Positions 1-64,000 of a DNA stretch of 64,000 bases are shown one piece after another. The notes under the pieces are model-generated. The model searched no databases. It saw nothing but the letters and a program-made list of their open reading frames with translations, and was not told where the DNA came from. The stretch is from an uncultured Planctomycetota bacterium (GTDB taxonomy: Bacteria > Planctomycetota > Planctomycetia > Isosphaerales > Isosphaeraceae). How positions within the stretch are numbered: the stretch's first letter is position 1; each line of letters opens with the position of its first letter. A program made the translations under genes and the position numbers. The DNA is taken from assembly GCA_963737655.1 (NCBI GenBank), contig CAVTTN010000002.1:4800001-4864000 (forward strand), given 5' to 3'.

Positions 1-609
1 ACGCCGACCTCCACGGCCCTCGGCGACCTGAACATCTTCGCCAAGTACATCCTCAAGCAGAACAAGCAGACCGGCAACCTGCTCTCGGCCGGCTTCTCGA
101 TCACCCCGCCGACCGGCTCCAGCACCTTCGGCGGCTCGAAGTACATCCGGCCGCTGCACACGACCGAGCTCCAGCCGTTCCTCGGATACATCTTCAACTT
201 CGGCAAGTTCTACATCCAGGGCTTCTCCGAGCTCGACGTCCCGGTGAACTACCGAGACGTCACGCTGATCTACAACGACGTGGGCTTCGGCTATCGGCTC
301 TACATGAACGAGGACCGCAACGCCTTCATCACGATGGTCGCCCCCACGTTCGAGGTCCACTCCAACAACCCGCTGAACCACCGGAACCCCTACAACAAGA
401 ACGACCCGGCCGCCTCCACCGACGTCCTGAACCTGACCTACGGCATGAACGTGCAGTTCTACGGGACGTCCAACCTGGCCGTCGGCTTCGTCACCCCGAC
501 GACCGGGACCAAGCCGTTCGATTACGAGGTGATCGCCCTGTTCAACGTCTACTTCGGCCGCTCCCGAGCCTTCCGGCCCGCCACCCCCCCGCCGTTCTAC
601 GGCGGTTGA
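1..609 (+). CDS. Partial (5'-truncated) hypothetical protein, possibly an outer-membrane beta-barrel/transporter-like protein
   Basis: Frame 1 is open from base 1 (TPTSTALGDLNIFAKYILKQ...) to TGA at 607-609. GC3-biased codons; alternating aromatic/hydrophobic strand pattern. Confidence 0.6.
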   Translation, partial: TPTSTALGDLNIFAKYILKQNKQTGNLLSAGFSITPPTGSSTFGGSKYIRPLHTTELQPFLGYIFNFGKFYIQGFSELDVPVNYRDVTLIYNDVGFGYRLYMNEDRNAFITMVAPTFEVHSNNPLNHRNPYNKNDPAASTDVLNLTYGMNVQFYGTSNLAVGFVTPTTGTKPFDYEVIALFNVYFGRSRAFRPATPPPFYGG

Positions 610-732
610 GGCCACGCCCTCCCCTCGCCATCGGATCGCTCCTTCGTCGGGCCGGCCTCGGCCTGCCGCCGTGGCGGATCGGCAGGCCGAGGCCGGCCCG
701 ACGAGGAACCGGCGAGCGATCCGACCGGGATT

Positions 733-1921
733 CTAGGTCACGACCGAACCCACTCCCGAGAACGTCCGCCAGGTGCCGTCGCGCAGCACCTCCCCGATCG
801 CCTCCACGGCGGCCTCCGGCTCGTCGTCTCGGGTGTAGAAATGCGGGGAGAGCCGGATTCCGACCCCGGGGCGATAGTCGCACAGGATCTGGCGGGCCTT
901 CAGCGCCTTCGAGACCTCGTATCCGTGGGGGACGTCCAGCGCCACCGTCCCCCCGCGTTTTGCCGAGTCGCGGGGCGTTTTCGACGGGAACCCCCGGGCG
1001 TCGGCCAGCTCCAGGAGCCCGCCCGTCTGGCGGATCGACTTCGCCCGGATCGCCCCGACGCCGATCTCCCCGACGATCTCCAGGCCCGGCCTCGCCGCGT
1101 ACAGGGCCGGGACGTTCGGCGTCCCGTGGAGGAACCGCCACGAGTCGGCTCGACGGTCCATCGCGGGCTCGAACCCGAACGGCCGGAGGTGGGCCATCCA
1201 GCCCGTCAATCTCGGCGAGAGCCCGGGGATCAACTCGGGCCGGACCCGCAAGAACGCCGCGCCCGGCCCCCCGCAGAGCCACTTCAGGCATCCGCCGATG
1301 TAGACATCGATCCCCTCCGCCTCGACGTCCACCGGGATCGAGCCGACGGCCTGATAGCCGTCGATGATCGAGACCGCGCCGTGCGCCGGGCCCCTCGGCG
1401 ATCGCGGCCACGTCCTCGACGAACGAGCTCCGGAACGCCACGTGAGAGACGTTCACCAGCGCCGTCCGATCGTCGATCGCCTCGACGACCCGTCCGGCGT
1501 CGATCGTCGAGCCGTCGTCCGACGGGACGACCACGACCCGCGCGCCTCGCGCCTTCTGGGCCTCGATCAGGTACAGAATCGACGGGAAATGCAGGGAATC
1601 GGTCACGATCGTGTCGCGGCCCGGTCGGAAATCGAACGCGCTGAAGATCACCTCGTGGGCGATCGTCACGTTCGGCTGGAAGACGACCTCGCCGGCCTTC
1701 GCGCCGATCAGAGGCGCCACCCGATCGCCGAGGTCGCCGACCATCGTCCACCAGGTCTCCTCCCAGGCCCGGACCCCGCGATCGGCCCAGGTCCGGGCGT
1801 AGTCGATCAACGCGAGCTCGGCCCCTCGGGGCATGGCGCCGAGCGAGTTGGAGATCAAATAATTCGTCGATCCGAGGATCGGGAAGCGGTCGCGGTAGGA
1901 GAGCAGAGGGTCGGCCGTCAT
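733..1921 (-). CDS. kynU: Kynureninase-like PLP-dependent class V enzyme; one frameshift near 1395
   Basis: N-terminal part YLISNSLGAMP...WEETWW; C-terminal part in another frame (DGYQAVG...GGCLKWLCGGPG with the PLP lysine, IRLSPHFYT). Start overlaps the kynB stop. Confidence 0.85.
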
Positions 1922-2556
1922 CGCGTCGGGACCTCCCGGTCAATCGTCCGCAAGATGGCCCGGACGGGGCTGGCGTCGAACCCGACGAGCCGCAACGGCA
2001 GGGCGATCAGCTCGTAATGGCCGTCGGGCACCTCGGAGAGCACGAGCCCTTCGAGGATCGCCATGTCCAGGCCTAAAAAGGCGTGATGCGCGTCCAGACT
2101 CTTCGAGGAGAACGGATCGACGCTCGGCGTGTCGATGCCGATCAGGACGACCCCCTGGGCGTGGAGCCTCTCGACCAGCGCCGGGTCGATCGCGGCGAAG
2201 TCCTCGCGGAAGGTGTGGGGGTCGGGAGCCGTGCCGGTGCGGATCAGGACGCGGGGCGAGCGGATCGGCGCCGCCAGATCCTCGAACCGGACCAGGCCCG
2301 CCGGCCCTTCGGCGGCCCCGACGACCTGGCACGGGCCGAGGTAGAGTCCCAGATCGCGCGATTCGATCGTCGGCGCCCCCGGGCCGTAATGGCTCGGCGC
2401 GTCGGCATGGGCGCCGAGGTGGACGGTGGCCCTCAAGGTCGAGAGCGTGATCGGATCGCCCCGATCCAGGTCGAGCAGGACCTCCCGGGTCGGCGGCGAA
2501 TCCCCCGGCCAGACGGCCAGGCGAGGCGAGATCGGCGGCGAGATGTCGTAAATCAT
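1918..2556 (-). CDS. kynB: Kynurenine formamidase (cyclase family)
   Basis: MIYDISPPI...VWPGD, HLGAHADAPSH metal motif, GIDTPSVD, ILEGL, DASPVRA; adjacent to kynU. Confidence 0.9.
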   Translation of the reverse strand: MIYDISPPISPRLAVWPGDSPPTREVLLDLDRGDPITLSTLRATVHLGAHADAPSHYGPGAPTIESRDLGLYLGPCQVVGAAEGPAGLVRFEDLAAPIRSPRVLIRTGTAPDPHTFREDFAAIDPALVERLHAQGVVLIGIDTPSVDPFSSKSLDAHHAFLGLDMAILEGLVLSEVPDGHYELIALPLRLVGFDASPVRAILRTIDREVPTR

Positions 2557-2692
2557 GGTCCGGTCCAGCTTAGGCCGACGACGGCCCGACGGCCAGCGGC
2601 CGGCGACCGCGAAAAACTGACCCCTGATGACGTCGCAGTCCGGTGGCGTCATAATGCGGCGAGCCGGCCCGAGAGAATCCCCGGAGGGGTCC

Positions 2693-3949
2693 ATGAGCGT
2701 CACCGCGCATCTGTCACCGATCGCCGAGGCGGTCGTCCACTCCAACGCGGGTCGGAAACCGAAGCGTTTGAGGCGGAAATTCCGCCTGATGAGCCGCGAT
2801 GCGTTCGCGTTCTTCCGGGGGGCCGACTCGCTGTTCGCCCAGGCCTGGGCGGACCTGGCCCCGAGCGACCCCGGGCCGGCGATCCTGCTCTCGGGCGACC
2901 TTCACCTCGAGAATTTCGGCGCCTACCGCGCGGATTCGGGCGACTATCGGTTCGACGTGAACGATTTCGACGAGGCGGCCGTCGGCCCGGCGTCGCTGGA
3001 CCTGGTCCGCTGCACCACGAGCATCTTCCTCGCGACCGAGCAATGGCGGATGTCTCCCACCCGGGCGGCCGGGATGGCCCTGGCGTTCCTGGATGCGTAC
3101 CGGGCGACGATCGCCGGCGAGGCCAAGGACGGGCGGATCGGCCAGATCGCCCCCAGGAGTGGCCACGGCCCGATCTGGGAACTCCTGGCCGAGACGGCCG
3201 CCGGCTCCCAGCAAGGGCTCCTCGAAGGCCAGACCCGCCAGAAGTCCTCGGGCAAGCGGATGATCCGCCGGACCGACCGCCATCCCGGCGTGGGCAAGGT
3301 CCGGGCCCGCGAGGTCGCCGAGGCCATCGAGGGGCTCGGCCGCTCGATGGGCGACTCCGAGCCGTTCGAGGTCCTGGACGTGACCGGGCGGGTCGCCGGC
3401 CTGGGGAGCCTGGGCCTCCGGCGGTATCTCGTCCTGGTCCGGGGCCGGGAGGACTCGGGCGGGGAGCGGCTGTTCGACGTCAAGGAGGTCGTGCCCTCGG
3501 CCCTGACCGGGGCCCCCGGGGTGACCGATCCGGGCTTGCCCGGGGGCGAGTCGGGCCGGGTCGTCGGCGCCCAGGCGAAGCTCCAGGCCGAGCCGACCGC
3601 CGGGCTCGCCCCGCTCGCCATCGGCGACCGGCCGTTCCGCGTCCGCGAGATGATCCCGGAAGAGAACCGCGCGAGCCTGGAGAGGCTCCACCGCGACCCC
3701 GAGAAGCTCGCGCTGGCCGTGGCGGTCGCCGGCAAGGTCGCCGCGTGGTCCCAGCTCCGAGGGGCGGATTTCGGCCCGGAAGACAACCGCTCCGCCGCCC
3801 TGGTGGCCTGGGCCTCCGGCCCCACCCTCGACGCGATCCTCGCCGCCTCGGCCCGATGCGCCGACCGCACCCGCAAGGAGTTCCTCCAGTTCAGCGCCGA
3901 CTACCGGGCCGGGCTGATCAAGCCGCCGGTCAAGCCCGAGGCGGAGTGA
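2693..3949 (+). CDS. DUF2252 family protein
   Basis: FAFFRGA, GDLHLENFG, FDVNDFDEA and GLGSLG motifs; GGAGG RBS before ATG 2693. Confidence 0.85.
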   Translation: MSVTAHLSPIAEAVVHSNAGRKPKRLRRKFRLMSRDAFAFFRGADSLFAQAWADLAPSDPGPAILLSGDLHLENFGAYRADSGDYRFDVNDFDEAAVGPASLDLVRCTTSIFLATEQWRMSPTRAAGMALAFLDAYRATIAGEAKDGRIGQIAPRSGHGPIWELLAETAAGSQQGLLEGQTRQKSSGKRMIRRTDRHPGVGKVRAREVAEAIEGLGRSMGDSEPFEVLDVTGRVAGLGSLGLRRYLVLVRGREDSGGERLFDVKEVVPSALTGAPGVTDPGLPGGESGRVVGAQAKLQAEPTAGLAPLAIGDRPFRVREMIPEENRASLERLHRDPEKLALAVAVAGKVAAWSQLRGADFGPEDNRSAALVAWASGPTLDAILAASARCADRTRKEFLQFSADYRAGLIKPPVKPEAE

Positions 3950-3972
3950 CCCGATCGAGCGAGGATCGCCCC

Positions 3973-4971
3973 ATGATGAACGACCCGACGGGCGCGGCCC
4001 TGATCGTGGTGGCCGTCGGCGCCGCCCTGTTCCTGCTCGTCCGGATCGCCCGGACGGGCGTGCCCGGCCTGTCCCCGAGCCGGTGGGTGAAGGTTGGGTA
4101 TCCGCCGTCGAGGATCGTCCCGGAACCGCTCGGGCCGGCGGGCCCGGAGGACCTCGACCTGTCCCACGGGAAGATTGACGCCCTCCGCCAGAGTGGATTC
4201 GCCGACATCGGGATGTTCGGCCACGCGGGTCAGCCGGGGCGGCCGCTCTGGGCAGGCATCCACCGGACCGAGGGTATCACCGCCGTCCTCTCGGTGATCG
4301 GCCAGCCCGGCGAATGCCTGGAGCTGAGCTCGCACTACCAGGACGGCACGAGCTTCGCCACCGCAGTCGGCCCGCTTCTCGGCTGGAACGACCCGGCCGA
4401 GGGCTGGAGCATCGAATCGCTCCAGGAACTCGACACCGCCGAGGCCGTCCGCCGCCACCTCGAAAATCGGCCCCGGAAGCCGCTCGACCCCGACCTTCCC
4501 AGCACGTTCGCCGAGCGATACGCGGCGAGGTACGCGAGGATCATGGACTGGCGGAACGCCCGAGGGGGCTTCACCGAGGAGGAGATCCGCCGCCTCCAGG
4601 CCCTGACCGGGGCCTCCACCGACGAGGCCGACATCTCCCGGATCGTCGGGGCGATCCGCCTCCGGGCGCGGGTCGCCCTCGACGCGACCCTGAAAGAGCG
4701 GTTCCTCGAACGAGCCGCCGGCCTCGGTCGCGACTTCTCCCCTCAGAGCCATCGGCTGGTGATCGTCCACGACGGCTGGACGCGGTACGATATCGACGGG
4801 GCCATCGCCCGGTTCTCCCGAGGAATCCTCAAGGGAGCCGACGTCGTCGGCCCCGACGTGCCCGCTCGGGTCGCCATGGAGGTCCTGAATCATCGGCTGA
4901 AGAGCGATGCCCTGGAGCTGGTCGGGCGGATCGAGGCGCCGGTGGAAGCGGATGTGTATCTGAGGCCGTGA
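3973..4971 (+). CDS. Hypothetical protein with N-terminal membrane anchor
   Basis: 3' part of ORF 2083..4971; GAGG RBS before ATG 3973; hydrophobic N-terminus. Confidence 0.7.
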   Translation: MMNDPTGAALIVVAVGAALFLLVRIARTGVPGLSPSRWVKVGYPPSRIVPEPLGPAGPEDLDLSHGKIDALRQSGFADIGMFGHAGQPGRPLWAGIHRTEGITAVLSVIGQPGECLELSSHYQDGTSFATAVGPLLGWNDPAEGWSIESLQELDTAEAVRRHLENRPRKPLDPDLPSTFAERYAARYARIMDWRNARGGFTEEEIRRLQALTGASTDEADISRIVGAIRLRARVALDATLKERFLERAAGLGRDFSPQSHRLVIVHDGWTRYDIDGAIARFSRGILKGADVVGPDVPARVAMEVLNHRLKSDALELVGRIEAPVEADVYLRP

Positions 4972-5019
4972 CGGGTTGACACCATTCGCTGCCGAGGATC
5001 GAACCGGAGGCGTGACGCG

Positions 5020-7080
5020 ATGGGGACGTTCGTGGGGATCGACCTCGGGACGACGAATTCGGTCGTCGCCCACCGCAACGCCTTCGGCCGGCCGGAGGTC
5101 ATCGCCAATCGCGAGGGGCAGAACGTCACGCCGTCGGTCGTGTACTTCGGCACCGAGCCGCCGGTCGTGGGGCAGGAGGCGAAGGAATATGCCCGGCTCG
5201 GCGACGACCAGATCGCCAGCTTCTTCAAGCCCCACATGGGCTCGGCGCTCTTCCGGCTGAGGTTCCACGACCGCGATTACGACGCCACGGACCTCTCCGC
5301 GCTGGTCCTCGGCCGCCTGAAGGAAGACGCCGAGGCGAAGCTGGGCGAGTCGGTCGATCGCGCCGTGATCACCGTGCCCGCCTACTTCGCCGACGCCCAG
5401 CGCAAGGCCACCATCGAGGCCGGCCGCCGCGCCGGGCTCGACGTCTTGCGGATCATCAACGAGCCGACCGCCGCGGCCCTGGCCTACGGCCTCCAGAAGA
5501 CCGGGCCGGGCGAGACCGTGCTGATCTACGACCTCGGCGGGGGGACGTTCGACGTGACCGTGGCGAGGATCACGCCCGAGGAGGTCGCGGTGCTCTCCAC
5601 GGCCGGGGACCACGACCTCGGCGGCAAGAACTGGGATGACCGGATCGCCACGTTCCTCGCCGAGAAATTCGCCTCCGAGACCGGCATCGATCCGCTCGAC
5701 GACCCGATGATGTTGAATGAGGTGCTCGTCCGGAGCGAGCAGGCAAAATGGACGCTTTCCGAGCGTTCGGCCGCCCGCGTGACCCTCCAGATCGGCACCG
5801 AACGACGCTCTTACGAGATCACCCGGTCCGAATTCGAGGGGATGACGTTCCCCCTGATGGACCGCACCCGGAGATTGACCGAGGAGGCGTTGGGCGAGGC
5901 GAAACTGTCGTGGGACCGGCTCGCGGGCGTCCTGCTCGTGGGCGGATCGACGCGGATGCCGATGGTCCGCCAGTACGTCTCGCAGATGTCCGGCCAGCCG
6001 CCCCGGGCCGGGGTGAACGTGGATGAAGTCGTCGCCCTCGGCGCGGCGATCCAGGCGGCGATGGACGTCGGCCAGTCGTCCGATTCGGCCACGCCGAAAT
6101 TCACGCTCGTCGGCGCCCGCCGCGTGAGCGACGTGATGGCCCACAGCCTGGGCGCCGTCGCCGTGAATCCCGAAGGCACCGCCTATGTCAACGACATCAT
6201 CATCCGAAGAAATGTCCCGATCCCCGCCGAGAACATGACGTCCTATCTGCACGAGACCCACGCCGGCAAGAACGAGACGCTGGAGGTTTATTTGACCCAG
6301 GGGGAGAGCGCCCATCCGTTGGATTGCTCGGTCCTGGGCAAATACGTCTTCTCGGGCATCCAGGCGACCGACCGGGAGGTCACGGTGGACGTGGGCCTCT
6401 CCTACGATGCCAACGGCGTGGTGCAGGTCCGGGCCGTCCAGAGGGACACGAAGCACCCGCTCCTCATGAGGGTCGAGCCGGTGCCGGACGACCTCTCCTG
6501 GCTCGGCCGCCCGCCGGTGGCGCCGACGTTCGAGGCCCCGGCCGAGCCGGTCCGCGTGTTCCTCCTGATCGACTGCTCGGCGAGCATGGCGGGCCATCCG
6601 TTGATGGAAGCCCAGAAGGCCGCGCGGGCGTTCCTGGACAAGTGCGACTTCACCTCGACGGAGGTCGGGCTGATCTCGTTCTCCGACGAGGTCAGCCTCC
6701 AGGCCGAGGCCACGGACAACGTGCGGAAGGTCCAGGCCGCGCTCGCCCGGCTCGAGGCCGACGGCACCACGAACCTCTCCGACGCCCTGGAGATGGCCCG
6801 CTCTCACCTGAGTCTCGACGACCGCCGCCGCTACGTGGTGATCCTGACCGACGGCTACCCCGACTCGACCGACGCGGCCATCGACCAGGCCGACCGGGCC
6901 AAGGGTTCGGGCATCGAGATCGTGGCCATCGGCACCGGAGACGCCGACCGCGAGTACCTCCGCCGCCTGGCCAGCACGGAGGAGGGCTCGATCTTCGCGA
7001 GGCAGGGCGAGCTCGTCCAGGCGTTCGGCCACATCGCCCGGGTGATCGCCTCGGGAGGGCGAGGCTTGCGGAAGATCTAG
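5020..7080 (+). CDS. Hsp70/DnaK-family protein fused to a C-terminal vWA domain
   Basis: [45 protein letters not shown]-terminal DCSAS...T...LTDG MIDAS motif. Confidence 0.92.
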
Positions 7081-7100
7081 AGGCATGTCAGGCTGATACC

Positions 7101-7218
7101 CCGGGTGGCATGCCCACGTCCGCCTGGGCATGTCTTCGGAGCGGCTCGGCTCGATGGGCTTGAATCCCTTGGGATCGAATGGAAGACATGCCCACGCGGA
7201 CGTGGGCCTGCCACCCGG
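7101..7218. repeat. REP-like inverted doublet, family A (GGGTGGCATGCCCACG...GGGCATGTCTTC)
   Basis: Arms 7101-7137 and 7182-7218 are near reverse complements; related copies at 15697, 21207, 36997 and 54341. Confidence 0.85.
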
Positions 7219-7235
7219 GAGCGGGGAGAATCCAC

Positions 7236-8111
7236 GTGGCGGCCGGTTCAATCTTCGAGACTCTGGGCCGGACGTCTCGGATCGCCTACGACCAGGCCAT
7301 CGCCGGGGCCGTCGGCGCGGTGTTCGGGCTCGATCTCTATGCCGAGACGGTCCACTCCAGCGACCTGAATACCCGGGACGCGCTGGCCGGGGCGTTCATC
7401 GGCGGGTCGATCGGGTTCGTGCTGAACGCGGCGGGGGCGTTCCGCGATCGGGCGTGGCTCCGGCTGTCGAGGACGGCCACCTGGGGCGCCGTCGCCGGCG
7501 CCGTGGGAGGCGCGGCCGGGCTCCTGATCGGCGAACGGGTGCTCGGCGGGTTCCAGGGGGGCGTGATCGGCCGGGCCGTGTCGTGGTCGATCCTGGGCCT
7601 GGGGATCGGGCTGAGCCAGGGCCTGGCGTATCGGTCGATGCAGAGGCTCCGGTTCGGCCTGATCGGCGGCGGGATCGGCGGGTTCGTCGGCGGATTCCTG
7701 TTCGAGATGCTTCGGGACCGCCTGGGGAACCGGTATGATCTGAGCCAGGGCCTCGGCATGGTGATCCTCGGCGCGGGGCTGGGGCTCTGCCTGGCGCTGG
7801 TCGAACAGGTGCTCGGACGGGTCTGGGTCACGGTCCTGAACGGCCGTCAAGAAGGCCGATCGTACCTGCTCGCCTCGCGGGTCTCGGCGCTCGGGCTGGA
7901 CGAGAGGGCGGAGGTCGGCCTCTTCGGCGACCCGAACATCGCCCGCCGCCACGCCGAGATCGAGCGGAGCGGACCCGGATTCGTCCTCCACAACCGAGAC
8001 GACAAGGGCCGGACCAAGATCAACGGCCAGCCCGTCACCAAGCCGAGAGACCTGAGCGACGGCGACCGGATCGAGCTGGGCCAGACACTCTTGATGTTCC
8101 GAAAACGCTGA
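7236..8111 (+). CDS. Gly-rich multi-pass membrane protein with C-terminal FHA-like domain
   Basis: Several Gly-rich hydrophobic helices, then IARRHAEI...TKING...LSDGDRIELG; GTG start after GGAG. Confidence 0.8.
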   Translation: MAAGSIFETLGRTSRIAYDQAIAGAVGAVFGLDLYAETVHSSDLNTRDALAGAFIGGSIGFVLNAAGAFRDRAWLRLSRTATWGAVAGAVGGAAGLLIGERVLGGFQGGVIGRAVSWSILGLGIGLSQGLAYRSMQRLRFGLIGGGIGGFVGGFLFEMLRDRLGNRYDLSQGLGMVILGAGLGLCLALVEQVLGRVWVTVLNGRQEGRSYLLASRVSALGLDERAEVGLFGDPNIARRHAEIERSGPGFVLHNRDDKGRTKINGQPVTKPRDLSDGDRIELGQTLLMFRKR

Positions 8112-8117
8112 AAACTC

Positions 8118-8177
8118 GCAGGGCAGGCCCTGGCCTGCCGGGTCAGGTCCGGGACGGCAGGCCAAGGCCTGCCCTAC
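8118..8177. repeat. GTAG-type REP-like inverted pair
   Basis: gcagggcaggccctggcctgcc ... ggcaggccaaggcctgccctac. Confidence 0.7.
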
Positions 8178-8249
8178 GAATCCACTCTGACAAACCGTGA
8201 CCCCGTGGTTCGTCGATCCGAGAAAACTGCCCGAGGGACCAGGATTGCG

Positions 8250-9697
8250 ATGAGTGCCAAGGGAGCCGACTCCTGGTCTTTGGAGGTCGTCCGGGGAAAG
8301 GACCTGGGGAAGCGGTTCGCGCTGACGGCCCCCTCGCTCGTCCTCGGCAACGCGCCGGGCCGGGATCGGCGCTCGACCTGGCCGATCAGGAAGGCAACGC
8401 ACCCCGGCGAATGGCCCCGAAGCAGGCCCAGATCGACCGATCCGGGGCCACCCTGACCCTCCGCGACCTGGACAGCCCCGGCGGGACGTTCGTGAACCGC
8501 CAGCGACTGCTCGCCGGACAGGCCCGCGCGCTGGCCGAGGGAGACGTCCTCCAGCTCGGCGGGGTCCAGTTGAAACTGGTCCGCGAAGGCGCGAACAACG
8601 GCGCCCCTTCTCCTGCCCCTGCCCCTGCCCCGGTTCCGGCCCCAGCGCCGGCCCCGGTCCATGCGGCACCGACGTCCTCGGGCTTCCCGTTCACGCTCCG
8701 GCCTTCGGGCGCGACGTGCCGGACCTGGGACGATTTCCTCGTGGTGTCGGCGCAGAGGTGGGGCGAGCTCCGGGACGAGCTGGAATCCGGCCGATTGGCG
8801 GCGTTCGTCCGGGGGGTCGGCCGATCCGATCTCGCCCCCGAACCCGCCGGCCCGGCCGACGAGCGGCTCGACGCCTGGCTCGCGAAGCTGCCGACCACCA
8901 AACCGGCGCGGGCGGAGCTCGACGTCCACCCGCGAACCCTCGTCTTCCGGGCCGGGGCGGGCGGCGGGACGACCCGGAAGAAGGTGCAAATCGCCAACGC
9001 CGGCCATCGTTTGCTGAGGACCACGGCCCGCGTCGAGCCTCCGTCGGCGACGTGGTTGAAGGTCGATGCGGCGGGGCCGATCGTCACCGTCGAATCGACC
9101 GACCTGGCCATTGATGTGAGCGTCCCCGAAGGCCTCGCGAAGAGGCTCTCCGCCTCGATCGTCCTGGACAGCAACGGCGGGTCCGCGACGGTCGCCGTGA
9201 CGGTCGAACCGATCGGCGCGAAGGACGCGATCCCGAGCGTGTCGTCCCCTTCGGCGGCCCTGCCGTCGCTCGGCCTCCGCGAGCGGATCGCGACGCAGCC
9301 GGCCGGGACGAGGCTGGTGGGCTGGACGGCGGTCGCGGCGCTCGGTCGGCTGGCGATCGCGGGGGCGGCGGCGATCCCGTCCCAGGTCGGCCTGCCGACG
9401 TCCGGCTCGCCGCCCGATTTGATCGGCCCGGCGGCCTTGCTCGCGATCGTCGGGGCCTTCGCGGGGATGACGTTTGCCGCGAGGCGGAAGGAACTCCGAG
9501 AAATGCCCTTCGCCGGGTTCGCCGGGGGGGTCGGCGGCGTGATGATGGCCTCGGTCGTCGTCGCCATCTGCCGGACGGCCGAGAGGGGCCACGGGCTCCT
9601 CGTCGCCGTGGCGATCTGGGCGGCGATCGGCGCGGCGATGGCCGGGCTCTCGATCCTCCTCGTGCCCGAGGCGAAGCCGAAAGGGGGCGGATCATGA
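8250..9697 (+). CDS. FHA-like domain, PA-rich linker, beta-rich region and C-terminal transmembrane helices; frameshift near 8360
   Basis: MSAKGADSWSLEVVRGKDLGKRF continues in another frame as ...DLDSPGGTFVN...LAEGDVLQLG; PAPAPA linker; hydrophobic C-terminus. Confidence 0.75.
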
Positions 9698-11951
9698 GCC
9701 TTTCGCCGTCCAGACATCCCTGGCTCTCGTTGCCACGCTCGGCGAGGGAATGCCGCCTTGCACGCTCCGCGTGCCTGCGGGGCCGAGGCGCGGGACCGAA
9801 GACGCAGGGCGTCGAAGCCGGCATCCCCTCGCCGAGCGCGGGAACGAGGAGGAAGGGCGTTGGACTCGGTGAAAAAGTCCTGCTCACCCTGCTGATCTCC
9901 GCCCTCTTCGCCCCCTCCGCCCTCGCCCAGCAAGCCCCGGACGACGCCGAGATCCGTCGCGCGATCGACAAGGGCGTGGCGTATCTCCGGGAGACCCAGG
10001 ACCCCTCGGGCCGATGGAATTTCTCGTTCAATCACGACCACGCCCTGGGCATCACCGCGCTGGCCGGGCTCGCCCTGATGGAGAACGGCGTCGATCGCGA
10101 CGACCCGGCCATCGTGAAGGCGGACAGGGTCGTCCGGTCGCTCGTGGCCCGCTCGGACCAGACCTACGACGTGACCCTGGCGATCCTGTTCCTCGCCCGG
10201 AGGATGCCCGGGAGCCGCGGCGAGGACGACGACCTGATCCGCGACCTCGGCGCCCGACTCGCCGCCGGACAGGGCAATGGGATGTGGTCGTACAACCTGC
10301 CGATGGGCTCCGGCTCGGGCTCCGGATCCGGCTCCGGCGCCGGCCGGAAGAGGCGAAACGGCGGGACGATCGGCGGCCCCGGCGACAACTCGAACACCCA
10401 GTTCGCGCTGCTGGGGATCTGGACCGCCACCCGCCACGGGTTCGCCGGCAATGACGCCCTGGCGGCGATCGACGAGCATTTCCGCTCCACCCAGAACCCC
10501 GACGGGCGATGGAGCTACGGCGCCAGCGGCCCGGGGGCCGACGCCATGACCTGCGCCGGGCTGATGGGCCTGGCCATCTCCGCCGCCCGTCCCGAGAAGG
10601 CCGAGAAGCAGACCGCCCGGGCCCGGGCGCGGCGCTCGCCGCCGACCCGGCGTTCGTCAAGGGACTGGCCGCCGTCTCGGCCGACGCCCGACGGCTCGAC
10701 GCCGGTTCGGACATCTATTACCTCTGGTCGATCGAGCGCGTTTGTGTCGCCCTGGGGCAGAAGAAGCTCGACGGCTTCGACTGGTATGCCAAAGGGGCCC
10801 GGGAGCTCCTCGGCCGCCAGCAGGCCGACGGCTCGTGGCCCCAGGGCCGATGGGGCGCCCTGCCCGACACGTGCCTCGCCCTGCTGTTCCTCCGCAAGGC
10901 GAACCTGGCGTTCGAGCTCGACCGCGTCCTGAAGCTCCCCGACCCCGACCGCCCCGCCAGGCCCGCCGGCGAGAAGGCCCCCGAGCCGCCGAAGGCCCCA
11001 AGGGGCGACGGCGGCGACGCCGAGGTGATCGTCCGAGGGACCTCCGAGCGCGAATTCCCCGAGATCGCCCTGGATTTCGAGCTCAAGGCCGCCGACGGCC
11101 AGGCGATCCTCGACGCGACGAAGGACGACTTCCGCGTGACCGAGTACGGCGAGCCCGTCGAGATCCGCAGCTTCCGCAGCCCCTTGAGCAAGGAACCCAG
11201 GCCGACGACCGTGGTCCTGGTCCTCGACCGCAGCAAGAGCATGGAGGAAGAAGACCGGATCGGCGGGCTGAAAAAGGCCGTGGGCAGCTTCCTCGCCAAT
11301 CAACCGGCCGGTTCGCGAGTGGCCGTGATCGCGTTCGGATCGGAAGTCGATCTCATCTGCAACTTCACCGACGACGCCGGCAAGGTCCAGAAGGCCGTGG
11401 ACTCGCTCACCCCCGGGGGCGCCATGCGCTATTACGACGCCGTGAGCGAGGCCGTAAAGCTCCTGGCCAGGGAACCCGGCCGCCGCGCGATCCTCGCCAT
11501 GACCGACGGCGAGGACACGTTCAGCCAGACCGCCACGCTGAAATCGGTCGTCAACGAGGCCCGCAACGAGGGGCTGCCGGTCCACACCCTGGGGCTCGGC
11601 TCCGAGGACGAGATCGCCACCGACGACCTCAAGGCCCTGGCCGACGGCACCCGGGGCCAGTTCTTCGCCGCCACCCAGGCCGAGGGCCTCCGCGCCATCT
11701 ACGAGGAGATCGCCAAGGGGCTGGGCCAGGCGTATTCCCTGACGTACCGGACCGACCGCAAGCTCCCCGACGGCACCCTCCGGCCGATCACCGTCTCCTA
11801 TCGCAAGAGTGCGAAGGTCGGGACGGCGCAGGTCTACATCCCGGGGATGGTCGTCCCGGCGGCGGGCTGGTCGCCTTTGTTCCTGATCCTGGTCGCGGGC
11901 CTGACGTTCCTGGCGATCCTCCCGGGTCGCCTGCGCCGGCGGGCCGGTTGA
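9694..11951 (+). CDS. Exported prenyltransferase/squalene-oxidase-repeat protein with vWA domain and C-terminal TM anchor; frameshift near 10625
   Basis: Signal-like ...SALAQQ; AIDKGVAYL..Q...G.W, GDNSNTQFA, QNPDGRWSY, QQADGSW repeats; vWA DRSKS...MTDG; ATGA overlap with the upstream gene. Confidence 0.8.
9726..9848. repeat. REP-like inverted doublet (CTCGTT.CCACGCTC...GGGAACGAG) inside the ORF
   Basis: 9726-9755 is nearly the reverse complement of 9819-9848; total length 123 bp. Confidence 0.8.
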
Positions 11952-11957
11952 GAATTC

Positions 11958-12267
11958 GGAGGATGAACCGCCAAGACGCCAGGATCGCCAAGGAAAGAGG
12001 AAGACGAGAGAGGAGTCTCGGAGTGAAGCGGCCGAGGCAGACTCAGGGCCTTCGGCAAGACGCAGATTACGCAGATTACGCAGATTAAATTCACGGATCT
12101 TTATTTCATTAATCTGCGTAATCTGCGTAATCTGCGTCTTGCCGAAGGCCCTTCCTGAATGGATTGTTTTGATCGAAGTGCCTACTCTTCATGATGTTTA
12201 AAAATTGGCATTCTAAACAATCTTGCTCTTTCCTTGGCGATCCTGGCGGCTTGGCGGTTCATCCTCC
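11958..12267. repeat. Nested inverted repeats: outer 42-bp pair and inner 44-bp pair containing (CGCAGATTA)x3
   Basis: Outer 11958-11999/12226-12267 (1 mismatch); inner 12045-12088/12109-12152 (perfect). Confidence 0.92.
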
Positions 12268-12315
12268 CCGGAGATTCGACGCTTGACCCCGCCGCCGATC
12301 CGTTATCCGCTGCCG

Positions 12316-13197
12316 ATGCTGCTGGCGATCCTCGTCCTCGGCCTGCTGGCGTGGAAGGGGGAGGCGTGGTCCCGGCCGTGGCGGGAGGCGATGGCGTCGG
12401 GCCTGGATCGGGCCGTTCATGGGCCGCCTCCCCCGGCCTCGACGGCCCCCCAGCGCCTCGCCGGCCCGGTGACCCGGCGGGTCCTGCTGCTGGAGCCGGG
12501 CGTGGCCGCCACCGATCGGCCCGAGGGCTCGACCGTCGAGACGATCCGGTCGCGGATGTTCGCCGACGTGTTCGACGTCTGGCCCCGATCCGGCCCGCCG
12601 ACCCATTTTCGGATCGGCAATCGCCGGGCGATCGGCTGGGTGCCCGCCTCGAAGGCGCTGGAATGGAGCTCGCGATTGACCGTGCGACCCGCCTCGGGCT
12701 CGCTGGCCCTGGCCGATTCTCCCGGAGGGGTGGCCGGGGCGGCCCAGGCGGTGGCGGCGGTGCCGATGCCGGTCCTGGAGGTCCGGGCCGACGCGGTGAA
12801 GGTCGCGGCGTGGTCGGTGGAGAGGCCGTGGTCGGAGGTGGCGGCCGTCGGCTGGCTGCCCCGGGGCGAGGTCTCCGACGAGTCGTGGGGCGTGTGGCTC
12901 AACCGCGACGAATTGCTCGCCCTGATGGGCCGGGCCCTGAATCCCGACGGCTCGGAGCCGATCGAATCGGCCTCGTGGAAGGCGATCACCGGCCGACCGA
13001 CCGACCCTCGCCCTCTTTCCAACACGGACCGCAAGGCGGTCGCCGCCTGGCTCGGGCCGATCCCGAACTCGACGGCCCGCCCGGACCCCTCGGCGCTGTC
13101 CGAGGCGCTGGCGAGGGTCAATGAGCAATGGTCTGCCGAGGCCTCGTGGGGCGGCCTGGAGTTCCGCGCGGTCCCTCTGAGCCTGTTTCCCCGGTAG
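12316..13197 (+). CDS. Hypothetical membrane-anchored protein with possible SH3-like domain
   Basis: Hydrophobic N-terminus; IGWVP...W motif; follows the vWA operon on the same strand. Start uncertain. Confidence 0.6.
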   Translation: MLLAILVLGLLAWKGEAWSRPWREAMASGLDRAVHGPPPPASTAPQRLAGPVTRRVLLLEPGVAATDRPEGSTVETIRSRMFADVFDVWPRSGPPTHFRIGNRRAIGWVPASKALEWSSRLTVRPASGSLALADSPGGVAGAAQAVAAVPMPVLEVRADAVKVAAWSVERPWSEVAAVGWLPRGEVSDESWGVWLNRDELLALMGRALNPDGSEPIESASWKAITGRPTDPRPLSNTDRKAVAAWLGPIPNSTARPDPSALSEALARVNEQWSAEASWGGLEFRAVPLSLFPR

Positions 13198-13601
13198 GAC
13201 CGACTTCGGGCCATTCCGCGTAACGGCCCGCGATCGGGGGACTTGCGACCGCCCCGGCCGGATGTGACGATCCGGCCCGACCCGGCAAGCCGCGGAAACC
13301 TTGCCGGTTGGCATGGTCGATGCAACCCTGCCGCTGGCCCGCCGAGGACTCCCGGCCGGTCGATCCGTTCGGCCGGGGACCGCCCGCGCCTCGTCTCCCT
13401 CAGGATGGCCCGCGACCGCCTCATCCCGGACGGCCCGGCCGCCCGGAACCGTCGGCACGACCCCACCGTCTCGGGGGTCTGGAGAAGGTTTGCGGTCAAG
13501 AGGGCGGGAGATTCGGGCGATCCAGAGTCTACTGATCGCCGTTGAGTCGAGTCGCCTCGATCTCCGGCCACCCGAATGGTTTTCACCCGCGGAGAGGAGT
13601 C

Positions 13602-15677
13602 ATGAAACACCGGACCCGCGCCTTGTCACTCGCCCTGATGGCGGGATGGGCGGCGAGCCTCGGGGCTGCCCCCGCCACGCCCACGTATATCGGCATCGAT
13701 GCCACGATCGCCAGGATCCAGGCCGATTGGGCGAAGCCCGGGGCCACCGCCGGCCCCAACGCCCCCGGTTGGAACGCCCTGTTCGACGCGATCCGCCAGG
13801 ACCTCGCGGCCTACGGCTCGGCCCGGACCGAAGACGAGAGGCTCGCGGCCCTGGGGCAAATCTACCGCGTCTCGGTCTCGCTCGAAGGCGCGAGCTGGCC
13901 CCCCGCGGCCGACCTCCGCGAGGAGATCCGCCACTGGCTCCGCCCCCGGGTCGCCCTGGCCTGGGCCGAGCGCCGGCTCGTCGAATCGGTCCGCGGCCTG
14001 CCCGCGACGGCCGATTCGGGCGCCCAGGGCAACCGCGACCGCTGGATGAAGTTCATCGGCGATGACCTCGGCACCGCCCTCCGCGAGTACGAGGCCGCCA
14101 CCGAGGTCCGCCAGAAACGGACCGCGCTGGGACGCGTCTACTCGAACCTCAACGCCCTCCAGAAGACCAATCGGACGAACCCGTGGGGGCCGTCGATCGA
14201 GCTCCAGACGGCCCTGAACGACCTGTTCAACGGCCCGAACCTCCAGGCCACGGCCGACTCCGCGTCGGTCTCGCCCCGGCTGGCGAACTTCGTCGTCGAG
14301 AGCGGCCCGGTCACCCGGAACGGACAGACGGCGTATGTCACCGCCGGGCCGTACCTGGGCTTCGGCCTGATGGCCAGCGACGACGGCATCATGTTCTTCA
14401 ACCGCCAGGCGCTCTCCAGCGTCACGCCGATCAACGGCTTCCAGCAGCAGGTCGGCCAGGACGCCCAGGGCAAGAAGGCGGCGAAGCTCTACCGGTTCGA
14501 CGCCACGTCGTATGACCAGTCCGTCCTCACGGTGATCGCCGTCCTGAGGCCGACCGGCCTCCAGCTCTTCCCGGAGAGCTCGCACCAGATCAGCGCGACG
14601 GTCGGCTCGGTCCCCCAGCCGGGCAAGGGGCTGGCCCGGGGGATCGCCTCGCTCGTGGGCCTGAACCAGACGAAGATCACGAGCAAGGTGTACCAGGGGG
14701 CGATCGGCCAGATCCAGTCCGGCGTCGTCGAGGGTTCGAAGGAGGAGGCCGCCGAGAAGGCCGGGCAGAAGGCCGCCCAGACCAACGCCCAGCTCGCCGG
14801 CGTGTTCGTCGGCTCGGACCGCCTGGATGTCAAGAACTTCGAGATCGACGGCCTGAAGCTCCGCTCCCGGCCCGAGTTCGTGATCGTCGACGGCAAGGTC
14901 ACGTGGAGGGGGGCCGAGGAGCAGGTCGGCGCCGAGTTCCCCAAGCCCACGAAGTTCCAGCAGGCCCAGTCGGGCATCTCGGCCGACGTCCACCTCGGCT
15001 CGGTGATGACCAACCTGGCTCGCGGCTACCTCCAGGGCGACGTGGCCCAGAGCGTCGAGAACCTGATGGTCGTGACCAAGAAAGTCCCGCCCGGGACGCC
15101 GCCGGCCCAGGGGATCGCGACCGAGCGGAACGTCGATTTCCCGACGTTCCTCAAGGCCGTCGAGGAGGCCCAGAAGGCGAATGACCCGAACGTGATGGCC
15201 CTGAGGGTGAAGCGGCCGGGCCGGTCTCCCGAGTTCTCGGTCGATCGCAACGGCTATCTCGTGGCGCTGGTCCACGACTTCCAGCTCGACGTGCCGGCGC
15301 CTCCGTCGGCGGCGAAGGGGGGGCTGTCGGGGCCTCCGGCGAAGGTCTATCGGATGACCGCGCCCGACGCCGAGTTCGCGATCTCGTTCCAGGTCACCCC
15401 GGCCACGGGCGACGTCCCCATCAAGCTCGCCGGGCGGATCGAAGGGTTCGACGCCGGCCCGGGCGCCGAGGTCCTGGCGATCAACGACGACGAATCGAAG
15501 GCCGTCCCCCTGACCGCCTTCACCCGGACGCTCGTCCTGAACGTCTTCGGCAGCCGCCTGAAGGGCCGGCCGATCGACGCCCCCCTCGGCGACCTGAACT
15601 TCCCGGGCTTCACGCTGACCTCGGTCTCGCCCGTCGATCCCACCGGCTGGATCCGCGTCGTCCTGACGCCCCAGTAA
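13602..15677 (+). CDS. Large secreted hypothetical protein
   Basis: GAGGAG RBS, signal peptide MKHRTRALSLALMAGWAASLGA, strong codon bias. Confidence 0.8.
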   Translation: MKHRTRALSLALMAGWAASLGAAPATPTYIGIDATIARIQADWAKPGATAGPNAPGWNALFDAIRQDLAAYGSARTEDERLAALGQIYRVSVSLEGASWPPAADLREEIRHWLRPRVALAWAERRLVESVRGLPATADSGAQGNRDRWMKFIGDDLGTALREYEAATEVRQKRTALGRVYSNLNALQKTNRTNPWGPSIELQTALNDLFNGPNLQATADSASVSPRLANFVVESGPVTRNGQTAYVTAGPYLGFGLMASDDGIMFFNRQALSSVTPINGFQQQVGQDAQGKKAAKLYRFDATSYDQSVLTVIAVLRPTGLQLFPESSHQISATVGSVPQPGKGLARGIASLVGLNQTKITSKVYQGAIGQIQSGVVEGSKEEAAEKAGQKAAQTNAQLAGVFVGSDRLDVKNFEIDGLKLRSRPEFVIVDGKVTWRGAEEQVGAEFPKPTKFQQAQSGISADVHLGSVMTNLARGYLQGDVAQSVENLMVVTKKVPPGTPPAQGIATERNVDFPTFLKAVEEAQKANDPNVMALRVKRPGRSPEFSVDRNGYLVALVHDFQLDVPAPPSAAKGGLSGPPAKVYRMTAPDAEFAISFQVTPATGDVPIKLAGRIEGFDAGPGAEVLAINDDESKAVPLTAFTRTLVLNVFGSRLKGRPIDAPLGDLNFPGFTLTSVSPVDPTGWIRVVLTPQ

Positions 15678-15696
15678 CGGGCAGGAAAGGCCCATC

Positions 15697-15784
15697 GGGT
15701 GGCATGCCCACGGCTTCGTGGGCATGTTTTTCCTTGGCGAACCGGAATCGAAGACATGCCCACGAAGCCGTGGGCATGCCACCC
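15697..15784. repeat. REP-like inverted doublet, family A
   Basis: gggtggcatgcccacggcttcgtgggcatg ... catgcccacgaagccgtgggcatgccaccc. Confidence 0.9.
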
Positions 15785-15849
15785 CGAAGGCGGTTGACGC
15801 CCTTCTAGAATGGGGTGCCGCGACCCCGCCACCCTTGCAGGAACCGCCC

Positions 15850-16521
15850 GTGCTGGCCATCTTCGATCACGACGGCGTGCTGGTCGATTCCCTCGCGATG
15901 CACCAGGCGGCCTGGCTGGAACTCGGCCGCCGCGAGGGCCTTCCGCTGACCAACGAATTCATCCACGAGACGTTCGGGATGACCAACCCGAGCATCTTCC
16001 GCAAGCTCCTGGGCGAGACGATCGCCGAGGCCGAGATCGCTCGACTCGGCCGGATCAAGGAGCAATGCTATTTCGATGGGGCCCGCGGCAAGATCGCGCT
16101 GATGGCCGGGGTCCGCGAGCTCCTGGACGGCCTGACCGCCGCCGGGGTCAAGCTGGCGATCGGCTCCAGCGGGGTCTTGCCGAACCTGTTGCTGACGGTC
16201 GAGGAATCCGGGCTGGTCGGCCGGTTCTCGGCGATCGCGTCGCTCGAAGACATCACCCATGGCAAGCCGGACCCCGAGGTCTTCCTCCGGGCGGCCGAGA
16301 AATCCGGCGAATCGCCGGCCGATTCGGTCGTGTTCGAGGATGCGCCGGTGGGCATCCTCGCCGCGAAGGCCGCCGGGATGAGGGCCGTGGGCGTGGGGAC
16401 GACTCACCCTCTGGAGAGCCTGACCGCCGCCGGGGCCGATGAGGTCGTGCCGGACCTCGTCGGCTATCCCGTCGGTCGGCTCGTCGAATTCCTTCGCCGG
16501 GGCGCCGTCACTTCGCGGTGA
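15850..16521 (+). CDS. HAD-superfamily phosphatase (beta-phosphoglucomutase-like)
   Basis: IFDHDGVLVDS, GKPDPEVF and VFEDAPVG motifs. Confidence 0.9.
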   Translation: MLAIFDHDGVLVDSLAMHQAAWLELGRREGLPLTNEFIHETFGMTNPSIFRKLLGETIAEAEIARLGRIKEQCYFDGARGKIALMAGVRELLDGLTAAGVKLAIGSSGVLPNLLLTVEESGLVGRFSAIASLEDITHGKPDPEVFLRAAEKSGESPADSVVFEDAPVGILAAKAAGMRAVGVGTTHPLESLTAAGADEVVPDLVGYPVGRLVEFLRRGAVTSR

Positions 16522-17868
16522 GCGCCTTGAGGGCCTCCCGGGCGTCGTCGGCGTGGCGGATCGAGAAGTGCGGGTTGATCTCCAGGGCCTTCGCCAGGGC
16601 CTCGCGGGCCTCGCGGTCCCGGCCCAGGGCCTTCAGGATCATCCCCGAGTGATAATACAGGCGGGCGTCCTTCGTCCCCAGGCGGAGGCTCTCGGCGGAG
16701 TGCCGCGCGGCCTCCTCGTCCTGACCTTTCTTGTGGAGGGCCCAGGCCAGGGTGTCGTGGCCGAAGAGGTCGGGCCTGGCGGCGAAATCCTCGATCGCCA
16801 GGACCAGCGCCTCATCCACGTCTCGGCCGGAATCGGCGAGGTACAGCGACCGTTCGCGGCGGTATTCGGCGTACTTCGCCAGGGTTTTTTCCAGCCTGTC
16901 GAACGTGGTCCGGGCGGCCTCGGCCTTGCCGGCCTTCTCCTGGAGCTGGCCGAGGGCCAGGAGCATCGGCGGCTCGGCGGCGATCCCGACGGCCTTCTCG
17001 TACTGGGCGATCGCCGGCTCCAACTTCCCGCGGGCGGCCAGGACCTTGCCGAGATTGGCGGTGGCGTCGTGATGATTGGGGAAATCCTTGAGGATGGCCC
17101 GATACCTGGCCTCCGCCTCGTCCAGCCGGCCCTGGTCAAACAGGACGTCGCCGAGCCGGACGTCGTACCACGTCGCCGCGTCGCGAGACGAGGCCGAGGC
17201 CGCTTCCTGGTCCCTGGCCGTCGAGAGCAGGCGGACGGCGGTGTCCGTCTGGCCGCGGAGCTCGGCGAACCGGGCGAGCCGGGCGAGGATCGGGGCTGAG
17301 GGGGCCTTGCCGGCGAGCTTGCGGACGATCGCCTCGGACTCGTCGTACTGGCCGAGCTCGAGGTCAGCGTCGGCCAGGACGGCCTGGGCGACCTCGTTCC
17401 TGGGGTTCTCGGCGAGGACGGCCCGGGCCACGTCGCGGCTCTCGGCGAACTTGTGGCGATCGCCCAGGACCGAGGCGAGCGAGGCGAGCGCCCGGGGATA
17501 CTTCGGCGCGAGGCGGACGGCCCTTCGGAGGCACTCCTCGGCCCTGGCGTACTCGTCCAGGTCGGCCGCCTCGACGGCCTTGCGGACGTGCCATTCGCCC
17601 AGCATGGTCAGGCTGGCGAAGTCCTTCGGGTTGGCGGCGACTCGCTTCTCGAACAGCGTGATCCCGGCGTCGGTCGAGACGCGGAACCGCGCCAGGCCGG
17701 GGGCGTCGCGGTCGTCGGCGTCGTCGGGCGGGGGGAGCTTGTCCCGGGCGTCCCGGGGGGGAGATCGGGCCCGTCCTGCGCCATCGCCGGGAGGGCGAGG
17801 GCGCAGAGCAGGCCGATCGCGGCCGCCCAGGTCCCGGACCTGGGGCGGCGTCGGGTCATTCGGCTCAT
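16508..17868 (-). CDS. Exported TPR protein downstream of the DUF4331 gene; frameshift near the G-run at 17755-17761
   Basis: Signal peptide in ORF 17608..17868 joins the TPR repeats of ORF 16508..17605. Confidence 0.75.
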
Positions 17869-17887
17869 CGTCGGCCTCCCAGGCCCC

Positions 17888-18919
17888 CTAGTTCGCGGTG
17901 CCGAGGTACGGGAAGCCGCCCCGGAACGTGGAGTCGTTCCCCACGCAGTCGGTCGTGACCCCCGCGTTCTTCAGGAGGATCGAGAACTCGGTGTCGATCA
18001 CGTCGTCGGCCAGCATCCGCCCGTTGGGGAAGCCGGACTTGCTGGAGGTGTCGAACGTGTTCATGTCGGGGAGCAAGAGCGCGACGATCTGCGACGCCTC
18101 GGCGGGCGTGTTGCCGTCGGCCAGGAGCGACGCGGTGACGATCTGCCCGAACATGGCCGGGTCGGTGCTGGGCGTGCCGGCGTTGAAGGCGTCCTTCATC
18201 GGCGCGGGGATCAACGCCGTGTTGATCGCCGGGCGTCCCATCCGGTCGAACTGCTCGCCGGCTCCGTCGAGGGTGCGGGCCCAGACGCCGATCTTCGTCG
18301 ATTTCTTGCTCGCCTGGATCGCCTTGCTCGGCACTTCCATGACGATCGCCAGCACGTTCAGGCCCTTGAAGAAGTTCGACCCGGGATTGCAGAAATCCTT
18401 CGGGTTCAGGTCCGTCTTGAACATGTTGAAGGCGTTGAGGTCGAAGAAGAACGGGTCGTCATAGATATACGCCTGGGCCTGGCCGCCGGTCGAGAGCGCC
18501 TCCGTCTTGCCGGTCTGCCCTCGGGCGATCACCTTCGTCCGCCTCCCGCTGATGGTCTGCTCGATGACCATCTTCTGCACGCCCTTGCGATTGGGCGCCG
18601 AGAACGACACGTCGAACACCATATCTTCGACCGCGTCGCCGGTGTTATCGATCAGGAACTGGTACATGCCATCGGGGCTGAACATGGCCGGCCCGTTCAT
18701 CCCGGCCAGCGGGTAGACCGTCATGATCAGGACGGTCCGATCGGCGTGGGTCGGGGACTGGAAGACGTAGACGTCGTTGATGTCCAGCTCGTGATTCGTC
18801 TTGACCTTCGGCGAATCGAGGTGGTCGGCGGCCCGGGCCGACGGGATGAAGAGGGCCGCGGCCGTCGCCGCCACGAGGACGGCGCGGGAGAGTGCGCCAA
18901 ACCCGGATCGAGTCTTCAT
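17888..18919 (-). CDS. DUF4331 family secreted protein
   Basis: AADHLDSP, DINDVYVF, DDPFFFDL, DRMGRPAIN, FPNGR..DDVID and FPYL motifs. Confidence 0.88.
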   Translation of the reverse strand: MKTRSGFGALSRAVLVAATAAALFIPSARAADHLDSPKVKTNHELDINDVYVFQSPTHADRTVLIMTVYPLAGMNGPAMFSPDGMYQFLIDNTGDAVEDMVFDVSFSAPNRKGVQKMVIEQTISGRRTKVIARGQTGKTEALSTGGQAQAYIYDDPFFFDLNAFNMFKTDLNPKDFCNPGSNFFKGLNVLAIVMEVPSKAIQASKKSTKIGVWARTLDGAGEQFDRMGRPAINTALIPAPMKDAFNAGTPSTDPAMFGQIVTASLLADGNTPAEASQIVALLLPDMNTFDTSSKSGFPNGRMLADDVIDTEFSILLKNAGVTTDCVGNDSTFRGGFPYLGTAN

Positions 18920-19087
18920 TGGGGGGTCCCCGATAGTCCTGGTCCGCGTCATCGCGATCAGTTCACGGTCGTCAAGACCGCGAGTTCGGGTAAGATAATC
19001 CGGCCGATGCTCGCAATCCAGAAGGATGTGGGGATTTCTCGAATTTCCATCATACGCAACCGTCCCCTCCCTCGGGGACGGCCCGGA

Positions 19088-20068
19088 TCATCGCCAGTTC
19101 AGGAGGGTCAGGACCGTCGAAGGGGGCAGGTTCAGCGTCTTGGCCCCTTTCCCCTGGGCGTCGGCGATGGCCAGGTCGCACCCCCGGATCGCGTCGTTCT
19201 TCCGACCGGACGAGTCCCGGGAGCGGTCGAACAGGACGACGGCCACCCTCTTGCCGTCGGGCGACCAGCACGCCTCGAACGGGCCGTCTTCCCGGCGGTC
19301 GTCGAAGAAAAGGCGGGGATTCCGGCCGTCGACGTCCACGGCCCAGAGGGCCACGGTCGTCTCGGACCCCTTGCGGAACAGGAACGCCCGCTCCGAGGCC
19401 CGCAAGTAGACGACGGCCTTGCCGTCGGGCGAGATCCGATGCCGCCAGCAGAGCGTCGGCCCCTCGGACTTGCTCACGAGGGTCCAGGTCTTGCCGTCGA
19501 TCGTCACGGCGTAGACGCCCTGGACGACCTTGGCGTCTTTCGCCTCCGGAGGGACGTCCCGGGCCGAGTTGACGAGGAGGATCTTGCCGTCGAGCGACCA
19601 GTCGATCACCTCGTCCTCGTCGCCGATCGGCAACTTCTCGCGGCCCGAGCCGTCGGCCGAGACCTTCCACGTCCCCTCCCCCTTCGCGCTGACGATCAGG
19701 CTCCTGCCGTCGGCCGCCCAGTGGAGGTGGATCACGGAGTCTCCCTTCGACTCGACCAGCTTCCTCGACGTCCCGTCGGCGAGCTCGAAGAGTCGGACCG
19801 ACGCCTCTTCGAGGTCGATCGAGGCGATCGTCCGCCCGTCGGGAGACACCCGGGCCGTCGGGCCCGCCCCCTTCAGGACGCTCGTCCAGGTCCCCTGGTC
19901 CGGGTCGATCGCCAGGACGCCCCGGATCGTCTCGCCGCCGACGATCATCTCCTCGACGTGGGCGAAGATCGTCCCGCCGGCCTTCGCCTCGTCGCCGAAT
20001 GCCGACCATGCCGAGGCGGCCAGCCCGCCGAGTCCCAGCCGCAAGACGCCTCGCCGGGTCGTGGCCAT
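19088..20068 (-). CDS. TolB-like/PD40 beta-propeller protein with probable Tat signal
   Basis: MATTRRGVL twin arginine; repeated (W/V/I)SPDG motifs. Confidence 0.8.
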   Translation of the reverse strand: MATTRRGVLRLGLGGLAASAWSAFGDEAKAGGTIFAHVEEMIVGGETIRGVLAIDPDQGTWTSVLKGAGPTARVSPDGRTIASIDLEEASVRLFELADGTSRKLVESKGDSVIHLHWAADGRSLIVSAKGEGTWKVSADGSGREKLPIGDEDEVIDWSLDGKILLVNSARDVPPEAKDAKVVQGVYAVTIDGKTWTLVSKSEGPTLCWRHRISPDGKAVVYLRASERAFLFRKGSETTVALWAVDVDGRNPRLFFDDRREDGPFEACWSPDGKRVAVVLFDRSRDSSGRKNDAIRGCDLAIADAQGKGAKTLNLPPSTVLTLLNWR

Positions 20069-20221
20069 CTCCCGCCTCCTCGATTCGGATCGCGCCATCC
20101 CGGGACATTAGACAGTTGTCCGAGCCTGAGGGTCAAGCGGATTGTGTTCGGCCTTCGGCGCGGCTAGGCTTGGGCGGGTTTTCCGGGCTTCTTGAGGGGT
20201 CGATCCGTGGCCGAGATCGGG

Positions 20222-21187
20222 ATGATGGCGGAGGGTTCTCCGGTGGTCTGCGCGGGGGTGGTCGTGGCCGATCACCTCTCGACGCCGATCGACCACTTGC
20301 CCCGGGCCGGCGAGCTGGTCATGGCCGACGAACTGGTGCTGAACATCGGCGGGTGCGCCTCGAACGCGGCGATGGACCTCGCCCGGCTCGGGGTCGCGGC
20401 GTCGGTCTGCGGGAAGGTCGGCGCCGACGTGTTCGGCCGGTTCGTGATCGAGGTCCTGGAGGCCCAAGGCGTCGATTGCCGGGGGGTGACCGTCGACCCC
20501 GGCCGCTCGACGAGCCAGAGCCTGATCGTGAACGTCCGGGGTCAGGACCGCCGGTTCATCCACTCGTTCGGGGCGAATCGCGGGCTCTCGGTCGCCGACC
20601 TGGAGGCGGCGATCACGCCCTCGACGCGCGTCCTTTACGTCGGCGGATACCTGATCCTGCCGGGCCTGGACGCCGACGCCCTGGGCGAGCTGTTCGAACG
20701 GGCGAGGCGGCGGGGGATCGTGACCGTCCTGGACGTCGCCACGCCGGGGCCCGGCGATTATCCCCCCCTGCTCCGCCCGGTCCTGCCCCATTCCGACGTG
20801 TTCCTGCCCAATTCCGACGAGGCCGAGCTCATCCTGGGCGAGTCGGACCCCATCCGCCAGGCCGAGCGGTTCCGCGAGATGGGGGCCCGCCGCGTGGTGA
20901 TCACCCGGGGCGAGTCCGGCGCGATCTCGGCCTCCGACGCGATGAGGCTGAAGGTCGGCACCTATCCCATCGAGTTCGTGGACGGGACCGGGGGCGGCGA
21001 CGCCTTCGACGCCGGGTACATCGCCGGCTTGCTGGAGGGCCTGGACGAACCCGGCTGCCTCAAACTCGCCAGCGCAGTCGGGGCCAGTTGCGTCCGGGCC
21101 GTCGGCACCACGGCGGGCGTCTTCACCCGGCAGGAAGCGGCGGACTTCGTGGCGACGCATCGATTGGAAATCGAGGCGTATTCGTGA
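20222..21187 (+). CDS. PfkB-family carbohydrate kinase
   Basis: GGCASNAA, GKVGADVFG, FLPNSDEA and DGTGGGDAF motifs. Confidence 0.92.
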   Translation: MMAEGSPVVCAGVVVADHLSTPIDHLPRAGELVMADELVLNIGGCASNAAMDLARLGVAASVCGKVGADVFGRFVIEVLEAQGVDCRGVTVDPGRSTSQSLIVNVRGQDRRFIHSFGANRGLSVADLEAAITPSTRVLYVGGYLILPGLDADALGELFERARRRGIVTVLDVATPGPGDYPPLLRPVLPHSDVFLPNSDEAELILGESDPIRQAERFREMGARRVVITRGESGAISASDAMRLKVGTYPIEFVDGTGGGDAFDAGYIAGLLEGLDEPGCLKLASAVGASCVRAVGTTAGVFTRQEAADFVATHRLEIEAYS

Positions 21188-21206
21188 TCCGTCACGTGTC
21201 AAGAGA

Positions 21207-21246
21207 TTGGGTGGCATGCTCACGAAGACGTAAGCATGTCACCCAA
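21207..21246. repeat. Single family-A palindrome between convergent genes (possible terminator role)
   Basis: ttgggtggcatgctcacg-aaga-cgtaagcatgtcacccaa hairpin. Confidence 0.75.
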
Positions 21247-21262
21247 CCTGGATCCAGTCGAA

Positions 21263-21685
21263 CTAGATATCGAGGATCATTTCCGCCACCCAGCCGTCGG
21301 CGGAGCGTTCCAGGGTCAGGCCGTGATGGGTGACCGCCTTGACCTCGTGGTCCAGGACGTGGCGGGCCCGGTCGATCGGCTCTCCGGCGATCGTGCCGCG
21401 GAGGCTGGTCCCGTCGTCGGCGACGGCGATTTCGAACCGGGAGAAGAGGCGGTGGGTCGTCTCGCACCGGAAGATCAGCTCGTTCAGCCAGGCCGCGAGC
21501 AGGTCGGCCGGGGTGTCGGCGAGGACCTCGACGGGGACGGCCTCGGTCGGCCGGACGTCCTCGAAATTGACGACGATGTAGCCGAATAGACCCTCGGCGG
21601 CGGTTCGGAAGAGGTCGTCGAGCGACTCCGCCGTCACCCGGAGGCCGACGTCGGCGGTGTGGTCGAAGGTGGCGACGGTTCCCAT
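21263..21685 (-). CDS. Archease family protein
   Basis: FDHTADVGL, WLNELIF, EVKAVTHH and terminal ILDI motifs. Confidence 0.88.
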   Translation of the reverse strand: MGTVATFDHTADVGLRVTAESLDDLFRTAAEGLFGYIVVNFEDVRPTEAVPVEVLADTPADLLAAWLNELIFRCETTHRLFSRFEIAVADDGTSLRGTIAGEPIDRARHVLDHEVKAVTHHGLTLERSADGWVAEMILDI

Positions 21686-24511
21686 CGAGGTCGGCCCTTT
21701 CGCGGGAGTGCCAGGGCCAGCCCGACGAGCCCTCCGAGGGCGCTCAGGATCAGGCCAGCCCGAAATGTTCGCGGCTCGTAGGTGAATTGCAACGAATGCG
21801 TCCCGGGTCCGACCGCCGCGCCTCTCATGGCGAGATTGGCTCGGAGGATCGGCGCCGGTCGGCCGTCGATTTTCAGCGACCAGCCCGGATCGAAGGCGTC
21901 GGCCAGGACCACGAGGCCCGGCGATTCGAGATCGACCCGGAGCCGGACCCGGGACGGCCGGTCCTCCTCGATCGCGACCGTTTCCGTCGGGCCCGCCGGC
22001 CGTTTCGAGAGGTCGAGGCGCAGCGATCGCGGGTCCTCGGCCTCGATCCAGGCGATTTCCCTCGGGTCGAACTCGGTGCGGTCGGGAATCTCCCAGAACG
22101 GGTCGCGGCGATAGAGTAGCTCGCGGCGGACCGCCTGGCGGGCTGTGGCGTCGGAACTCGCCCGGCGAATCCGGGCGTCGTGGACGATCCAGGCCCTCGG
22201 GAACGCGGATCGGTTGCGGAGGACCTGCCAGTCCTCCTCCTCCTGCCACCGGGGGCCGTCGGGGCGAGGGCCGATCGGCTCGACGTCGGCGAGGAACGCG
22301 GCGATCCCCCGGCTCGGGTCGAGCCAGTCGGCGGCCACGGCGGGCAGGACGAAGAACCGGGCGCCCCAGAGGTCGAACGCCCTCCTCGGGTAATAGCGGA
22401 TCGTCCGGCCCGGCTCCAGGCCCAGGCTGGCCGCCGATCGTCCCTCGACCGGCATCGTCCAGGACTCGAACGTCTCGGTGAACGCCGCCGGGTCCAGGGC
22501 CCCGGTCGCCAGGACGTAGCGGACGCCGACCGTCGTGCCGAACCCGAACTGGAGCGTGTCCCGCTGCCACCGGACGATCGTCCGCAACCGATCCGGCGAC
22601 CTCGACCGATACCAACCCACCGGATGCCACTCGGCCGCTCGATGGAGGCGCAACGGCGGCTCGGCGCCGGAGTCGGTCATCGCGGAGAGGGCGGCGGAAG
22701 GACGCTCGAAATCCTCCTGAGGGACGGACAGGACCAGCCGGCCGTTGGCGATGGCCAGGTCGATCGCGAGGACCGCCACCGCCGCCGTCCCGGCCCAGCG
22801 CCGGCCTCGGCCCGCCGCCCGGATCAGGACGAGGGCGGCGCCCATCGCCACGGCGGAATGGACGAACCCGCGACGGAGCTCGAACAGGGCGCCCTCGGGG
22901 TCGATCGGCCCGGCCATCGAGGCGACCTTCGCGGCCCGGGTCCACCAGCCCAGGAGCGTTGGCGCCAGGAAAAACGTCAGCATGAGGCCCGAGACCGCCG
23001 CGATCAGCCCCGCTCGGGCGATCCGCCGAGAGGCCCGATCGCCGATCGCGTCCCAGCCGGCCGCCGCGAGGGCCGAGATCGCCAGCGAGGCGAAGGCCCA
23101 GAGCTTCCCCGGGTAGCGGAACCCTCCCAGGCCGGGCAAGAGGGCCGAGATCATGCCATAAACCGAGCCGAATCCGTCGCCGACCCGGCCGTCGGAGCCG
23201 CGGAGCAGGGCCGCCGACTCCGGATGGCGGGGGCCGAGGGTCGCGGCGAGGTCCGGCAGGCCCCGGGCCCACCACAGAGGCCCCCCGAACCGGCCGAAGC
23301 TCATCGCCATCGCCAGGACGGCCAGGGCGGCCATCGGACCTCGCCACGGAGCGGCCTCGCGAGCCCCTCAGGGCGACCAGGGCGAGGACCAGAGTCAACC
23401 CTCCGGCGTAGAGCGAGGCCGACCAGAGCTGATGGCCCTCGATCGGAGGGATTGCCAGGAGCCAGAGCCGATCCTCGGGATACTCCACGCCGAAGAACCC
23501 GGGAAACGCCAGCTCCGCCAGGCGAAACGGCTCGACGCTGAAGCGGTGGACGTCCTGCGAATTCGTCTCGGCCAGGCGGTCACTCGACGCCGCCAGCTCC
23601 GCCACCGGCAGCAGTTGAGGCGCCGAGACCGCCAGCCCCACCGCGGCCGCCCCGACCAGCCCGGCGAGCCTCTGGAAGAAGAGCCGCCGCCGGGCCCGGC
23701 CGATCGCCCGGAGGCCGACGACGATCGCCACCGCCGCGAGGCCCTTCCCCAGGTTCCCCAGCCCCGAGACCACCGGCGCCGGGACGCCCCAGTCCCGAAG
23801 CGTCGGCAAGACGGCCGAGAGCCCGAGGACCGCCGCGATCCAGCCGGCCCCGAGGCCCGCGAGGACGGGAAAGCGCGGCCATCGGGCCGGCCCGATCGTC
23901 AGCCAGGCCGCGTAGGCCGCCGAGGCCACGCCGAGCCCGTAAGCCGCCTCGATGTCCCCGCCCAGGACGATCATCGCCAGGACGATCGCCAGCCCGGCCA
24001 CGTGCCGACGGCCCCCTCGCCGGAGCCAGCCGTCGGCGAACAGGAACCCCAGAGGCAGCCACGCCGAGCCGACGAGATAAATCGCGTTGCACGTCTGGAA
24101 CAGGACCGGCCCGCCAAACCCGTAGCTCAGCCCGCCGAGCGAGGCGGCCGTCGGGCCCAGGCCCAGCCCTCGGAGCAGGCCGAACATCGCCCCGACGGCG
24201 ATCAGCACGTGGCCGATCAAATAGGCCCGCGCCGCCCAGGGATAAGGCATCGCCGCGAAGACCAGCTTGCCCGGATACAGGATCGCCGCCGAGGGGTCGC
24301 CCAGCAGGGGCATCCCGCCGTTGGTCGAGGGGTCCCAGGACGGCACGAGCCCGGCCGACCACTGGGCCTGCACCCTCTGATGGAGCGGATAATAGTAGCT
24401 CGCCGCGTCCCGAAAGCCGAATTGCTCGCCCCGAAACAAAACCGAACCAAAGCACCAGCCGCCGAGGGCGACGGTCGCGACGATCGGAACGATCAAGACC
24501 CGGATCGTCAA
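21634..24511 (-). CDS. YfhO-like large membrane protein (putative GT-C glycosyltransferase); frameshift near 23340
   Basis: FRDAASYYYP, WDPSTNGGMPLL, many TM segments; C-terminal PRAW, LVVLADAFDPGW, RANLAMRG. Confidence 0.72.
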
Positions 24512-24623
24512 CGGACTGCCCCCGGACCCTCCTGGACGCCCCCGATCCGGCGATTATAACGACGATCGACCGATTCTCCGAGTCCCACGCCGGGGCCGAC
24601 CTCACCCCTTGCCCGGAGGTTCC

Positions 24624-25085
24624 ATGATCGCCGAAGGCCAGCCCGCGCCGGATTTTACGTTGCCCGACCAGGACGGCCGGGAGGTCACGCTCTCGTCGTT
24701 CCGGGGGCGACCGGTGGTCCTGTATTTCTACCCGAAGGACGACACCCCGGGCTGCACGAAGGAGGCGTGCGCCTTCCGGGATGCCCGGTCGGAGTTCGAG
24801 GAGGCGGGGGCGGTGGTCCTGGGAGTCAGCCCCGACCCCCCGAAGGCCCATCGGAAGTTCATCGACAAGTATGAGCTGAACTTCCCGTTGCTGGCCGACC
24901 CCGAGAAGGCCGTCCTTCAGAGCTATGGCGTCTGGAAGGAGAAGACCATGTATGGCCGGACGTCCATGGGCGTCGAGAGGACGACCCTGGTCATCGACGC
25001 CGAGGGGGTCGTCCGCAAGATCTTCCCCAGGGTGAAGGTCGAGGGACACGCCGCGGCGGTCGTGGAGGCGGTTCGCTCGCCCTGA
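24624..25085 (+). CDS. bcp: Thioredoxin-dependent peroxiredoxin Bcp
   Basis: YFYPKDDTPGCTKEACAFRD; GGAGG RBS. Confidence 0.95.
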   Translation: MIAEGQPAPDFTLPDQDGREVTLSSFRGRPVVLYFYPKDDTPGCTKEACAFRDARSEFEEAGAVVLGVSPDPPKAHRKFIDKYELNFPLLADPEKAVLQSYGVWKEKTMYGRTSMGVERTTLVIDAEGVVRKIFPRVKVEGHAAAVVEAVRSP

Positions 25086-25139
25086 AACCGAAGCGGATTC
25101 CAGGGTTCCGGATCGCCCTGTTCCGGGAGGTTGGATAGG

Positions 25140-25523
25140 ATGACGAAGACGTTCATATCGAGACCAGCGGATTTCGGGAATGGCTGTCGGAGTTCCTCGA
25201 CGAGGACGGCCTGGCCGCCGTTCAACGGGACCTCCTGGCCGATCCGGACAGAGGCGACGTCATGCCCGGATGCGGCGGCCTTCGAAAGCTGCGGGCCGCG
25301 GTCCCGAGTCAGGCCCAGGGGAAACGGGGAGGGGCGAGGATCATCTATCTGCATGTTCCCGAGGCCGGGGTGATCCTCTTGCTCGACATCTTATGGGAAG
25401 AACGAGAAGGATGATCTCCGCCCCTCGGAGAAGCAGGCCCTTAAATCCCTGGCGGAAGAATATCGGGACGAAGTGCTTCGCCAGACGCGCCCGGATCGAC
25501 CGCAACCGAGGGGTAGGCGATGA
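25140..25523 (+). pseudogene. RelE/HigB-type toxin with two frameshifts
   Basis: Removing 'at' at 25155-56 and 't' at 25391 gives MTKTFIETSGF...PDRGDVMPGCGGLRKLR...GKRGGARIIY...LLDIYGKNEKDDL..., whose stop overlaps the antitoxin ATG. Confidence 0.8.
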
Positions 25524-25909
25524 AATCGAATGACTCGCGGAAGCCTCTGTTCGAGCGATTGCAGGAAGGATTGGTCGAGGGACTCCGCCATGCCCGGGGC
25601 GAACGGGCCTTGCGGACGACCGTCCTGGCGGACCTCCCTCCCGAGATGTCGCCGGAGAGTTTGGCCGCCGTTCGGACCGAGTTCGACCTGTCGCGTGCCG
25701 CGTTCGCCCGGGTCCTGAGCGTCTCCCCCGAGACGGTCCGAAACTGGGAGTCCGGGAGTCGAAAGCCGTCGCCGCCATCGCGACGGCTGATCCAGATCCT
25801 TCAGACGAACCCCGCGCTAGTTTTCGAGGCCCTCGGGCTGCCTCTGCCGTCCTCCTGCATCCCGGCCACGAGGCGGACGCGGTCCCCAGGGGATCGATCG
25901 TCGGTGTGA
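25520..25909 (+). CDS. HigA-like Xre HTH antitoxin
   Basis: LSRAAFARVLSVSPETVRNWESG HTH; lies directly downstream of the toxin. Confidence 0.85.
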   Translation: MKSNDSRKPLFERLQEGLVEGLRHARGERALRTTVLADLPPEMSPESLAAVRTEFDLSRAAFARVLSVSPETVRNWESGSRKPSPPSRRLIQILQTNPALVFEALGLPLPSSCIPATRRTRSPGDRSSV

Positions 25910-25969
25910 AGCGGGCCCCGCGACGGCCGGGCCTCGTTCGTGTCCGGCCCGGGTTGACCAGGTTCGGCG

Positions 25970-26194
25970 TTAGCCGACCTCGATCTGATTGAGGATCGCG
26001 TGGTCCTGGATCAGGTCCATGGCCCCGTGGAGGGCCAGTTGCTTGGCGTAGTAGGTGGGGGCCCGCCCTCGGATCACGACCCCGTGGTCGCCGAGTTCGA
26101 CCTTCAGCTCGCGGACCTGGCCGTGGGTCCGGGCGAGGATGCGGCTGGCGATCGTCGAGGCCAGGTCCGAGGGCCCGGGCAGCGCTCGTGGCAT
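25970..26194 (-). CDS. Small BON-domain protein
   Basis: GVVIRGRAPTYYAKQLA...NQIEV pattern. Confidence 0.75.
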   Translation of the reverse strand: MPRALPGPSDLASTIASRILARTHGQVRELKVELGDHGVVIRGRAPTYYAKQLALHGAMDLIQDHAILNQIEVG

Positions 26195-26444
26195 GATTGA
26201 CCTTCCGATTCGATTCGGTCGAGAGGGCGGGGCGCCGGCGAAGGAGGCGGAGTCGGAGTCGGAGGCATCGGGGGCGAGCCAGGGGAGCGGAAGCGGCTCG
26301 ATCTCGTGCCCAATCGTCGGGCGGCTCGTGCCGGTTGTCTGGGTCTCGGCCCCGATCTGGAGGCGGAATGGGGACGATTTCAGTCGAGAGCAATTCCCGT
26401 ACCGATCGGGCAATCTAGGCAAGGTCCGGCGGCGACGGGCCGGC

Positions 26445-27139
26445 TCAGCCGGCCGATCCGGGGCCCTCGGCCGGCTTCTTGAACGTGAAGACCGAGACGA
26501 TCTCCGGCCGGATCGTCTTCTCGCCCGAGGCGAACCCCTTGCGGAGCCTCCCGGCGACGGTCCGGCGCGGGCCGGGTCGTCGGTGGCCACCGTCGTGATC
26601 GCCCGCTGCCGGCGGGCGTCGAACTGCTCCCCGTCGAGCGAGAACGGCTCGACGCCCTGGCGGTACAGGATGTCCTCGATCCCTTGCTGGATGCCCCGGA
26701 GCATCCCCCCGGCGCGGTCGGCCTCGCCCAGGAGCGAGTCGGCCATCTTCCCCACGTCGTCGTGGAGCTGGATCAGGTCCACGAACACCGGGCGGAGGAC
26801 GCCGAGCAAGAGGTCCTGCTTGTACTCCTGGAGCTCGGCGTGGAGCCGATCGACGACCTTCTCGCGGGTGTTCTCGGCGCGGATCTCGCGATCGAACAGG
26901 GTGCGGAGGGCGTCGAGCTTCGCGTCGAGGGCCTCGATCCCCTTCAGGGCGGGGCCCAGGTCGATCGGCGGGGCGGAGATGGCCGGCGGGGCCGGATCGG
27001 GAGGCCGGGTCCTCTCCTCCTCGGTGTCGATCGCCAGGTAGGCCGGGGCCGGGACGACGAAGGCGACGTCCGGGGCGGTCGAGACGACCGGGAGGTCCTC
27101 CTCCTCGGACGGGGTCTCGTCGGTCGGGGATTCGGTCAT
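26445..27139 (-). CDS. grpE: GrpE-like nucleotide exchange factor; frameshift near 26570
   Basis: Coiled coil, then IEDILYRQGVEPF...FDARRQRA, then in another frame ...RKGF...IRPEIVSV. Confidence 0.75.
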
Positions 27140-27250
27140 GACGATGGCTCGGGGCCTCGGAGGGACGGGGGCGGCTCCAGAGTAAGACGTGCCGGACGCC
27201 GGGGCAAGCGCTCGCCGTCGGCTTGGTGCACTCGTCGTGGCGCGGGTAGA

Positions 27251-27335
27251 GCTCTGGAATCTGGAACTTCTGGGGTGCCCCCGGTTCGAGAACCGGGGGC
27301 ACCCGAAAAAACCCCAGATTCGGGAGCTACACCCG
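27251..27335. repeat. REP/MITE-like element, family D (GGGTGCCCCCGGTT-N4-AACCGGGGGCACCC), single-palindrome form
   Basis: Its reverse complement matches both ends of 40812-40974. Confidence 0.85.
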
Positions 27336-27353
27336 TCGCGCGCCGGGACGGCC

Positions 27354-29027
27354 TCACGGCTTCACCTTCGCCTCGGCGATCGCCCGGAGCGCCCTCAGAT
27401 CGAGCTTCCCGCTTCCCAGGACGGGGATGGCGTCTACCCGGATGAAGTCCTCGGCCGAGGGGACCCAGAGCCGGGGCATCCCGGTCTCTCCCAGCCGCTT
27501 GCAGAGCTCGGCCGGCTCGATTCCCAGGTCGGTGTGGACCACGATCAGCCTCTCCTGGCGCTTCGGGTCGGGGATCGCGGTGACGGCCAGGCTGGGCAAG
27601 TCCCGGCCGCCCAGGCCGGCCGCCTCGATCAGGGCCGTTTCCACCCCCTCGTGGGGCACCATCTCGCCGCCGATCTTCGAGAATCGGCTCAAGCGCCCGG
27701 TGATCGTGAGGAAACCGTCGGCGTCGACGAACCCGAGGTCCCCGGTCGAGTACCAGCCGTCGCGGACCGCTTTCGCCGTGGCCTCGGGCCGGTCGAGATA
27801 GCCCACCATCACCTGAGGCCCCTTGATGTGGACGATCCCTTCCGATCCCCTCGCCAGGACGGCCCCGGTCTCCGGGTCGGTCGTCTTCACGGCCGTGCCC
27901 GGGACGGGCATCCCCACCGTCCCCGGCCGGTTCCCCGGGACGGTCCGGCCGTCGGGCGTCGTCAAGGCGTTGGCGGTGTTCACGGCGACGACCGGGGAGA
28001 GCTCGGTGCAGCCGTAGCCTTCCAGGGGCTCCACGTTCAGCGCCTCGCGGATCTGCCGGGCGACTTCCGGCTTGAGCTTCTCGGCCCCGAGGATCGGCAG
28101 GCGGAGCGTGGCGAACTGCTCGGCGTCGCACCTCTTCACATAGCCCTGCATGAACGTGGGGGTCGCCAGCAAGATCGTCGCCTTGTGCTCCTGGCAGAGG
28201 TTGCCGACGATCCGGGCGTCGAGCGGGCTGAAGTGGTACACCCCGGCGAACCCCAGCGACAGCACGGCCCAGATCGTCACCGTGAACCCGAACGAGTGGA
28301 AGAACGGCAGGACGCCCAGGATGATCTCGTCCCGCCCGAGCTCGACCTGCTCGGCGAACTGGTGGATGTTCATGAGGACGTTGCGATGCGACAGGACCAC
28401 GCCCTTGGGGTCGCCGGTCGAGCCCGAGGTGAAGATCACGGTGGCCGTCTCGTCCAGCCGATCCCCGCGAAGGCCGGGCAGGAACGCCCCGAGCGCGGCC
28501 GTCGGCACCGCCTTGGCCACCACGGCGGCGAACACCTTGTCGGCCGTGGTGACTTGCTTGGGGATCTCTTCCAGGAGGACGACCTCCCCCTTCGGCTTGA
28601 TCTTGAACTTGTCCAGGACGCGCCGAGACGTGAGTGTGTGGGTGATCTTGCACTGGTCGATCGACGAATCCACCAGCGCCTGGCTCGCGGTGTAGTTGAG
28701 GTTCACCGGGACCTTGCCGAGCAGGCTGAGCGCGACGTTCGCCATCGCGCCGTGGACCGTCGGCGGGATCATCACGCCCACGAACGGCGACGGGCCGAGC
28801 GTCCGGTTCAGGACCCGCGCGAGGGCGACGGCCCGGAGGAAGGCGTCGCCATACGAGAGCGTCGTCCCCGTGCTATCGGCCATGCACAGGGCCTTCGGGC
28901 GCGATCGGGCGCTGTGGACGAACGCCCGAGGGAGGCTCCGCCAATGGCGAGGCAAGGCAGACAGCGCTCGGAGCGGCGAATCGAGATCGATCGTCCCGGG
29001 GGACGTGGCCGAGGTCGTCAAGCTCAT
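27354..29027 (-). CDS. AMP-binding acyl-ACP synthetase (Aas C-terminal-like)
   Basis: [30 protein letters not shown] and [11 protein letters not shown] motifs. Confidence 0.88.
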
Positions 29028-29150
29028 GGCGAAAGGTCCGCTCCGGTCCCGGGGACGATCCCGGCCCGTCTCGCCCGAAATCGTCGCGATCCGGCCAGCC
29101 TCCAACCCCGAGCGGACACTCTACGCCAACCGGGGGACGCGGGCAATCTT

Positions 29151-29315
29151 GCAGTGGGCAGTGGGCAGTGGGCAGTGTGCAGTGTGCAGTGGGCAGTGGG
29201 CAGTGGGCAGTGGGCAGTGGGCAGGAGAAAGAATCGTCAGCCTTCGGCTCCCGACGTCTTCCAACTGCCCACTGCCCACTGCCCACTGCACACTGCACAC
29301 TGCACACTGCACACT
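29151..29315. repeat. Inverted heptamer tandem arrays: (GCAGTG[G/T])x10 and (ACTGC[C/A]C)x7
   Basis: Arrays at 29151-29220 and 29264-29315, separated by a ~43-bp spacer. Confidence 0.95.
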
Positions 29316-29316
29316 C

Positions 29317-30471
29317 CTACCCTCTAGCCCGTTGGCCTTCGGTGTTCAGGAGGCGGACGATCTGGAGGAGGACTTCCGGATCGAGGCGGCTGTCGAACGG
29401 GTCTCGGTGGATGAAGCGGATCTTGCCGTCGCGGTCGATGATGACCGAGGCCGGGCGGTTGGACCATTCGGTATGGCCCCGGCCCTGCATGGCCACTCCA
29501 TACGAGGCGCTGACGGTGCTGGATGGGTCCGACAGCAGGGGGATTTCCGGGTCGCCCGGGTTCGGGGCGGAGTTTTTCAAGGTGGTGTCGAGGCGGCAGG
29601 TCTCGTGCGACTCGACCATCAGCAGGGTGCTGCCCAGCTCCTCGAACTTCGCCTTGGCCCGCCTGAGCCGGCCGATCTGGGCCGGGTCATACGGGCAGAT
29701 GTCGCCGACGAGGAAGACCAGGACGACGGCCGACTTGCCCCGGTACTCGTCCAGGGAGTAGGTGCGTCCCCGCGTGTCCTTCAGGCGAAACGGCGGCGCG
29801 GGGCGGTCGATCGCGGCGGAGTCCAGCGTCTCGGCGGTGAAGGCCAGGAGCGCCTGGCGAACCTCCTCGACGGGCTGGGGATCGGGGGTGAGGAGGGCCT
29901 GCTCGGCCTTCCGGCGGACGTTGAACACGTCGTCGCGGTCCATCGCCCGGCGGACGGCCGAGGACGACTTGGCGAGGTCGAGCATCCCCAAGGCGCCGAT
30001 GGCATAGATCCTCGCTTCGGCGCTGGGGTCGGTGGCGACGACGCCCTCCAAGACCGGGCCGAGCGAGACCTCGCCGATCACGCCCAGGGCCTGAACGGCG
30101 ACCGAGCGGACCTCGGGGCATTCGTCCTCCAAGAGCTCGACGATCGGCCCGGTGCCGGCCGGTCCGAGCCGGACGAGGTCGGCCAGGGCGAGCATCCGGG
30201 CCTTCCAGAATTGCTCGATCGGCCCGCCCGCCTCGCGACGGACCGGCGCGACCGCGCGATCGACGGCCTCCGACGACGACCCCCGGGACGAGAAGACGCG
30301 AGGCGGAGGCGGGGCGATGGTCGGCCCCGACGGGCCCGAAGGGTCGGCCCGGGCCCCGGCCCGATCCAGGACGAATCCCCCGAGGACCAGACCCAGGGCG
30401 CAGACGATCGAGGCCGCCCCGCCGATCACGACGGCGGGCCGGACGCGACGAACGAACCGAAAGCAAATCAA
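29317..30471 (-). CDS. HEAT-repeat plus redoxin (AhpC/TSA) domain protein, membrane-anchored
   Basis: N-terminal TM; EVRSVAVQALG-type repeats; APPFRLKD...LDEYRGK...ICPY...RPASVIIDRDG. Start uncertain. Confidence 0.75.
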   Translation of the reverse strand: MICFRFVRRVRPAVVIGGAASIVCALGLVLGGFVLDRAGARADPSGPSGPTIAPPPPRVFSSRGSSSEAVDRAVAPVRREAGGPIEQFWKARMLALADLVRLGPAGTGPIVELLEDECPEVRSVAVQALGVIGEVSLGPVLEGVVATDPSAEARIYAIGALGMLDLAKSSSAVRRAMDRDDVFNVRRKAEQALLTPDPQPVEEVRQALLAFTAETLDSAAIDRPAPPFRLKDTRGRTYSLDEYRGKSAVVLVFLVGDICPYDPAQIGRLRRAKAKFEELGSTLLMVESHETCRLDTTLKNSAPNPGDPEIPLLSDPSSTVSASYGVAMQGRGHTEWSNRPASVIIDRDGKIRFIHRDPFDSRLDPEVLLQIVRLLNTEGQRARG

Positions 30472-30766
30472 CGGCGGGGTCCTTGGTGGGGTGGGATGAT
30501 CGCCGGGCCTCGGGGGCGGCCGGGCTCCGCGCAGGGTATCGCCGGCTCGCCCGGTCGGGCAAGGAGGCGACGAACAACGGCCCGGAAGAGGGCCGGGCCT
30601 CTCTCATTCTAGGGAGAAGCGACAACTTCGGTCGCCCTGCGCTCGAAAAACGGCCGATCGGCACGTTCCGGACGTCATTCCGAAGGCCGAAGGGCGGGCG
30701 GTCGTCGCGATGACGGGTCGAGCGCGTCGGAGGCGGCGGGAACGACGTTTGCTCCGAACCGATCGC

Positions 30767-32290
30767 ATGGCCACGACCATCCCCGCAGCTTCCCGGGCCC
30801 AGCCGTTCACCACGAACGTCCCGGCCCGGCTCGACCGCCTGCCCTGGAGCCGCTGGCACGGGAAGGTCGTGATCGCCCTGGGCATCACCTGGGTGATTGA
30901 CGGCCTCGAAGTCACCCTCGTCGGCGCCGTCAGCCCGATCCTGGAGCATCGCGACACGCTCGGGCTGACCAGCACGCAAAACGGCCTGCTGAACACGGCC
31001 TATCTCCTGGGCGCGGTCCTGGGGGCGCTGGTTTTTGGCTATTTGACCGACCTTCTCGGCCGGAAAAAGCTATTCACGGTCACGCTGGGCCTCTACCTCG
31101 TGGCGGCGTTCCTCACGGCGTTCTCCTGGAATTTCTGGAGCTTCGCCGTCTTCCGATTCTTCACCGGGGCGGGGATCGGCGGCGAGTATTCGGCGATCAA
31201 CTCGGCGATTGACGAGCTGATCCCGGCGCGATTGCGAGGGCGGGTGGACCTGGCGATCAACGGGACGTTCTGGGTCGGCGCCGCGATCGGGTCCCTGGCG
31301 ACGGTCTTCCTGCTCGACCCGCGAATCCTGCCGGCGGACCTGGGCTGGAGGCTGGGGTTCGGGATCGGCGCGGCGGTGGGCCTGGTCGTCGTGTTCCTCC
31401 GCCATTCGGTGCCCGAAAGCCCCCGATGGCTGATGACCCGGGGCCGGAAGGACGAGGCCGAAGCGATCGTCTCGGAGATCGAAACGGCCATCGAATCGGA
31501 GCCGGGCTCGCGGCCTTTGGCTCCGGCCGATCGCTCGATCCGCATCCGCCCTCACGGCCCGGTCGGCTTCGGCCGGATCGCCTCGACGATGCTCCGCCAG
31601 TACCCGAAACGCACGGTCCTGGGCCTGACGATGGTGCTCTCGCAGGCGTTCCTCTACAACGGCGTGTCGTTCGCGTTCGCGCTGATCCTGGCGAAGCTTT
31701 ATGGCATCGCCGAGGACCGCGTCGGGCTGTACCTCCTGCCGTTCGCCCTGGGGAATTTCCTGGGACCGCTGGTCCTCGGGCGATTCTTCGACACCGTGGG
31801 CCGCAAGCCGATGATCGCGGGGACGTATGCGATCTCGGCGGCCTTGCTCGTGGTCTCGGGGTTCCTGTTCGAGAGGGGGATGCTCTCGGCGACCTCGCAA
31901 ACGCTCCTCTGGGCCGTGATTTTCTTCTTCGCGTCGGCGGCGGCGAGCTCGGCGTATTTGACAGTCAGCGAGATCTTCCCCCTGGAGCTCCGGGGGATGG
32001 CCATCGCCCTGTTCTACGCGAGCGGGACGGCGATCGGCGGGCCTCTGGCGTCGTGGCTGTTCGGCCGATTGATCGACGAGGCGAAGCCGCTGCACGACCA
32101 GGCCGGGCGAGTCATCTGGGCGGCCCGGCCGGGGCTGATCCTCCAGGGCGACCTGATCGCGGCGGCGATCCTGGCGGTGGCGGTGGCCGTCGTCCTGATG
32201 TTCGGGGTCAAGGCCGAACGCACGGCGCTCGAAGACGTGGCCGACCCGCTCTCGGCGGACCACGGCCCGGAGGGATCGGCCGGTCAGTGA
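30767..32290 (+). CDS. MFS transporter
   Basis: RLDRLPW, TDLLGRKK, GIGGEYSAI, PESPRWL and SEIFPLELRG motifs. Confidence 0.92.
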   Translation: MATTIPAASRAQPFTTNVPARLDRLPWSRWHGKVVIALGITWVIDGLEVTLVGAVSPILEHRDTLGLTSTQNGLLNTAYLLGAVLGALVFGYLTDLLGRKKLFTVTLGLYLVAAFLTAFSWNFWSFAVFRFFTGAGIGGEYSAINSAIDELIPARLRGRVDLAINGTFWVGAAIGSLATVFLLDPRILPADLGWRLGFGIGAAVGLVVVFLRHSVPESPRWLMTRGRKDEAEAIVSEIETAIESEPGSRPLAPADRSIRIRPHGPVGFGRIASTMLRQYPKRTVLGLTMVLSQAFLYNGVSFAFALILAKLYGIAEDRVGLYLLPFALGNFLGPLVLGRFFDTVGRKPMIAGTYAISAALLVVSGFLFERGMLSATSQTLLWAVIFFFASAAASSAYLTVSEIFPLELRGMAIALFYASGTAIGGPLASWLFGRLIDEAKPLHDQAGRVIWAARPGLILQGDLIAAAILAVAVAVVLMFGVKAERTALEDVADPLSADHGPEGSAGQ

Positions 32291-35200
32291 GCCGGCTTCG
32301 CGGCCGGAAGGAACGGCCAGGCGGAAACGATCGCGTCCCGGAGGAACGCCGAGAACCCCGGGCGGTCGCGGATCGCCTCGAAGTCCGGGTTGGTCGTCAG
32401 GAGACGGACGCGATCGGCGTAACGGAAGAAGCCCAGGCCGCGGGCTTCTTCCAGGAAGGCGAGGGCTTCGCTCGCGAGCCGGTCGCGATCCGAGGGCGAG
32501 CCGTGTCTCGCGGCCAGGGCCAGGGCGCAGGAGGCTTCGTAGAGCATCGGGGCACGGTTCGGGCCTCGGGCGGCGTTCATGGCGTCGATCGCCTCGCTCT
32601 CGGCGGCCTCGGCCCGGCCCGATCTCGCGAGGGCGGCGGCCCGGTTCACCCGGACCCACGGGCCTTGCATCCCGTCATCGAAGGGAAGGGCGCGGTCCAG
32701 GGCCTCGACGGCCTCCTCATGGCGGCCCAGCCGGGTCAGGGCGTCGGCGCGGACGCTCCAGGCGTTGCGGAGGAACTCCCGGCCTCGCGAGTGCGCCGGC
32801 TGGAGCCCCAGGAGCGCCTCCAACGTCGTGACCGCCCGATCGAGCCAGGGCAGGGCTTCGGCCGGCCTGCCGTCTCGGGCCAGGAGCGACGCCATGTTCA
32901 CCTGGCCGGCGCCCAGGATCTCGGCGAACGCGATCCGCCCCGGCGAGTCGTGGACGAGCGTCTCGGCGATCTCCACGAGCCGGGCGTTTTCGGCCTCCGC
33001 CTCGGCGATCTTCCCCTGCGTCTGGTCCAGCAAGCGGAGGTCGTTGTGGGCCACGGCCATCTGGTAGCGGTAATCGACGACGTCCGGGTGCTCGTCGGCC
33101 AGGGGCTTGAGCACCTTGAGCTTCGCCCGGACGTGGGCCTCGGCCTCGTCGAGCTTGCCCGTCTTCATCAGGAGGAGGGCGAGCGTGGCATGGGGCGACA
33201 GCGAGGGCAGGAGATAGCCGAGGTAGTCCGGGTAACGGGCCAGGACGGCGTCGTAGTCGGCGATCGCCCGCCGGAGCAGGACCTCGGCCTCGTCCAGCCG
33301 TTCCCGGCGGAACAGGTGGTGCCCCAGCAGCCCCTCGGCCGAGGCGAGATAGGCCAGGACGCCAAGATCGTCGGGCCGGGCCTGGGAGAGCGCCCTGAGC
33401 CGATCCACGGCAGCCTCCAGCGCCTGTCGGGCCTCGTCCCAGTGCCCGACCTGCTCGTGGGTGGCGGCGACCTGCTCCAGGGCGGCGGCCAGCCCCAGCT
33501 CATTGCCCACGTCTCCGGGTTGATGGCCCAGCGCCTCGCGCCTCAGCGCCACCGCCCGGGAGGCGTCTTCGAGGCCCTCGGCCAGCCGCCCCCGGCCCGC
33601 CTCGATCTTCGACAGGCACGCATACGCTTCGGAAAGGCACTCGCGATGCCTCGTCTCGGCGCGGCCGGAGTCTTCCAGAGGCTGGAGGATCGCCACGGCC
33701 CTCCGGTACGCCGCTTCCGACTCTTTGGCCAGCCCCAATCGGCCCCGGATCGTCCCGGTCGTCACGTTCGCCAGGCCCGCCTCGTACAGGGTGCCGGGGT
33801 CGTCGTCCTGGGGGATCACGTGGTCCTCGTAGAACTTCAGGGCGGTCTCCTGGATGTCGTTCTGGAGCCGGTCCATCTTGCCGCCGAGGTTCGGCAGCTC
33901 CGGGACGATCTTGCCGAACATCCGGCCGACCAGCTCTCGCGACGTCTTGAGGTTCGTCCGGGCCAGGGCGAGGTTTTCCTCGGCTCGTTTCCGATGGAGA
34001 TCGGCGGAGGCGCGGTTCTTCTCCGCGGCTTCCCAGTTGGCCTGGGCGATCGTCCTCTGATGGCGGGTCCGGGCGTTGGCCTCGCCCAGGAGGATCGTGC
34101 CGACGAGCAGGGCCACGACCGCCGCGCCGAGCCCGGCCACGCCCCCGGCCACCAGCGTCTTGTGCCTCTTCGCCCACCGGCCCGCCCGGCGCCTCCGGGG
34201 CTCGCGATAGGCCGAGACCGGCTCGTCGGCGAGCCATCGCTCGATCTCCTCGGCCAGGAGCCGGGGGCTGGCGTACCGACCCTCGGACTCCAGGGCCATG
34301 GCCTTCAGGCAGACGGCCTCCAGGGCCGGGTCGAGCTCGCGGACGAGGCTCCGGGGCCGGGGGAAGTCGCCGGCCTGGACGTGCTTCAGGACCTCCGCCA
34401 CGTCCCGGCTCGGGAACGGCGGGCGGCCGGTCAGCAAGGCGTAGAGCGTCGCCCCGAGGCTGTAGACGTCGCTGGCCGCGCCGAGCTTCTCGAGCTGACC
34501 GGCCGCCTGCTCCGGGCTCATGTACCCGGGCGTCCCCACGACCGAGCCCGGCAAGGTCTCGGCGCTGCCGCTGGCCGAGGACGGCCGGAGCGTCCTCTCC
34601 GAATCCGAATCGCCCTCGCCATTGCCGTCATCCGACCGCCCCACGGCCTTCGCCACGCCCCAATCGACCACCAGGGTCTCGCCATACTGGCCGACCATGA
34701 TGTTGTTGGGCTTCAAATCGCGATGCAAGACCCCTCGCGAGTGGGCATAGGCCACGGCGTTGCAGACGTCCAGGAACCGACGGAGGAGCTTCTGGAGGCC
34801 CAACGCCCGGGCCCCGGGATCGTCCCAGGACTCGCGATGGAACCGATCGATGGCGTCCTTCAGGCTGTCTCCCCGGATGAACCTCATCGCATAGAACGGC
34901 CGGCCGTCTTCATAGCGACCCAGCCCGTACACCGGGACGATCCCGGGATGCTCCAGGCCGCCGGTGACCTCCGCCTCGACAACGAACCGGGCCCGGCTGG
35001 CGGGGTCGTCGGCATGGCGATCCTGGATCTCCTTCAGGGCCACTTCGCGGTTGAGCTCGGCATCGTGAGCCACGTAGACCACGCCCAGGCCGCCCCGGGC
35101 ATGGTCGCGGAGCCGCCGATACCGAGGCCCCTGGCCGAGGGAACCGGCCTTCGGGGAGGCCGCCATCGAAAACGATCCGCGATCGCGGGTCGAGGGGACG

Positions 35201-35520
35201 AGCTCCAGGCTGGTCGTCAGCTCGCGGTCGCCGATCGAGCGAATCCCCTGGAGCATCCATTCGGCCGAGCTCAACGTCCCCAGGCTCCGGGACGCATCGC
35301 CGCCCTGCCGCTCCACATGGCGATCCACCATCGGCTCCAGCAACGCCCGGTCCGAGGCGCTCAAGGCCCCCCGGCGGACCAGGATCTCTCCAAGCGGCCG
35401 CTCCTTCTCCAGGACCCAGGCATGCATCGCCGAGATCAGGTCCTCGCGAGAGACGAAGTCCATCTGGACCGCGAGGACGCCGAAGAGAAGGTTGCGGTCC
35501 GAGGCGCGTGGGGGGGGCAT
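32284..35520 (-). CDS. Ser/Thr protein kinase with TPR C-terminus
   Basis: ARGGLGVVY, VALK, HRDLKPNN, DWG, GTPGYMSPEQ; central hydrophobic segment; helical repeats. Confidence 0.92.
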   Translation of the reverse strand: MPPPRASDRNLLFGVLAVQMDFVSREDLISAMHAWVLEKERPLGEILVRRGALSASDRALLEPMVDRHVERQGGDASRSLGTLSSAEWMLQGIRSIGDRELTTSLELVPSTRDRGSFSMAASPKAGSLGQGPRYRRLRDHARGGLGVVYVAHDAELNREVALKEIQDRHADDPASRARFVVEAEVTGGLEHPGIVPVYGLGRYEDGRPFYAMRFIRGDSLKDAIDRFHRESWDDPGARALGLQKLLRRFLDVCNAVAYAHSRGVLHRDLKPNNIMVGQYGETLVVDWGVAKAVGRSDDGNGEGDSDSERTLRPSSASGSAETLPGSVVGTPGYMSPEQAAGQLEKLGAASDVYSLGATLYALLTGRPPFPSRDVAEVLKHVQAGDFPRPRSLVRELDPALEAVCLKAMALESEGRYASPRLLAEEIERWLADEPVSAYREPRRRRAGRWAKRHKTLVAGGVAGLGAAVVALLVGTILLGEANARTRHQRTIAQANWEAAEKNRASADLHRKRAEENLALARTNLKTSRELVGRMFGKIVPELPNLGGKMDRLQNDIQETALKFYEDHVIPQDDDPGTLYEAGLANVTTGTIRGRLGLAKESEAAYRRAVAILQPLEDSGRAETRHRECLSEAYACLSKIEAGRGRLAEGLEDASRAVALRREALGHQPGDVGNELGLAAALEQVAATHEQVGHWDEARQALEAAVDRLRALSQARPDDLGVLAYLASAEGLLGHHLFRRERLDEAEVLLRRAIADYDAVLARYPDYLGYLLPSLSPHATLALLLMKTGKLDEAEAHVRAKLKVLKPLADEHPDVVDYRYQMAVAHNDLRLLDQTQGKIAEAEAENARLVEIAETLVHDSPGRIAFAEILGAGQVNMASLLARDGRPAEALPWLDRAVTTLEALLGLQPAHSRGREFLRNAWSVRADALTRLGRHEEAVEALDRALPFDDGMQGPWVRVNRAAALARSGRAEAAESEAIDAMNAARGPNRAPMLYEASCALALAARHGSPSDRDRLASEALAFLEEARGLGFFRYADRVRLLTTNPDFEAIRDRPGFSAFLRDAIVSAWPFLPAAKPAH

Positions 35521-35790
35521 GCGTGGGCGGTCCGTCGTCGAGGTCCGTCATCCCATCAGGAAACGAGATCATACCAGACCCTTCCGATCGACGACGATCC
35601 CCCTCGGAACGCAACCGGCAACGAATCCCCGGCGGACGGGCAAATCCTCCTTGCCAGGCCCGAGACGGATCGATAGCCTCGCAAAGGTCGCCGCGCGAAT
35701 GCGTGCCGAAGACCCGCCGGTCACCCCGCGGCTTCGGGCGGCGAATCGCCCTCCCCTCCCCGTCGCGCGGTACAACTCTCGGGGGCCGTC

Positions 35791-35982
35791 ATGAAGGTAG
35801 CCGGGGTCATGTTGGCGGTTTTGGGCGGCCTCTTGATCCTCAGCGGACTGAGGCTTGCCGTCACCAAGTACGACCCGAATTCGACCCACGACATGAACAA
35901 GCTCGTCGGGGGCCTCTGCATCTCCGCCTTGATCCTCGCCGCCGGGATCGCGATGATCGTCAAATCGAAACCCGACGCCTGA
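35791..35982 (+). CDS. Small two-TM membrane protein
   Basis: 63 aa, two hydrophobic helices, plausible codon usage. Confidence 0.6.
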   Translation: MKVAGVMLAVLGGLLILSGLRLAVTKYDPNSTHDMNKLVGGLCISALILAAGIAMIVKSKPDA

Positions 35983-36298
35983 TCCCGACCGCCTCGGGAC
36001 CTCCCCATGCCGCCGACTTCGGCCTCGGGCGGCGGACCCGCCGACCCGGGCGAGACCTGACGGCCAGGATCGTCCCGGTCGGGCGCCATGCGTCCGCCCT
36101 CGGAAGCATGACCCGGTCAAACCCGCGCCGAAGCCAGGCTGACGTGGACGCCGGGATGCCGCCCGACCGGGGCCTCCGACGGCGCGTGCCCCGACGGCCC
36201 GCCCTCCCCCGCCGGGCTTTTCTGGTATCCTCGTGGTCCTCGTCGGCGGACGAGCCGCCGAGCCTGGTCCTGAGGGGGTCGCGTCCTTGAGCGTTTCG

Positions 36299-36943
36299 AT
36301 GCAGTCCATCCGGAGATGGCTCGGCGAGAACAGCCTTTCGACCGTGTTCTTCGCCCTCTTCGTCGCCTCGATCGCCGGCCAGAGCGTCACCGGCCTGACC
36401 GGTTATAATGATGTATTACAAGCACATGGCCGACCGCCGATTCGTTACGGGGAATACCTCGTCACGGGGGATTTCCTCTCGGGGATCTTCTCGAACTGGC
36501 AGGCGGCCGTGTTGCAGCTTGGGTGCTTGATCGTGTTCAGCACGGTCCTCCGGCAAAAAGGGGCGAGCCACTCGCTGAGGCCGACCCATCCGCCCGACGA
36601 GGCGGCCCGCAAGAGTCGGGAAAACCGTCATGCCTCCTGGCTCTACCGCCATTCCCTCTCCCTGGCCTTCGCCGGGCTCTTCGCCGGGTCGTTCACCGCC
36701 CACGTGGTCTTCGGCACCTGGGCGTACAACGAGACCCGCGCCCTCGGCGGGCAATCCCCGGTCTCCATCGCCTCTTACGTGACGACCGGGACGTTCTGGA
36801 CCAGGACCCTCCAGACCTGGGAGGCGGAATTCGTCGCCATCTGGATGTTCGTCTTCCTGAGCATCCATTTGCGCGAGCAAGGGTCGGCGGAATCCAAGCC
36901 CATCGAGAGCCGCGACGACGAGACCGGCGTCACCAACGAATGA
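36299..36943 (+). CDS. DUF6766-like membrane protein
   Basis: Duplicated ENSLS/HSLS...NWQ/TWE...LRQKG/LREQGSAESKP pattern. Confidence 0.7.
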   Translation: MQSIRRWLGENSLSTVFFALFVASIAGQSVTGLTGYNDVLQAHGRPPIRYGEYLVTGDFLSGIFSNWQAAVLQLGCLIVFSTVLRQKGASHSLRPTHPPDEAARKSRENRHASWLYRHSLSLAFAGLFAGSFTAHVVFGTWAYNETRALGGQSPVSIASYVTTGTFWTRTLQTWEAEFVAIWMFVFLSIHLREQGSAESKPIESRDDETGVTNE

Positions 36944-37044
36944 ACGAACGACAAAGAACGGCAAAGTCTTAAAGAATTCGGTTCCATGCCTCGGGTCATG
37001 CTTACGAAAACGTAAGTTCGTGTTCGGCGCATCGAATCGCATGA

Positions 37045-37114
37045 GTAGAGTCCGCTATTGCGGACCTCTTCGAGATGATGCCAAATCGAAGAGGTCCGCA
37101 ATAGCGGACCCGAC
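37045..37114. repeat. GTAG-type REP inverted pair
   Basis: gtagagtccgctattgcggacctcttcga ... tcgaagaggtccgcaatagcggacccgac. Confidence 0.85.
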
Positions 37115-37839
37115 AAGACTGCCCTCGACCACGCGAATAAAATTCACATGTAATCACTTTTCAAATATTATATACTTTCTAAAGATCCTTACATGATTTT
37201 CATGCATTAAATTCCGTTTCTCTCTGATATTTCGGCGCCTTGAAATCCACATGCCGGAAAACGACATCCCGGCGAAACTGGACAACACTTTTTCCCGAAA
37301 AACGCGCCGAACGGCGGTTTTCTGGCTGTGAACGAGCGCGCAACGACCGGTGCGCGCCGATTTACCGTGATTCGAGAATTCTTTGAATCATCGGCCGCAA
37401 AACCCTGTCATCGCAGGCATTACGCCAGACGTCCCGCGCGACCCTCCGGCGGGTTTCGGGCCCGAATCGCCGGACCGCGGCGGCGCCCCATTGACCCCAG
37501 CAGTCACGCATCTTTTGATCGACGGCCGATTCGAAATGGGCTTTCGGCACCTGCAATTTACGCGGCCTGCGTGGATTGGAGAATCAGGACTTGAAACTCC
37601 AATCCGTGCAAAATGCGTCATTTGCGGCGGATCGTGGCCCGCTTCCGGATTCGGTGATCGTCTCGGCGGTCGGGCTCGATGGTTTCGAGCGACATGAGCC
37701 GCGACGGGGCCGGGAGTGCCGGCCCGGGCGGGTCGGGTCGTTTCCCGGGGCCCGGGCCGTGATGCGTCCTTCGCTTCTCCGAGGGTCGGGACCTGCCCGA
37801 CCCGTGAGGTGCTCGATCGAGACCCGCCGCCGCCGGGGT

Positions 37840-38451
37840 TCAGCCGACGAGTCGGCCGTCGGCCAGGTGGCGTTCGAGCTTGCGGAGGGCCTTGTACTTC
37901 TCGTCGCTGACCCGGGTGACCGGCATGGCCAGGGTCTCGGAGATCTCCGGGACGGTCCAGCCTCGGGTCCAGAGTTCGACGATCCGGTCTTGCCGGGGCG
38001 AGAGGACGGCCTTCCTCGCGTTCTCCAGGAGCTCGCCGAGTTCCTGCCGCTCGCGGTCGCGGGCGTCGACGTCGGGGCCCGGGGTGGACTGGGCGTCGAG
38101 GGGCTGGAACTTCTTGGTGCGCTGGACCCGCTTGCGGACGGTGTCGATGGCGCGGACCAGCTCGCGGCGCTCGGGGGTGTCGTCGGCCAGGACGAGGTTC
38201 AGGTCGAGCTGGCCGGCTCGGGCCTTGCCCAGGAGCCGGCAGCAGACCTCCTGCGTGCAGTCGTCCCACAACCCCGGGTCCAGGTGGGCGTTGCGCCAGC
38301 AGACGGTGCAGTATCTCTGGATGTCGCGGACGAGGTCCGTCTCGGTGGCCTGGGCCGTGAGGGCGGCCAGGCCCATGACCAGGGCGATCGCGGCGGGGCC
38401 GGCGCCCTGGCGGCGAGGTTTGGCGGATTGGGGTCTGGGGTCGTCGGGCAT
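37840..38451 (-). CDS. ECF-type sigma-70 factor with hydrophobic N-terminal extension
   Basis: Region 2-like DDCTQEV..RLL; region 4 LSPRQDRIVELW..GWTVPEISETL...VSDEKYKALRKL. Confidence 0.75.
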   Translation of the reverse strand: MPDDPRPQSAKPRRQGAGPAAIALVMGLAALTAQATETDLVRDIQRYCTVCWRNAHLDPGLWDDCTQEVCCRLLGKARAGQLDLNLVLADDTPERRELVRAIDTVRKRVQRTKKFQPLDAQSTPGPDVDARDRERQELGELLENARKAVLSPRQDRIVELWTRGWTVPEISETLAMPVTRVSDEKYKALRKLERHLADGRLVG

Positions 38452-38548
38452 TCCGGGCCACTCCGATCCGGGGGCGTCGATTCGCCTCGCCCCCGATTCC
38501 AACGGACATCCACGGCGGGCGATCCCGCCGACGGCGATCATTTTCGCT

Positions 38549-39262
38549 TCAGGACGAGAATCGGCCCCGGGCCGGGCGGCCCGGTCGGCGGGGATAGGCG
38601 ATGGTCCAGCCCCGTTCCAGGGCCAGCCGGCGGAGCCTCCGGTGAGGGTGGACGACCACGGCCCGGCCGACCCTCGCGAGCAACGAGCGGTCGCTCCAGT
38701 TGTCGCCGTAGGCCGTCGCGTCGTCCATCGAGATCCCCCGGTCGGCGGCCCATCGCGAGGCCCAGTAAAGCTTTCCTTCGCCGTAGCACGGCGGGCCTTC
38801 CCCCGCCCCGACCAGGCGCCCGGCCTCGACCCTCACGGGCGTGGTGATCGTTGCCTCGCACCCGAGGTACTCGGCCAGGGGGGCGATCACGATCCCGGGC
38901 GAGGACGAGACCAGGACGACCGGCGTCCCGCCCCTCTTCAGGCCGCCGAAATGCTCGACGACCCCCTCGTACAACCGGGGCTTGACATGCTCGGTGAAGT
39001 TATCATACGCAATGCGTTCCAGTTCGACTATGGGGATGCTCGCGATGTTCCTCAGCCCGTAATCCACGAGCCTGCCGTAATCGAGCCGGCCGAACCGGTG
39101 CTGGAGGCCGTGATACATCGCCCGGATCACGAACGACCGCTTGATCATCCCCCGGCGGCGGAGGATCCGGGCGAACAGGTACGTGGTCGTCTCGGCCAGG
39201 AGCGTGCCATCGACGTCCACGAACGCGACCGACGGCGGGGTGTCGAACTTCGGCCAGGTCAT
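38549..39262 (-). CDS. HAD-IB family hydrolase
   Basis: FVDVDGTL, LVSSS, CYGEGK and AYGDNWSD motifs; start overlaps the glmM stop. Confidence 0.88.
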   Translation of the reverse strand: MTWPKFDTPPSVAFVDVDGTLLAETTTYLFARILRRRGMIKRSFVIRAMYHGLQHRFGRLDYGRLVDYGLRNIASIPIVELERIAYDNFTEHVKPRLYEGVVEHFGGLKRGGTPVVLVSSSPGIVIAPLAEYLGCEATITTPVRVEAGRLVGAGEGPPCYGEGKLYWASRWAADRGISMDDATAYGDNWSDRSLLARVGRAVVVHPHRRLRRLALERGWTIAYPRRPGRPARGRFSS

Positions 39263-40689
39263 GACTCGCCCCGGACCCATCTCCCGAGGAAATTGGCCAG
39301 TTCCTGGGCCTCTTCGCGGTCCCGGGCCTCGGCGATCACCCGGACGATCGGCTCGGTATTGCTCGATCGGACATGGGCCCAGCAATCCGGCCAGTCCAGC
39401 CGCAGCCCGTCGCGACGATCGGCCTTGGCGTCGGGATGGGCCTCGGCGATCCGGTCGAACAGCTCCGAGACCGACGGCCCCGAGGGGTCCAGCGGATACT
39501 TCTCCTTCACCATCGAGTAATTCGGCAATTCGTCCACGATCTTGGAAAGCGGCTGGCCGGTCTCGGTCATCAAATCCAGGACCAGGGCCATCCCCACGAA
39601 GCTGTCGCGGACCAGGCCGACCCTCGGGTCGATCACCCCGCCGTTCCCCTCGCCGCCCAAAATCGCGGAATGCTCCTCGATCCCCTGGACCACGTGGATC
39701 TCGCCGACGGGGGTTCGGTAGACCGGGCAACCGTACTCGGCGGCGACGTCGTCGATTACCCGGGAGGTCGAGAGGTTGCAGACGACCGGGCCTTTTTCCT
39801 GGGAAAGCCGCCGGCGGACGGCCAGAGCCAGGGTCAATTCCTCGCCGATGTAGCGGCCGGTCTCGTCGATGATGGCGAGGCGGTCGGCGTCGGGGTCCTG
39901 GGCGAAGCCGACGTCGGCGCGGAACCCGGGGACGAACCCGCAGAGGTCGCGGAGGTTCGATTCGGTCGGTTCGAGGGGGCGGTCATAGCGGCCGTCGGGC
40001 TCGGTGCCGATGCCGAAGACGCGGCAGCCCAGGGCTTCGAGCAGGGCCATTCCGGTCGGCCCGCCCCCTCCGTGGCATCCGTCCAGGACGACCCGAAATC
40101 CCCTGGCCCGGATCGCCTCGCCGTTGACGATCGGCTTCACGCGGCCGAGGTGAAGGGCGTCCGGTCGTGGTGTAGCGTCGGGCCGGACGATCCGGCCCAC
40201 AGCGTCCCAGGGGACCCACCGAAACGCCTTCTCCTGGAACCGTGCGAGCATCTCCCGGCCCTCGTCCGGAGTGAGGACCGACCCGGTGCCCCGGAAGAAC
40301 TTCAACCCGTTGTACTCGGCCGGGTTGTGGGACGCCGAGATCTGGATCCCGCCGAAAGTCGGAAACGAGCGGGGCCGGGGCTCGGGTGGGAGTTGGGATG
40401 AGGCCGACAGGGTGCGGTTCCACCCGGACATGGCCCGGACACGGAAGCCAACCGTCGGAGTGGCCGCGGCGCCGAGGCAGACAGCCTCACACCCGCTCGC
40501 CGAGACGGCGGAGAGGACGGCATCCATGAACAACGAGGCGGTGGGCCTCCCGTCGTGGGCGACGTAAATCGTCGAGCCGACCGGCAGGCCCGCCGCGTAG
40601 GCCGCCGCGAACTCGGCCACGACGATCGGGTCGAGCCCGTCGCCGACGATGCCCCGAAGCCCCGAGATGCTGGCGATCCGAGTCCCCAC
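39259..40689 (-). CDS. glmM: Phosphoglucosamine mutase / phosphohexomutase
   Basis: SISGLRG, ISASHNP catalytic Ser, DPDADR, GGEGNGG, RSSNTEP; GTG start. Confidence 0.85.
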   Translation of the reverse strand: MGTRIASISGLRGIVGDGLDPIVVAEFAAAYAAGLPVGSTIYVAHDGRPTASLFMDAVLSAVSASGCEAVCLGAAATPTVGFRVRAMSGWNRTLSASSQLPPEPRPRSFPTFGGIQISASHNPAEYNGLKFFRGTGSVLTPDEGREMLARFQEKAFRWVPWDAVGRIVRPDATPRPDALHLGRVKPIVNGEAIRARGFRVVLDGCHGGGGPTGMALLEALGCRVFGIGTEPDGRYDRPLEPTESNLRDLCGFVPGFRADVGFAQDPDADRLAIIDETGRYIGEELTLALAVRRRLSQEKGPVVCNLSTSRVIDDVAAEYGCPVYRTPVGEIHVVQGIEEHSAILGGEGNGGVIDPRVGLVRDSFVGMALVLDLMTETGQPLSKIVDELPNYSMVKEKYPLDPSGPSVSELFDRIAEAHPDAKADRRDGLRLDWPDCWAHVRSSNTEPIVRVIAEARDREEAQELANFLGRWVRGES

Positions 40690-40811
40690 GCCGACCCCTC
40701 CGCGCTGATCGTCCCGAACCCCAATCCCAAGTCCGCCCAGCCCCACAGGATAGGCGGAGCCCCCACCTCCGGGCAAGGGAACTCGGCCGGACGCATGTTG
40801 GGACCATTCAT

Positions 40812-40974
40812 CGGGTGGAGCTCCCGAATCTGGGGTTTGTTCGGGTGCCCCCGGTTCTTGAACCGGGGCGGCGCAGCCGCAAGAGGCCGCTCGGGAAGTC
40901 CTGCGGTGCCTCGTGCGTCTGCGCCGCCCCGGTTCGAGAACCGGGGGCACCCCAGAAGTTCCAGAATCCAGAGC
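40812..40974. repeat. REP/MITE-like element, family D, doublet form
   Basis: Two CCCCGGTT-N4-AACCGGGG palindromes with a spacer; same outer flanks as 27251-27335. Confidence 0.85.
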
Positions 40975-41141
40975 GATACCCCCATTCATCTGCCCGGCAG
41001 GCAGGCCGCGTGCCCGAGGATCACGTTCCCTTCGACCATCGCCGAGGGCGTGGGCGACCAGCCTCGGGCGAGACGGCTCGCCAGCAATTCGTCGGCCGAG
41101 GGCCGATGGTCCCAGACGGCGACCGCCGTCACCACGCCGAA

Positions 41142-41435
41142 TCAGGTGCAACTGTACGAAAGCCAGAGCCCGCCAGGATATGCGGCGAGGATGTCGTGGC
41201 TATATTCGTCCTGGGTCACAATTTCCGTCGGCCCGAGCGGAGGATTGTGGGCTGCCAGCCAATCGACGGCGTTCTTGATCGAGCCTTGCCAGGCCAGGGC
41301 CCGGGTCAGGAATGCGAAGCCCAGGTCGTCGAGATGGGCGCGGTTCTCGACCGGGACCGAGGGCTCGGTCCGCAGACGGGCGAGCGTCTCGGGGATCGAC
41401 GACGAGTCCGGCGATCGCGGTCCGTCTTCGTTCAT
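41142..41435 (-). CDS. Hypothetical protein (97 aa)
   Basis: ATG overlaps the upstream stop; non-shadow amino-acid composition. Confidence 0.55.
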   Translation of the reverse strand: MNEDGPRSPDSSSIPETLARLRTEPSVPVENRAHLDDLGFAFLTRALAWQGSIKNAVDWLAAHNPPLGPTEIVTQDEYSHDILAAYPGGLWLSYSCT

Positions 41436-42211
41436 TTGTTGTGCTTCCGGGTCGTCCAGGGCAGGCCGAAGACGTGGCGCGAGGGATCATCCAGCGAGGT
41501 GGCCCGGTACGGCTCCTCCCGAGCGACGATCCCGCCCCGAATCGACGCCAGGATGCGGAGGTTTTCCCGACGCAACCTCTCGAACTCCCGGGGCGGAAGC
41601 CGTTCGGCGTCGGGGTGGAGGGTCGAGGCGGTCTGGCGATCGACGGTCTTGAAGAACGCGATGCATACATCGATCGATTCAAGCTGGAGGGCGCGCAGCC
41701 CCGTCCCCTTGTTCTTCTCCCACCATGCTTCCAGGGGCAGGTCGGATTTCGCCAGGGGGCCGATCTCGAACTGGTCGCGGGTCATCTCGTGCAGCTCGGG
41801 CTCGAACGGGAGGATGATCCGTTCGGCGATCATCCGACAGGCCCCGGAAACCGAGACGTTCCGATCGGTGCTCCCCTGATTTAGGGAGAAGGAATACCGA
41901 TCGTCGGATCGATGATGAAGAAGTAAGTCGAGGGCCGGCTCGCCTTCGGCCAGGAGTTGCTGGGCCGCGAGGTAGACCGGGACCTGGAGGGCCTTGTCGT
42001 AGGGTTTTCGGAACGTGATGGTCTCGTCCTCGCCCATCCCGGCGTCGCCCACGATGGAAGGCGGAGCGTTCCGAGAGGCCAGCATCTCGATCAGATAGGC
42101 GACGCGGGCCGGACCCTCCCGGTCGGCAGTCCGGGCCTCGCCCTCGCCGAGCGCCTCGCCGGACCCGCCGAGGCCGATCCCGAAAACGACCAGAACGAGG
42201 CCCGCGCTCAT
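41432..42211 (-). CDS. Hypothetical exported protein
   Basis: GGAGG RBS, hydrophobic N-terminus. Confidence 0.65.
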   Translation of the reverse strand: MSAGLVLVVFGIGLGGSGEALGEGEARTADREGPARVAYLIEMLASRNAPPSIVGDAGMGEDETITFRKPYDKALQVPVYLAAQQLLAEGEPALDLLLHHRSDDRYSFSLNQGSTDRNVSVSGACRMIAERIILPFEPELHEMTRDQFEIGPLAKSDLPLEAWWEKNKGTGLRALQLESIDVCIAFFKTVDRQTASTLHPDAERLPPREFERLRRENLRILASIRGGIVAREEPYRATSLDDPSRHVFGLPWTTRKHNK

Positions 42212-42416
42212 CGAATGCCTCCCCTCAGGCTGGCGTCGGGACCGTCCGCGATGAGCGGATTCGGAGAGGACCGGAGCGAGCTTCGCCGGGCCGGAGATCG
42301 GAGCCTCCGGGCGAGCGGGCCGGGAAGGAAACCGGCACGGTCCTCGACGGGGATGGAGGTCGCCATGAGGGCAGTCTCCCTTCGCATCGATTCGAATCGG
42401 CCGCCCGGGGCGATTT

Positions 42417-42785
42417 CTACCCGATGGTGAACACGGGGACGAGTTCCGGCGGCGTGGACTCGACCAGGAGGAAGTAGCAGTAGGCCAGGTGAGCCGCCCA
42501 TCTCGCCTTGATCTCGGCCGGGAAGTCCAGGCTCCGCAGGTGCCTCTGGAGCAGGTCGATCTCCCTCCAGAGGTCCTCCATCATGTCCCAGCCGCCGAAG
42601 GTCACCGGGTCGCCCTCGCCGAGGAGGGTCAGTTGGGCGATCCCCACCTCGCGGAGCCGGGGCAGGCTCCAGAAACGCATGCTGGTTTCCTGGCAGCCGA
42701 GGAGGTCATAGGGGGACTCCACCTCGATTGGCGTGGAGATCCCGGTGGTCCTGTCCCAGTATTCGATGAGGATGCTTCGACTCAT
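42417..42785 (-). CDS. Hypothetical protein
   Basis: MSRSILIEYWDR...; protein-like composition. Confidence 0.6.
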   Translation of the reverse strand: MSRSILIEYWDRTTGISTPIEVESPYDLLGCQETSMRFWSLPRLREVGIAQLTLLGEGDPVTFGGWDMMEDLWREIDLLQRHLRSLDFPAEIKARWAAHLAYCYFLLVESTPPELVPVFTIG

Positions 42786-42867
42786 GGCGGGACCCGATGT
42801 GGCCTTCCATCGCCTCAGGTGCCGAGTGGATCGTTCGAAATCGTCGGGGGCCGACGCGGCCACACCC

Positions 42868-43329
42868 TCAGTCCGGGGAATGCCGCTGGTCGTAATCGAA
42901 GCTCAGGAGCTGGCCGATCGTTTCGATCCCGTGATCGGGATAGGACGATTCCGCGGCGACCTCGCGCCGGACCCTCGCCGGGAGCGGCAAGTCGCAATGG
43001 CGGAGGGAGTCGGGCAGCGGCCTCATCTCCTCGGCGAGGTGATCGGCCAGGAAGTCCAGCAAGTCGAAGGCGTGGAGGGCCTCCGCCTCGGGTCCGGAAC
43101 GAAGGCGTTCGAGGAGGAACGCGGCCTCGTCGGCGAACCGGTCGACGAAGTGACGGCCGAGGATCGTCTCGAAGGAGGGCAGATAGCGAGTGTAGCGGAT
43201 GGCCCGGGGAAAATCGTTCACCCGACCTCGCGGGGCCCAAAGGGGGAGGCACCGCGCCCACGCCTCCTCCACCGTCCCGACCAGGTAGGGCGCGCTGGTT
43301 GCCGCCTCCACTTCGTGCTCGGATTTCAC
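42868..43329 (-). CDS. Hypothetical protein
   Basis: GGAGGAG RBS before GTG; lies directly downstream of ftsH. Confidence 0.6.
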   Translation of the reverse strand: MKSEHEVEAATSAPYLVGTVEEAWARCLPLWAPRGRVNDFPRAIRYTRYLPSFETILGRHFVDRFADEAAFLLERLRSGPEAEALHAFDLLDFLADHLAEEMRPLPDSLRHCDLPLPARVRREVAAESSYPDHGIETIGQLLSFDYDQRHSPD

Positions 43330-43372
43330 CGCGCTCCTCCTCCGGCCACCCCCGGCCCCGCGTAACGGACGT

Positions 43373-45382
43373 TCAGGCTTCCGTCGCGCTCCCCAGCGGG
43401 TTGTCCAGCGACGCCACGACGCCATCTTCCTCGATCGGGACGGCCATCCCGGGCCTCTTGCCGATCATGTCCTCGATCTCCTTGACCGACAGCACCTCGC
43501 GCTCGATCAGGGCCTCGGTGAGCTTTTCGAGGGCCTCGCGGTGGTCCTGGAGGAGGTGGTATGCCCGCTCGTCGGCCTCGCGAAGAATCCGGGCCACTTC
43601 CTCGTCGATGAGCTGGGCGGTGTGGTCGGAGTGGTCGCGGGACTCGCCGATCTCCCGGCCGAGGAACGGGTGCTCCTCGTTGTCCCGGAAGAAGACCGGG
43701 CCGATCCGTTCGCTCATCCCGCACTGGGTGACCATCGCGCGGGCCAGCCGGGTGGCCCTCTTCAGGTCGTCCATCACGCCGGCCGAGAGGTCGTCGAACA
43801 CCAGGCGCTCGGCGGCGCGTCCGCCCAGGGCCACGGCGAGCATGGCGCGGATCTCGGTGGCGTAGTAGCTGACCTTGTCCTCGGGCGGGAGGTACTGGGT
43901 GACGCCCAGGGCCCGGCCCCGGGGGATGATCGTGACCTTGTGGACGGGGTCGGCCTCGGGGATCAGCCAGGCGACCAGGGCGTGGCCGACCTCGTGATAG
44001 GCCGTGGCGCGCTTCTCCTTCTCGGTGATGACCTCCTCGCGCTTCGCCCCCATCAAGATCTTGTCTCGGGCGACGTCGAAGTCGGTCATCTCGATGGCCG
44101 GCTTGTCCTCGCGGGTGGCGATCAGGGCGGCCTCGTTCACCAGGTTCGCCAGGTCGGCCCCGCTCATGCCGACCGTGCCCCGGGCGATCGAGTCCAGGTC
44201 CACGTCGGCCCCGAGCGGGGTCGTCCGCGTGTGGACCTTGAGGATCTCCAGCCGGCCCTTCTTCGTCGGGCGATCGACCGTCACGTGCCGGTCGAACCGG
44301 CCGGGCCGGAGCAGGGCCGGGTCGAGGACGTCGGGCCGATTCGTGGCGGCCAGGACGATCACGGTCTCGCTCGGGGTGAATCCGTCCATCTCGGTGAGGA
44401 TCTGGTTGAGCGTCTGCTCGCGCTCGTCGTGCCCCCCGCCGAGCCCGGCCCCTCGGATTCGCCCGACCGCGTCGATCTCGTCGATGAACAGGATGCAGGG
44501 GGAATTTTCCTTGGCCGTCTTGAACATGTCGCGGACCCGGCTGGCCCCGACGCCGACGAACATCTGGATGAATTCGCTGCCGGAGATCGAGAAGAACGGC
44601 ACGCCGGCCTCTCCGGCCACGGCGCGGGCGAGCAAGGTCTTGCCCGTCCCGGGAGGGCCGTTCAGCAGGACCCCCTTGGGGATGCGCCCGCCGAGCCTCT
44701 CGAACTTCTGGGGGTTCTTGAGGAACTCGACGATCTCCTGGAGCTCGCTCTTGGCGTTCTCCAGGCCGGCGACCTCGTCGAAGGTGGTCCTCTGCTTGGA
44801 CTTGTCGTGCCTCTTGGCCGGGCTCTTGACGAAGTTGCCGAGGATCCCGCCGTCGAACTGGTCGCGGGCCCGTCTCATGAAGAGGTAGATCATCCCCACG
44901 AACAGGAGGGTGGGCAGGAGGAAGGTCACCCAGAGCAGGCCGCTGGCGCCCTGGGGGGCCACGGCCTCGATCTTGACCGGCCTCCTCGTCGATTTCGGCA
45001 GCTTGTTGCTCTCCAGGACGTTGTTCACCTCGTCGACCTGATGATCCGAGGGGAACACGGTGGCGAAGAACTCGATCGGCTTGGACGGCGTGGCGCCGGG
45101 CCCGTTGTCCGGCGCCGCCTTGGCGCGAAGCCTCCCGCTGGCCTCGAGCCCCTGGTACTGGATGGACTCGATGTTGTCGGCGTCCACCTGATCGCGGAAC
45201 CAGCTATAGGTGACGACCGTCTCCCTCTTCGGCGAGTTCATGTAGATGATCAGCGCGACGACCGCGATCAGGAAGACCCACACGAACGGCGGGGCCGGGG
45301 CCGACCCCGTGCCGCTGGGCTTCCGGGCCGAGGGCGGGCGCGGGGGTTTCTCGGGCTGGGGCGGACGGCTCTCCATGGGCAT
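43373..45382 (-). CDS. ftsH: ATP-dependent zinc metalloprotease FtsH
   Basis: Two TM helices, [17 protein letters not shown] ([10 protein letters not shown]), HEVGH. Confidence 0.97.
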
Positions 45383-45515
45383 CTCGTTCTCAGGCGGAGC
45401 GAAGCAAGACGATCGACGAGGCCCGCGACCGCTCGGGCGCGGGAGTCCTTCCCCGTATTGTATGCGAAACCGGCCGCCGGGGGGAGCACGCACCGCCCCC
45501 CCGATCGCTCCGGCC

Positions 45516-46544
45516 TCAGTGACCGACCATCTCCAGCCACTTTTCGCAGTCAATCGCCGCCGAGCAGCCCGAGCCGGCCGCCGTGATCGCCTGCCGATAG
45601 TGCGTGTCCACCACGTCCCCGCAGGCGAACACCCCCTCGATGTTCGTCGCCGTCCCGTAATTCGGCAGGTCCGAACTCTTCAACGGGCCGGACCCCGAAT
45701 CGTCCCACGCCAGCGCATTCCTCGTCAAAAGGTAGCCGCTGGGCGTCATCGCGAGCTGCCCCTCGAACACCTTCGTGTTCGGGACGTGGCCGATCGCCAG
45801 GAACAGGCCGTCGATCGGCAAGTCGCGGGTCGAGCCGTCCACGGTGGACTTCAGCGTCAGCCCCTTGACGACCTTGTGAGGCTCCAGGTCGCCGTGGACC
45901 GCGTCCACCACCGAATTCCAGGCGAATTCCAGCTTGGGGTTCTTCATCGCCCGTTCCTGCATGATCTTCGAGGCGCGGAGCGAGTCTCGGCGATGGATCA
46001 ACGTCACCTTGCTGGCATAGCGGGTGAGGAACGTGGCCTCCTCGACGGCCGAATCCCCCCCGCCGACCACCGCGATCGGCCGGTTCTTGTAGAAGGCCCC
46101 GTCGCAGGTGGCGCAGGTGCTCACCCCTTCGCCCCGGAACGGCCGCTCCGAGGGCACGTCGTCCAGCCACCGGGCCGAGGCGCCGGTGGCCACGATCACG
46201 GCGTCGGCCGTGTACTCGGCATGCTCGCCCGAGGGGTCGCCGGAGGGGTCGGTCGTGGTCGTCAGGCGGAACGGCCTCTTCGACAGGTCGGCGGCGATCA
46301 CGGTCTCGAACCGGGCGTCGGCCCCGAACCGGACGGCCTGCTTCTCCATCCGCTCCATGAGCTCGGGGCCGATGATCCCCTCGGGGAACCCGGGGAAGTT
46401 ATCGACCTCGGTCGTCCAGGTCAGTTGCCCGCCCGGCTCCCGGCCCTTGAAGACCAAAGGACGCAGGTTGGCCCGGGCGGCATAAAGGGCGGCGGTGTAC
46501 CCGGCGGAACCGGACCCGATGATGATCACGGAAAAATGCGGCAT
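45516..46544 (-). CDS. trxB: Thioredoxin reductase
   Basis: GSGSAG, CATCDG, GGGDSA, HRRD and GDVVD..YRQAITAAG motifs. Confidence 0.96.
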   Translation of the reverse strand: MPHFSVIIIGSGSAGYTAALYAARANLRPLVFKGREPGGQLTWTTEVDNFPGFPEGIIGPELMERMEKQAVRFGADARFETVIAADLSKRPFRLTTTTDPSGDPSGEHAEYTADAVIVATGASARWLDDVPSERPFRGEGVSTCATCDGAFYKNRPIAVVGGGDSAVEEATFLTRYASKVTLIHRRDSLRASKIMQERAMKNPKLEFAWNSVVDAVHGDLEPHKVVKGLTLKSTVDGSTRDLPIDGLFLAIGHVPNTKVFEGQLAMTPSGYLLTRNALAWDDSGSGPLKSSDLPNYGTATNIEGVFACGDVVDTHYRQAITAAGSGCSAAIDCEKWLEMVGH

Positions 46545-47029
46545 CGTTCCCTCAAGGCCAGGGGAGGAAGGCGGACGACCCATCCCGCCGGGCGGCACCC
46601 ATTATTCTACGGCCGAGGGGAAAATACCACGAGTCGCCAACCCAAGAACCTCGCCCCGGGTCCGTACCCGGCGAGTCACCAGCGGGACGGGCCCCGGAGT
46701 TCGATCCCATCTCTCCCTCGAACCCCGGTCGCCCCGCGGACTAACATGAAAAGATCCACAATTTTGATTTCGAAGGCGGGAACGGCGGCCCAAAGGTCCA
46801 GGCCAAGGCCACTCGCATTAGTTATCGGGGCGCGACGACCATTAATCATACACGTACGCATATTGGGGTTTTTCTCTTTGAATTCCCGGGCGGAATCCGG
46901 GATCACGTCGAAGAGCAGGGACGGGGCGGCGTCTCAATCGACGAATCGAGGAGGAGCTGGATCGAAAAGCCTTGCGGAGGGTGTTTCCCGCCGGCAAAAT
47001 AAAATCCGCCAGGGATTACGCGTCATTTC

Positions 47030-47049
47030 CGACGTCTACTCCACGTTAG
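47030..47049 (+). other. Putative integron attI site, interrupted by IS110
   Basis: cgacgtctac-tccac-GTTAG. The reconstructed core is GTTAGGC, and no attC-style hairpin lies upstream. Confidence 0.55.
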
Positions 47050-47287
47050 TCGCCATGCCGCGAGTGGCACCCTGAGACGATGAAAATGGGCCGCGACCGA
47101 GGTAGACTCGGGGTGCCGCACGCACGTCGGGTCCCGGCCGTCGTCGCCTGGTGCCGCGAGCCCGCGTGTTAGTCTGGCCCGGACATCGCGCCGCATCCGA
47201 GACTGTCGCCCCCGCCCGGGGAGCACGCAGAACAGAGTGTTCTTCCACGCGATGTCCCCCGGCGTGCGTCGGCGGGGGGGGTTCGCC
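47050..47287 (+). ncRNA. Putative IS110 bridge RNA (seekRNA) in the 5' non-coding end; exact RNA ends unknown
   Basis: Guide-like segments cgtgttag (47165-72), cgccgc (47189-94), cagaacag (47228-35) and gcga (47249-52); each pair is separated by a small hairpin. Confidence 0.7.
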
Positions 47288-48526
47288 ATGCAGGTGCTCC
47301 ATCGCTGTTGCGCGGGGTTGGACATCCACAAGGATACCGTCGTCGCCTGCGTCCGCCGCGTCGATGACACGGGCAAGGCCCGCTCGCAAGTACGGACCTT
47401 CGGGACCATGACCGGGGCCTTGATCGAGCTGGCTGATCGGCTGGCCGAGCAGGGCGTCGTCCACGTCGCGATGGAGTCGACCGGCGTGTACTGGAAGCCG
47501 GTCTGGCACCTGCTGGAGGGGCGGTTCGAGCCGATGCTGGTCAACGCCCAGCACATCAAGCAGGTGCCGGGCCGCAAGACCGACGTCAAGGATTGCCAGT
47601 GGATCGCCGAGTTGCTCCAGCACGGCCTGCTCAAGGCCAGCTTCGTGCCGCCGGAGCCGATCCGCGAGCTGCGCGACCTGACGAGGCAGCGGGCGCAGAT
47701 CGTCGCCGAGCGGGGCTCGGTCGCCAACCGCATCCAGGGGGTGCTGGAGGACGCCAACATCAAGCTCGGCTCGGTGGCCACCGACGTGCTGGGCGACTCG
47801 GGTCGCGCCATGTTGCGGGCGTTGATCGAGGGCCAGGACGACCCGGAGGCCCCGGCGGAATTGGCCAAGGGGCGGCTGCGGGCCAAGATCCCGGCGCTGC
47901 GGCTGGCGCTTCGCGGGAAGGTGACGGAGCACCACCGCTTCCTGCTGCGGCTCCTGCTGGACCACTACGAGGCGCCGGAGGCCCTGATCGGCCGACTGGG
48001 GGAGCGGATCGACCGGGTGCTGGCGCCGTACGCCGAGGCGGTGGAGCGGCTGGAGACGATCCCCGGGGTCGGCCGCCGGGTCGCCGAGATCGTCGTCGCG
48101 GAGCTGGGCGTGGAGATGGGGCAGTTCCCGACGGCTCGCCACCTGGCGAGCTGGGCCGGGATGTGCCCCGGGAACAACGAGAGCGCCGGCAAGCGCCGCA
48201 GCGGCAAGACGACCAAGGGGAGCCGCTGGCTACGGACGGCCCTGATCCAGGCGGCGCACGCGGCGGGCCGGAGCAAGGCGACGTATCTGGGGTCGCAGTA
48301 CCGTCGGCTGGCATCGCGGCGCGGGGCGAAGCGAGCGGCGGTGGCGGTGGGCCATACGCTGCCGGGGATCATCTACGAAGTCCTGGGCCGGGGGACGACC
48401 TACGAGGATCTAGGCCCCTGCTACCTGGAGCGGTTGGAGCCCGAGCGATTGACCCGGCAACCGGTCAGGCGCTTGGAACGGCTCGGCCACAAGGTTACAT
48501 TGGAACCCAACGAGGCGGCCGCGTAG
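47288..48526 (+). CDS. IS110-family DEDD transposase/recombinase
   Basis: GLDIHK, MESTGVYW, KTDVKD, TIPGVG and NNESAGK motifs. Confidence 0.95.
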   Translation: MQVLHRCCAGLDIHKDTVVACVRRVDDTGKARSQVRTFGTMTGALIELADRLAEQGVVHVAMESTGVYWKPVWHLLEGRFEPMLVNAQHIKQVPGRKTDVKDCQWIAELLQHGLLKASFVPPEPIRELRDLTRQRAQIVAERGSVANRIQGVLEDANIKLGSVATDVLGDSGRAMLRALIEGQDDPEAPAELAKGRLRAKIPALRLALRGKVTEHHRFLLRLLLDHYEAPEALIGRLGERIDRVLAPYAEAVERLETIPGVGRRVAEIVVAELGVEMGQFPTARHLASWAGMCPGNNESAGKRRSGKTTKGSRWLRTALIQAAHAAGRSKATYLGSQYRRLASRRGAKRAAVAVGHTLPGIIYEVLGRGTTYEDLGPCYLERLEPERLTRQPVRRLERLGHKVTLEPNEAAA

Positions 48527-48562
48527 GGCGCATTTTCAGAACAGGCGGCGGAGGCGATCTCG

Positions 48563-49111
48563 ATGAAGTTATCCTTCGTCCTTGAATCTATTGCCGTCGT
48601 CTCCGTCGGCCTCGGCCTGGCGCGATGGCACATCCAAGATCCGGTTTACGCCGAAGGCTACGCGGATTCCGGGGGGGCCGAGTGGCTCAGGCAGGTAGGC
48701 GACGGTTTCTTCGCGGGGGTCGCCGTCGCCGGGTTCCTCGGGCTAATGGTCGAGGTCGCTGCACGGCGGTCTCCCCGACCCTGGGGCCTGGGCCGATGGG
48801 CCTGGTCGGTTGTCGGCCTCTTCGTCGTCTCGCGGCATGCCTTGGGCGTGGTATTCGACGCGATCGTGCATTGGTACATGGGGATGATGAAGGAGTTCGC
48901 CGCAGATCTCCTCCCGCGTCTTCGCGCCAATCTGTGCCATTGGCTGCTCGCTATCGCACCTTATCTCATCATTGCGGTTTGGACGACGCGTTGGGTGTCG
49001 GGACCGAAGGCCGGCCGCGCCGATGGACGGGAGTGGGCCGGCCGGATCTTTGGGATCCTCATCATCGTGACGATGGTTGTCATTGATTGCCTCGCTACAG
49101 CCGGGTTTTGA
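48563..49111 (+). CDS. Integron cassette 1: hypothetical multi-TM membrane protein
   Basis: GGAGG RBS, lower GC, stop 11 bp before attC1. Confidence 0.75.
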   Translation: MKLSFVLESIAVVSVGLGLARWHIQDPVYAEGYADSGGAEWLRQVGDGFFAGVAVAGFLGLMVEVAARRSPRPWGLGRWAWSVVGLFVVSRHALGVVFDAIVHWYMGMMKEFAADLLPRLRANLCHWLLAIAPYLIIAVWTTRWVSGPKAGRADGREWAGRIFGILIIVTMVVIDCLATAGF

Positions 49112-49122
49112 TCATATGTGCC

Positions 49123-49222
49123 GCCTAACCTTGCGCTGCAGCGGACCCCGCACCGCCACGGTATCTTTGGTATCATCAACATCAACTCGGCGGTGCGTGT
49201 CCGCTGAGCTTGGTTGTTAGGC
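49123..49222 (+). other. attC site 1 (100 bp)
   Basis: GCCTAAC...GCTGCAGCGGAC...GTCCGCTGAGC...GTTAGGC imperfect palindrome. Confidence 0.92.
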
Positions 49223-49233
49223 CGAGGGGAAGC

Positions 49234-49746
49234 ATGCCCGAGCCAACCCGACCGAACGCCGTTTGCCGACTACTGGAAGCCGCTTACGGGCTGACCATCG
49301 AGCGGGTGTCGGCGCTGCCGGACGGGGACGCGGAGCGGATCGCCGCCTGGCGAGTCGCGGAGCGGGAGTTCGAGAACGCGGCCAAGGACTTCATTACGAT
49401 CGCGGCGACCACGGATTTGATCCCGGCCGGAGAGGAGCGCCTCCGAGTGGCGCTCATCGCCGCCGTCCAGACCCTGTGGGCGCGGCAGTGGACGACCGCC
49501 GCGACTGGAACGGACGCCGAGTTCGAGACGCTCCGCCGGGGGCAGAAACCCTGGGTGTTTCAACTGCTGGCCCTGCTCAGCGCGACGCGCCGAGCCGAGT
49601 CTGAGACGGACGTCGGGAGGTGGTTCATGCTGCACGGAGTCTCATACCCCAACCGCTACCGCGAGCCGCGTCACCAGGAATTGTTCGAGGTCCTCGTGCG
49701 GCTGGCGCGGGAGGAGCTATCAGCGGCGGCCGAGATCCGGGCCTAA
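49234..49746 (+). CDS. Integron cassette 2: hypothetical protein
   Basis: Starts 11 bp after attC1; its TAA stop lies inside the GCCTAAC box of attC2, as is typical for cassettes. Confidence 0.8.
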   Translation: MPEPTRPNAVCRLLEAAYGLTIERVSALPDGDAERIAAWRVAEREFENAAKDFITIAATTDLIPAGEERLRVALIAAVQTLWARQWTTAATGTDAEFETLRRGQKPWVFQLLALLSATRRAESETDVGRWFMLHGVSYPNRYREPRHQELFEVLVRLAREELSAAAEIRA

Positions 49747-49840
49747 CCTCGCGCTGCAGCGGACCCGGCCCGCCGCGACGCTTTCTGGTAACACGGATGC
49801 CACTCTCGGCGGGCCGGGCCGCTGAGCTTCGGCGTTAGGC
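49741..49840 (+). other. attC site 2 (100 bp)
   Basis: GCCTAAC...GCTGCAGCGGACCCGGCCCGCCG...CGGCGGGCCGGGCCGCTGAGC...GTTAGGC. Confidence 0.92.
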
Positions 49841-49908
49841 GGCGATAGCGGGGGTTGGCCTTGCCGCGGGTTTCCGTTCTGGATGCAGCGAAAACGTGGA
49901 GAAGATCG

Positions 49909-50289
49909 ATGCCAATTCCAGAAAGCATAGGTGCCTTTGCCATCGTTCCTAGCAACGATCTGCCGGCCGCGATTCCGTTCTGGGAGCGTTTGGGTTTCGC
50001 TCGGACGGGTGGTGACAACGCGTACATAATCATGACCGGCTGGGGGTGCGAAGTGCATCTCACCCAAGCCGGCCCGGACGCCTGGCGGGTTCCGGAAGCA
50101 CACAATCCGTTCGGCGTATTCATCCGCACCCCGGACGTTGACGCCATTGCGGCACGCGTCGATGACCTGATCATCCGACCTGGCGGAGTCCTTCGTCACC
50201 GAGAGTGGGGACTTTATGAGGTCGGAATCTGTGGGCCGGACGGCATGCTCGTGCGTATCGGCTGGCCATCTAAACTGATAAAAGCGTAG
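49909..50289 (+). CDS. Integron cassette 3: VOC/glyoxalase (bleomycin-resistance-like) protein
   Basis: DLPAAIPFWERLGF...EWGLYEV.ICGPDG.LVRIG. Confidence 0.85.
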   Translation: MPIPESIGAFAIVPSNDLPAAIPFWERLGFARTGGDNAYIIMTGWGCEVHLTQAGPDAWRVPEAHNPFGVFIRTPDVDAIAARVDDLIIRPGGVLRHREWGLYEVGICGPDGMLVRIGWPSKLIKA

Positions 50290-50691
50290 ACGCCATCGTC
50301 CTATCTCAGCCGCCTCTTCGTGAACTCTTCTCCATAGAACGGCCGTCGATGCGCAACATTCCCCCGACCCCTGGCCTTGTGGCCGGGCAGCGACGAGGTC
50401 CGGGTGGCAATCCGACGGATTCGGGATCGGCGATCGAGGCGCGGGCCAAGAGGGGAATCGGTTACGTTTGCAGTCTCTTCGACGGGGACATCCCCGCGAG
50501 TCGCCGCGCGGGGCGTCGCCGATGACCGGATCACGACCTCTCGGGCCAGGCTAACCTACGGGCATGGAGCACCGAGGTGGATACGGCCACCGACCCGCGC
50601 CACGAACCGGGCTACGCCGCGCCGGGTCGGTGGGCAAGTCGGCCCCGGCCCCCGTTCACGCCCCCTCGGGAGCGGACGAAGGCCGCAGGAT

Positions 50692-50791
50692 GGTTAACCT
50701 CGCGCTGCAGAGGACCCCGCACCGCCGCGGCGCCCACCGTGCTATTATCGCCGTCTCGGCGGTGCGAGTCCGCCGAGCTTGGTCGTTCGAG
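50692..50791 (+). other. attC site 3 (100 bp, terminal, slightly degenerate)
   Basis: GGTTAACCTCGCGCTGCAGAGGACCCCGCACCGCCG...CGGCGGTGCGAGTCCGCCGAGCTTGGTCGTTCGAG; closely similar to attC1. Confidence 0.85.
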
Positions 50792-51026
50792 GATTTTTGC
50801 CGTCGGGCGATCCTACCGAATTGAGCCCCGGGGGCGTCGGGGGTACGATGGCCGTCGAGCGACGGGTTTTCCGAGGCGGACGGACCGCGAGGGGTCCGGG
50901 GCTTCGGTGCGACGCCGGGGGACGATCGCCGGGCGGCCCGATCGCCCCGGCCCCCGGCCCGGCGAGGCCCGTCCCGCCTTCGGCCCGCGCCTCTCGCCTC
51001 GACGTTCGACCTGGGGACCGGGTTTC

Positions 51027-52373
51027 ATGGCCACCTCCGACAAGCCAAGATCGGCCGAGGACACCCCGACCGACCTCCTGCCGGTGATCCGCAAGTCGGG
51101 CATCCTCAGCGAGAAACAATTCGAGGACCTCAAGGCCAAGGTCCTCGACGGCCGCTATCCCTTCGACCCCAGGGAACTCGCCGCCCGGCTGGTCAAGGAC
51201 CGCGTCCTGACCGACTACCAGGCCAAGAGGTTCCTGAGCAACAAGCCGCATGGCTTGACCGTCGGCAAGTACGTGATCCTCGACCGATTGGGCTCCGGCT
51301 CGATGGGGCGAGTCTACAAGGCCCAGCACCTGCTCATGGGTCGGGCCGTCGCGCTCAAGATCATCGCGCCGGAGATCGTGTCCAATCAGCGGGTCGTGGC
51401 GCGATTCCAGCGCGAGATGAAGCTGGTCGGCCGGCTCGATCATCCCAACGTGGTCCGCGCCTTCGACGCCGACCAGGCGGGCAGCATCCTGTACATCGTG
51501 ATGGAATACGTCGCCGGGGTGAGCCTGGGCCAAAGGTTCCGCGCCAAGGGCCCGCTGCCTCCCCTGGACGTGATCGACTACGCGGCGCAGTCGGCCCTGG
51601 GCCTGGCCCATGCTCACGGCCAGGGGATCGTCCATCGCGACGTGAAGCCGTCCAACCTGTTCCTCTCGCAGGACGGCCAGGTCAAGGTGCTGGACCTGGG
51701 CCTGGGCGTCCTGATGGAGGCCGACAGCTCCTCCTCGTTCGCCACGGCCGACGGCATCGCCGTGGGGACGATCGATTATATGAGCCCGGAGCAGGCCTGC
51801 GGCAAGGAGGTCGATGGCCGGAGCGACCTGTACTCGCTCGGCTGCTCGATGTTCCACCTGATCAGCGGTCGGCTGCCGTTCCCCGGGGATTCGCCCGTCG
51901 AGAGGCTGGGCAAGCGGATCAACGGCAAGCCCGCGCCGATCACCGACCTGGTGGGCGACCTGCCGGCGGGCCTGGCCGAGGTCATGGAGGCCCTGCTGGC
52001 CAACCGCCCCCACGAGCGGTTCCAGACCGCCCTGGAAGCCGCCGAGGCCCTCCACGACCTCCTGCCCCCCAAGGAGTCCTCGGGGATCAGCCGGAGGCCC
52101 GGCTACTCGGGCGTGGCGAACCTCTCCGGCGCCTCGGGCTCGGCGATCGCCCGGCCGGCCTCGGCCTCGTCCATGCCGTCCACCCAGGTCGCGCCGCCGC
52201 CCGCCCCTCCGCCCGAGCCGGAATACGTCGAGGTCCGGCCCGAATACCCCCTCTGGTTCGGCCCGATCGCGTCGATGGCCGAGAACTCCCCCGCCGCCCT
52301 CGTGCTGCTGGCCTCGCTCTCCATCCTGATCCTGTTCGCCAGCGGGTTCCTCACCGCCTTGCTCATCCGCTGA
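51027..52373 (+). CDS. Ser/Thr protein kinase with C-terminal TM anchor
   Basis: LGSGSMGRVY, VALK, HRDVKPSN, DLG and GTIDYMSPEQ motifs. Confidence 0.93.
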   Translation: MATSDKPRSAEDTPTDLLPVIRKSGILSEKQFEDLKAKVLDGRYPFDPRELAARLVKDRVLTDYQAKRFLSNKPHGLTVGKYVILDRLGSGSMGRVYKAQHLLMGRAVALKIIAPEIVSNQRVVARFQREMKLVGRLDHPNVVRAFDADQAGSILYIVMEYVAGVSLGQRFRAKGPLPPLDVIDYAAQSALGLAHAHGQGIVHRDVKPSNLFLSQDGQVKVLDLGLGVLMEADSSSSFATADGIAVGTIDYMSPEQACGKEVDGRSDLYSLGCSMFHLISGRLPFPGDSPVERLGKRINGKPAPITDLVGDLPAGLAEVMEALLANRPHERFQTALEAAEALHDLLPPKESSGISRRPGYSGVANLSGASGSAIARPASASSMPSTQVAPPPAPPPEPEYVEVRPEYPLWFGPIASMAENSPAALVLLASLSILILFASGFLTALLIR

Positions 52374-52380
52374 ACCGGCT

Positions 52381-53046
52381 TCAGAGGCCGTCGAACGACC
52401 ACCGGCACGCGATCACCACGAACGCCGCCTGGTGGGCGAGGATCGAGGTCCAGACCGGGTCGCGGGTGCCCCGGGGGCGGGACAGCTCGTACAGGAGCTG
52501 GACGACCAGGGCCGCGAACAGGATGGGCAGGACCACCCCGACCACCACGAGCAAGAGCCTCGCCACCGGCGCCGTCCCTCCGAACGCCCTGGCCGCCGCG
52601 GGCCCCCCGATCGCCGCCGAGGCCGCCCGGATCAACGCGGCCAGCGCCGGGATCGCAAGCACGGGGTGGAAAAAGAGTTGCGCGGCCAGGGCGCCGTCGG
52701 TCGGGGTCGCCCGGCTGGTCGCCAGCAGGCCGACGGCCGAGAAGCTCAGGGCCAGCGCGAACCACGAGGCCAGGTCCCCCTGCCCCTCGCGGATCGCCAC
52801 GCCCTGCCCCACGATCTCGATGGCCGCGAACGTCGCCAGGATCGCCACCAGCAGCCCATTGCCTCGGCGAGCCGGCCTCGACTCCCGGCCCGCCCACAGC
52901 CACGCCGCCGCCGTGAGCCCGTGCCCGGCCACGACCAGGGCCGCCACGTGGGCCGCGTCCGGGAACGCCGAGATCGCGTCGATCCCCAGCGCCGAGAACG
53001 CCACGACCCAGACCAGGCCCGACACCCCGATTCCCGGACGTCTCAC
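52381..53046 (-). CDS. Hypothetical membrane protein at the end of the cob cluster
   Basis: GTGA overlap with cbiET; several TM segments. Confidence 0.65.
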   Translation of the reverse strand: MRRPGIGVSGLVWVVAFSALGIDAISAFPDAAHVAALVVAGHGLTAAAWLWAGRESRPARRGNGLLVAILATFAAIEIVGQGVAIREGQGDLASWFALALSFSAVGLLATSRATPTDGALAAQLFFHPVLAIPALAALIRAASAAIGGPAAARAFGGTAPVARLLLVVVGVVLPILFAALVVQLLYELSRPRGTRDPVWTSILAHQAAFVVIACRWSFDGL

Positions 53047-54317
53047 GCCGAATCCTCCGCCGACCTCCGCGCCCGAACGACCCAGACCGGCCGGATCGGC
53101 ACGAACGTGGTCAAGCCCGCCAGGGGACGGGCCGGGCTGATCCGGACTTCGGTCACGTCTTCCTTCCAGCCCAGACTGCGAAACCTCGCCAGACTCTCGG
53201 CCAGGTTCTCCAACCCCACGAAGTTCGCCACGACCAGGCCGCCGGGGACCAGCCGATCGGCGACCGCGTCCAGGATCGGCCCGAGCCGTCCGCCCGAGCC
53301 GCCGAGGAACACGGCCGCCGGCCGTTCCTCACCCAGCAAGGCGTCGGGAGCATCCCCGGCAACAATACGCAAATTCCACGCCTCGAACCGTTTGCGATTT
53401 TCGACCAAGAAGGGCAAGCGGTCCGGAGATCGCTCGATCGCCACGACGTCTCGCCCCGGGAAGGCCCGGGCGAGCTCCACCGAGACGCCGCCCAGCCCCG
53501 CGCCCACGTCCCAGATCGGCCCCCCGGGCAGGTCGCGGAACCGGGCCAGGGAGACGGCGCGGACGTCCGAATGGGTCAGAAGGACCGGGCCCTCCTCGGG
53601 AGCGGCGAATGCCTCGTCGGCGAACCCCGGGGGGCCGGCTTCCGGCCCTTTCGGGCGATCGATCCGTTCCAGGATCACGATGTTCAGGTCATCGAAGGCC
53701 CGGCCGATGAGGTCGCCGATCGGGAATTCGCGGACTCGCTCGCGATCCGTGCCCAGCGCCTCGGCGACCCAGGCGCGATGGCCGTCCAGACCGCGATCGA
53801 CGAAAAACGCGGCGATTTCGGAGGGGCTCCGGCCGTCCCGGGTGAAGATCCCGAGCTTGGGGCAGCCGAGATGAGGCCGCAACGTCTCGGCTAGGGGGCG
53901 GCCGTGGACGCTCGCCACCGTCGCATCATGCCAGCTTGAGCCAATTCCGGCGAACGCCCGTTGCATGCTCGAAACGGCCGGTTCCACGGAGATCTGGTCG
54001 CGACCCAGGGCCGAGCCCAGGAACGCGCCGATCCCGTAGAAGAGCGGATCGCCGGAGGCCAGGACCACGCATCGTTCGGTCGACGACCGATCGCGGAGCC
54101 GGGCGGCCAGGTCGTCCAGGTTGTCGGTAATCGCAAACAGTTCCGCCCGGTGCGGACCGATCAGGGCGAGATGACGCCGCCCACCGGCCAGGAAATCGGC
54201 CGAGTCCACCGCCTCTCGGGCCTCGGGCGGCATGCCCGGGAGGCCGTCGGCCCCGATCCCGATGACCTTGATGGGCAGGCGTGTCCTCGATCCGATCGGG
54301 TGCATGAAGGGCACCAT
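53043..54317 (-). CDS. cbiE: Bifunctional precorrin-6Y C5,15-methyltransferase (CbiE/CbiT, CobL)
   Basis: VIGIGADG, VLASGDPLFYGIG, SVHGR, WDVGAGLGGVS and VFLGGSGG motifs. Confidence 0.92.
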   Translation of the reverse strand: MVPFMHPIGSRTRLPIKVIGIGADGLPGMPPEAREAVDSADFLAGGRRHLALIGPHRAELFAITDNLDDLAARLRDRSSTERCVVLASGDPLFYGIGAFLGSALGRDQISVEPAVSSMQRAFAGIGSSWHDATVASVHGRPLAETLRPHLGCPKLGIFTRDGRSPSEIAAFFVDRGLDGHRAWVAEALGTDRERVREFPIGDLIGRAFDDLNIVILERIDRPKGPEAGPPGFADEAFAAPEEGPVLLTHSDVRAVSLARFRDLPGGPIWDVGAGLGGVSVELARAFPGRDVVAIERSPDRLPFLVENRKRFEAWNLRIVAGDAPDALLGEERPAAVFLGGSGGRLGPILDAVADRLVPGGLVVANFVGLENLAESLARFRSLGWKEDVTEVRISPARPLAGLTTFVPIRPVWVVRARRSAEDSA

Positions 54318-54340
54318 CCTTCCTGTATTGATGGATCGTG

Positions 54341-54490
54341 TGACATTCATACGTATTCGTAAGCATGTCTTCGATCAGGATCGAGTCGAATATGTTTGAC
54401 TTATAATCATATAAATTTTATGTTAAACACCTATTGATTAGGTCGCTATCGAACCGAAGACATGCTTACGAGGACGTAAGCATGCCACCC
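54341..54490. repeat. Family-A inverted doublet with AT-rich spacer, overlapping the cbiD 3' end
   Basis: cgtaagcatgtcttcg ... cgaagacatgcttacgaggacgtaagcatgccaccc. Confidence 0.75.
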
Positions 54491-55634
54491 GGGGGAGAGG
54501 TCTCGCGCGCAGCGCGTTCCCTTCGAAATCGAACAGGATGACTTCGATTTCCGGCCCTCCGCCGGCGTGATCCCGGCAGTTCCGGGCCGCTCGCGAGGCG
54601 ACGAGGCGATAGAACGGCTCGAAGCCGGCCGAGTCGATCAGGTCTTCCACGTGACGGCCCGTGTTTGCTGCTTCGATCTGGCGGACCAGCGAATCGTCGG
54701 CGCCGGCCTCCCTCGCGAGCCCGGCGAGGAACGTCAGATCGACGCCTCCGCCCGCGACATGGGTTTGCATCCGTCCGGCGGCCAGCTTGGCGAGCTTGCC
54801 GATCATCCCGCAGATCGTGACCTTGGGCACGCCCCGCTCGACGGCCCGTTTCAGGGCCTCGCCGGTGAAGATGCCCATCTGCACGAAGGCCATTTCGGGG
54901 AGCTCGGGGTAGACCCCGGCCGCGAATCGTTCGGATCGGCCGCCGGTGGTCAGGACCAGGTGATCGAGGCTGTTCGCCGCCGCGACGTCGATCGACTGGA
55001 GGACCGACGCCCGCCAGCTCGCCGTGCTCATCGGCCGGACCACGCCGGTCGTGCCCAGGATCGAGAGGCCGCCGACGATCCCGATCCGCGAGTTCAGCGT
55101 CTTCCTGGCCAGCTCCTCGCCCCCGGGGATCGCGATCACGACCTCCACGCCGGGCTCGGGCCGATCGGTCCCATAAACCATCGCCACGCCTTCCAGGATC
55201 ATCGTCCGGGGGACCGGATTGATGGCCGGCGAGCCCGGGGGCAGCTCCAGTCCGGGCTGGGTGATCGTGCCGACGCCTTCGCCGCCCAGAATCCTCACGC
55301 CCGGCTCGCCCCCTCGGCGGACGGTCGCGAGGACCTCGGCCCCGTGGGTCACGTCGGGGTCGTCCCCGGCGTCCTTGACGACTCCGGCCAGGGCCGTGCC
55401 GTTTTCGTATCGCAATCGGTTGATCGGAATGGTCAGGTCGAACCCCAGGGGCGATCGCACGAGGACCGAGTCCGGCCTCTCGTCGCGGTCGAGCAGTCTG
55501 CAGGCGGCCTGGGCGGCGGCGGCGGCCGAGGCCCCGGTGGTGAACCCCTCGCGCATCCCCTTGGGGTCCCTGGGCGGGACGGTCAGGCCCCGGCAGATCT
55601 CGACCGGCGATCGGGCCGGGGCCTCCGCGTTCAT
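54438..55634 (-). CDS. cbiD: Cobalt-precorrin-5B C1-methyltransferase
   Basis: GFTTGASAAAA, KDAGDDPDVTHG, AINPVPR and GGLSILGTTG motifs. Confidence 0.95.
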   Translation of the reverse strand: MNAEAPARSPVEICRGLTVPPRDPKGMREGFTTGASAAAAAQAACRLLDRDERPDSVLVRSPLGFDLTIPINRLRYENGTALAGVVKDAGDDPDVTHGAEVLATVRRGGEPGVRILGGEGVGTITQPGLELPPGSPAINPVPRTMILEGVAMVYGTDRPEPGVEVVIAIPGGEELARKTLNSRIGIVGGLSILGTTGVVRPMSTASWRASVLQSIDVAAANSLDHLVLTTGGRSERFAAGVYPELPEMAFVQMGIFTGEALKRAVERGVPKVTICGMIGKLAKLAAGRMQTHVAGGGVDLTFLAGLAREAGADDSLVRQIEAANTGRHVEDLIDSAGFEPFYRLVASRAARNCRDHAGGGPEIEVILFDFEGNALRARPLPRVACLRPRKHVFGSIAT

Positions 55635-56485
55635 GGGGCCTTCGAGGCCGCCCGGGCCTCGCGGATCGCCTCGAAAAGCGTCTTGCTGTCCCCGCCCCGG
55701 AAGTACGTCCGGGGCTGCGACTTCGAGCCGCCGAGGCTGAACGCGCCGGGAGGCTCGGAGGTCGAATACAGGGAGACCTCGACCAGCCCGCCGCCCTTCA
55801 GGGTCAGGACCAGGGCGCCGAGCGACTCCCAGTTCGCGGGCTTCGGATCGACGGTCGCCGGGGTCATCGCGGCGAGGACCCTGGGGATCGACTCGGCGGG
55901 GACCGCGAACGGCCCGGTCGGCTTGCCCGGGACGTTCGGCGAGACGCTCAGATGGGCGGTCATCGCCTCGATGTCGTCGGCCTCGGGCAAAGACGGCGGG
56001 TTGGCGTCGCGGATGACTTCCATGATCGCGCGGTCGGTGCCCCCGCGATAATACGTCCGGCCGTTGCCGGCGCCGTCGCTCACGGCGAAGCCGCCGGTGG
56101 GCTCGCCCGTCGCGTAGAGGTCGACGGTCCACTCCTTGCCGTCGCGGGTGGTCAGGTCGAGCTTGCCGAGTTCCTGCCACTTGGCGGGGTTGGGGTCGAA
56201 TTTGGCGGGCCCGAGGGCGTCCATGATCTTCGGGATGGCGGTGTCGGGGACGGCGAACGGGCCGACCTTCGGGCCGAGGGGGGCTTTTGCGCTGGGCCCG
56301 TCGAAGGTGTACGAGAGCTCGGCCGTCATCCGGGTGATCGACCCGGCCCGCGGCAGGGCGGTCTCCGGGACGCCGTTCCAGCCGCCCCAGCCGGGCCGGA
56401 GCATCACGGTGAACACCGCCGCCGCCAGCGCGATGAACGCGCCGAAGGCGAACTTGATCCCCATCCCCGGCTTGCCTTCGCTCAT
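55631..56485 (-). CDS. Membrane-anchored hypothetical protein with two tandem copies of a ~115-aa domain
   Basis: MTA.LS...GPFAVP...DP.PA.W..LG.L.LT...V.LY.T.EP.G.F...RTY.RGG occurs twice; ATGA overlaps at both ends. Confidence 0.75.
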   Translation of the reverse strand: MSEGKPGMGIKFAFGAFIALAAAVFTVMLRPGWGGWNGVPETALPRAGSITRMTAELSYTFDGPSAKAPLGPKVGPFAVPDTAIPKIMDALGPAKFDPNPAKWQELGKLDLTTRDGKEWTVDLYATGEPTGGFAVSDGAGNGRTYYRGGTDRAIMEVIRDANPPSLPEADDIEAMTAHLSVSPNVPGKPTGPFAVPAESIPRVLAAMTPATVDPKPANWESLGALVLTLKGGGLVEVSLYSTSEPPGAFSLGGSKSQPRTYFRGGDSKTLFEAIREARAASKAP

Positions 56486-58064
56486 GAGTCCCCCCCCCCG
56501 CGTCCGGCCATCTCCAGCAAGGCGTTGATCGCCGCCGCCGAGACGGCCGTCCCGCCCTTGCGGCCCACGCTCGTGAGGAACGGGACGGCCGATTGCCCGA
56601 CCAGGAGCCCCTTGGACTCCTCCACGCCGACGAACCCGACGGGAATCCCTACGACGCACGCCGGCCGCCAGCCCTCGTCGAGCACCAGGCGGAGGCACTC
56701 GACCAGGGCCGTCGGCGCATTGCCCACGGCCACGACCGCGCCCTCGCCGACCTTCCCCGCCGCAATCCTCATTCCGAGGGCCGACCGCGTGAGGCCGTCG
56801 GGAGGATTCGCGGCCTCCCCCAGCCCGCAGACGGCCTCCACCCCGAGAGGGCCGGCCAGATCGCGGCGGATTCCGCTCCGGAGCATCTCCACGTCGCAAA
56901 CCACCGGCCGACCCTGCCGGAAGGCATTCACGGCCGATTCGATGGCCCCTGGGCCGACTCGGAGGTTCCCCACGTAATCGAAATCCGCCGAGGCATGGAT
57001 CATCCGGCGGAGGACGGCGCGTTCGGAGGGGTCGGAGGGGTTCGGGCCGAGCTCGCGATCGATGATCCGCAGCGACTCGGCCATGATCCGATCCCCTTCG
57101 GACGGCGAAGGCGACGCCGGACGGAATCCGGTCCCCTCGCCCCCGCCCCGGGGGAGAGGGTTAGGGTGAGGGGGCGGACTGTCCCCAGGGGCCGAGGCGG
57201 AGTCCCGCATCGAGAGGCGCGCGGCCCCCTGACCCTGCCCTCTCCCCCGGGGCGGGGGAGAGGGGGAATGGGCTTGAGAAGACGGCTCGCCGCCCTCCTT
57301 CGCCCGGTAGATCCGGGGCGTGATCATCCGTCCGCGATCGACGAACGTCCGCGAACTGCCGACGACCACGGTGGAGAACATCGAGACCTCGGCGGTCGCC
57401 AGGGCGTCGAGGCGGACGATTTCCACTTTCTGCGCCGGCCGGTACGCGTTCTCGACCAGGCCGACCGGCGTCCCTGGTTCGCGGAGGCGTAGCAAGAGAT
57501 CCACCACCGCCGGGAGCTGCCAGGTCCGGGTCCGGCTCCTCGGGTTGTAGAACGCCAGGACGAAATCGGCCCGCGCCGCCGCCTCGACCCGTTCGAGGAT
57601 CGTCTCCCACGGGGTCAGCAGGTCGCTCAGGCTGATCGAGGCCCAGTCGTGGGCGAGAGGGCGCCGAGGAGGGCCGCCGCCGAGAGCGCCGCCGTGATCC
57701 CGGGGACGGTCAGGATCTCCGCCGACGATCGGCGGGCCGCGGCGATCTCGAACGCCACGCCGCCCATCGCGTAGACGCCCGCGTCTCCGCTGGAGACCAG
57801 CGCCACGGTCCGGCCCGATTCGGCCAGATCCAACGCCTCGCCGGCCCGCTCGACCTCCTGGCCGAGGTCGCGGCCCAGGACGAGCTTGCCGGCCAGGCGG
57901 TCGGCGATCAGGTCGAGATAGCCGCGATAGCCGACGACGGCGTCGGCGCGGTCGATCGCCGACGCCGCATCGGGCGTGATCGCCCCGGGGGAGCCGGGGC
58001 CGAGGCCCACGATCAGGAGGGCCCCTCGGCCGGTCGTCGGGTTCCGGTCGCGATCCGAGGGCAT
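56482..58064 (-). CDS. cobJ: Precorrin-3B C17-methyltransferase (CobJ/CbiH) fused to precorrin-8X methylmutase (CobH/CbiC); frameshift near 57660
   Basis: VGLGPG, VSSGDAGVYAMG, ISLSDLLTPW, FYNPRS, then RRMIHASADF, GNAPTAL, GIPVGFV, GRKGGT. Confidence 0.88.
57132..57267. repeat. REP-like inverted doublet (CCCCTC.CCC...GGGAGAGGGTTAGGGTGAGGGG) inside the CobJ-CobH linker
   Basis: 57132-57175 is nearly the reverse complement of 57224-57267. Confidence 0.88.
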
Positions 58065-58282
58065 GGCGGCTCCGGTCTGGGGATCGGGCCGTCGATCGGC
58101 CCCTCCGCGCATTCTCGCCGAAAGCCGCCCGCCGAGGAAGGGCGCGGCCAGGGGCCGTAAGAAGGCCGGGCGGTGCTCGCTTCTCACGCCTAGTCTGGCC
58201 TGATATGTTCGTCGGGCCGGGGCTGCGAGGCCCGAGATCGTCGGAACGCGCCGGGCCGATCCGCCCGGGAAGGGACGCCACG

Positions 58283-59671
58283 ATGCCGACCCGCTACCAG
58301 TGCTCCGACTGCAAGGGGACCTTCGACGTCGAGATCGGCGCCCCGGCGCCGAAGTGCCCCAAGGGGGACGGCGCGATGCCGGAGGTGGGCCGGACCCTGG
58401 TCCCCCCGACCGGCTGCCTCTATGGCGCCGAGGCCTTCAACCGCCAGAGGTTCCAGTACCTCCACTTCGTCCCCTCGACGGGCCGGGGCAAGTTCGACAT
58501 CGATTACCGGCCGATGACCGGGATCTTCACCGTCACGGTCAAGTTCGGCGTCGAGTACGTCGATCCGGGGACGTTCAGCTGGTTCGGCTCCAAGGAGAAG
58601 GCCGCCCTCCAGGAGTCCTTCGGCGAGAGCGTCCAGCGATACTGGGACAACAAGTGCCAGATCCAGTGTACCCAGGTCGGCTGGACGAATATCGTGGTGC
58701 GACCGAGGTTCCGCGTGGAGTTCGGCACCCTGGTCGGGGCCCATTTCCGCATGGTGATCAGCCGGGAAGACAGCCGGACCCGGGACTCCGGATCGCGCGA
58801 GTGCCGGGGGTTCGTCTCGCTGAATCAGGTCACCACCAACGACCCGACGGTCCAGGACCGGATCGAGCTCCGGGACTTCCAGATCCGCGACTTCAACCAC
58901 GGGGTCGGCGGACTCCAGACGGCCGGCAAGGACAGCCAGTTCCTGGAAAAAGCGATCGAGACCAGCGGGATGCCCAACCGGAAGGTCGATGCCCGGGTCA
59001 CGTCGGACCGGGGGCCTCTGGACGTCCGCCAGGTCGTCGGCGACCTGGGGTTCGCGGACAACGCCTCGGATTTCGGCGCGTCCCTGGCCCAGATCACCAA
59101 GTTCGCCGCCGACGTGAACCGGCAGCTCCCCGGCTCGCACCCGGTCCCGATCCAGATCAAGGGGTTCGCCAAGCCGACGGAGACCAGCCCGGCCACGCTC
59201 GCCGCGGCCCGGGCCCAGGCCGTCCGCACCTTCCTGACGACCACCCGCCGCATCCCCAACCCGATCGAGGTGCTGACCCCGGTCGGCTCGGGCAAGGCGG
59301 CGGTGGAGATCTCGGTGGACCAGGATTTCGAGTGGTCGTTCAAGAGGGGGGAGCGGCCCTTCGAGTACAACGTCGCCGCCCACGAGTTCGGCCACCTGAT
59401 CGGCCTGCCCGACGAGTACGAGAACCCCGAAGGAGGCCCCGGCGCCACCGCCGACGCCGCCGCCAAGGCCAAGGTCAAGACCAACTTCCTCGCCCTGACC
59501 GAACGCGCCCGGATCGCCCCGCCCACGTTCCCTTCGCACACGTCCAGCCTGATGTCCGACGGCATGACCTCCATGAACTGGCACTTCGTCACCGTCTGGG
59601 ACGCCCTGACCTTCCTCACGGCCGAATACATCGATCCGGAGTCCTGGGACGTCCGCGTCCCTCGGGTCTGA
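58283..59671 (+). CDS. Putative zinc metallopeptidase (HExxH) with N-terminal Cys cluster and possible OmpA-like region
   Basis: CSDC...CPK, IKGFA...LAAARAQAVRTFL, AAHEFGHLIGLPDEY, SLMS. Confidence 0.7.
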   Translation: MPTRYQCSDCKGTFDVEIGAPAPKCPKGDGAMPEVGRTLVPPTGCLYGAEAFNRQRFQYLHFVPSTGRGKFDIDYRPMTGIFTVTVKFGVEYVDPGTFSWFGSKEKAALQESFGESVQRYWDNKCQIQCTQVGWTNIVVRPRFRVEFGTLVGAHFRMVISREDSRTRDSGSRECRGFVSLNQVTTNDPTVQDRIELRDFQIRDFNHGVGGLQTAGKDSQFLEKAIETSGMPNRKVDARVTSDRGPLDVRQVVGDLGFADNASDFGASLAQITKFAADVNRQLPGSHPVPIQIKGFAKPTETSPATLAAARAQAVRTFLTTTRRIPNPIEVLTPVGSGKAAVEISVDQDFEWSFKRGERPFEYNVAAHEFGHLIGLPDEYENPEGGPGATADAAAKAKVKTNFLALTERARIAPPTFPSHTSSLMSDGMTSMNWHFVTVWDALTFLTAEYIDPESWDVRVPRV

Positions 59672-60350
59672 CCAAAACCAGCGAGAAGTACGACAGCGAA
59701 ACGCCCAGGGCGTCCTCCAGGCGGAGGAAGACCCGCTCGTCGGGCCGGCCCAGCCTCTCGACCAGGGCGGCGCGGTCCAGGGCGTTTCGTTTCCGCAACT
59801 CCTCGACCAAAACGGGCAGGACGCCGGCCGCCTTCAGCCAGCACGAGCCTCCGCCTCGATCGAGGATCGCGCCGATCTCGTCGGGATGGTACGTCGCCGG
59901 GCAGACCGTCAGGATTTCCTCTTTTTGAGCCAACGGCCAGCCCAGGACGGCCGCCGCCGCGCTCATGGCCGGGACCCCGGGGACGATCTCGACGGCGATC
60001 TCCGGCCGAAGCCGCTCGATCAGGTACGAACCCGTCCCGAAGAGCATCGGATCGCCCTCGGTCAGGAACGCGACCGAGTTTCCCAGCGCGATTTCCGACC
60101 GGATCGCCTCGGCGACGCGATCATAGCCCACGGAGCCGTCATCCGGCCCTCGCCTCATGGCCAGGGCCATCCCCCGGACGGCCTGATCGGGCCGGAGCAG
60201 CCCGGCGACGACCTCGAAGGCGAACCCGGAATCATCCCGACGGCCGGGATGGAGGAGGGTCCGGGCCCGTTCCAGGACACGGACGGCCTTCAAGGTGAGC
60301 AACTCGGGGTCGCCGGGCCCGACGCCGACGATCGCGGCCGTCGGCGTCAC
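59616..60350 (-). CDS. cobI: Precorrin-2 C20-methyltransferase (CobI/CbiL)
   Basis: GVGPGDPELLTLKA, FLTEGDPMLFG, IVPGVPA and SYFSLVLV motifs. Confidence 0.92.
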   Translation of the reverse strand: MTPTAAIVGVGPGDPELLTLKAVRVLERARTLLHPGRRDDSGFAFEVVAGLLRPDQAVRGMALAMRRGPDDGSVGYDRVAEAIRSEIALGNSVAFLTEGDPMLFGTGSYLIERLRPEIAVEIVPGVPAMSAAAAVLGWPLAQKEEILTVCPATYHPDEIGAILDRGGGSCWLKAAGVLPVLVEELRKRNALDRAALVERLGRPDERVFLRLEDALGVSLSYFSLVLVRPEGRGRPRTPDRCIRP

Positions 60351-63300
60351 TTCGCGGCCCCCTCGGCGGCCTTCTTCGCCGATTCCCAGGAGGAGGCGTC
60401 GAGGTAGCCGAGACCTCCGCGGTCGTCCAGCTCCAGGCCGGTCCGCGCGCGGACGCGGTCGACGAGGGTCCGGGGCCCTCCCTCGATCGGCCGGGGGATG
60501 GGCGTGATCCGGATCTCGTTGGTTTCGCCGGTCAGGACGGCCCGGCCGTCGGGTTGGAAATCCAGGATCGTCACGGCTTGTGGGGTGCTGATCGGCGGTC
60601 CCAGGGGCGTGCCGGAGAAGAGGTCCCAGAGGGTGGCGTTCCGGTTGCATGCCGAGAGGACCGTCCGCCGATCGGGCCGAGGATCGCTCGGGCCACGGGA
60701 CCGGAGTGGACCAGGGGGACGCCCACCGGGGAGCCGGTGTCCAGGTCCCAGACGCGGGCCGTCCCGTCGTCGCCGGAGGAGACCAGCCATCGGCCGTCGC
60801 GAGAGAAGCTCAGGCCGCGGACCGCGCTCTCGTGACGCCCGAGGGCCGGCCCTTTCGGCTTCGCCTCGGGCACGGACCACCTCGTCAGGGCGCCGTCATT
60901 GGTCCCGATGACCACTTCGGAACCTCCGGGCCGGAACTCATAGGCGGTCACCAGGCGCCGGAGGTCCATGCCCCCCAGGCTCCGGGCGTCCCGGACCTCG
61001 AACAGGCGGCCCTGGGTCTGGTGGATCGCCACGGCGAACCGGCCGTCGTCGGTGAACTTGATCCCGTGGACGGTCAGCTTCGACGCGGTCTTCGGGGCGA
61101 TCCATCGACCCGTCTCGAAGTCGAGGAACTGGAGGTGCTGGCCGTTCCAGGTCGCCCCCCAGCCCCGGGGGCCGAGCGCCGCGTTCTTCTGATACGGGGG
61201 CCCCACCACCGGCCGACCGACCGGCCGTCCCGAGGCGTCTCGCGTTTCCAGGCGCTCGATCGCCCGGCCGTTGCGGGTCTCGCGGACCCTCACCAGCGAG
61301 GTCGTGAGGTCGGGAGAGACGGCGCTCGTGGTCTCCGCCGGGACGGTCCCCGGGGGCGGCCCCTTCGGCGCTCCGGTCGCCGGGTCGAACGCCTGGAGGC
61401 GGTGGCCGATCTTCGAGACGACGAGGACCGACGCCCCGTCGGGAGCGAACCGGGCGTCGTCGGCTCCTCCTTTGAGCGCCTGGAGGACCACCGAGCTCGA
61501 AGCCGGCCCCTGAGCGTCCCAGACCCGGCCGACGTTCTGGCCATCGACGGTCATGAGCGTCCGCCCGTCGTGAGAGAACGCGGCCAGGATGACCACCGCG
61601 CCGTGGGGCAACGGCGAGCCGAGCGGCCTGCCCGTCGTCCCGTCGAAAAGGACCGGGGCCTTCCCCCCTCCGATCAGGATTCGCCGCCCTCCCGGGCCGA
61701 TCGCCCGGATCGTCGCGGCGATCCCTTCGCCCAAAGCGACCTTCCGGCGCGAGGGCCCGAGCCGGAGACGTCCCAGAACCGGACGACGTGATCGGCCCCT
61801 CCGGTCGCCAGCACGCGGCCCTCGGGATCGAACGCGGCGGAGGTGATCTCCGAGGGTTGCTTCAGGCTGTCGCCGATCCGGGAGCCGGTCGCCGGGTCGA
61901 GCACGTCGATGGTCCGGGCCCCGGTGGATTTCTCCCCTCGGAGGAGGGCGACCGCCTTGCCGTCGGGCCTCAGGGCGATCCCGTGGACGTCGTCGGCCCG
62001 CCCGAGTTCCCCTTCGGTCTCGCGACCCTCGACGAGGTCCACCACGGCGATCCGCCCCGACGAGAACGAGGGGGAGAAAATCGCCCGTCGGCCGTCGGGG
62101 ACGAGACGGACCGCCTGCTGAGGATCGACGGTCCTCGCCCCCGCGAGGAGCTTGCCCGTCGCCAGGTCCGCGGCGGCCACGCAGTGCTGGCCCATCGCGT
62201 TGTGCCATTCGAAGCTGGCCGTCTTGCCGTCGGCCGAGACCGACGCCTCTCGGAGGACGATGACCCCTCCGCCCAGGGCCGAGCCCGGCAACGGCCCTCC
62301 GATCGGCCGGCCGGTGGTCGCATCGATCAGTCGGTAGGAGGTATCGACCAGGTTGAGGGACGGGTTCGGCCCGGTCCTGGCCAGTTGCTTCATCGCCTCG
62401 ACGTTGGTCCGGATCTGCTGGACGACCGCGGCCCGGCCGTCGGTCGTGAGGAACTGCGCCGCCTCTCCAGGCGGCATCGGAACCGGCGGCCGGAGCGGAT
62501 CTCCCGAGGCCGTCCAGGAGCGGACTTCCGCCCCGTTGGTCGAGCGGAGCCCCTCGCCTTCCGGGGAGATCCAGAGCGAGTTACCCCCTCGCGAGGCCAG
62601 GGACATGACCCGTTCCAGGGGGACCGTGCGGCCCTCCCACGCCCCCAGGCTCGTCCGGAAGGCCCGGTCCAGGTCCCCCGCGCCGGAGGGCACCTCGCCC
62701 ACGCTCCGGGCCATCCACAACAGCCCGCGATCGACTTCCCCCGCCTCGCAGAGCGCAGGCCGCGGTCGTAGGTCGAGGTGGCCAGGAGCCGCTCGGCCCG
62801 ATGCTTCTCCGCCTCCGCCTGCTTCGTCCGGCCGTCGGCGATCGTCTTCTGCTGCTCGGCGATGCCTTTCTGGGTCCGGGCGTCGTTCAGGGCCTGGCGA
62901 AGCTCCTTCGCACGGTTCGAGAGCATCCGGGCCGAGACCGCCGAGACGATGGCCACCAGGAGCAACGAGGCCGCGATCGCACCGATCGCCGCGGCCAGCC
63001 TCGGGTTCCTCGCGCACCACCGCCACGACCGCTCCGCCCGGCCCACCGGCCGGGCCGCGATCGGCTCGCCCGAGAGGAACCGATGCAGGTCGTCGGCCAT
63101 CGCCCGGGCCGATTCGTACCTCCGCGACGGGTCTTTTTCGAGGCACTTCAGCACGATCGTCTCGAGGTCGCGAGGCAGCTTCGGGACCAGGCGGGAGGGC
63201 GGGACCGGCTCCTCCGTGGCCACGAGCATGACCGTGTCGAGCGGGGTCGCCGCCTTGAACGGCGGGCGGCCGGTCAGGAGGTCGTAAAGGATCGCGCCCA

Positions 63301-63979
63301 GGGCATATGTATCGGCGGCCGGGCCGATCTGCCCGGTCTTGCCGCCGGCCTGCTCGGGGGCCATGAAGGAGGGCGTCCCCATGATCGCGCCGGAGGCCGT
63401 CCGGCCGAGGTCGGCGTCGAGCCTCTTGGCCAGGCCGAAGTCGGTGATCTTCGGCTGGTCGTCTTTGGTCATCAGGACGTTGGCCGGCTTCAGGTCGCGG
63501 TGGACGATCCCCGCCTTGTGGGCCTCGTGGACGGCCCCGGCGATCGTCTCCACCAGGGCCGCCGCCTTGCGAGGGGGCCAGGGCGTGCCGTCCAGGCGGT
63601 CGGCGAGGCTCCCGCCTTCGACGAATTCCAGGGAAAAGAACGGCAATCCGTCCTTCTCGCCGATGTCGTGGACCTGGACGATCCCCGGGTGCTGCAACCG
63701 CGCGATCGCCTCGGCCTCGCCCCGGAAGCGGTCGAGGTCGTCGGCCCCGGCGTGGGCCCCGGAGAGGATCATCTTGAGGGCGACCGTCCGACCCAATCCC
63801 ACCTGCCGGGCCTTGTAGACCACGCCCATCCCGCCCCGGCCGAGCTCGCCGAGGATCTCATACCCGGAGACGACCGCCGACCCGGCACCCCGGGCGCCAT
63901 GAGGCGTCGGCGACGGATCGTCATCCTTCGCCGTATCGTCCACACCGCCCCGAGGCGGGAGGGTCGGCGCGTCCTCCAT
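60347..63979 (-). CDS. Ser/Thr kinase with WD40 beta-propeller tail; three frameshifts (~62757, ~61760, ~60670)
   Basis: LGRGGMGVVY, HRDLKPAN, DFG, GTPSFMAPEQ; WD40 repeats (ATGGADHVVRFWD, SSGDDGTARVWD) spread across successive frames. Confidence 0.85.
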
Positions 63980-64000
63980 GTTCGGAGGAGGGATCGTGGC

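Follow-up and report, generated by a model that had tools for sequence, protein, structure and literature searches.

Mobile elements that seek out the recombination sites of integrons are, to our knowledge, known only from the IS1111-attC group of insertion sequences and the group IIC-attC introns, and for the most part from class 1 integrons of clinical origin. The founding papers on the IS1111-attC group, which includes ISPa21, ISPst6, ISKpn4 and ISPa25, are reportedly those of Tetu and Holmes from 2008 and of Post and Hall from 2009; where we set this group apart from the element described below, we do so by the descriptions given in later papers. A seekRNA is described as demonstrated for ISKpn4 and ISPst6 in the text cited here (Siddiquee et al., 2024, PMC11187229). 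For IS621, the structural text cited gives D11, E60, D102, D105 and S241 as the catalytic residues (Hiraizumi et al., 2024, PMC11208158), and in the cited preprint text on ISPpu10 a hairpin 5' of the target forms a second layer of specificity (bioRxiv 10.64898/2026.03.19.712850).

Here we describe a locus from a 64,000-nucleotide stretch of DNA of an uncultured Planctomycetota bacterium, hereafter the window. It contains an apparently intact IS110-family element with a predicted bridge (seek) RNA, and we consider it likely that this RNA is programmed for the integron core and that the element finds its own insertion site. The element and its surroundings are laid out as follows.

46940..47049, + strand: orphan attI-like sequence and left target, ending in the left core half ..CACGTTAG; assigned by homology to the intI-adjacent attI
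47050..48544, + strand: complete IS110-family element of 1495 bp (one of the two AG copies counted), with AG at both junctions (47048-47049 on the left, 48543-48544 on the right) and ends common to three other genomic copies
47050..47287, + strand: left end with predicted bridge RNA, architecture conserved in 52 distinct relatives
47081..47088, + strand: left sub-terminal inverted repeat TGAAAATG, an exact 8-nt inverse match to CATTTTCA at 48531-48538
47288..48526, + strand: gene for a DEDD transposase/recombinase of 412 aa (P0001), apparently intact, with ATG at 47288 and profile matches
48545..48562, + strand: right target, the start of cassette 1 by sequence, GCGGCGGAGGCGATCTCG, with GGAGG before the ATG at 48563
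48563..49111, + strand: cassette 1 open reading frame, 182 aa, no family by profile search
49123..49222, + strand: attC of cassette 1 (GCCTAAC ... GTTAGGC), by motif
49741..49840, + strand: attC of cassette 2 (GCCTAAC ... GTTAGGC), by motif
50692..50793, + strand: third attC, both ends altered (GGTTAAC ... GTTCGAG), by motif; end of the array

The left junction (47049|47050) reads ...CTCCACGTTAG|TCGCCATGCC... and the right junction (48544|48545) reads ...CATTTTCAGAACAG|GCGGCGGAGGCGATCTCGATG, with ...CACGTTAG and GCGGCGGAGG... as the respective flanks. Deletion of the element and one AG in silico gives CACGTTAGGCGGCGGAGGCGATCTCGATG, which contains the rebuilt core GTTAGGCGGC, and the start of the attC of cassette 1 (GCCGCCTAAC, 49120-49129) is the exact reverse complement of that core. 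An earlier note on this DNA had proposed exact insertion into GTTAG^GC and the same correspondence between rebuilt core and attC start; both hold, and the junction strings it quoted are found in the sequence. The range it gave for the element, 47041..48551, does enclose it, but the limits are too wide by 9 and 7 flanking nucleotides. The long 5' non-coding end that it described is also there, at 238 nt (47050-47287) vs. 18 nt at the 3' end. The two ends of the element, TCGCC... and ...CAGAACAG, are not inverse to each other and there are thus no terminal inverted repeats; ATGAAAAT at the left end and ATTTTC at the right are conserved across the family of the element.

The transposase matches PF01548 (9.5e-30, the N-terminal DEDD/RuvC-like domain) and PF02371 (1.1e-22, C-terminal) and scores 286.8 bits against NF033542 (cut-off 140), with residues D12, E63, D99, D102 and S299 invariant in a 10-sequence alignment. 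In its domains, catalytic residues, ends and site specificity the element belongs to the IS110 family in the wide sense. The nearest named relative of P0001 is ISArsp3, at 48.7% identity over 99% of P0001, a name taken from the NCBI annotation of the match on Arthrobacter sp. FB24 plasmid NC_008538.1; a BLASTP comparison of P0001 with the ISEc21 transposase gave no significant match (E = 0.016). In tblastn searches of plasmids, ISArsp3 and ISEc21 were the sole element names to come up.

The left flank is homologous, in two pieces at 82% and by comparison by eye, to the attI beside the only intI above the cut-off in the genome (C2:6777135-6778073), which lies 1.9 Mb from the attI-like sequence of the window, and tblastn detected no intI remnant beside the latter. 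Judged by its sequence, the left flank is an orphan attI-like site and not an attC. The suggestion that the element targets the cassette core itself stands as far as insertion in a core is concerned and calls for two amendments, as the core at the window site is that of the orphan attI-like sequence and a second lineage, described below, occupies the other arm of attC. To the right, GCGGCGGAG is a frequent cassette start within the genome. Cassettes are delimited by attC sites whose R'' and R' cores are inverse to each other. Three of these sites are in the window, and the attC motif has 86 hits genome-wide, about 81 of them genuine by reading. As the element is inserted 4 nt downstream of the G|TT crossover of the integrase, it is formally within the first cassette. 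It had also been supposed that the insertion breaks the core, cuts the array off from an upstream promoter and possibly freezes it. This is partly doubtful because GTTAG, the crossover triplet included, is preserved at the left junction, and the element runs in the same direction as the cassettes with 36 nt (48527-48562) between the transposase stop codon and the ATG of cassette 1.

The 5' end of the element contains a predicted two-loop module (47136-47257) which is conserved in 46-52 distinct relatives and consists of the following parts.

47136..47140, + strand: 5' strand of the target-loop closing stem, GGCCG, with its partner TGGCC at 47175-47179; covarying pairs and regex module
47141..47149, + strand: predicted right target guide UCGUCGCCU, pairing with top strand AG+GCGGCGG through 7 Watson-Crick and 2 G:U pairs
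47149..47164, + strand: small hairpin between the target guides (UGGUGC..GCCCG), with compensatory changes in columns 27-31, 46 / 62-66
47165..47174, + strand: predicted left target guide CGUGUUAG followed by UC; the guide (47165-47172) equals the left flank plus AG, and UC the opening dinucleotide of the left end
47181..47257, + strand: predicted donor loop, its outer stem formed by GGACAUCGC (47181-47189) and GCGAUGUCC (47249-47257)
47204..47209 with 47223..47227, + strand: donor-loop inner stem, UGUCGC with GCACG, from the RNAalifold alignment
47228..47235, + strand: predicted left donor guide CAGAACAG, the same sequence as the final 8 nt of the element

RNAalifold found compensatory changes in 11 of 14 pairs across 46 sequences, and in the pairs of the target-loop closing stem both sides had changed in 13, 5, 17 and 1 sequences. 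Covariation of the donor outer stem was seen by eye in four relatives (L024, L025, L017, and L023). In the donor loop, the 5' strand shows conservation and no covariation, and a search of this strand for a right donor guide, which would serve the left-end side of the donor, found none. Folded as a single sequence, the whole 5' end has a minimum energy no better than that of shuffles (z = 0.65); the structure rests on the alignment. An Rfam scan of positions 40000-64000 at E<=1 returned no match.

Across 46-60 relatives, for which 51 distinct guide sets were tabulated, three variable segments of this module follow their counterparts in the DNA, namely the left flank with AG, the right flank, and the right end of the element itself. 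In these comparisons the ends of each element were set independently of the guides, the right end by TTTTC alone. The left donor guide is identical to the element's own right end at 7/7 positions in 56 of 60 relatives (mean 6.8 vs. 3.9 when shuffled), and the left target guide is identical to the element's own left flank at a minimum of 7 of 8 positions in 31 of 49 (mean 6.43 vs. 3.70). For the right target guide, contiguous pairing from the core averages 4.44 vs. 3.08 in shuffled pairs, whose maximum was 3.59 (n=59). The two extra nucleotides after the left target guide equal the start of the left end in 29 of 40 relatives (shuffled mean 5.7), and the core dinucleotide shifts jointly in the two left guides, target and donor, to AA in L045 and L068 and to AC in L047 and L054. 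Relatives with different guides are found in different, non-integron targets, as would be expected if the RNA sets the site.

A mechanism can be proposed by analogy with IS621, ISEc21, and ISKpn4, as modeled in the texts cited (Durrant et al., 2024, PMC11208160; Hiraizumi et al., 2024, PMC11208158; Siddiquee et al., 2024, PMC11187229). The element would excise as a circle joining ...CAGAACAG to TCGCC..., and the bridge RNA would be transcribed from the left end. The target loop would pair with both strands of CRYGTTAG|GCGGCGG and the donor loop with the circle junction, and the DEDD/Ser recombinase would swap strands at the AG core.

Besides its one complete copy, the genome holds three further copies, a 3' half and two 89-bp minis.

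C2:286889-287601: 3' half copy with the same right end; right flank GCGGCGGAGG, then different DNA
C2:4298419-4298507: 89-bp mini inside a true attC, left flank ..GGGCTTCTGTGTTAG|
C2:1121384-1121472: 89-bp mini in another orphan attI, left flank ..CTTCATGTTAG|

The earlier note had staked its reading on the ends and flanks of other copies. All three share the ends of the window element, both minis carrying both ends, and in every readable left flank (3/3) the junction follows GTTAG, at one and the same base of an attI-like sequence or attC, two of the three being attI-like. The 3' half copy is directly downstream of an attC left half, and the right flank of one mini (AGCTTACC) matches the right guide at the core only. 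In two soil metagenomes, both contigs that cross the right end of relatives at ~92% keep GCGGCGG(A) and then diverge, and the mini form is also seen among these soil relatives. Four sequencing runs that were compared contained relatives at 90-95% only; the window stretch itself was not found in the runs searched, the best share of words being 0.14. Across 30 related genomes the left flank was shared only in its trxB part (query positions 1-454), and at five loci of related genomes (L103-L106 and L108) neither an attI-like sequence nor cassettes were present within 1.5 kb; these genomes are neutral as to an empty site. A relative from Brocadiaceae, L023 (64% identity; its left guide is AGGGUUAG), was considered as support and dropped, because its sites could not be tied to integrons: its full copy and two minis all lie at GTTCGGGTTAG|G, and no GGGTTAG was found within 1.5 kb around the four intI hits of that genome.

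The insertion pattern is more than chance, since both ends recur in the minis, the right end recurs in the 3' half, GTTAG is found in three of three left flanks and GCGGCGG in two of two soil contigs. A genome scan with a simple guide-target pairing score gave the window site 15.0, and 37 AG sites reached at least 15, only two of them attC cores. This score did not single out integron sites and was dropped as a predictor of them, and a factor beyond it must contribute to site choice. That 37 unoccupied sites score as well by simple pairing, and that GTTAGGC occurs ~38 times outside integron sites by our own count, would suit a chance hit or the recognition of a short motif (AG or GTTAG) with no true integron link. 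This is extremely unlikely when all three readable left flanks fall in att sites at the same base, there being ~90 att sites among 15 million strand positions, and when the right flank GCGGCGG is common to two copies of this genome and two from metagenomes. Alternatively, IntI may have carried the element within gene cassettes, so that the core position would not reflect targeting of its own. An insertion 4 nt inside the cassette boundary is compatible with such passive arrival, as IntI could in principle move element and cassette together, but past the first 10 nt each of the four copies runs into a different sequence, the 3' end of the element lacks an attC, its guides match its flanks, and relatives with other guides occupy non-integron targets; we regard this explanation as improbable.

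Targeting by the element's own RNA thus remains the preferred reading, and it can be narrowed. The left guide of the window element pairs at 8/8 positions, with one to two wobbles, with the attI-type cores CATGTTAG and CACGTTAG and at only 5-6 positions plus a wobble with the usual attC R' ends GTCGTTAG and GGCGTTAG. In the attC occupied by a mini, the end is an unusual TGTGTTAG, with which the left guide pairs at 7/8. Because of this fuller pairing with the attI-type cores, wobbles counted, the attI-cassette junction is probably the preferred home of the element, some attC R' ends being near-cognate. A stricter version, to which we give a little under even weight, would make the element a specialist of the attI junction whose attC R' insertions are off-target, in which case "cassette core" is too broad a name for the target; it refines the main reading and does not oppose it. 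The guide pairing just described and the two attI-like flanks among the three readable ones point this way, although the known insertions number only four, the 3' half copy lies just 3' of an attC left half and may have been an attC insertion, and the right guide fits AGGCGGCGG, the general cassette start found after attC and attI alike. The true attI beside intI is empty (..CTACTTCATGTTAG|GCGGCTCAGG), as are six further attI-like copies by our own count, leaving two of ~9 attI-like sites occupied and seven well-matching attI-like cores empty.

The same genome contains a second IS110-family lineage, here called IS-B, with six full copies and 28 transposase-less derivatives of 380-390 bp. Its transposase, of 450 aa, shares 33.7% identity with P0001. 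Every copy and derivative lies in attC, and together they occupy the R'' (5') arm of 35 of the 86 attC hits, antisense to the cassettes, with left guides that end in GGUUAG. One derivative is in the window.

50314..50693, - strand: transposase-less IS-B derivative abutting the third attC at its R'' end; 28 copies in the genome, at 88-100%

This derivative has its own target loop, with left guide UAGGUUAG+CC at 50558-50549, and a sharp left boundary, the flanks being unrelated among copies. IS-B shares the target-loop plan of the window element, namely GGCCG, right guide, UGGUGC..GCCCG, left guide with two more nucleotides, and UGGCC. Its derivatives have the guide module in full; the 89-bp minis of the window element, by contrast, are reduced to the two ends. 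The window element is therefore one of two IS110-family lineages aimed at the integron core, on opposite arms of attC, and the two together occupy ~40% of recombination sites.

These observations can be joined in a wider reading, which we put forward tentatively and would place somewhat below an even chance. Both lineages may belong to a large clade, spanning Planctomycetota, Acidobacteriota, Chloroflexota, Actinomycetota and others, with a third bridge-RNA layout that would combine a left-end RNA of IS110 type, a guide order of IS1111 type, long sub-terminal repeats and a 2-nt "handshake" beside the left target guide. Two lineages of the clade would have been retuned, in this genome, to the two arms of the integron core, one on attI/R' in sense and the other on R'' in antisense, the latter with transposase-less derivatives that have guide RNAs of their own. 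If this is true, integron sites are a shared safe harbor and cassettes a possible vehicle for RNA-guided elements. The elements may also have helped to scatter the arrays into the ~nine attI-headed, integrase-less clusters of this genome.

The locus is of interest on several further counts. A distant IS110 branch in a large environmental chromosomal integron system has here come to the same kind of target as the known groups, from which it differs in layout, position and orientation. The attI-cassette junction is among its targets, which is not reported for those groups in the descriptions cited here. It offers a natural case of guide reprogramming onto the core site of a recombinase. With the element just inside the cassette boundary, it is also suited to asking whether such insertions stand in the way of recombination by the integrase, are compatible with it or make use of it. 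In addition, guide rules that apply across the family could serve to infer the targets of many IS110 copies that lack annotation.

Turning to the known systems, the IS1111-attC elements resemble the window element in their DEDD transposase, their place in the wide IS110 family, their use of one fixed position in an integron site and, as predicted for the window element, guidance by an RNA that is encoded in the non-coding end and matches the site on both strands. Membership of this group (the ISPa21, ISPst6, and ISKpn4 type) would account for the shared family and habitat, for the exact sub-terminal inverted repeat, whose 8 nt (TGAAAATG/CATTTTCA, both family-conserved) fall within the 7-17 bp of the IS1111 group, and for a right target guide placed 5' of the left, which is the order of IS1111-type seekRNAs in the text cited (Siddiquee et al., 2024, PMC11187229). 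It is nonetheless highly unlikely. The guide region of IS1111-attC elements is downstream of a transposase of 330-350 aa according to the same text (PMC11187229), whereas that of the window element is upstream of a transposase of 412 aa and its right end, at 18 nt, is not the long one of that group. They insert antisense near the 5' end of attC as described in PMC3001079, whereas the window element lies in sense at the R' core GTTAG|GC or attI; its nearest named relative, moreover, is ISArsp3. The proposal of the earlier note that this is a possibly distinct lineage, apart from IS1111-attC, is thereby upheld.

The layout is that of the IS110 group, with a long left end, a short right end and the predicted guide RNA upstream of the transposase gene, and the left target, right target and left donor guides all covary with their targets beyond shuffled pairs. 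The guide order departs from this group, in which the bottom-strand left guide is 5' of the top-strand guide, an order taken from the text of Siddiquee et al. (2024, PMC11187229): in the window element the right guide (47141-47149) precedes the left (47165-47172), and this is constant in all aligned relatives. IS621 and ISEc21 are alike in their long left end and two-loop RNA, target loop before donor loop, with two guides per loop split by a small hairpin, a 2-nt core in target and donor, and the DEDD and Ser residues. A guide search in ISEc21 (L122), made as a control on the guide order and by a k-mer approach only, gave no clear guide matches. The window element differs from this type in its reversed target-loop guide order, right guide 5' of left, in its longer sub-terminal repeat, and in the 2-nt extension, which equals the left-end start and adjoins the left target guide, whereas the handshake guides of IS621 adjoin the right guides in the text cited (PMC11208158). 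ISArsp3, the closest named relative, has no known integron link. The REP-targeting elements (ISPpu9, ISPpu10, ISPa11, and IS621) are likewise RNA-guided and use a short, repeated, hairpin-forming and safe landing site, which is a REP in their case and an integron site in that of the window element. Overall, the known principle of RNA-guided IS110/IS1111 elements is left unchanged.

The IS110-family element of the window, in a 7.63-Mb source genome of 68.7% G+C, is, as judged from its sequence, a real, well-bounded and apparently intact RNA-guided insertion sequence. It spans 1495 bp between its two junctions and holds a single ORF, whose product (P0001) matches PF01548 and PF02371 in Pfam and scores 286.8 bits (cut-off 140) against the NCBIfam model 'IS110 family RNA-guided transposase'. 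In P0001 the residues D12, E63, D99, D102 and S299 do not vary when the protein is aligned with nine relatives; these residues correspond to the D-E-D-D plus Ser active site described for IS621 (Hiraizumi 2024, PMC11208158).

Junctions and transposase gene of the element, read in the window sequence (^ marks a junction here and below)
47049^47050: left junction, ...CTCCACGTTAG^TCGCCATGCC...
48544^48545: right junction, ...CATTTTCAGAACAG^GCGGCGGAGGCGATCTCGATG
47288 (ATG) to 48526 (stop): transposase ORF, P0001, 412 aa

The earlier note quoted both junction strings correctly, and its rebuilt core, GTTAGGCGGC, is borne out, with the exact complement GCCGCCTAAC present at 49120-49129; the insertion that it described stands, but the range it gave for the element was too wide by 9 and 7 nt.

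The left flank of the element (46940-47049) is a diverged copy of the true attI region, which lies between intI and the first cassette and ends ...GGGGATTCTGCGTCACTTTCGATGTCTACTTCATGTTAG^GCGGCTCAGG. Upstream are trxB and ftsH with no integrase there, no integrase remnant was found beside the attI-like copy, and the one integron integrase above cut-off in the whole genome is 1.9 Mb from the site. Downstream are three attC-type sites.

attC-type sites downstream of the element
49123-49222: attC-type site
49741-49840: attC-type site
50692-50793: altered third site

Taken together, the attI-like flank, the missing integrase and the three downstream sites place the element in the recombination core of what reads as an orphan attI, heading a three-cassette, integrase-less array. 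The cassette 1 and 2 ORFs matched no Pfam family; that of cassette 3 (49855-50289, 144 aa) has a weak match to PF00903 of the glyoxalase/bleomycin-resistance/dioxygenase superfamily (21.8 bits, cut-off 20.6). The insertion lies 4 nt past the G^TT crossover on its downstream side, which would formally make the element the beginning of cassette 1. At the left junction GTTAGTC stands in place of GTTAGGC, and the element runs in the same direction as the cassettes, with 36 nt (48527-48562) from the transposase stop to the cassette-1 ATG. The idea of a broken or frozen array gains no support from the analysis.

Five more attI-like copies (160-194 bp, 84-95% identity), plus shorter pieces, occur elsewhere in the genome; all of them stand at the head of a cassette cluster or within one, and no integrase accompanies any of them.

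Copies of the attI region, about nine in the genome (C2, coordinates within the source genome)
C2:283628-283821
C2:1672754-1672913
C2:1969509-1969668
C2:5884730-5884908
C2:5876219-5876332
C2:1121473-1121649
window 46940-47049

Approximately nine attI-region copies, 84-95% identical to the intI-adjacent one, are set against one integrase gene, and most head integrase-less cassette clusters. The proposal that IS-mediated rearrangement can create integrase-less arrays (Cury et al. 2016) would fit this ratio. The genome has 86 attC motif matches, ~81 of them judged genuine and most ending ...CCGCTGAGCTTnGnCGTTAG^GCGGC. GTTAGGC heptamers number 140 on both strands, against ~815 expected from base composition alone, and by our own count ~102 of the 140 fall within attC or attI.

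Three additional copies of the element are present in the same genome, two of them 89-bp minis made up of left-end sequence (~45 nt) and right-end sequence (~25 nt).

Additional copies of the element
C2:286889-287601: 3' half copy; left flank truncated; right flank GCGGCGGAGG, then unrelated DNA
C2:4298419-4298507: 89-bp mini; left, within a true attC, ...GGGCTTCTGTGTTAG^; right, ^AGCTTACC
C2:1121384-1121472: 89-bp mini; left, an orphan attI, 84% to the true attI, ...CTTCATGTTAG^; right, ^GCTCACC

The left flank can be read in three insertions, and each time it ends in GTTAG, at an identical base of an att site; neither different ends nor unrelated sites, which would have spoken against the reading in the earlier note, were seen. 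The true attI is a natural empty site, as are six other attI-like cores. None of the public sequencing runs searched contains the window stretch. Comparison of soil metagenome runs X1 and X7 with window 46700-48900 gave contigs with relatives of the element at ~90-95% identity; the two contigs with ~92% relatives that extend past the right end both retain GCGGCGG(A) and then diverge, and X1 has a mini form (left end, 33 nt, right end). A ~190-bp palindromic stretch (C2:286700-286888) separates an attC left half from the truncated 3' half copy; its ends are repeated (GGGTCAAAAAGGGGACGG ... four tandem GTCCCCTTTTCGGCCCCAC-like units), and it is probably linked to the loss of that copy's 5' half.

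We gathered 78 loci with transposases 50-72% identical to P0001 from many phyla; in 67 of them the upstream sequence sufficed, and the 5' ends of these were aligned together with the window's own. These share a layout: a stem (GGCCG with UGGCC), a variable 8-10-nt segment, a small hairpin (UGGUGC..GCCCG), a second variable segment (8 nt) with 2 nt after it, the stem's closing strand, and then a second loop. A 9-bp stem closes this loop, which contains a conserved strand (GAACCCGAAAC), an inner stem and the third variable segment, again of 8 nt. RNAalifold recovered three of these stems from 46 distinct sequences, with compensatory changes in 11 of 14 pairs; a single-sequence fold of the element's 5' end was unremarkable and an Rfam search gave no match. 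Element ends were located independently of the guides (right, TTTTC; left, sub-terminal repeat plus CATG). Copies of one element are not independent, so the following counts overstate independent events, yet the contrast with shuffles is still large: the third segment equals the element's last 7 nt in 56/60 records (mean identity 6.8 vs. 3.9 shuffled); the second is at least 7/8 identical to the 8 nt left of the insertion in 31/49 (mean 6.43 vs. 3.70, shuffle maximum 4.41); the 2 nt after it match the opening 2 nt of the left end in 29/40 (shuffled mean 5.7); and the first is complementary to the core and right flank (mean contiguous run 4.44 vs. 3.08, shuffle maximum 3.59; runs of at least 6 in 17/59 vs. 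a mean of 3.9). Non-AG cores change together in both loops (AA in loci L045 and L068, AC in L047 and L054). In the terms used in the text of Durrant et al. (PMC11208160), the first, second and third segments are the right target, left target and left donor guides; a donor guide for the left-end side was sought in the 5' strand of the donor loop and not found.

Predicted guides of the window's element
47141-47149: right target guide, UCGUCGCCU, pairs with AGGCGGCGG (7 Watson-Crick + 2 G:U)
47165-47174: left target guide, CGUGUUAG+UC, equals CACGTTAG^TC save two wobble-compatible changes
47228-47235: left donor guide, CAGAACAG, equals the element's right end

The integron core GTTAG^GC is the target indicated by these guides and by the four insertions, and attI-type cores are probably preferred. 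By analogy with IS621, ISEc21 and ISKpn4, the guide RNA would be transcribed from the left end, the element would excise as a circle joining both ends, and strand exchange would occur at the AG core. In a plain count of guide pairs the window's site scores 15.0; 37 other genomic AG sites score as high, only 2 of them attC cores, so pairing as counted here cannot fully explain why all four insertions are at integron cores. A greater weight of positions adjoining the core, or a hairpin flanking the target of the kind reported for ISPpu10 (bioRxiv 10.64898/2026.03.19.712850), might supply the extra specificity. In several relatives (loci L017, L019, L070, L018 and L049) the left end of a copy immediately follows the right end of a full or mini copy, and many left targets resemble the right end of a related element (TTTTC..CAG), which suggests tandem or nested insertion beside relatives.

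A second IS110-family element occurs in the same genome as six full copies and fragments, with a 450-aa transposase 33.7% identical to P0001. Its copies all lie within cassette arrays, antisense, abutting the R'' (5') end of attC. The target-loop layout is that of the window's element, and the left guide, CAGGUUAG, corresponds to the R'' arm on the opposite strand (...GCGAGGTTAG^GCGGC). A 380-390-bp relative that lacks a transposase gene has 28 genomic copies with sharp boundaries and abuts the R'' end of 27/86 attC matches. In its target-loop module (minus strand), GGCCG-UAUCCACCU-CGGUGC..GCCCG-UAGGUUAG-CC-UGGCC, the target guide is UAGGUUAG+CC, and the donor guide CGAAGAG is identical to the right end of this relative itself. 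The relative looks like a non-autonomous IS110-type element that encodes only a guide RNA.

Second lineage and transposase-less relative
C2:288476-289636, minus strand: full copy
C2:1675828-1676988, minus strand: full copy
C2:1973376-1974536, minus strand: full copy
C2:4671748-4672908, minus strand: full copy
C2:6779111-6780271, minus strand: full copy
C2:6784876-6786036, minus strand: full copy
window 50314-50693, minus strand: 380-390-bp element, guide module found

Together the second lineage and this relative take the R'' end of 35/86 attC matches. Two guide-diverged lineages thus appear to share the integron core as a landing site, the window's element being the rarer. In all copies seen of the second lineage and the 380-bp element the left junction is GGTTAA^ (e.g., window 50692-50699), whereas their guides end ..UUAG and the corresponding strand of free attC sites has GTTAG^GC; AG^GCGGC is retained at the right junction, and therefore the core differs between the two junctions.

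The closest named relative of P0001 is ISArsp3 (48.7%), and BLASTP against the ISEc21 transposase gave no significant match. A full-text literature search found no report of an IS110-group element aimed at attI or the R' core. With the IS110 group, as the text of Durrant (PMC11208160) describes it, the window's element shares an RNA region upstream of the transposase gene; with the IS1111 type it shares a sub-terminal inverted repeat and a top-strand guide 5' of the bottom-strand guide, an order that the text of Siddiquee (PMC11187229) gives for IS1111-type and not ISEc21-type RNAs. IS1111-attC elements are known attC hunters, with a seekRNA shown to match the attC end (Siddiquee 2024, PMC11187229). 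According to the text of these sources, they insert in antisense orientation relative to the cassettes, close to the 5' end of attC (PMC3001079), encode their RNA downstream of the transposase gene and have transposases of 330-350 aa (PMC11187229). The window's element departs from this description in site and orientation, in its upstream RNA and in its 412-aa transposase, in agreement with the possibly distinct lineage that the earlier note proposed. It would be convergent with, yet distinct from, IS1111-attC, and its layout may already be drawn for certain members in the 2024 papers' figures.

Follow-up and report, generated by a model that had tools for sequence, protein, structure and literature searches.

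Guides matching the integron core in the putative bridge RNA of an IS110-family element from an uncultured planctomycete

Introduction

How does an insertion sequence come to lie exactly at the recombination site of an integron, and is the address of this site written in a guide RNA that the element itself encodes? This question is raised by an intact IS110-family insertion sequence of 1,495 bp at positions 47050-48544 of the window, the whole 64,000-nucleotide (64-kb) stretch of DNA from an uncultured Planctomycetota bacterium (Isosphaeraceae) that was analysed. In an initial annotation, made from the letters of the stretch, the region upstream of the transposase gene had been read as a bridge RNA (bRNA) with four guides in the order published for IS621, matching the integron core and the element's own donor junction.

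In the available parts of the IS621 reports, each loop of the bridge RNA presents in succession a stem, the guide for the bottom strand (left target guide, LTG, or left donor guide, LDG), a stem-loop, the guide for the top strand (right target guide, RTG, or right donor guide, RDG) and a handshake, and the core CT, the T of which is nearly invariant, takes part in all four pairings (PMC11208160, PMC11208158). According to the accessible text of a further report, the seekRNA of the IS1111 family has a guide order reversed versus IS621 and a non-coding region downstream, and ISEc21 has the IS621 order (PMC11187229). The same text and the available part of a review describe ISKpn4, ISPst6 and ISPa25 of the IS1111 family as targeting attC sites under the guidance of a seekRNA (PMC11187229; review PMC13604230).

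Results

The transposase gene is located on the forward strand at 47288-48526 (ATG 47288 to TAG 48526) and encodes 412 aa, with 238 nt of non-coding DNA of the element 5' and 18 nt 3' of the open reading frame. The protein carries the domains PF01548 (DEDD_Tnp_IS110; 9.5e-30) and PF02371 (Transposase_20; 1.1e-22), scores 287 bits against a cut-off of 140 with NF033542, the 'IS110 family RNA-guided transposase', and finds its closest solved structures in IS621 (8wt6, E = 1.6e-9) and ISCro4. Upon alignment to IS621 8wt6, the motifs GLD, MESTG, KTDVKD and GxxPxxxxES(A)G are recovered with the DEDD residues and the serine of ES(A)G in register, features that place the protein in the RNA-guided IS110 family, with an N-terminal DEDD RuvC-like domain and a C-terminal Tnp domain with the catalytic Ser. 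The domains, NF033542 and the structural match to IS621 agree with the earlier proposal of a bridge/seek-type guide RNA in this region, belonging to an RNA-guided transposase of the IS110 family.

The ends of the element, which reads TCGCC...CAGAACAG on the forward strand, were set by mini-elements, a truncated copy, an empty sister site and metagenome contigs. Beyond the window copy, the 7.63 Mb genome of the organism contains three further relics of the element. A truncated second copy (L002) corresponds to window 47831-48554 at 99% identity and shares with the window copy the 10 nt of the right flank, GCGGCGGAGG, after which the sequences diverge. The two others (L003 and L004) are mini-elements of ~100 bp, composed of a left end TCGCCATGCCGCGAG..., ~40 unrelated bases and a right end CATTTTCAGAACAG, with the flanks catgttAG/.../gctcac and tgtgttAG/.../agctta, where the slash marks here and below the point of insertion. 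Because of these flanks, the element is delimited as 47050-48544 with an AG core. In place of cacgttag in the window, the flanks of the sister insertions read CATGTTAG and TGTGTTAG, and an uninterrupted sister of the left-flank sequence is found at L005 as ...CATGTTAG/GCGGGC. This empty site is a paralogous attI copy; an orthologous empty site was not found in 30 relatives, in which only the part with a trxB-like gene (query 1-254) matched, and the integron array at the window is strain-specific as compared with these 30 relatives.

Public sequencing runs match the element with small shares (0.17 or less) and as contigs. Soil metagenome contigs contain a ~92% relative, the right flank of which matches only through 48551, and on a contig of another run the match to the right flank ends at 48552. 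Another mini-element is present on a contig from the same run as the ~92% relative, where 47091 is joined to 48531 via 33 other letters. In the single RNA run (X11), the contigs cover the transposase open reading frame only.

With the boundaries in place, the left end (LE; 47050-47069) is seen to comprise the variable RD TCGC (47050-53) and a CATG that is conserved (47054-57), together with a small hairpin formed by 47056-59 and 47066-69, a layout kept in 35 aligned homologs. The left sub-terminal inverted repeat (STIR) TGAAAATG at 47081-47088, of which ATGAAAATG is conserved in left ends, is the reverse complement of 48531-38. At the right end (RE; 48531-48544), the STIR CATTTTCA (48531-38) overlaps the LD and core CAGAACAG (48537-44), and ATTTTC is conserved among right ends. 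The two repeats of 8 bp are placed asymmetrically, 31 nt and 6 nt from the respective ends.

The DNA that surrounds the element belongs to an integron. Upstream, 46960-47049 is an attI-type sequence ending in the core ...CCACGTTAG, which aligns with the region immediately upstream of intI (L086, the one full copy of this gene in the genome) as well as with orphan copies at two loci, L005 and L003, and has a ~65-nt internal deletion versus these sister copies. Downstream, the right target half GCGGCGGAGG (48545-48554) is the start of cassette 1 (RBS, ATG 48563), and three attC sites follow at 49124-49222, 49742-49840 and 50693-50791, the first two of which read GCCTAAC...GTTAGGC. The window copy is, in other words, flanked by an attI-type sequence on one side and by the first cassette of a 3-attC array on the other. 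The single full IntI of the genome is encoded at C2:6.777 Mb, a distance of 1.9 Mb from the window (TIGR02249, 474.6 bits versus a cut-off of 265). A profile built from the three attC sites of the window has 86 matches in the genome, which occur in clusters, one adjoining intI. Among the 80 full-length attC matches, 60 end in GTTAGGC, 46 read GTTAG/GCGGC and 16 GTTAG/GCGGCG; the 11-mer GTTAG/GCGGCG occurs 31 times genome-wide versus ~11 times expected from base composition, and 28 of these 31 occurrences are within 40 nt of an attC match. Imperfectly palindromic sites of the type RYYYAAC...GTTRRRY, arrays, intI and attI together identify the targets as integron recombination sites.

Every one of the four insertions of the element or its mini-elements is found in an integron site or a cassette array, and in three cases the position is the GTTAG/ core. 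The mini-element at L004 splits the R' core of a canonical attC at GTTAG/AG, the one at L003 the core of an orphan attI at GTTAG/GC, and an attC cluster surrounds the truncated copy L002. The 7-bp core is thereby interrupted behind its fifth base. The four insertions and the uninterrupted sister site bear out the earlier claim that the integron core GTTAG/GC is the target. What speaks against this targeting is the low copy number: the genome offers roughly 60 core sites that would suit the element, and only one full, one truncated and two mini copies are present.

Whether the upstream region holds guides for this target can be judged from homologs. A scan of species-representative genomes gave 589 relatives among 608 matched stretches, of which the best 80 were taken, leading to 78 loci of this clade with 50-72% amino-acid identity in Planctomycetota, Terriglobia, Chloroflexota, Actinomycetota and others (best 80 of 589). 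Most of these homologs show ATTTTC-N5-AG 3' of the stop codon, a few with AA or AC replacing AG. The RE 8-mer was placed by this motif alone, with a regular expression that makes no use of the guide. An exact second copy is present in the upstream 330 nt of the same locus in 33 of 64 usable loci versus 91 of 3,920 cross pairs; its distance from the start codon is mostly 55-90 nt (-60 in the window). In multi-copy families, the boundaries of which are independent of the guides, the left end consists of 4-5 variable bases, CATG and a small hairpin. In an alignment of 71 sequences, a conserved scaffold flanks two variable blocks, which correspond to window 47165-74 and 47228-35.

The covariation sets comprise 36 guide sets, drawn from the 49 loci whose ends could be placed cleanly, the other 22 of the 71 aligned loci being left out; one of the 36 representatives (L046), the 'left end' of which had self-matched inside the bRNA, was removed before alignment, leaving 35. 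Since the guides were used to place left and right ends, the own-versus-cross comparison in this set is partly circular; non-circular support comes from the motif-placed RE 8-mer, the multi-copy boundaries, the own-versus-cross counts for LTG and LDG and the handshake test.

The first variable block (47165-47174, forward strand) consists of the LTG CGUGUUAG (47165-72) and a 2-nt handshake UC (47173-74) with the same two bases as the start of the LE. The left target half and core, CACGTT + AG at 47042-47049, match this LTG at 6 of 8 positions, and the other 2 are wobble-compatible (G·U/G·T). The second block is the LDG CAGAACAG (47228-35), followed by AG (47228-47237), and is an exact copy of the RE at 48537-44. 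On the forward strand of the 64-kb window, CAGAACAG has two occurrences only, the guide and the right end, and CGTGTTAG has one.

In the homologs both guides follow their own DNA partners. Of 53 distinct guide sets, 42 have the LTG 10-mer within 2 mismatches in their own flank upstream (cross pairs 160 of 2,750), and 29 of the 53 have the LDG 8-mer exactly 3' of their own stop codon (cross pairs 12 of 2,726). The handshake equals LE +1,+2 in 20 of 27 guide sets that were located with the 8-mer alone, two of the 20 (L012 and L046) being self-hits, as against 13% of cross pairs. LTG and LDG are considered real guides because, in the comparison with 70 homologous elements, the guides track their own flank or end far above cross pairs. 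All strings quoted in the initial annotation were recovered where it had placed them, namely cgtgttag at 47165-72, cgccgc at 47189-94, cagaacag at 47228-35 and 48537-44 and gcga at 47249-52, along with the flanking cacgttag (47042-49), tcgc (47050-53) and gcggcg (48545-50); its LTG at 47165-72 and its LDG at 47228-35 are upheld by the covariation with the own flanks and the own right end, respectively.

The position of the core A is invariant on all four loop sides in 35 of 35 sequences (A47171, A47234, U47149 and U47204), with the core being included in all four guide pairings as in the IS621-type bridge RNA. In 40 distinct pairs of LTG and flank, 48 mismatches were counted, 17 of which a sense RNA could form as wobble pairs and 4 an antisense RNA. 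This wobble-biased mismatch spectrum, together with G·U in covarying stems, indicates that the guide RNA is the sense strand. The ~92% metagenomic relative differs in one LTG base (T47167C), by which the fit to the attC consensus and to the flank of the window copy is better.

The consensus structure of 35 homologs (RNAalifold, with pair counts in addition) places these guides into two modules. The target-binding loop module (47136-47179) has a base stem of GGCC 47136-39 with GGCC 47176-79 and an inner stem of 47149-54 with 47160-64, with changes on both sides in 4/4 base-stem and 4/5 inner-stem pairs. In the donor-binding loop module (47181-47257), an outer stem of 47181-88 with 47250-57, which changes on both sides in 8/8 pairs, is followed by a 3-bp helix of 47191-93 with 47238-40, an inner stem of 47204-09 with 47223-27 and a terminal hairpin at 47210-21. 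Over the whole structure of 25 pairs, 93.2% of the positions are paired versus 28-51% in controls with slid partners, 20 of the 25 pairs have changed on both sides, and 0 of 500 shuffles come up to this (35 representatives). In the window copy, the donor outer stem is lengthened by 47189-90 with 47248-49.

An upstream guide RNA with two tandem stem-loops, each with an internal loop, and the target module first, is the architecture of the IS621 type, and the target loop precedes the donor loop as had been proposed. The enclosing stems ccgggg/ccccgg and cccccgcc/ggcggggg of the initial drawing are present in the single-sequence minimum free energy (MFE) fold and are absent from the conserved structure; the single-sequence fold of 47050-47290 is with z = -0.15 no better than shuffles.

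Rfam gave no relevant family for 46500-49000 at E up to 10 or for the whole window at the gathering threshold, and neither a sigma-70-like promoter nor a terminator was found in 46900-47400. These two results, and the resemblance of the conserved CATG, hairpin and STIR of the left end to protein sites, would suit a reading in which the upstream region is only an mRNA leader, a regulatory stretch or a protein-binding end, with the protein picking the target and the matches being coincidental or historical. Such a reading is very improbable, as the guide positions change with the own flanks and right end across phyla, the mismatch spectrum is biased towards wobble for the RNA sense, and IS110/IS1111 relatives have been demonstrated experimentally to be RNA-guided in published work. 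That the element is a dead relic, the matches of which record one past insertion without present targeting of integrons, has in its favour the single full copy next to a truncated second one and the 2 mismatches of the LTG to its own flank. It is nevertheless very improbable in view of the intact open reading frame at full family length, the intact loop and stem features, the four separate insertions at or in integron sites and the soil metagenome contigs, in which a ~92% relative and a mini-element are found with the same right-flank bases.

The right guides required reassignment. The RTG is CGUCGCCU at 47142-47149 on the forward strand, which pairs with the top strand AG/GCGGCG at 8/8 positions, one of them G·U. 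When all positions of the non-coding region were scanned for rc(core+RT6) with a tolerance of ±3 columns, own versus cross in 36 guide sets, the sole peak appeared at 47141-42 (5.36 versus 3.94 of 8, t = 7.0), and the rc(RT) scan of these sets, with the same clear peak, gave no signal at 47189.

In the initial map, which followed the IS621 order exactly with the LTG at 47165-72, the RTG at 47189-94, the LDG at 47228-35 and the RDG at 47249-52, right guides had been assigned to cgccgc and gcga. All four strings are present, the first six bases of the right flank are complemented without mismatch by cgccgc, and in the single-sequence MFE fold the outer G/C runs form the stems that had been drawn. 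The map as a whole is nonetheless almost certainly incorrect: 47189-94 and 47249-52 lie inside helices with compensatory changes, and the matches are at chance level. Within the donor module, cgccgc (47189-47194) is made up of the stem extension, the 3-bp helix and a single loop base, and gcga (47249-47252) is the 3' strand of the outer donor-loop stem and pairs with 47186-89; neither string covaries with flanks or ends. CGAUGUCC is kept unchanged in homologs with other LE starts, for example L008 (TGGC) and L009 (GGGT). The chance expectation per 130 nt of the window, which has 69% G+C, is 0.24 for CGCCGC and 1.26 for GCGA, and the latter occurs 4 times in the 238-nt non-coding region. The initial annotation had stated beforehand that segments falling in stems instead of loops would speak against it, and for these two segments, which are covarying stems or linker, this came true. 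Because two plausible-looking 'guides' were stems, the guide order is not transferable from IS621. The true RTG at 47142-49 lies 5' of the LTG, which replaces the proposed within-loop order of IS621 by an IS1111-like order. Similarly, the proposed distinction between an AG core and the CT of IS621 dissolves into an identical core on the opposite strand, the invariant base being A in the present element and T in IS621.

In the mini-elements, the right flanks GCTCAC and AGCTTA fit the RTG poorly (about 2/6), which speaks against a strict need for both guides and from which it follows that either the pairing of the right target is loose or another element moved the mini-elements. The poor fit resembles the 'half-match' behaviour in the available parts of 2026 preprints.

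The recognition of the left end is the weak point of the explanation. The putative RDG-equivalent is the donor loop 5' side CAUCCGAGACU (47194-47204), the terminal CU of which complements the core AG, with U47204 being invariant. Its fit does not go beyond the complement of the core and LE base +1; the bases LE +1,+2 track the handshake instead. Covariation with LE +3 to +5 was found at no position of the non-coding region, scans for an RDG (rc(LE 5-mer), rc(core+LE6) and a wobble version) gave no peak above t ~3 anywhere, and a third segment complementary to the donor loop 5' side was not found in the region.

Same-sense covariation with the donor loop 5' side is, on the other hand, displayed by the LE segment ACCCTGAGAC at 47069-47078 (forward strand). 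Own pairs agree in 7.09 of 10 positions versus 5.15 in cross pairs, a mean that 0 of 5,000 permutations reach, and the reverse-complement control gave 3.1/10. Joint changes in both segments, several of them independent, include CCTGGAAC in both at L030 and CACCACCT in both at L061. The segments 47069-78 and 47194-203 are of the same sense, and 47069-78 is 20-29 nt from the LE tip; donor recognition at such a distance would be a mode unreported for IS621.

Discussion

The locus is, with high probability, best explained as an IS110 element guided by a bridge RNA, the guides of which match the integron core and would direct an RNA-guided conservative recombination at the 2-nt core. The anatomy of the element, the covariation of its guides and the sites of its insertions can be read directly from the sequences. 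According to this explanation, the bridge RNA would have its template on the same strand as the transposase gene, within the non-coding part of the left end (roughly 47095-47260), and would fold into two tandem stem-loop modules with internal loops. The guides spell GTTAG/GCG(A/G)CG, the core common to attI and attC of the genome's integrons, at which the element has repeatedly inserted. The handshake UC matches the element's first two bases, and the 5' side of the donor loop, ending in ...ACU, is complementary to the core and the first LE base. Transcription of the RNA, formation of a circle and catalysis by the transposase are expected by analogy with characterized relatives.

Compared with IS621, the crossover site is inverted relative to the bRNA and transposase genes, because, when read on the other strand, the CT core, the 5' bottom-strand guide and the 3' top-strand guide with its handshake equal the arrangement of IS621. 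The inversion accounts for the combination of an IS1111-like guide order with an upstream non-coding region.

As far as the available parts of the IS621 reports go, the common denominators with IS621 are a DEDD + Ser recombinase, a guide RNA in the long left end 5' of the gene with the target module first, one guide per strand per loop, both with the 2-nt core, a 2-nt handshake after the 3' guide, and one invariant core base with the other being looser (PMC11208160, PMC11208158). On the other hand, the protein is distant (E = 1.6e-9, C-terminal part; 412 aa versus 328 residues in the solved chain), an 8-bp STIR is present and no RDG covariation extends beyond core +1. Versus IS621 as described in the same parts, the core on the bRNA-sense strand is AG and not CT, with the A invariant and the G replaced by A/C in some homologs, and each loop has its top-strand guide on the 5' side and its bottom-strand guide on the 3' side, the opposite of IS621.

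The IS1111-family elements ISKpn4, ISPst6 and ISPa25 are, in the accessible text, likewise RNA-guided insertion sequences with STIRs aimed at integron recombination sites. Their non-coding region is 3' of the transposase gene and their transposase has 330-350 aa with GL-P----S(T)G, whereas here the non-coding region is 5' and the protein has 412 aa with GMCPGNNESAG. As described there, ISKpn4 and ISPst6 insert at TTGAA/CG, ~11 nt before GTTAG, while the present element inserts inside the core at GTTAG/GC, and at attI-type sites as well as attC. Tetu & Holmes (2008) and Post & Hall (2009) are reportedly the works cited for attC-targeting IS1111-family elements. Two features of the seekRNA group are shared, namely a STIR within the range of 7-17 bp and a top-strand match 5' of the bottom-strand match. 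ISEc21 has in the available text an upstream non-coding region and short guide segments for both target strands as here, with the top-strand match 3' of the bottom-strand match, which is 5' here (PMC11187229).

The element mixes both groups, as an upstream non-coding region and a 412-aa protein go along with the IS1111-like order and STIR. It might represent a third, undescribed IS110/IS1111 layout, in which an upstream guide RNA, an inverted crossover site and the IS1111 order are combined with a distal recognition of the bottom donor strand via 47069-78/47194-203, in place of a reading of the first LE bases by the donor loop 5' side, and are programmed onto the attI/attC core; this assignment is tentative and rather doubtful. 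Such a layout is possibly that of the large-transposase 'IS110 proper' clade, with the Streptomyces members L019 and L027 among the aligned homologs.

A search for papers describing bridge-RNA IS110 elements at attC or integrons found none, and the figures and supplements of the 2024 papers may show the layout for other IS110 members, for instance ISAar29 or ISHne5. The preprint of Hu et al. (2026) on small and tandem/expanded IS110 loci overlaps at the level of its description, with ~100-bp mini-elements consisting of ends only, homologs directly behind an RE-like TTTTC-N5-AG and half-matched flanks being shared features in the part available (10.64898/2026.08.14.744561). The principle is already published, in RNA-guided IS110/IS1111 elements as well as in the attC-targeting insertion sequences ISKpn4 and ISPst6; the present element varies it in its layout and in the exact site.

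With respect to applicability, the 35-sequence alignment provides tool builders with a guide map of a distant, widespread clade with 8-nt guides on both sides. The coupling of the left end with the donor loop, if functional, bears on how these recombinases recognise their left end. For the genome itself, the locus presents a natural, fully readable bridge RNA that is probably programmed onto the integron core, at attI as well as attC. As its guides match the core common to attI and attC, one small element can split cassette arrays or cut them from their promoter at dozens of sites (~85 attC).

Integron remnant and related sites in the genome

The stretch from 46960 to 50791 of the window is a degenerate integron without an integrase, in which a sequence of attI type is accompanied by three cassettes and by three attC sites, the final one of which is degenerate (GGTTAAC...GTTCGAG). 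The cassette open reading frames extend from 48563 to 49111, from about 49235 to 49746 and, encoding a member of the glyoxalase superfamily, from 49855 to 50289. FtsH and a thioredoxin-reductase-like gene are located upstream of the remnant on the minus strand. About 85 attC sites of a single family are found at many places on the window's own genome (G000:C2), for example at 283999-291450, 1673483-1681742, 1969902-1987189, 5877353-5893245 and 6778516-6794014; they belong to a single complete integron and to clusters lacking an integrase, of which there are at least eight. Orphan copies of the attI-type sequence occur at L003, a locus with a mini-element, and at the empty sister site L005.

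A repeat that is non-coding, about 240 nt long and without an Rfam family is present at 50300-50545 of the window and on the minus strand of L004 (1200-1425), the second mini-element locus, in both positions directly past an attC site or cassette; when the two copies are aligned, column identity averages 86% across the entire alignment. Elsewhere in the window, long inverted repeats were observed at 40843-40952 (arms of 54 nt, 87% complementarity, 2 nt spacing) and at 54337-54491 (arms of 37 nt, 84% complementarity, 81 nt spacing).

Derivatives and arrangement of the IS110-family element

The mini-elements at L003 (1459-1545) and L004 (1455-1541, minus strand), about 100 bp in size, retain only nucleotides 1-46 of the left end and the final ~17 nt of the right end of the insertion sequence, and carry the 10-bp inverted repeats TGAAAATGGG and CCCATTTTCA. 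A further mini-element is located on a soil metagenome contig (run X1), and one of ~67 nt precedes the homologous element L026. In the truncated second copy (L002), four tandem copies of ~19-21 nt (cgtccccttttcggcccca) at 1420-1500 adjoin the break point.

Among 35 homologs, an internal segment of the left end (window 47069-47078) and the 5' side of the bridge RNA donor loop (47194-47203) co-vary in the same sense. In other genomes, many homologs have an element end as their immediate neighbour: a sequence resembling the right end of a related element (TTC-N5-AG) immediately precedes those at L009, L016, L026, L030, L040, L041, L059 and others, and a left end immediately follows those at L010, L012 and L063. 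Homologs adjoining such right-end-like or left-end sequences are tandem or nested insertions.
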